Shown here: piece after piece, positions 1-6,249 of the stretch | How the letters are laid out: each line of letters opens with the position of its first letter | Numbering within the stretch: the stretch's first letter is position 1 | Origin: a virus | Lineage: Duplodnaviria > Heunggongvirae > Uroviricota > Caudoviricetes | Reading direction: 5' to 3' (one strand) | DNA length: 6,249 nt | Virus record (IMG/VR): IMGVR_UViG_2675903336_000006 | Translations under genes and position numbers: made by a program | Notes under the pieces: generated by a model | Database searches by the model: none | Told to the model about the DNA's origin: nothing | What the model saw: the letters and a program-made list of their open reading frames with translations, nothing else

Positions 1-72
1 GGGAAAAATATCATCAGATGGCTGCTTAAAAAAAGAACAAATGGTAGTGTCCGCTATTGCCAGTACACCTCA
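1..72. repeat. Left arm of a perfect 72-bp inverted repeat coinciding exactly with the window start (partner 6178..6249)
   Basis: Reverse complement of 6178..6249 equals 1..72 base for base; identity ends at position 73 (t here, g in the partner). Confidence 0.9.
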
Positions 73-271
73 TCCATCACCGAAAAAAATTGGCTTTTAC
101 ACCATTGGCGATAAAAGCATTTACCTGTATGACCTACGCCGCATGGATGAAATCATGGAGGCTCTTGATAATCGTTCGTCGATGGATTGGTGTGTTGCTG
201 TTCATGATATGAATGCAGGGTTTGATGAAAAGATTTTGTTCCCCTCATCAGTTGAAAGCACTGCGGGTTAA
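41..271 (+). CDS. Hypothetical protein, 76 aa; frame is open to the window start so the true start may lie upstream
   Basis: ORF in track; TAA stop at 269-271 is followed immediately by AAGGAG (270-275) and the ATG of the next ORF, an operon-like arrangement. No recognisable family. Confidence 0.4.
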   Translation: MVVSAIASTPHPSPKKIGFYTIGDKSIYLYDLRRMDEIMEALDNRSSMDWCVAVHDMNAGFDEKILFPSSVESTAG

Positions 272-281
272 GGAGTAACAC

Positions 282-449
282 ATGACCACTATTACCAAAG
301 AACGTATTGAATTGTTCATTAAAAACCCGCTTGAAAACGGGCTTACCCGTGGTGAACAAATGGAACTGGCACGGATTGCGCTGGCATCGCTGGAAGCAGA
401 GCCGGTTGTGTTCTGGTTTGAAAAATATCAAGAAGGGGCTACGGCATGA
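282..449 (+). CDS. Hypothetical small protein, 55 aa ([55 protein letters not shown])
   Basis: Not in the ORF track (below size cut-off). Strong SD AAGGAG 270-275 with 6-nt spacer to ATG 282; stop TGA 447-449 overlaps the ATG 446-448 of the next ORF (ATGA coupling); N-terminus and an IAL-SL-AEP motif resemble the downstream ORF. Confidence 0.45.
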
Positions 450-790
450 CGACTTTTACCAGAGAGCAGTTAATAGCTCACGCAGAGGAGACTATTGAAG
501 CACAGAGACTGTGCATACCGGGCACAATCGACCATGACATCATCCGCACATATAAGATGGATATTGCTGTTCTGGAAATCGCACTGGTATCGCTGGCAGC
601 AGAGCCAGCCGGTAAATTGCATGAATACAAACCAGTGGGATATCAGCGTCTGGTCGATGAGTTAACCATGCTGGTAAAGCAGTTAACCTGGCAACTGAGG
701 AAAGCGAAGCCAGACTGCAAATTACCGGATAAGGCGATGAGTTATCTGGAGCGGAACGGACTGATAAGCGTGGAGGATATTTTACGATGA
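446..790 (+). CDS. Hypothetical protein, 114 aa, paralogous at its N-terminus to the 55-aa ORF upstream
   Basis: ORF in track; start overlaps the upstream stop (ATGA); shares MTTxT(K/R)E start and [10 protein letters not shown] vs [10 protein letters not shown] with ORF 282..449, including a near-identical ~26-nt stretch (380-405 vs 580-605). Confidence 0.5.
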
Positions 791-870
791 CCTGGCCTGA
801 AGCATTAACAACGGTAGGAATTGCGATGGCGGTGGCGCTGGTGGTGTATTCGATTTGCCGCTGGGGATAA
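787..870 (+). CDS. Possible 27-aa hydrophobic peptide ([27 protein letters not shown])
   Basis: ATG 787-789 overlaps TGA 788-790 of the upstream ORF (ATGA coupling); encodes one predicted membrane-spanning segment; too small to prove from sequence alone. Confidence 0.25.
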
Positions 871-876
871 AAACGG

Positions 877-905
877 TTTGCGGGAAAAGGAGAGTTAAGT
901 AGAAT
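877..905 (+). promoter_or_regulatory. Candidate sigma70 promoter of the hok transcript (-35 TTGCGG 878-883, -10 TAGAAT 900-905)
   Basis: TAGAAT -10 with 16-nt spacer; predicted +1 (about 910-912) places GGGUGCUUGAGGCU at the mRNA 5' end, resembling the conserved 5' leader of hok mRNAs as I recall it. Confidence 0.35.
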
Positions 906-1081
906 TGCAGCGGGTGCTTGAGGCTATCTGTCTCAGGCATGAACACCAAAAGGCAGATAGAGAAAAGCCCCAGTTAACATTACGCGTCCGGCAAGACGCT
1001 TAACATTAATCTGAGGCTCAATCTATGAACGGCAAATCTAGGTTAGCCTCTTACGTGCCGAAAGGCAAGGAGAAGCAGGCT

Positions 1082-1237
1082 ATGAAGCAGCAAAAGGCGA
1101 TGTTAATCGCCCTGATCGTCATCTGTTTAACCGTCATAGTGACGGCACTGGTAACGAGGAAAGACCTCTGCGAGGTACGAATTCGAACCGGCCAGACGGA
1201 GGTCGCTGTCTTCACAGCTTACGAACCTGAGGAGTAA
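1082..1237 (+). CDS. hokD: Hok/Gef-family type I toxin (small membrane-damaging peptide), 51 aa; an in-frame upstream ATG at 1025 gives a 70-codon mok-like frame
   Basis: Translation MKQQKAMLIALIVICLTVIVTALVTRKDLCEVRIRTGQTEVAVFTAYEPEE: N-terminal TM helix plus the RKDLCEV...TEVAVFTAYE core of Hok/Gef peptides; matches my memory of E. coli HokD (RelF). Flanked by leader and terminator structures typical of hok loci. Confidence 0.8.
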   Translation: MKQQKAMLIALIVICLTVIVTALVTRKDLCEVRIRTGQTEVAVFTAYEPEE

Positions 1238-1307
1238 GAGACCAGGCGGGGGAGAAATCCCTCGCCACCTCTGATGGGTCAGGCATCCTCAATGCACCCA
1301 CACTTAA

Positions 1308-1332
1308 CCCGCTTCGGCGGGTTTTTGTTTTT
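1308..1332 (+). terminator. Rho-independent terminator ending the hok transcript
   Basis: CCCGC(1308-1312)-TTCG-GCGGG(1317-1321) stem-loop followed by TTTTTGTTTTT. Confidence 0.6.
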
Positions 1333-1345
1333 ATTTTCAACGCGT

Positions 1346-1375
1346 TTGAAGTTTTAGATGGTGCCGGAATAGAAT
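1346..1375 (+). promoter_or_regulatory. Candidate sigma70 promoter (-35 TTGAAG 1346-1351, -10 TAGAAT 1370-1375, 18-nt spacer)
   Basis: Hexamers close to consensus just downstream of the hok terminator and ~80 nt upstream of the next ORF. Confidence 0.3.
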
Positions 1376-1457
1376 CAAAAATACTTAAGTAGCGCGCAGG
1401 GAGAAGAGGGATGGACCCCGAACAGGGGAGTGCTATTTATCTGGAAGGATTCTGTTG

Positions 1458-1739
1458 ATGAAAATCGAAGAATTACGTGAAATTTTTAGTGAAGATGGCC
1501 TCTATACTGTGCGCGTTGAGAATGGCGCTATTGTCAGCCACTGCCTTCCAGACTACACAATTCTGATAATTCAGCCGTCTTTGCCAGCAGGCACGGGCGG
1601 CGCTCTCACGCATTTAAATCTGATTGGTACCAGCATCCCCCATGCACTGAAGAACAGGCCGAATGGCTCATTCAGTGTTACCGCAGGCGCGGATGCGAGG
1701 TTAAAAAAGCCCTTAGCCTCGACTACCGTCACTGGATAA
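1458..1739 (+). CDS. Hypothetical small protein (93 aa from ATG 1458); sits where rem lies in Qin-type prophages
   Basis: ORF in track (TTG 1455 / ATG 1458); SD-like GGAAGGA 1444-1450 with 7-nt spacer. C-terminal half is low-complexity, so the true extent is uncertain. Not recognised by sequence. Confidence 0.35.
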   Translation: MKIEELREIFSEDGLYTVRVENGAIVSHCLPDYTILIIQPSLPAGTGGALTHLNLIGTSIPHALKNRPNGSFSVTAGADARLKKPLASTTVTG

Positions 1740-1814
1740 TCTCCGTCAGGCTCCCTTACTCCGAACGGCCAACGCGTCCGTCCCGCACATTCCAGCAACG
1801 GATCTGGAGGTAAT

Positions 1815-2873
1815 GTGCGGGTATTACTTCGACCTGTTCTGGTACCGGAACTCGGTCTGGTTATCGTTAAGCCAGGCCGTGAATCAATGTCAGCATTCCA
1901 TAACGGCAGAATACTGGTGGAGCCGGAACCAAAAAGCATGCGTAATCTGCCGTCCGGGGTCGTTCCTGCCGCTCGCCAGCCGCTGGTGGAAGACAAAACA
2001 TTGCTGCCGTTTTTCAGTAACGCACGGGTGATTCGTGCTGCTGGTGGTGCTGGTGCATTGTCTGACTGGCTGTTGCGCCATATTAAATCCTGCCAGTGGC
2101 CACACGGCGATTATCATCACAGCGAAACCGTCATTCACCGTTATGGTACCGGCGCAATGGTGTTGTGCTGGCACTGCGACAACCAGCTGCGTGACCAGAC
2201 ATCCGAATCACTCGAGCAACTTGCTCATCAAAACCTGTCAGCATGGATGATTGACGTCATCGGTCACGCAATAAGCGGTACGCAGGAGCGTGAATTATCT
2301 CTGGCTGAATTATCCTGGTGGGCGGTCCGCAATCAGGTGGCGGACGCGCTACCGGAAGCGGTATTACGTCGTTCGCTGGGGTTGCGTGCGGAAAAAATTC
2401 GCTCTGTGTACAGTGAAAGCGACATCATACCGGGAGAGCAGACAGCCACCAGCATACTGAAGCAGCGCACAAAAAATATTGCGTTACTGCCTCACGTCCA
2501 CCAGCAACAGAACCCACCACAGGAAAAGACGGTGGTCAGCATTGCCGTTGATCCGGAGTCACCGGCTCAGTATCTCCAGCGCCAGAAATCACAACGGGAA
2601 GAGATGCCTGTATACACGCGCTGGGTAAAAACGCAGAAATGCATGACGTGTGGCAATCAGGCAGATGATCCGCATCACATCATTGGTCATGGACTGGGAG
2701 GGATGGGAACAAAGGCTGATGATTTGTTTGTTATTCCGTTATGCCGTAAATGCCGTAACGAACTACATGCCGGAGTAAAAGATTTTGAAGAGAAACACGG
2801 CAGTCAGCTGTTGTTGCTGATTCGTTTTTTAATGCACGCGAGAAATTCGGGTGTTCTGAAGTGGAAAGCATAA
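1815..2873 (+). CDS. DUF968/YdfU-like prophage protein with C-terminal HNH-like Cys/His motif; start uncertain (GTG 1815 after GGAGG 1806-1810, or in-frame ATG 1887 or 1938)
   Basis: Long ORF immediately upstream of and abutting rusA (TAA 2871-2873, ATG 2874); C-terminus CMTCGNQADDPHHIIGHG...LCRKCRNELH = CxxC..HH..CxxC..H. Family assignment is from context and memory of the YdfU position next to Q in the Qin prophage. Confidence 0.65.
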   Translation: MRVLLRPVLVPELGLVIVKPGRESMSAFHNGRILVEPEPKSMRNLPSGVVPAARQPLVEDKTLLPFFSNARVIRAAGGAGALSDWLLRHIKSCQWPHGDYHHSETVIHRYGTGAMVLCWHCDNQLRDQTSESLEQLAHQNLSAWMIDVIGHAISGTQERELSLAELSWWAVRNQVADALPEAVLRRSLGLRAEKIRSVYSESDIIPGEQTATSILKQRTKNIALLPHVHQQQNPPQEKTVVSIAVDPESPAQYLQRQKSQREEMPVYTRWVKTQKCMTCGNQADDPHHIIGHGLGGMGTKADDLFVIPLCRKCRNELHAGVKDFEEKHGSQLLLLIRFLMHARNSGVLKWKA

Positions 2874-3254
2874 ATGACCGAGCGCATAGAATTTGTTTTA
2901 CCTTACCCGCCGACGGTGAACACTTACTGGCGTCGTCGTGGCAGCACATATTTTGTATCAAAAGCCGGGGAGCGTTATCGCCGGGCAGTGGCGCTTATTG
3001 TTCGCCAGCAGCGGCTGAAATTAAGCCTGTCCGGAAGGTTGGCAATAAAAATTATTGCAGAACCACCGGATAAGCGCCGCCGTGACCTGGACAATATTCT
3101 GAAAGCGCCGCTGGATGCGCTGACGCATGCGGGGTTGCTAATGGACGATGAGCAGTTTGATGAAATCAATATCGTTCGTGCTCAGCCAGTATCTGGTGGA
3201 CGTCTGGGGGTGAAGATTTATCCCATAATGCTTGAAGGGCAGGTCAAAAAATGA
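2874..3254 (+). CDS. rusA: RusA-family Holliday junction resolvase
   Basis: 126 aa; LPYPPTVNTYWRRRG, PDKRRRDLDNILKAPLDALTHAGLLMDDEQ and GGRL closely parallel E. coli RusA (LPWPPSNNRYY..., [30 protein letters not shown], GGRL) as I recall it; SD GGAAAG upstream; stop overlaps the Q start. Confidence 0.85.
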   Translation: MTERIEFVLPYPPTVNTYWRRRGSTYFVSKAGERYRRAVALIVRQQRLKLSLSGRLAIKIIAEPPDKRRRDLDNILKAPLDALTHAGLLMDDEQFDEINIVRAQPVSGGRLGVKIYPIMLEGQVKK

Positions 3255-4072
3255 AACTGGAAGATTTACCGAAATACTACTCCCCAAAATCCCCCGGCCT
3301 GACTGATGCATCGGCCTCAACGTCGAAAGATGCGCTGAGTATCACTGATGTGATGGCCGCGCAGGGCATGACACAGAATCGGGCTGAGATGGGGGTTTCT
3401 GCGTTCCTTGGGAAAATGGGCATTAGTATGAATGACAGAGAGCGGGCAACAGAATTGCTGACAGAATATGCACTCAGTCGGTGTGATCGCGTGGCGGCGT
3501 TAAGAAAACTCCCGGCAGAAATAAAACCGGCAGTGATGCGTATTATGGCTTCGTATGCGTTTGAAGATTATGCCCGTAGCGCGGCGAGCAAAAAACAGTG
3601 CCCCTGCTGTCACGGAAAAAAATTTATTGAAAGCGAGGTTTTTACAAACAAGATCCAGTATCCGGATGGTAAGCCGCCGGTATGGGCAAAGTGTACGAAA
3701 GGTGTGTATCCGTCTTACTGGGAAGAATGGAAAAAAGTCAGGGAGGTGGTAAAAGTTGCCTGTCCGGAGTGTGGCGGAAAGGGTGAGGTTTCCACCGCCT
3801 GTAAGGATTGCCGTGGGCGTGGTGTCGCCATTCATCGTGAAGAGTCGGTAAAACGTGGTATGCCTGTTATCAGAGACTGCCAGCGTTGTGGTGGTCGTGG
3901 CTATGAAAGACTACCATCAACGGAGGCATTTAATGCTATATGCGAGGTGACAAACCAGATAACACGCGCGTCATGGGAAAAAACAGTTAAGAAATTTTAT
4001 GATGCGCTGGTGACCCGGTTTGATATTGAAGAAGCATGGGCTGAGCGGCAGTTAAAAAAGGTAACTAGGTAA
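3251..4072 (+). CDS. Q: Lambda-family late-gene antiterminator Q, 273 aa, with an extra Cys-rich insertion
   Basis: Blocks matching my memory of lambda Q: YSPKSPGLTDASASTSKDALSITDVMAAQGM vs HSPKSPMMSDSPRATASDSLSGTDVMAAMGM; ASYAFEDYARSAAS vs ATFAYADYCRSAAT; CKDCRGRG / CQRCGGRGYERLP vs CRDCHGTG / CGRCKGVGYSRMP; C-terminal TVKKFYDALV...VTR vs TVKPLYDALV...VTR. Followed at once by a pR'-like promoter. Confidence 0.8.
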   Translation: MKLEDLPKYYSPKSPGLTDASASTSKDALSITDVMAAQGMTQNRAEMGVSAFLGKMGISMNDRERATELLTEYALSRCDRVAALRKLPAEIKPAVMRIMASYAFEDYARSAASKKQCPCCHGKKFIESEVFTNKIQYPDGKPPVWAKCTKGVYPSYWEEWKKVREVVKVACPECGGKGEVSTACKDCRGRGVAIHREESVKRGMPVIRDCQRCGGRGYERLPSTEAFNAICEVTNQITRASWEKTVKKFYDALVTRFDIEEAWAERQLKKVTR

Positions 4073-4077
4073 CAAGG

Positions 4078-4120
4078 TTGATTTTTCCGGAATCTGTGGT
4101 AAATTCGTCATAACGATGGG
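4078..4120 (+). promoter_or_regulatory. Late promoter pR' with qut-type pause element (-35 TTGATT 4078-4083, extended -10 TGgTAAATT 4097-4105, AACGATGGG 4112-4120)
   Basis: Six nt after Q stop; -10 TAAATT identical to lambda pR'; AACGATGGG sits 6 nt after the -10 exactly as in lambda pR' (TAAATT-TGACTC-AACGATGGG), where AACGAT is the sigma-dependent pause signal. Confidence 0.6.
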
Positions 4121-4154
4121 CGTTTTATGCCTGACGTTAGAAGAGTTTCTACAA

Positions 4155-4176
4155 CCCGCCGCCGAGCGGGTTTTTT
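4155..4176 (+). terminator. tR'-like rho-independent terminator downstream of pR'
   Basis: CCCGC(4155-4159)-CGCCGA-GCGGG(4166-4170) followed by TTTTTT(4171-4176); about 65 nt from the predicted +1. Confidence 0.55.
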
Positions 4177-4296
4177 ATGACTGAAATCGCGTCAGTACAG
4201 TAAACGCGCTGGTGGCGGTGAATACCTGTCTTTCAGCTTGCTGGCTTTTTCGACAAGAGTTATTGGTGTGTCACGTTAACCGGAAAAGGAAAAGAC

Positions 4297-4494
4297 ATGC
4301 TAAAACAGCAGGATATGACAGAAACCGCCAGAGTGGTGTTTAATGAATTAAGCGTTACCGAACCGGCGACAGTCGGGGAGATAGCGCAGAATACTTACCT
4401 TTCACGCGAACGCTGCCAGTTAATACTGACCCAGCTGGTTATGGCGGGTCTGGCAGACTATCAGTTCGGTTGTTACAGACGCCTTCCGCAGTGA
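4297..4494 (+). CDS. Small hypothetical protein, 65 aa, with helix-turn-helix-like segment (ATVGEIAQNTYLSRERCQLILTQLVMAGL)
   Basis: ORF in track; purine-rich SD-like AAAAGGAAAAG before ATG; stop codon sits in the loop of a terminator hairpin. First ORF downstream of tR'. Confidence 0.45.
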   Translation: MLKQQDMTETARVVFNELSVTEPATVGEIAQNTYLSRERCQLILTQLVMAGLADYQFGCYRRLPQ

Positions 4495-4504
4495 AGGCTT
4501 TTTT
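4481..4504 (+). terminator. Rho-independent terminator overlapping the stop of ORF 4297..4494
   Basis: GCCTTC(4481-4486)-CGCAGT-GAAGGC(4493-4498) followed by TTTTTT; stop TGA 4492-4494 lies in the loop. Confidence 0.55.
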
Positions 4505-4522
4505 ATTTGTGGTAAATGGGCG

Positions 4523-4551
4523 GCTGGTGGGTGTTAGGGGCACCCACCAGC
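4523..4551. repeat. Perfect 11-bp inverted repeat (hairpin) whose arms are Chi and complement-Chi
   Basis: GCTGGTGGGTG (4523-4533), 7-nt loop TTAGGGG, CACCCACCAGC (4541-4551); no U-run follows, so not a classic terminator. Confidence 0.6.
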
Positions 4552-4626
4552 CATCTGCTCATGCGTTGGGTTCACAAGCAAACCTCAGGCCCACTGCTTT
4601 GCGCAAAAGCAGAATGAGCCTATCAG

Positions 4627-4891
4627 NNNNNNNNNNNNNNNNNNNNNNNNNNNNNNNNNNNNNNNNNNNNNNNNNNNNNNNNNNNNNNNNNNNNNNNNNN
4701 NNNNNNNNNNNNNNNNNNNNNNNNNNNNNNNNNNNNNNNNNNNNNNNNNNNNNNNNNNNNNNNNNNNNNNNNNNNNNNNNNNNNNNNNNNNNNNNNNNNN
4801 NNNNNNNNNNNNNNNNNNNNNNNNNNNNNNNNNNNNNNNNNNNNNNNNNNNNNNNNNNNNNNNNNNNNNNNNNNNNNNNNNNNNNNNNNNN
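4627..4891. other. Run of 265 N (masked or unsequenced gap)
   Basis: Direct observation; all ORFs crossing it in the track are artefacts of translating N as X. Confidence 0.99.
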
Positions 4892-4892
4892 A

Positions 4893-5420
4893 AAACAGAT
4901 TGCAGATGCCACAGGAAAGAAAAACATGGTGTCGCACTGGTTCAGTGCCGGTCAGTGGCAGTTGCCGAATGAAAGCGATTATCTGAAATTACAGGCGCTG
5001 TTTGCCCGGGTGGCAGAAGAGAAGCATCGGCGTGGTGAACTGGAAAAGCTCCACCACCAGCTGGTGGATACGTATACCTCACTGAACCGGCAGTATGCGG
5101 AGCTGCTGAGTGAATATAAACATCTGCGGCGGTATTTTGGCGTGACGGTGCAGGTGCCGTATACCGATGTGTGGACGCATAAACCGGTGCAGTTCTATCC
5201 CGGGAAACATCCGTGCGAAAAACCGGCAGAAATGCTGCAGCAGATAATCAGCGCTAGCAGTCGTCCGGGTGACCTGATTGCAGATTTTTTCATGGGGTTG
5301 GGTTCGACAGTGAAAGCGGCACTGGCGCTCGGGCGTCGTGCAATTGGCGTTGAGCTGGAGACTGAACGTTTTGAGCAGACGGTTCGGGAAGTACAGGATT
5401 TAGTCAGCCAGAACGGATGA
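4893..5420 (+). CDS. Beta-class N6-adenine/N4-cytosine DNA methyltransferase, C-terminal portion (5' end lost in the N gap; internal ATG 4926 with SD AGGA 4913-4916 is an alternative start)
   Basis: HPCEKPAEMLQQIISASSRPGDLIADFFMGLGSTVKAALALGRRAIGVELE matches the HPxxKP...D-FxGSGTT...GR-xIGIE C-terminal signature of N6_N4 MTases (CcrM-like), from memory. The catalytic DPPY motif is not in the visible part. Confidence 0.7.
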   Translation, partial: KQIADATGKKNMVSHWFSAGQWQLPNESDYLKLQALFARVAEEKHRRGELEKLHHQLVDTYTSLNRQYAELLSEYKHLRRYFGVTVQVPYTDVWTHKPVQFYPGKHPCEKPAEMLQQIISASSRPGDLIADFFMGLGSTVKAALALGRRAIGVELETERFEQTVREVQDLVSQNG

Positions 5421-5460
5421 TATTGAAGAATTAATTACGCGTCGTTATTATGCGGCTCCC

Positions 5461-5536
5461 GGCCCTTTAGCTCAGTGGTGAGAGCGAGCGACTCATAATC
5501 GCCAGGTCGCTGGTTCAAATCCAGCAAGGGCCACCA
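5461..5536 (+). tRNA. tRNA with CAU anticodon, most like tRNA-Ile2 (lysidine-modified; ileX/ileZ-like)
   Basis: 76 nt folds as cloverleaf: acceptor GGCCCTT/AAGGGCC, D-stem GCTC/GAGC, anticodon loop CTCATAA, T-arm GCTGG-TTCAAAT-CCAGC, discriminator A, encoded CCA; overall close to E. coli ileX as I recall it. Confidence 0.85.
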
Positions 5537-5543
5537 TCACATA

Positions 5544-5577
5544 CCGCCATTAGCTCATCAGGAAAGAGCGCCAGCCT
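5544..5577 (+). tRNA. Probable 5' part of a second tRNA, cut by the N gap
   Basis: 7 nt after the first tRNA: TA-GCTC-(D-loop)-GAGC-G-CCAGC fits positions 8-31 of a tRNA; rest masked, so identity cannot be determined. Confidence 0.3.
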
Positions 5578-5845
5578 NNNNNNNNNNNNNNNNNNNNNNN
5601 NNNNNNNNNNNNNNNNNNNNNNNNNNNNNNNNNNNNNNNNNNNNNNNNNNNNNNNNNNNNNNNNNNNNNNNNNNNNNNNNNNNNNNNNNNNNNNNNNNNN
5701 NNNNNNNNNNNNNNNNNNNNNNNNNNNNNNNNNNNNNNNNNNNNNNNNNNNNNNNNNNNNNNNNNNNNNNNNNNNNNNNNNNNNNNNNNNNNNNNNNNNN
5801 NNNNNNNNNNNNNNNNNNNNNNNNNNNNNNNNNNNNNNNNNNNNN
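5578..5845. other. Run of 268 N (masked or unsequenced gap)
   Basis: Direct observation. Confidence 0.99.
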
Positions 5846-5970
5846 GAATCCCCCTGTGCGGAGGGGCAATCAGCGAGTAGGTATATGGGATAATCGCGGA
5901 TTCAGGTGCTGGTACTGAATTCACCGGGAGGCACCCGGCATCATGCAATGGCACATAGCGCCACTCTCCA

Positions 5971-5994
5971 GCCCTCTCCGGAGGGGCTTTTCTG
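5971..5994 (+). terminator. Possible rho-independent terminator
   Basis: GC-rich imperfect hairpin GCCCTC-TCCG-GAGGGGC (one bulged G) followed by TTTTCTG; T-run on + strand only. Confidence 0.3.
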
Positions 5995-6177
5995 TGCCGG
6001 ATACATCACAGTTTCTGGAACCTTAGGTACTACAGTATCAGTCAGGGTGCTATATTTTCAGATGTGATGAAAGCCTGTCAGCAGGCAGGGCGTATCGGAA
6101 ATGACCCAGTAGAGAAAACGTTGACTCAGATACCGGTGCTGAGTTACCGGGAAACCGGCATCACATGACCGCTATCC

Positions 6178-6249
6178 TGAGGTGTACTGGCAATAGCGGA
6201 CACTACCATTTGTTCTTTTTTTAAGCAGCCATCTGATGATATTTTTCCC
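6178..6249. repeat. Right arm of the perfect 72-bp terminal inverted repeat (partner 1..72)
   Basis: Exact reverse complement of 1..72; on the minus strand it reproduces the start region and first 10 codons of ORF 41..271, then diverges into a 21-codon frame. Confidence 0.9.

Follow-up and report, generated by a model that had tools for sequence, protein, structure and literature searches.

The terminal inverted repeats of a 6,249-nt prophage sequence are the tips of two oppositely oriented IS600 copies

The window analyzed here, i.e., the whole stretch of 6,249 nt, begins and ends with the same sequence in opposite orientation, and the question arises of whether a genuine duplication in the genome, a contig interrupted at a repeat, or a chimeric molecule is the source of the two arms. 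A repeat search of the window confirmed the perfect inverted repeat reported in the first-pass annotation, whose arms at positions 1 to 72 and 6178 to 6249 are 72 nt long, 100% complementary, and separated by 6,105 nt, with outer limits that coincide exactly with the window ends. The chance expectation for such arm pairs in this much sequence is about 7e-37.

Identity of the terminal repeats

The 72-mer of the arm has matches in 2,922 E. coli records, where the annotation is IS3-like element IS600 family transposase, and in many IS600-annotated records the identity is 100% over 72/72 positions. The annotated transposase coding sequence terminates at arm position 29, and the left arm accordingly consists of the end of this coding sequence plus the IS terminus, namely, the tail of the transposase gene orfB with its TAA stop codon at positions 27 to 29 and the imperfect terminal inverted repeat at about positions 43 to 72, with the final bases ...ACACCTCA. 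In a contig scan of one genome collection, the terminal 30-mer of the arm was present only in S. flexneri SFBU1023, "E. coli" ECMA0423, and three stray contigs, two of the latter being examples of IS tips whose length depends on k. The remainder of the left copy lies beyond the left window end, and the second copy, in opposite orientation, runs on past the right one (Table 1).

In the finished sequence L004, the IS600 arms occupy positions 8769 to 10032 and 16398 to 17661, and they are each 1,264 nt long and 100% complementary, while paired copies across the complete genomes are 99.8 to 100% identical. The first mismatch between the two IS600 copies in the other genomes is located 117, 285, or 1,139 nt from the tip and never at base 73. 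The element of 1,264 bp has the ends TGAGGTAGCCTG... and ...CAGTACACCTCA (TGAGGT.../...ACCTCA), which pair imperfectly over about 27 to 30 nt; it thus combines TG...CA ends with a length between 1.2 and 1.3 kb. It encodes a 100-aa HTH_Tnp_1 protein and a 272-aa rve protein, or a 385-aa frameshift fusion of them, and the transposase matches the NF033516 model (IS3 family transposase) with 330 bits at a cut-off of 160. Sequence identity, length and ends, the two ORFs, and a 3-bp target duplication all assign the arms to IS600 of the IS3 family. A neighboring IS3-family copy carries the RefSeq note "programmed frameshift."

The 72-bp arms are the outer tips of two full-length, oppositely oriented IS600 copies, and the true arms measure 1,264 bp. 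On the window alone, a strain with just 72-bp IS remnants at both sites is possible.

Table 1. Features of the 6,249-nt window
Feature	Position	Strand	Basis
IS600 right end, last 72 bp	1..72	+	72-mer identity to IS600-annotated records
IS600/phage-gene hybrid ORF	41..271	+	Native CDS in L001 at 2436-2699
Defective lambdoid prophage segment between the IS600 copies	73..6177	+	Homology limits, gene content
TCC adjoining the left IS600, target triplet of the original insertion	73..75	+	Flank comparison
hok/sok-type type I toxin-antitoxin module, outside the repeat	912..1237	+	Rfam sok, 112 bits; Hok family
Scaffold gap, 265 N for 548 real bases	4627..4891	.	Window 4626/4892 = L004 14586/15135
tRNA, anticodon CAT	5461..5536	+	tRNA-Ile (ileZ) in related records
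Scaffold gap, 268 N for 245 real bases	5578..5845	.	Comparison with complete genomes
Inner TCC of the 3-bp target-site duplication of the right IS600	6175..6177	+	Flank comparison with complete genomes
IS600 right end, identical 72 bp, second copy	6178..6249	-	= L004 16398-16469

The ORF that begins inside the left arm had been taken for a gene whose start is repeated in truncated form at the right end. Its ATG and 32 nt (10 2/3 codons) do lie within the left arm, but these initial 32 nt are IS600, and the rest is the 3' part of the 87-aa phage gene WP_000224233. This gene is interrupted 65 nt after its own start, the native start in uninterrupted prophages being located 65 nt upstream of the insertion site, and the native protein MATLTKKERAWLNELQEVLDRCPSPKK... 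contrasts with the hybrid MVVSAIASTPHPSPKK.... There is consequently no second copy of a gene start at the right end, since IS600 itself supplies the ATG together with the first 10 codons of the in-frame fusion. An ORF beginning inside an IS tip represents a fusion and not a gene start. As a signature of the left junction, the hybrid ORF of 76 aa was found in 795 blocks, including 83 with contigs of >1 Mb and 325 whose longest contig measures 5 to 10 kb, and the genomes bearing the junction were located through this hybrid protein.

Two IS600 insertions in complete chromosomes

The non-N sequence of the window is 100% identical to L004, L006, L008, L009, and L011, and two of the chromosomes carrying window sequence, CP060117 and CP022457, belong to S. 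sonnei. The order of an IS600 transposase on the plus strand, the segment, and an IS600 transposase on the minus strand was observed in 8 of the 10 complete or near-complete chromosomes displayed, whereas neither junction was found in a collection of 5,426 complete E. coli genomes without Shigella. The real inverted duplication around a 6.1-kb module that the first-pass annotation had considered (6.4 kb in finished sequence) is therefore true, with two inverted IS600 copies in complete chromosomes as its arms. A fold-back or strand-switch chimera, which would have generated a spurious inverted duplicate of one end, has in its favor the sole point that the repeat limits coincide with the window limits. 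It is refuted because complete chromosomes contain both junctions: several of them, finished independently, match at 100% identity the junction from the IS600 tip to position 73 and that from position 6177 to the IS600 tip, and the right junction exhibits a proper 3-bp target duplication, so that the probability of a chimera is practically nil. The suggested circular molecule with a 144-bp palindrome is inapplicable, because the segment lies in the chromosome.

The right IS600 represents a simple insertion flanked by a TCC/TCC duplication. Its junctions in complete genomes read gctaTCC-IS600-TCCttccagg, with the outer TCC just past the element; the target is single-copy at the uninterrupted site GCTATCCTTCCAGG, and the length difference between L004 and L005 at this site is 1,267 bp, i.e., 1,264 + 3. 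The right copy is missing from L005 and L010, both of which possess the left IS and the segment. This insertion and a linked 250-bp rem deletion are strain-polymorphic and possible lineage markers.

The left IS600 is bordered by TTT on its outer side and TCC on its inner side, i.e., by no target duplication, and its outer flank in L012 differs from that of the other genomes. These two observations indicate that the left copy has recombined, and its duplication was lost through later rearrangement. Two histories of the left flank, recombination between two inverted IS600 copies and intramolecular transposition of an IS dimer, both account for an inverted 2.2-kb piece, but they were rejected, since the second IS600 that each of them predicts by the displaced 5' gene fragment is absent. 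The right flank (DUF1737/SASA gene, holin) is constant in genomes with both IS copies, and the DNA beyond the left IS alone varies.

The geometry of inverted copies of one IS around a 6.4-kb segment of passenger genes is that of Tn5 and Tn10, and the arrangement might accordingly be a composite transposon that arrived as a unit. This interpretation is exceedingly improbable in view of the insertion sites. In contrast to Tn5 and Tn10, a common outer target duplication is lacking (TTT on the left versus TCC on the right), and the TCC/TCC duplication of its own shows that the right IS600 inserted alone. This arm is a separate, more recent insertion that is missing in some strains, as exemplified by the presence of the left IS and the segment without the right IS in L005 and L010, and the passenger block occupies its original place in the prophage, the segment and the DNA past the right IS being collinear with ordinary prophages. 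Moreover, both outer ends of the supposed transposon would be left ends, and two left ends are not the usual substrate of IS3-family elements. A unit of IS600, segment, and IS600 was not found at unrelated sites, and the right flank is the same in genomes with both copies.

A further question is whether the inverted pair serves as a switch by which recombination turns the 6.4-kb segment from one orientation to the other. Inversion by homologous recombination, as proposed in the first-pass annotation, is physically possible, but it was seen in 0 of 25 contigs. Inverted repeats of 1,264 bp with 99.8 to 100% identity are well suited to RecA-dependent inversion, the left IS600 has recombined, as judged from the missing target duplication and the different outer flank in L012, and IS-associated inversions have been documented in Shigella. 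Nevertheless, a switch is very unlikely, because the segment has one orientation relative to the right flank in 8 of 8 displayed genomes with both copies, the right IS retains the intact TCC/TCC duplication that inversion between the copies would break, and no site-specific invertase gene is located in or beside the segment. With respect to a Hin/Gin/Cin-type system, the window contains no invertase ORF, and its arms are IS termini. There is likewise only a very slight chance that the IS600 pair turns the hok/sok-RusA-Q-methylase-tRNA block into a cassette that is mobile or invertible on occasion, either as a composite element or through a recombination-driven flip that would separate the lysis genes from Q and the tRNAs and affect the silencing of the S. 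sonnei prophage.

Scaffold gaps and assembly breaks at IS600

The two runs of N in the window are scaffold gaps, because their lengths are wrong in comparison with the real sequence (Table 1), and an explanation as database masks was dismissed for the same disagreement. The first gap covers the upstream region and the 5' part of the methylase gene, and the second covers the greater part of tRNA-Arg tcg, together with the entire tRNA-Arg tct and the spacer that follows. Since both gaps are mis-sized, the segment measures 6.1 kb in the window and 6.4 kb in the genome.

IS600 belongs to a group of five IS that have undergone expansion in every Shigella species; S. sonnei 53G contains 52 copies, and the population median is 39. 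With tens of near-identical copies per genome, IS600 would have blocked the assembler, which probably stopped at the element, so that each scaffold end carries just the first 72 IS600 bases. Both copies turn their right end, and so the 3' end of the transposase gene, toward the segment, and the scaffold ends are reverse complementary because each of them represents the right end of IS600. In two unrelated k127 contigs (L041 and L054), the terminal 126 and 127 nt likewise belong to this IS600 end, and we infer that the arm length of 72 reflects the k-mer size of a de Bruijn assembler, at about k-1. The earlier suggestion of a contig broken at a repeat was borne out by the 1,264-bp IS600 arms in complete genomes. 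The window is thus very probably the whole short-read draft scaffold of a decayed lambdoid prophage segment between two full-length inverted IS600 copies, and the source strain appears most likely to be Shigella sonnei. Compared with known IS600 copies and contig breaks in short-read assemblies of Shigella, there is no substantive difference; the only peculiarity relative to ordinary IS600 breaks is that both neighboring copies present the same end to the segment. Perfect inverted repeats at the ends of draft contigs should be regarded with caution, since they usually represent k-mer-sized tips of a collapsed insertion sequence.

The prophage segment in comparison with known systems

The segment between the IS600 copies encodes small ORFs, hok/sok, a rem fusion, DUF968/HNH, RusA, and the antiterminator Q, as well as an N6/N4 DNA methylase, tRNAs, and an STnc100-like region. 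Together with the DNA past the right IS, it is collinear with uninterrupted prophages. In the 5,426 complete E. coli genomes, the region homologous to the interior extends from position 73 to position 6178/6179, i.e., to 6177 plus one or two chance bases, and these limits identify both junctions as IS/target junctions.

The locus adds a further case to the well-documented disruption and rearrangement of prophages by IS600 in S. sonnei. With respect to gene content, the late-regulatory modules of PPompW of EHEC, which resides at the ompW locus, and of Stx phages show the same order of hok, rem, ydfU/DUF968, rusA, Q, methylase, and tRNAs, and the identity of the segment to PPompW and related late-regulatory modules is 90 to 92%. 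As for PPompW, ompW is located near the segment in complete genomes, but in contrast to PPompW, the prophage described here is broken twice by IS600 and additionally by IS1, part of it is inverted, and its early region is missing. A second parallel is the defective Stx prophage of Shigella dysenteriae type 1, in which IS600 adjoins stx (PMC7819885). Here, too, IS600 has entered a decayed lambdoid prophage in its late-regulatory region, where the insertion separates the Q/tRNA block from the nanS-like and lysis genes. Unlike in that prophage, the stx genes are absent here, and the insertion lies about 0.36 to 0.4 kb downstream of the stx slot in phage 24B.

An inverted IS600 pair around the segment

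A repeat search confirmed the perfect 72-nt inverted repeat reported in the first-pass annotation: window positions 1-72 and 6178-6249 are 100% complementary and flush with both window ends (chance expectation for such an arm pair, ~7e-37). Across 5426 complete E. coli genomes, matches to the window interior start at base 73 on the left and end at 6178/6179 on the right, the one or two bases after 6177 being chance matches, and neither the left nor the right junction is present in any of them. The 72-mer alone matches 2922 E. coli records, at up to 43 places per genome, and the annotation at the matches is IS3-like element IS600 family transposase. Arm position 29 is the last base of the transposase CDS in one matching copy (stop codon TAA, window 27-29), beyond which the arm extends to the IS600 terminus ...ACACCTCA. 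The matches, the CDS end, and the terminus together identify the arm, by sequence, as the 72-bp tip of the IS600 right end. A + orientation copy located beyond the left window end contributes the left arm and a - orientation copy beyond the right end the right arm, with both transposase genes pointing towards the segment.

Because ORF 41..271, begun in the left arm, marks the left junction uniquely, its exact 76-aa product was used as the query against the assembly collection. It was found in 795 blocks, 83 of them with contigs of >1 Mb and 325 whose longest contig measures just 5-10 kb; 25 contigs were read. Eight of the 10 displayed chromosomes share the gene order IS600 transposase (+), hybrid ORF, hok, DUF968, RusA, Q, methylase, IS600 transposase (-), DUF1737/SASA gene, holin. 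Chromosomes L004, L006, L008, L009, and L011 are 100% identical to every non-N stretch of the window. In L004, the inverted repeat comprises 8769-10032 and 16398-17661 (1264 nt, 100% complementary, 6365 nt between the arms); IS600 has the imperfect termini TGAGGTAGCC... and ...GTACACCTCA, and its ORFs match the IS3 family transposase with 330 bits (cut-off, 160). A 1264-bp inverted IS600 pair surrounds the segment in finished genomes, which rules out the fold-back chimera that had been proposed for the repeat. The likely assignment to S. sonnei is based on the 100% identity to chromosomes, two of which were identified from the literature as S. sonnei 2015C-3566 (CP022457) and UKMCC1015 (CP060117). 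There are 52 copies of IS600 in S. sonnei 53G, against a population median of 39 (S1 Table, PMC7373316).

Two insertions and a rearranged left copy

IS600 entered a lambdoid prophage near ompW twice, and one copy was subsequently involved in a rearrangement. The right junction reads gctaTCC / IS600 / TCCttccagg, the uninterrupted version is GCTATCCTTCCAGG, and genomes with the right IS600 are 1267 bp longer at this site (1264 + 3). The right copy is a simple insertion with a 3-bp duplication, as typical of IS3-family elements, and is located downstream of the tRNA block and ahead of the nanS-like gene (window 6177/6178). It is absent from L005 and L010, where an IS600 (-) is found 3.46 kb further right instead. 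That downstream element (position 20108 onward, past the holin region) has its right end inward, so that a corresponding bracket of 10 kb exists in these strains.

The left copy is flanked by TCC on the inner and TTT on the outer side and hence is without a duplication. It interrupts an 87-aa gene (WP_000224233), whose native start precedes window base 73 by 65 nt in uninterrupted prophages. The N-termini differ (native, MATLTKKERAWLNELQEVLDRCPSPKK; window ORF, MVVSAIASTPHPSPKK), and the supposed gene start inside the arm is therefore IS600 sequence that is by chance in frame with the interrupted gene. The 2.2 kb left of the left IS600 come from this prophage in inverted orientation and also contain an IS1; e.g., L004 6543-7116 corresponds in reverse complement to 1930-2503 of the uninterrupted L001. 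The outer flank switches exactly at the IS tip in L012 and farther out in L006 and L009; thus, the left copy has been a site of recombination. The missing 5' 65 nt plus TCC were found inverted 3.5 kb leftward (L004 6224-8768; L008 6644-7030 [-]), where they abut the 3' part of a tyrosine integrase gene adjoining ompW and form with it a 128-aa fusion ORF. There is no IS600 at this joint, for which simple IS-IS recombination models do not account.

A composite transposon, in which the IS600 pair would have moved together with the segment, is contradicted by nonmatching outer flanks, by the independent insertion of the right arm, and by the native context of the segment. RecA-dependent inversion between the two copies is possible in principle, but a dedicated inversion switch formed by the pair is opposed by the absence of an invertase and of a second orientation: all displayed two-copy genomes share one orientation, with TCC/TCC intact at the right copy. 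The prophage is probably dead, with an early region that is missing or inverted and an IS lying between the Q-tRNA block and the lysis genes.

With respect to the interior of the segment (see table), 250 bp are missing at window 1545/1546 (ORF 1455..1739) compared with L005 and L010 (L005 11506-11755), joining rem to the next ORF in a 94-aa ORF, with no obvious direct repeat at the deletion ends. Across the ten displayed genomes, the loss co-occurs with the right IS600 and may therefore be a lineage marker. The equivalent of the CAT tRNA gene is tRNA-Ile (ileZ, AUA) in RefSeq and the phage 24B record. Because the STnc100 match starts within the second run of N, its 5' part does not correspond to real bases of the window.

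Features and gaps in the interior of the window
Feature	Position	Score or assignment	Remark
hok/sok-type toxin-antitoxin module	912-1237		complete
sok (Rfam)	912-1087	112 bits
Hok-family ORF	1025 or 1082 to 1237
N run	4627-4891		265 N in place of 548 real bases; 5' part of methylase gene
tRNA gene, CAT	5461-5536	tRNA-Met (ARAGORN)
N run	5578-5845		268 N in place of 245 real bases; tRNA-Arg tcg and tct
STnc100 sRNA match (Rfam)	5817-5999	70 bits	downstream of tRNA genes

Scaffold ends and the length of the repeat

The flanking IS600 copies are identical throughout in L004, and in the other complete genomes their first mismatch, counted from the tip, is at 117, 285, or 1139 nt and in no case at 73; base 72 is no biological boundary. 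Gap lengths that differ from the real sequence exclude the N runs as same-length masks. The window therefore consists of three contigs of a short-read draft joined into a paired-end scaffold, and both N-run regions likely have further copies in the other prophages of this genome. The assembler would have collapsed ~40 to 50 IS600 copies into one node, and the scaffold would have terminated ~k-1 bases into it on both sides; its ends would be reverse complements because both IS600 neighbors present the same end. Two unrelated MEGAHIT contigs from an IS-tip scan (L041 and L054; k=127) terminate in 126 and 127 nt of this same end of IS600, showing directly that de Bruijn contigs keep ~k bases of the element, and the source assembly may have used a k of ~73. 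L038, L041, and L054, which all contain IS600 sequence, are catalogued as contigs of Streptomyces sp. UG1 (coverage, 1.3), of a Bacteroidetes MAG, and of a Proteobacteria MAG, respectively, and probably represent contamination or mis-binned enterobacterial contigs.

Comparison with known IS600 and prophage systems

The repeat is real, its cause is ordinary, and its behavior is already known. The expansion of IS600 to tens of copies in Shigella, gene disruption, IS-associated rearrangements, and the difficulty for short reads all match the present case (PMC7373316). The late-regulatory regions of PPompW-type prophages and Stx phages are ~90 to 92% identical to the prophage module of the window. 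Stx phages carry stx in the same tRNAs-to-nanS-like intergenic zone that contains the right IS600, e.g., in phage 24B, whose stx slot is located ~0.36 to 0.4 kb upstream of the insertion site (L084 1844-2788). In S. dysenteriae, IS600 beside the stx region, in type 1 just upstream of stx, and IS-linked inversions have been described (PMC7819885).

Follow-up and report, generated by a model that had tools for sequence, protein, structure and literature searches.

The RNA switch of the plasmid R1 hok/sok system has been known for decades. R1 hok/sok (parB) is plasmid-borne, with a demonstrated role in post-segregational killing. It and the flm system of F share with the locus described here the same set of elements: tac (translational activator), a metastable 5' hairpin, ucb, the mok Shine-Dalgarno (SD) sequence, dcb, fbi (fold-back inhibition), a 3' hairpin and a cis-antisense Sok RNA. 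In the R1 model, the nascent RNA adopts the metastable 5' hairpin, the full-length RNA is end-paired through tac and fbi with its mok SD held by ucb, and 3' trimming to a protective hairpin leads to tac/ucb and SD/dcb stems that permit mok translation and Sok binding (PMC9841398). According to the same paper, what matters is that mok is translated, and not the product (PMC9841398).

Relatives of this system are also found in E. coli and its phages. The best-annotated relative of the locus under study is mokW/hokW/sokW of phage 933W and Sakai prophage 5, which is 92.8% identical to it in nucleotides; here mok is in frame with hok, and a 71-nt sokW is annotated. HokW toxicity, the antitoxin activity of sokW, its dependence on the -10 element and its partial dependence on RNase III and Hfq are all experimental findings (PMC8621323). 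E. coli hokC (gef)/sokC likewise has mokC in frame with hok, but it is chromosomal rather than prophage-borne, is IS186-flanked in K-12, shows about 74% nucleotide identity, and encodes a shorter sokC (59 nt) without the inner hairpin described below. Finally, K-12 carries hokD (relF) in the Qin cryptic prophage. The toxicity of HokD/RelF is established.

We analyzed a 6,249-nt stretch of DNA from a tailed-phage record (IMG/VR IMGVR_UViG_2675903336_000006), referred to below as the window, with positions counted from its first letter. Positions 877 to 1331 lie in the nin region of a lambdoid prophage and very probably make up a type I toxin-antitoxin locus, an intact hok/mok/sok of the hokD/hokW lineage. 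A first-pass annotation, made from the letters alone, had claimed a complete hok/mok-type locus here; the claim held up against the Pfam HOK_GEF family, Rfam RF01794, RNA folding and an alignment of 96 homologues, and each coordinate it gave was correct when the sequence was reread. All the elements of the locus are there and none is interrupted, the hok reading frame is whole, and every sequence element demanded by the R1 model was found. The window, which also carries a DUF968 protein, RusA, the antiterminator Q, a tRNA-Met and an STnc100 region, all on the plus strand, represents the early-right (nin-like) part of such a prophage. The locus lies between early-region open reading frames (ORFs) and rem/DUF968/rusA/Q, whereas in 933W it is situated near L0136-L0141; a small upstream ORF is shared with hokW-sokW, in that the published primer YO-432 (PMC8621323) matches window positions 787-803.

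Loci of this kind are common. Of 5426 complete E. coli genomes, 4933 contain DNA resembling the locus, with the coding sequence annotated hokD; other viral contigs hold copies at 100% and 99.8% identity, among them the IMG/VR contig L080 with a 100% identical copy of 877-1340. A search of plasmid DNA returned few full-length hokD-like copies and matched R1-type loci over 47 nt only, and R1-type loci were gathered by protein search instead. Since hokD annotations run to thousands of E. coli genomes and hokW-sokW has already been studied by experiment, the locus type is not new: it is an ordinary hokD/hokW-type hok/sok, belonging to a thoroughly described system.

The hok toxin gene occupies 1082-1237 on the plus strand (ATG at 1082, stop codon 1235-1237) and encodes a peptide of 51 residues that matches PF01848 (HOK_GEF) over all of its 42 profile positions with 82.9 bits (cut-off 22; E = 1.2e-23). 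The NCBIfam Hok models gave matches below their cut-offs only, which are uninformative for a peptide of 51 residues. The peptide is 100% identical to K-12 HokD/RelF, 92% to HokW, 82% to HokC/Gef and 43% to R1 Hok; HokW differs at four C-terminal residues (TAYEPEE in the window, VDYESEK in HokW). A conserved hok SD, GGAG at 1070-1073, stands 8 nt upstream of the ATG. The K-12 DNA is 97.8% identical from window position 1068 to 1340, fbi and terminator included, and has the same downstream neighbor, rem; upstream of 1068, however, K-12 hokD is cut off by relBE and is without the promoter, tac, ucb, the mok start and the sok gene. Since K-12 hokD aligns only from 1068, with relBE replacing what lies upstream, the window carries the intact form of the gene that is truncated in K-12.

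The mok frame (1025-1237, plus strand; 70 codons) is in frame with hok, adds 19 N-terminal residues to it and corresponds to mokW. Its SD, GAGG at 1013-1016, lies eight nt before the ATG at 1025 and is invariant in 96 sequences. An in-frame mok-like start with exactly these properties had been read from the sequence at the outset, and the ORF list and the sequence agree with it. The ATG is kept in 93 of 96 homologues, 55-58 nt from hok, and in 73 of the 96, as in the window, mok is in frame with hok. At eight ATG-bearing loci, the R1-type locus among them, mok is read in the +1 frame with respect to hok, and in R1 and some of the others the two frames overlap extensively; in 12 homologues mok is a 19-codon frame that stops at the hok start. 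Such a variable frame fits the published view that it is the translation of mok that counts.

The predicted hok promoter (877-905, plus strand) consists of a -35-like TTTGCG/TTGCGG at 877-883 and a -10 TAGAAT at 900-905, which is followed after 6 nt by the predicted 5' end of the mRNA. The -10 (TAGAAT/TATAAT) keeps a constant spacing from GGGTGC in nearly all homologues, and the promoter stretch is that of 933W apart from one base past the -10. A generic consensus promoter scan with a 9-of-12 threshold reported neither this promoter nor that of sok, because both fall under the threshold, and promoters were placed by homology and published mutagenesis instead. The predicted full-length mok-hok mRNA of about 415-420 nt runs from 912 to 1331 on the plus strand. 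Its 5' end is set by the start of the RF01794 match and the invariant GGGUGCUU, and its 3' end by an intrinsic terminator at 1306-1331, in which a hairpin with a 7-bp stem (1306-1323; five G-C pairs) precedes a T run. The leader matches RF01794 from 912 to 1087 with 112.4 bits (gathering score 59; E = 9e-26), over model positions 1-157 of 157; the R1-type locus (L143) belongs to the same Rfam family, with 88.9 bits. As a side observation on this family, the Rfam "sok" model sits on the hok strand at every locus tested, including those of K-12, where sokC is annotated on the opposite strand. A match to the Rfam "sok" model is thus a marker of the hok leader strand rather than of a Sok gene.

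The two ends of this transcript are complementary. The tac element GGGTGCTTGAGG (912-923, plus strand) pairs with the fbi element CCTCAATGCACCC (1287-1299, plus strand) through 12 bp interrupted by a single bulged base; no site on the plus strand of the whole window is a better target for the 5' 14-mer than 1287-1299. The first-pass annotation had pointed out this complementarity and proposed RNA folding and comparison with other hok leaders as checks. In the minimum free energy (MFE) fold of 912-1326 the 5'/3' pairing is present (z = -7.1 vs shuffles), and tac/fbi accounts for 11.9 expected base pairs in the full-length ensemble. The tac/3' UTR duplex has an energy of -21.5 kcal/mol; when the 3' UTR was dinucleotide-shuffled 2000 times, only 19 shuffles reached this value. 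For comparison, 96 distinct full-length homologues were aligned, which included loci of E. coli prophages, Kluyvera, Photorhabdus, Erwinia and R1. Imposed on this alignment, the full-length fold of the window had 91.3% of its cells paired, vs 36-44% in slid controls; 38 pairs were changed on both sides (15-27 in the controls), and the covariation score was 0.121 (0.03-0.05). In per-sequence duplexes, tac/fbi is retained in every clade, with compensatory changes in Photorhabdus (GGGCGCUUGAGA:UCUCAAGCGCCC), Kluyvera (GAGA:UCUC) and R1 (GGCGCUUGAGG:CUGAAGCGCC), and fbi starts 45-56 nt past the hok stop codon in all clades. These duplexes are better evidence than the MAFFT alignment, which is off by one column at fbi in the Photorhabdus group, where there is no bulge, and so wrongly scores some cells of helix 2 as "not paired". 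The 5'/3' pairing over this long range is real; it is conserved, and compensatory changes support it.

Besides fbi, tac has two alternative partners within the leader. The first, at 930-940 (plus strand), forms with 914-924 the predicted metastable hairpin of the nascent transcript, which is paired in 98.5% of cells in the 96 sequences, vs 35-47% with a slid partner. Covariation links position 915 to 939 as well as to 1296, its two alternative partners (U/A/A, 84 sequences; C/G/G, 9; U/G/G, 2). The second is the invariant ucb or anti-SD box, AAGCCCC (965-971, plus strand), predicted to hold the mok SD region while the RNA is full-length and to pair with tac once the RNA has been processed. The full-length MFE fold pairs the mok SD with 965-971, the SD itself lying opposite 966-970. 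The folds and the Rfam consensus structure further predict that dcb (GCCUC; 1046-1050, plus strand) takes over the mok SD region (1013-1017) in processed or nascent RNA. The tac/ucb and SD/dcb stems appear in folds of 912-1286 and 912-1060, whereas the MFE fold of 912-1269 keeps the metastable 5' hairpin and leaves tac/ucb only 0.36 expected pairs. Because the result shifts with the assumed 3' end (1286 vs 1269), folding alone was not used as evidence for the active conformation. Covariation speaks neither for nor against tac/ucb and SD/dcb: tac/ucb, SD/dcb and ucb/SD are pairable in 94-96 of the 96 sequences, and their columns are invariant.

Downstream of hok, GGCGGGGGA and TCCCTCGCC form a 9-bp stem with one G.U pair and a GAAA tetraloop (1245-1266, plus strand); this stem-loop, too, had been noted from the letters and is plainly there on rereading. 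The hairpin (helix 18) is 97.6% paired across the 96 homologues, with four pairs changed on both sides. Its homologue in R1 stabilizes the truncated mRNA, which is destabilized when the hairpin is disrupted (PMC9841398). By homology, 1245-1266 would be the hairpin that protects the 3' end of the processed mRNA and at which 3' trimming would stop.

The remaining component is the antitoxin. The first-pass annotation expected a Sok-like RNA on the minus strand around 940-1060 and could not place it; coordinate transfer from 933W now maps it to 1033-963. The 933W annotation carries over base for base: sokW falls on the minus strand at 963-1033, and the mokW and hokW starts fall at 1025 and 1082. 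The placement relies on this column-by-column transfer together with published mutagenesis of the sokW -10. The predicted 71-nt RNA has a single-stranded 5' tail of 14 nt (1033-1020), followed by a long hairpin and a UUUU end, and folds with -29.9 kcal/mol (z = -4.9). Its predicted promoter (1040-1068, minus strand) has a -35 TTGCCT (1068-1063), a 17-nt spacer and a -10 TAACCT (1045-1040), with the start at 1033. Promoter, hairpin and terminator are identical to those of sokW. In sokW, changing the -10 from TAGGTTA to CCGGCTC (plus strand; primer YO-421) abolished antitoxin activity, which Sok supplied in trans restored (PMC8621323). The Sok 5' end lies 8 nt inside mok; hokC/sokC has the same geometry, K-12 sokC likewise beginning 8 nt within mokC. 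By inspection, no U-turn (YUNR) motif was seen in the predicted target loop, 1029-1036. At the level of sequence, then, the locus carries a predicted cis-encoded Sok that overlaps the start of mok and has a promoter and a terminator to itself. Sok and sokW are identical at 65 of 71 nt, and all six differences fall within the first 10 nt of the tail; the corresponding mok codons 2-3 (1028-1033) differ as well, the target changing in step with the tail because both are opposite strands of one DNA.

Taken as a whole, this module would in all likelihood act by the mechanism known from its relatives: the sequence elements are observed, and their behavior is modeled on plasmid R1 hok/sok and hokW-sokW. 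A weak promoter (-10 at 900-905) would give a stable mRNA of ~415 nt starting at 912. In the nascent transcript, the 5' end (tac) would be folded on 930-940; in the finished transcript, tac would lie on fbi (1287-1299) and 965-971 over the mok SD, so that neither ribosomes nor Sok could act. Slow 3' trimming to the 1245-1266 hairpin would remove fbi and let tac shift to 965-971, leaving the mok start region displayed in a 1013-1050 hairpin. Translation of mok would then open hok, unless the unstable 71-nt Sok had bound through its 14-nt 5' tail across the mok AUG, the duplex being degraded, in part by RNase III. Once Sok synthesis stopped, Hok, a 51-residue inner-membrane peptide, would be made and would kill or lyse the cell.

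What the prophage gains from this is less certain, the candidate roles being addiction, help with lysis and phage release, or abortive infection. By analogy with hokW-sokW, the locus may hasten host lysis and phage release upon induction. A rival to a post-segregational addiction role keeps the mechanism and changes the purpose: the locus would be a phage-serving lysis helper or an abortive-infection device, a reading we put at somewhat below an even chance. Shutoff of Sok synthesis by prophage induction or by a superinfecting phage would be the trigger. Both the release of phage and the loss of the antitoxin have been seen in the closest relative: hokW-sokW approximately doubles Sp5 phage release, and sokW RNA disappears after mitomycin C in a RecA-dependent manner (PMC8621323). 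R1 hok/sok is cited there as lowering T4 plating (PMC8621323). The published effects are modest, about 2-fold. Genome context in the window points the same way, in that the locus is co-oriented with the upstream early-region ORFs, DUF968, rusA and Q, so that antiterminated early transcription would meet the sok promoter head-on; the 933W locus, however, has a different genomic neighborhood, and the argument from context is not transferable to it.

A second alternative concerns the leader alone. Two copies of TTAACATTA (974-982 and 1000-1008) flank an inner hairpin, GCGTC-CGGCAA-GACGC, at 984-999. The first-pass annotation gave these coordinates correctly; in the folds, the repeats and hairpin are not a leader feature of their own but form the upper Sok stem-loop and its mirror in the mRNA (972-1012, both strands). 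TTAACATTA is a near-palindrome, and in Sok UAAUGUUAA pairs with the other copy via two G.U pairs, giving nine continuous base pairs atop the GCGUC/GACGC hairpin. At these positions the hok mRNA has A.C mismatches instead, which makes the Sok hairpin stronger than its mirror image. The resulting extension, a block of ~18-21 nt, is particular to the hokD/hokW lineage with its Kluyvera relatives; it is missing from the hokC-like, Photorhabdus, Erwinia and R1 loci, the Sok stem of R1 being without it, and from some E. coli prophage copies (L079, L092 and L120). This distribution, the exact 9-nt direct repeat around a 17-nt palindromic segment and the inverted inner hairpin of one Kluyvera locus (L031) might be taken for an insertion footprint, left when a small palindromic element inserted itself into the Sok stem-loop and duplicated a 9-bp target, and thus for a separate feature. 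We consider this improbable. An exact 9-nt repeat is by itself not significant, about 0.4 such pairs being expected in 464 nt, and the self-pairing near-palindrome, with its G.U pairs in Sok, accounts for the repeat without transposition. Moreover, whatever its origin, the block has become a part of the RNA, extending the Sok hairpin in register; the functional 71-nt sokW has it unchanged, and it is kept from E. coli as far as Kluyvera, with compensatory changes (ACGTC/GACGT in L029), helix 5 being 90.7% paired in the 96 homologues with six pairs changed on both sides. The folds and alignment thus present the TTAACATTA repeats and small hairpin as a clade-specific extension of the Sok stem-loop, not a separate element. 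As an independent regulatory or mobile feature the direct repeats ranked low, being part of a conserved Sok stem.

That the locus is instead a decayed, non-functional relic like most chromosomal hok loci of laboratory E. coli, with Hok never made or Sok unneeded, is very improbable: K-12 hokA, hokC and hokE do adjoin IS elements, hokD is severed from its leader by relBE, and the hok and sok promoters are weak by consensus, but here every element is in place and uninterrupted, the ORF is intact and equal to HokD, the promoter, Sok hairpin and terminator are those of functional sokW (PMC8621323), other viral contigs have copies that are 100% and 99.8% identical, and the structure shows purifying and compensatory selection in the 96 homologues.

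The intact hok/mok/sok module is not equally conserved throughout. Among 61 close relatives, variability along the leader has a sharp maximum of 0.82 bit per column at 1022-1031, the segment targeted by the Sok tail; other 10-nt leader segments reach 0.39 bit or less. The segment occurs in 13 variants, and co-resident copies differ in it. This pattern suggests diversification of specificity. More tentatively, the first ~10-14 nt of Sok and the matching mok codons may serve as a fast-evolving "address" that divides otherwise near-identical prophage copies into specificity groups insulated from one another, a possibility that we put forward as rather unlikely.

The discovery value of the locus as such is small. 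It does offer a clean and fully annotated example of the intact form ancestral to the truncated hokD/relF of K-12. The variability of the Sok recognition tail suggests that it is the diversifying part of these prophage copies. If the address reading is true, several hok/sok copies could share one cell without cross-silencing by Sok, and the window would carry one of at least 13 addresses. The orientation of the locus with the early operon would, for its part, make induction-driven transcription collide with the sok promoter, tying the release of Hok to the lytic switch.

Rfam titles model RF01794 'sok antitoxin', and the sense of this model is that of the hok mRNA leader. It matches the plus strand of the window at 912-1087 and the minus strand of the homologous hok locus L005 at 902-1054; the strand comparison covered the window, L005, L002, L006, L008 and the R1-type locus L143. 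In K-12 the annotated sokC strand is opposite to the Rfam match. The match starts at the mRNA 5' end, reaches the hok AUG and covers about 157 model positions, as against the 59 to 71 nt of Sok. A Sok annotated from RF01794 is put on the wrong strand, and its extent is wrong too.

On the minus-strand RNA, the TTAACATTA repeat pairs with itself across 974-1008, where two G.U pairs complete an uninterrupted 9-bp stem. The plus strand has A.C mismatches at these positions, and the Sok hairpin therefore has a greater intrinsic stability than the mirror-image hairpin of the mRNA. In L031, a homologous locus from Kluyvera genomosp. 3, GCGTCTTGCCGGACGC replaces GCGTCCGGCAAGACGC at the positions that align with 984-999. 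There the Sok stem has as its inner hairpin the exact reverse complement of the one in the window, a hairpin inversion in which the stem was kept and the loop flipped.

The mok start codon (window 1025-1084 for the frame) is kept in 93 of the 96 homologues of alignment A1, with no ATG at that column in the other three. Its frame relative to hok varies: in frame in 73/96, R1-like (+1) in 8/96, and, in 12/96, a frame of 19 codons that ends where hok starts. The conserved feature of mok appears to be only the act of translation up to the hok start. Directly upstream of the hok SD lies a small plus-strand hairpin, UGCC-GAAA-GGCA (1055-1068), that overlaps the opposite-strand sok -35. This hairpin differs among homologues, being TGCC...GGCA in the window and GACC...GGTCA in others; with the latter variant, the sok -35 is TTGACC instead of TTGCCT and so nearer consensus.

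The alignment of K-12 hokD/relF (L004, Qin prophage) to the window begins at 1068, with nothing alignable upstream, which places the relBE junction in K-12 at the sok -35. Compared with the window, this junction has removed the promoter, tac, ucb, the mok start and sok from the Qin locus. Six further homologous loci (L012, L093, L097, L138, L014 and L049) are likewise alignable only from 1068 onward. Downstream of hok, the window and K-12 Qin alike carry rem, and the hokD-rem synteny of the window is that of K-12 Qin and E. coli GF4. The rem-like ORF (93 aa, ATG at 1458; 1458-1739, plus strand) is preceded, directly after the hok terminator, by a plus-strand promoter-like site, TTGAAG-18-TAGAAT (1346-1375). 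On the other side of hok, a hydrophobic 27-codon ORF (787-870, plus strand) ends 7 nt upstream of the hok -35-like box; no match to it was found in NCBIfam. In Sp5, hokW is preceded by the same ORF start, and primer YO-432 of the Sp5 hokW study matches window 787-803 (PMC8621323).

At the far end of the window, two runs of N (about 4620-4900 and 5560-5850) leave a DNA methyltransferase-like ORF partly masked and blank out the stretch that follows a tRNA-Met(CAT) gene (5461-5536). An STnc100 match (5817-5999, 69.8 bits) lies partly inside the masked sequence, which could hide additional tRNA genes.

In a comparison of 61 distinct hokD/hokW-clade loci, the variability of the leader has a sharp maximum at 1022-1031, the segment targeted by the Sok 5' tail, with 0.82 bit per column against at most 0.39 bit for any other 10-nt segment along the locus. 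Across 1017-1036 these loci comprise 13 variants, with a median difference of 7 over the 20 columns. The target is also unlike between copies co-resident in one genome (loci L010 and L018). This diversity of Sok targets may serve to keep paralogous Sok/hok pairs insulated from each other.

Follow-up and report, generated by a model that had tools for sequence, protein, structure and literature searches.

The question raised by this locus is what cargo a lambdoid prophage carries between its late antiterminator Q and its lysis genes, where the sequence is partly masked, and whether a DNA methyltransferase of which only the C-terminal half can be read is an intact gene. A first-pass annotation of the window, the whole stretch of 6,249 nucleotides analysed here, had left two alternatives for the methyltransferase, that it is intact with its start within a masked segment, or that it is a truncated remnant translated from ATG 4926.

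Origin of the window and content of the masked segments

The visible sequence of the window is 100% identical to at least 20 loci of complete chromosomes, including that of Shigella sonnei 53G (HE616528.1), and the exact methyltransferase and Q proteins are found in the databases under the name of Shigella sonnei, the latter as an antitermination protein. The prophage is interrupted by IS600 and IS1. We consider it very probable that the window derives from a lambdoid prophage of S. sonnei, degraded and lacking stx, of which it represents the Q-proximal late region, a judgement that covers the explanation developed below as a whole. The window itself is unique DNA lying between two inverted copies of IS600, and it contains two runs of N:

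1-72, plus strand, right-hand end of IS600 (IS3 family), left arm of the terminal inverted repeat, identical to L001 337-408
4627-4891, no strand, first N-run, 265 N, standing for 548 nt in identical genomes
5578-5845, no strand, second N-run, 268 N, standing for 245 nt in identical genomes
6178-6249, minus strand, end of a second, inverted IS600 copy, right arm of the terminal inverted repeat, matching the IS600 end

The termini of the window form a perfect (100%) inverted repeat of 72 nt. A hairpin assembly artefact and a novel element were considered and rejected, the repeat being two IS600 ends. The ends are identical to annotated IS600, with a transposase between and a 3-bp target duplication. 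The segment L001 337-408 overlaps a CDS annotated as IS600 family transposase, and the start of the window is directly preceded by a full IS3-family transposase in complete S. sonnei chromosomes. At 6178 the element is about 1264 bp in length with a target duplication of TCC, and is absent from this site in 53G (L017).

The hidden content was read from genomes with identical visible sequence, not from the source assembly itself. In one such locus (L003) the masked segments correspond to 8813-9360 and 10047-10291. The 548 nt behind the first comprise a spacer of 18 nt, and then the methyltransferase ATG and codons 1-177, including VTDPPYF. In the 245 nt behind the second, the 3′ part of argN is followed by an argO-type tRNA-Arg(UCU), by an intrinsic terminator and by the 5′ end (36 nt) of an STnc100 gene. 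We reject the N-run lengths as true distances, as both conflict with all the identical genomes. Since the second errs in the opposite direction to the first, the lengths are uninformative; the N-runs in the window do not keep length, and so their size supports no inference.

The late control region

Upstream of the first masked segment lie the following elements:

3251-4072, plus strand, late antiterminator Q, 273 aa (Pfam Antiterm PF03589, E = 1.6e-53)
4076-4103, plus strand, putative PR′-like late promoter, read from the sequence (TTGATT, 16 nt, TAAATT preceded by TG)
4153-4177, plus strand, tR′-like intrinsic terminator, a GC hairpin (4153-4172; L003 8339-8358) followed by a T-run (TTTTT)
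4297-4494, plus strand, 65-aa ORF, possible small winged-helix/HTH protein (PHROG 331, E = 1.4e-37; weak TrmB HTH match, E = 0.0026)

In lambdoid phages PR′ lies directly after Q and ahead of a terminator, and the placement in the window is the same. The putative promoter was missed by the consensus promoter scan, matching 8 of 12 hexamer positions against a threshold of 9. A further terminator hairpin (4481-4498) overlaps the stop codon of the 65-aa ORF. In E. coli, Stx phages, phiP27, Salmonella, Enterobacter and Photorhabdus the methylase is likewise preceded immediately by this ORF. Both the methylase and the tRNA genes lie downstream of Q and the tR′-like terminator, as the first reading of cargo after Q proposed, and they occupy the position of lambdoid late morons, between Q, PR′ and tR′ and the holin-lysozyme cassette on the same strand. 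The holin is found downstream of the module in both 53G and E. coli. Every element named in the first-pass annotation is present at the coordinates given there, with scores well beyond chance.

The DNA methyltransferase

The readable part of the gene directly follows the first N-run:

4892-5420, plus strand, visible part of a β-class N6-adenine DNA methyltransferase, assigned to the M.EcoGII clade (codons 178-352 plus stop; Pfam E = 6.4e-23)

The expectation that a β-class methyltransferase runs from 4893 onward is borne out by a match of 4893-5417 (stop 5418-5420) to Pfam N6_N4_Mtase (PF01555), with E = 6.4e-23 over profile positions 125-219 of 221. The visible sequence encodes the C-terminal 175 residues and covers the C-terminal half of the profile only, containing motif I (DFFMGLGST, with FMGLG at about 5292-5306), and this half alone scores 82.3 bits against a curated cut-off of 26.7. 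The full-length protein matches the DNA methyltransferase PHROGs with E of about 1e-100, and its relatives in the PDB are all β-class enzymes (M.RsrI, CcrM, MboIIA and DpnA). It has no equivalog assignment, because the matches in NCBIfam, to YhdJ-like and CcrM models, are all sub-threshold.

In the identical genomes the gene is intact. The ORF encodes 352 aa (L003 8831-9889), with its ATG located 18 nt inside the first gap, and ATG 4926 is the internal Met189. A search for motif IV, masked in the window, finds DPPY at residues 35-38, so that the order of DPPY at the N-terminus, a central recognition domain and FxGxG at the C-terminus is that of the β class. Upstream of 4893 the ORF continues to its ATG, and the stop codon or unrelated DNA that would have spoken against an intact gene is absent.

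The closest characterized relative is M.EcoGII, with which 324 of 349 residues are identical over the full length, including all of the first 102; this identity of ~93% is approximate, because the comparison sequence, printed in the supplement of PMC11551740 (SUPREM), carries machine-reading errors. The two proteins share the β-class order of DPPY, central helical recognition domain and FxGxG, a length of about 350 aa and a prophage location. About 25 residues are substituted between them, S313L in motif I and S197G among these, and the S. sonnei protein is 352 aa in length compared with 349 aa, with a different C-terminal tail. It is also 95% identical to the methylase of phage 1720a-02, which has been named as very similar to M.EcoGII (Murray et al. 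2018, PMC5778455). Judged by its closeness over the full length, the protein is a member of the M.EcoGII clade.

M.EcoGII was described together with M.EcoGI in E. coli O104:H4 C227-11, and is a non-specific adenine methyltransferase of DNA and RNA (PMC5778455). It is not expressed in the lysogen and is harmful under constitutive expression; an AlphaFold description has been published. By analogy, the S. sonnei enzyme would be expected to methylate adenine with little or no sequence specificity, an extrapolation across about 25 differing positions of which several lie in the target-recognition region. Thousands of Shigella and E. coli entries bear the generic label of site-specific DNA-methyltransferase, which masks membership of this non-specific clade.

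The S. sonnei allele departs from its relatives at two positions. Residue 313 within motif I is leucine, where serine is found in all 54 relatives (75-98% identity), so that the GSG common to the clade is replaced by GLG. Residue 197 in the recognition domain is glycine, where 53 of the 54 have serine and no other relative examined has glycine. The active β-class enzyme CcrM has valine at the position equivalent to 313 (DPFFGVGTT; GVG) and a T. thermophilus homologue has threonine, and position 313 therefore tolerates variation. We reject the view that S313L is necessarily inactivating, given the valine of CcrM, yet with S197G it could reduce or abolish methylase activity.

Two other readings of the gene should be weighed against a full-length and functional enzyme. 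In one, the source strain has lost the catalytic N-terminal half or carries it in disrupted form, and any product would be a remnant made from the internal ATG 4926. The C-terminal half alone is visible, the surrounding prophage has been decayed by IS elements, and the N-run falls short of its homologous counterpart by 283 nt, which taken literally would be an out-of-frame deletion. Against this, the 352-aa ORF is intact in all of the approximately 20 loci whose flanks are 100% identical, about 1000 contigs named Shigella sonnei carry exactly this full-length protein, and the second N-run is wrong too, in the other direction. We regard a truncated remnant as very improbable. A better case can be made for a protein that is full length but inactive or of altered function, with S313L and S197G marking relaxed selection in a dead prophage. 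The near-invariance of both serines among the relatives and the interruption by IS600 and IS1 are consistent with this; but there are only two such substitutions in 352 residues, with no stops or frameshifts, and a hydrophobic valine occupies the site in active CcrM, as does threonine in a T. thermophilus homologue. We judge this possible but rather unlikely, and favor an intact, potentially active methylase. The motif I variant is also a possible natural probe of the tolerance of the AdoMet loop.

The tRNA cluster and the downstream region

Beyond the methylase stop codon the window contains the following:

5423-5451, plus strand, candidate sigma-70 promoter of the tRNA cluster from the consensus scan (TTGAAG, 17 nt, TATTAT; L003 9892-9920), ending 9 nt before the tRNA
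5461-5536, plus strand, tRNA-Ile2, anticodon CAU, ileZ type (ARAGORN; Rfam tRNA 72.5 bits, E = 6e-15)
5544-5577, plus strand, first 34 nt of tRNA-Arg(UCG), argN type, the rest masked; identical to the 5′ end in unmasked genomes (L003 10013-10089)
5846-5999, plus strand, visible 3′ part of an STnc100-family prophage sRNA gene (Rfam RF02076), with terminator hairpin
6038-6177, plus strand, second STnc100-like copy, degenerate and interrupted by IS600 (21.8 bits within the window)

The prediction of a tRNA-Ile2(CAU) holds. ARAGORN, which cannot distinguish Met from Ile2 by the anticodon, labels the CAT-anticodon gene as Met, while RefSeq and GenBank annotate the identical gene as tRNA-Ile or ileZ. 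Comparison with E. coli K-12 gives 68/76 identical positions (89%) with ileX, 52/77 (68%) with metT and metU and 46/77 with the initiator metZ. The anticodon loop is identical to that of ileX, the lysidine-modified tRNA-Ile2. The acceptor stem (GGCCCTT / AAGGGCC) shares with ileX the pairs C4-G69 and C5-G68, in place of the T4 and A5 of metT; we take these two pairs to be recognition determinants for TilS. The single difference from ileX in the acceptor stem is compensatory (C6-G67 to T6-A67). The prophage gene differs from ileX in being a phage-borne extra copy, and its anticodon stem is topped by a mismatched A27·C43 in place of the G·T of ileX. On these sequence features the gene is ileZ, encoding tRNA-Ile2 and not tRNA-Met.

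The second tRNA, which the first-pass annotation had described as masked, proves to be argN, and in the identical genomes it is followed within the second gap by a third, the tRNA-Arg(UCU) of argO type. The run of tRNAs thus continues past 5544, where its ending would have told against a cluster. An intrinsic terminator follows argO (L003 10194-10211 plus T8). The candidate promoter is conserved in part in UTI89 and phage 1720a-02, with an identical -10, a -35 differing by one base (TTGAAG vs TTGCAG) and a different spacer. Since promoter-like sites are no more numerous in the region than expected by chance in the consensus scan, it is a lead only.

The three tRNAs read codons that are unevenly used. 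ATA occurs at 13.8 per 1000 codons in the window's own early ORFs compared with 3.6 in a sample of K-12 core genes, and AGA plus AGG at 14.6 compared with 1.2. Codons were counted in two sets of late genes and in the methylase as well. ATA and AGA/AGG are several times as frequent in the prophage genes as in host core genes. Literature searches for ileZ, argN and argO, confined to one library, returned nothing relevant.

The approximately 330 bp beyond the second gap had been described as non-coding. This is correct insofar as there is no protein gene, but the segment contains the STnc100 sRNA gene at 5846-5999 and the IS600 end at 6178-6249. The former scores 69.8 bits when masked and truncated and 123.6 bits unmasked, against a gathering threshold of 47. 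The second copy is uninterrupted in S. sonnei 53G, where it scores 30.1 bits and is followed by a strong third copy (161 bits).

Two further alternatives concern this region. That the CAU tRNA is an extra elongator tRNA-Met would agree with the ARAGORN output, and some phage records do annotate tRNA-Met (PMC7946995). The program is blind to the difference, however, and the greater identity to ileX, the shared anticodon loop and acceptor pairs and the RefSeq label all point the other way; we consider tRNA-Met highly unlikely. The other is that a toxin (stx) or other protein cargo, for which the first-pass annotation had suggested a search, is concealed within the second N-run or just beyond it. 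In Stx phages the start of stxAB lies about 90 nt beyond argO. But in the identical genomes only 245 nt separate the flanks, occupied by tRNAs, terminator and the start of the sRNA gene, and an operon of 1.2 kb is too large for a gap of 268 nt. Further downstream in S. sonnei lie copies of STnc100, in some cases IS600, an esterase gene (DUF1737/SASA) and a holin, and no stx was found between argO and the esterase and holin genes in genomes identical to the window. Protein cargo is absent from the masked region of these genomes; stx hidden in the gap is rejected, and the chance of toxin or other protein cargo there or just beyond is vanishingly small. With no stxA or stxB downstream in the identical genomes, they do not have the hallmark of an Stx-converting phage.

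Comparison with related phages and prophages

The likeness to Stx-type lambdoid phages that had been noted for ileZ, argN and argO is confirmed. Stx2a_1447 carries, in order, a 65-aa ORF, a 352-aa methylase, ileZ, argN and argO, followed by stx2AB; in phiP27 the order is unchanged, ileZ and argO preceding stx2e, and phage 1720a-02 has the same arrangement. Order and spacing are shared among the Stx-converting phages (Stx2a_1447, 933W-like, phiP27 and 1720a-02), with ileZ about 40 nt after the methylase, and their DNA is 86-94% identical to the window. They differ in having stxAB directly after argO, where the S. sonnei prophage has a terminator and STnc100-family sRNA genes followed by IS600, and in carrying another Q allele where the window has the Antiterm-family Q of 273 aa; the prophage is moreover a fragment bounded by IS600. 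Two papers on the Stx region mention neither the methylase nor the tRNAs.

Non-Stx lambdoid prophages of E. coli (for example UTI89 and O121 strain 201805972) are collinear with the window at 93-99% identity through hokD, DUF968, RusA, Q, the small ORF, the methylase, three tRNAs and the sRNA region. These copies run on into esterase, holin, lysozyme and Rz, have no IS600 at the position of 6178, and encode methylases with serine at 313. Matches to the region occur in 3928 of 5426 complete genomes of E. coli and in 305 phage records, most of them Stx-converting. This gene order is standard late-region cargo of Stx-type lambdoid phages and already known. The cargo is therefore ordinary, as the proteins too are already public and the family has been characterized biochemically as M.EcoGII; with the exact proteins deposited under Shigella sonnei, the locus carries little weight as a discovery.

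Five non-Escherichia loci were inspected, of which four have an Antiterm or Phage_antitermQ gene upstream and three the small ORF; behind the methylase, four have an ORF for holin and/or lysozyme, these being all the loci with downstream Pfam hits. tRNAs follow the methylase in only 3 of 80 loci fetched from representative genomes, and among these loci the two are joined in Escherichia-type sequences only. Two separable cargo units can be distinguished, one being the methylase plus its 65-aa partner ORF and the other the tRNA cluster.

A proposed model for the late cargo

We propose that two independent modules (morons) lie between Q and the lysis genes. The first is a conserved two-gene unit of the 65-aa HTH-like ORF and the intact 352-aa methyltransferase of the M.EcoGII clade. 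Because it lies behind PR′/tR′ and a second terminator, the methylase should be silent in the lysogen, and would be made only once Q antiterminates late transcription. It might then mark adenines of replicating phage DNA with little or no specificity, and the methylation could shield progeny from restriction systems sensitive to m6A. The second module is the cluster of tRNA-Ile2(CAU), tRNA-Arg(UCG) and tRNA-Arg(UCU), with its candidate promoter and own terminator. These are predicted to decode AUA, CGA/CGG and AGA/AGG, codons rare in host core genes, and may supplement translation of phage late and cargo genes. With the prophage broken up by IS600 and IS1, its induction through Q may have been lost. 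One could instead imagine that a self-transcribed ileZ-argN-argO cluster has been kept in a dead prophage to help express acquired genes rich in AUA and AGA, for example those of the invasion plasmid, the methylase having been disarmed or re-tuned by S313L; we think this improbable.

N-runs of the window and the sequence behind them in identical genomes

The window (6249 nt) holds two runs of N. All the listed genes lie on the + strand, in the order three small phage ORFs, hok/sok, a DUF968/HNH protein, RusA and Q, followed by the late region.

Features of the window
1-72 and 6178-6249: IS600 ends, perfect 72-nt terminal inverted repeat
912-1237, +: complete hok/sok type I toxin-antitoxin locus of the prophage early region (sok RNA 112 bits; Hok Pfam E=3e-23)
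3251-4072, +: Q, Antiterm family
4076-4103, +: PR'-like promoter after Q, TTGATT-16-TAAATT, read from the sequence
4153-4172, +: intrinsic terminator after the PR'-like promoter
4297-4494, +: 65-aa ORF, stop codon overlapped by another terminator hairpin
4627-4891: N-run 1, 265 nt
4893-5420, +: methylase, visible part (Pfam N6_N4_Mtase, C-terminal part, E=6.4e-23, profile 125-219/221)
5423-5451, +: candidate promoter of the tRNA cluster, TTGAAG-17-TATTAT (consensus promoter scan)
5461-5536, +: tRNA, anticodon CAU
5544-5577, +: start of another tRNA, tRNA-Arg(UCG)
5578-5845: N-run 2, 268 nt
5846-5999, +: 3' 154 nt of an STnc100-family sRNA (Rfam)

The partial methylase, the CAU tRNA and the start of a further tRNA claimed in the first-pass annotation are real, with a Pfam E value and tRNA calls far above chance. 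A weak isrK-like match (25.7 bits, below threshold) lies at 1246-1327, over the apparent hok terminator.

Exact-protein matches to the DUF968 and Q proteins identified about 20 loci from complete chromosomes of about 4.8 Mb, including Shigella sonnei 53G (HE616528.1), in which the visible segments 1-4626, 4892-5577 and 5846-6249 are 100% identical by BLAST. The exact Q and full-length methylase proteins are each found in about 1000 contigs, with the NCBI name Shigella sonnei. In all the identical genomes the first hidden stretch is 548 nt (vs 265 N) and the second 245 nt (vs 268 N); the N-runs may be either scaffold gaps or masks. The N-run lengths are wrong in both directions, and their size is therefore uninformative.

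We read the hidden sequence from L003, an S. sonnei chromosome locus. The methylase ATG lies 18 nt past the last visible base, with an in-frame TAA 9 nt upstream of it, and the ORF of 352 aa runs continuously through VTDPPYF (residues 33-39) into the visible part, codon 178 corresponding to window position 4893. Motif IV (DPPY), which the first reading had proposed to look for, is thus present in the identical genomes. The suggestion of a truncated protein starting at ATG 4926 does not hold for the identical genomes, all of which have the complete gene; this ATG is internal Met189. The second stretch completes tRNA-Arg(UCG) (10013-10089, its first 34 nt being those visible in the window) and adds tRNA-Arg(UCU) at 10103-10179 (ARAGORN, Rfam), bearing out the expectation of further tRNA after 5544. 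Downstream come a GC-rich hairpin with eight Ts and an STnc100-family sRNA (123.6 bits). Hidden stx cargo had also been considered, but the second stretch of the identical genomes contains no stx gene, being occupied by the tRNAs, the terminator and the start of the sRNA.

Identity of the CAU tRNA

On alignment with E. coli K-12 genes the CAU tRNA matches ileX at 68/76 positions, the elongator metT/metU at 52/77 and the initiator metZ at 46/77. Its anticodon loop is that of ileX, and the acceptor stem departs from ileX only by one compensatory change. Both genes have C4-G69 and C5-G68 in this stem, pairs that we take to be TilS determinants. The same gene is tRNA-Ile in RefSeq annotation and ileZ in Stx-phage records. 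ARAGORN, which does not distinguish one CAU class from the other, labels it tRNA-Met; we rejected that label given the closer match to ileX.

Comparison with Stx-converting phages

Matches to the sequence from Q to window position 6177 occur in 3928 of 5426 complete E. coli genomes and in 305 phage records, mostly Stx-converting. Between hokD and the sRNA region, the prophages of E. coli O121 and UTI89 run collinear with the window. In Stx2a_1447 the order after Q is the 65-aa ORF, a 352-aa methylase, ileZ, argN, argO, stx2A and stx2B. That of phiP27 is the same except that ileZ and argO precede stx2e, and 1720a-02 has the same three tRNAs ahead of stx2A. The association with methylase and tRNA cargo of Stx-converting and related lambdoid phages made from the sequence is therefore correct. 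Unlike these phages, the lineage of the window has a terminator and sRNA genes in the toxin slot, in place of stx. The arrangement is well known, here in a catalogued S. sonnei prophage remnant with no hidden toxin, and is of low interest overall. Mildly new are the placing of the methylase, generically annotated elsewhere, in the M.EcoGII clade, a variant in its motif I, and the evidence for two separable pieces of cargo, methylase and tRNAs.

The methylase unit and the tRNA cluster as separable cargo

We scanned one representative genome per species and obtained 80 loci with methylase relatives at 61-97% identity. tRNAs lie within 700 nt downstream of the methylase at only three, E. albertii and two contigs labelled MAG, where the methylase match is 95-97% identical. 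Five non-Escherichia loci were examined (Salmonella, Enterobacter, Photorhabdus, Yersinia and Trabulsiella). Four have a gene of the Antiterm or Phage_antitermQ family upstream of the methylase, and the Yersinia locus showed no such gene; a holin and/or lysozyme gene follows it in all four loci with downstream Pfam matches; and the Salmonella, Enterobacter and Photorhabdus loci have a homologue of the 65-aa ORF. The small ORF and the methylase thus form one conserved cargo unit. The tRNA cluster is another insertion, separate from that unit, and is confined to Escherichia-type loci of the 80-locus sample and to S. sonnei genomes.

Its own terminator and candidate promoter fit the tRNA cluster as a separate insertion. 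Compared with UTI89 and 1720a-02 the -10 element is identical, the -35 differs by one base (TTGAAG vs TTGCAG) and the spacer differs; with the promoter scan overall at chance level, this promoter is a lead only.

The 65-aa ORF (PHROG 331, weak TrmB-type HTH) lies directly upstream of an M.EcoGII-type methylase in the records of E. coli, Stx phages and phiP27, as well as in the Salmonella, Enterobacter and Photorhabdus loci examined, at 39-100% identity (homologues at 2659-2847 in scanned locus L049, 2661-2849 in L039 and 2700-2897 in L080). A role as the methylase's dedicated regulator or partner is possible.

Two scanned loci of other taxa (L051 2190-2500 and L070 2214-2450) carry a different tRNA cluster, Met/Ile-CAU, Thr-UGU and Gly-UCC, upstream of the methylase and not downstream. 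This late region appears to have acquired tRNA morons on more than one occasion.

Enterobacterial-type methylase loci also occur on contigs labelled Proteobacteria MAG, Collinsella, Geobacteraceae MAG, Vagococcus and Chryseobacterium (L030, L047, L037, L043 and L051). In two of these the same tRNAs come after a methylase 95-97% identical to the S. sonnei protein. The assemblies concerned look contaminated or mis-binned.

The methylase and its motif I variant

Relatives of the methylase with solved structures are all beta-class, including M.RsrI, CcrM, MboIIA and DpnA. It shares 95% identity with the phage 1720a-02 methylase, an enzyme that Murray et al. (PMC5778455) name as very similar to M.EcoGII. 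Against M.EcoGII as printed in the SUPREM supplement (PMC11551740), 324/349 residues are identical, including all of the first 102, an approximate count given machine-reading errors in that text. M.EcoGII acts on adenine whatever the sequence context. In the lysogen it is silent, and its constitutive expression is harmful; it is presumably turned on at induction, shielding phage DNA from restriction. By analogy, the position of our methylase behind PR'/tR' and a second terminator would fit such timing.

Aligned with 54 relatives at 75-98% identity, the methylase allele of the S. sonnei lineage departs from otherwise invariant or near-invariant residues at just two positions. S197G (codon 197, 4947-4949) replaces a serine present in 53/54. 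S313L alters motif I, which reads DFFMGLGST here and contains GSG in 54/54 relatives. The change is visible in the window (codon 313, 5295-5303), and Ser occupies this position in the nearest alleles from Shigella boydii and E. coli. S313L could be decay in a dead prophage. We do not call it inactivating, because CcrM, an active enzyme, carries Val at the corresponding residue.

Codon usage

The early ORFs (window 41-4494) use ATA at 13.8 and AGA+AGG at 14.6 per 1000 codons, compared with 3.6 and 1.2 in a small sample of 15 K-12 core genes. Late-gene sets of 53G and O121 have 10.1 and 7.9 for ATA, and 8.8 and 14.0 for AGA+AGG. The methylase gene has ATA at 11.3 and no AGA or AGG. CGA and CGG differ less, save CGG in the methylase (25.5 vs 5.7). 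That phage tRNAs offset differences in codon usage is an established idea, as cited in PMC7946995, and the usage in early and late genes would agree with it.

IS600 ends and prophage surroundings

Window positions 1-72 equal one end of an E. coli O121 element that carries the annotation IS600 family transposase, and S. sonnei chromosomes have full IS3-family transposase genes, inverted, just outside both window ends. The terminal inverted repeat represents two IS600 ends, and the window is thus the unique DNA that a short-read assembler would deliver from between two repeat copies. At the right-hand insertion 3 bp (TCC) are duplicated. This insertion is polymorphic within S. sonnei: 53G lacks it at this site, whereas most of the other complete genomes examined carry it. 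Uninterrupted, the 53G locus (L017 8820-9496) has a tandem array of three STnc100-family copies after argO (123.6, 30.1 and 161 bits), followed by a DUF1737/SASA esterase gene and a holin. In the lineage of the window IS600 inserted into the weak middle copy (array at 5846-6177). A 2026 preprint ties STnc100 to PasD sRNAs of Stx-type prophages.

In L003 the left part of the prophage remnant (DUF4014, IS1 and DUF977) lies on the opposite strand to the Q region, whereas DUF977 of E. coli O121 has the same orientation as Q. The difference points to an inversion mediated by an IS element or to two remnants joined together. The prophage remnant (L003 200-4258) adjoins ompW, where lambdoid phages are known to attach, as in the record named Stx2_12E129_PPompW.
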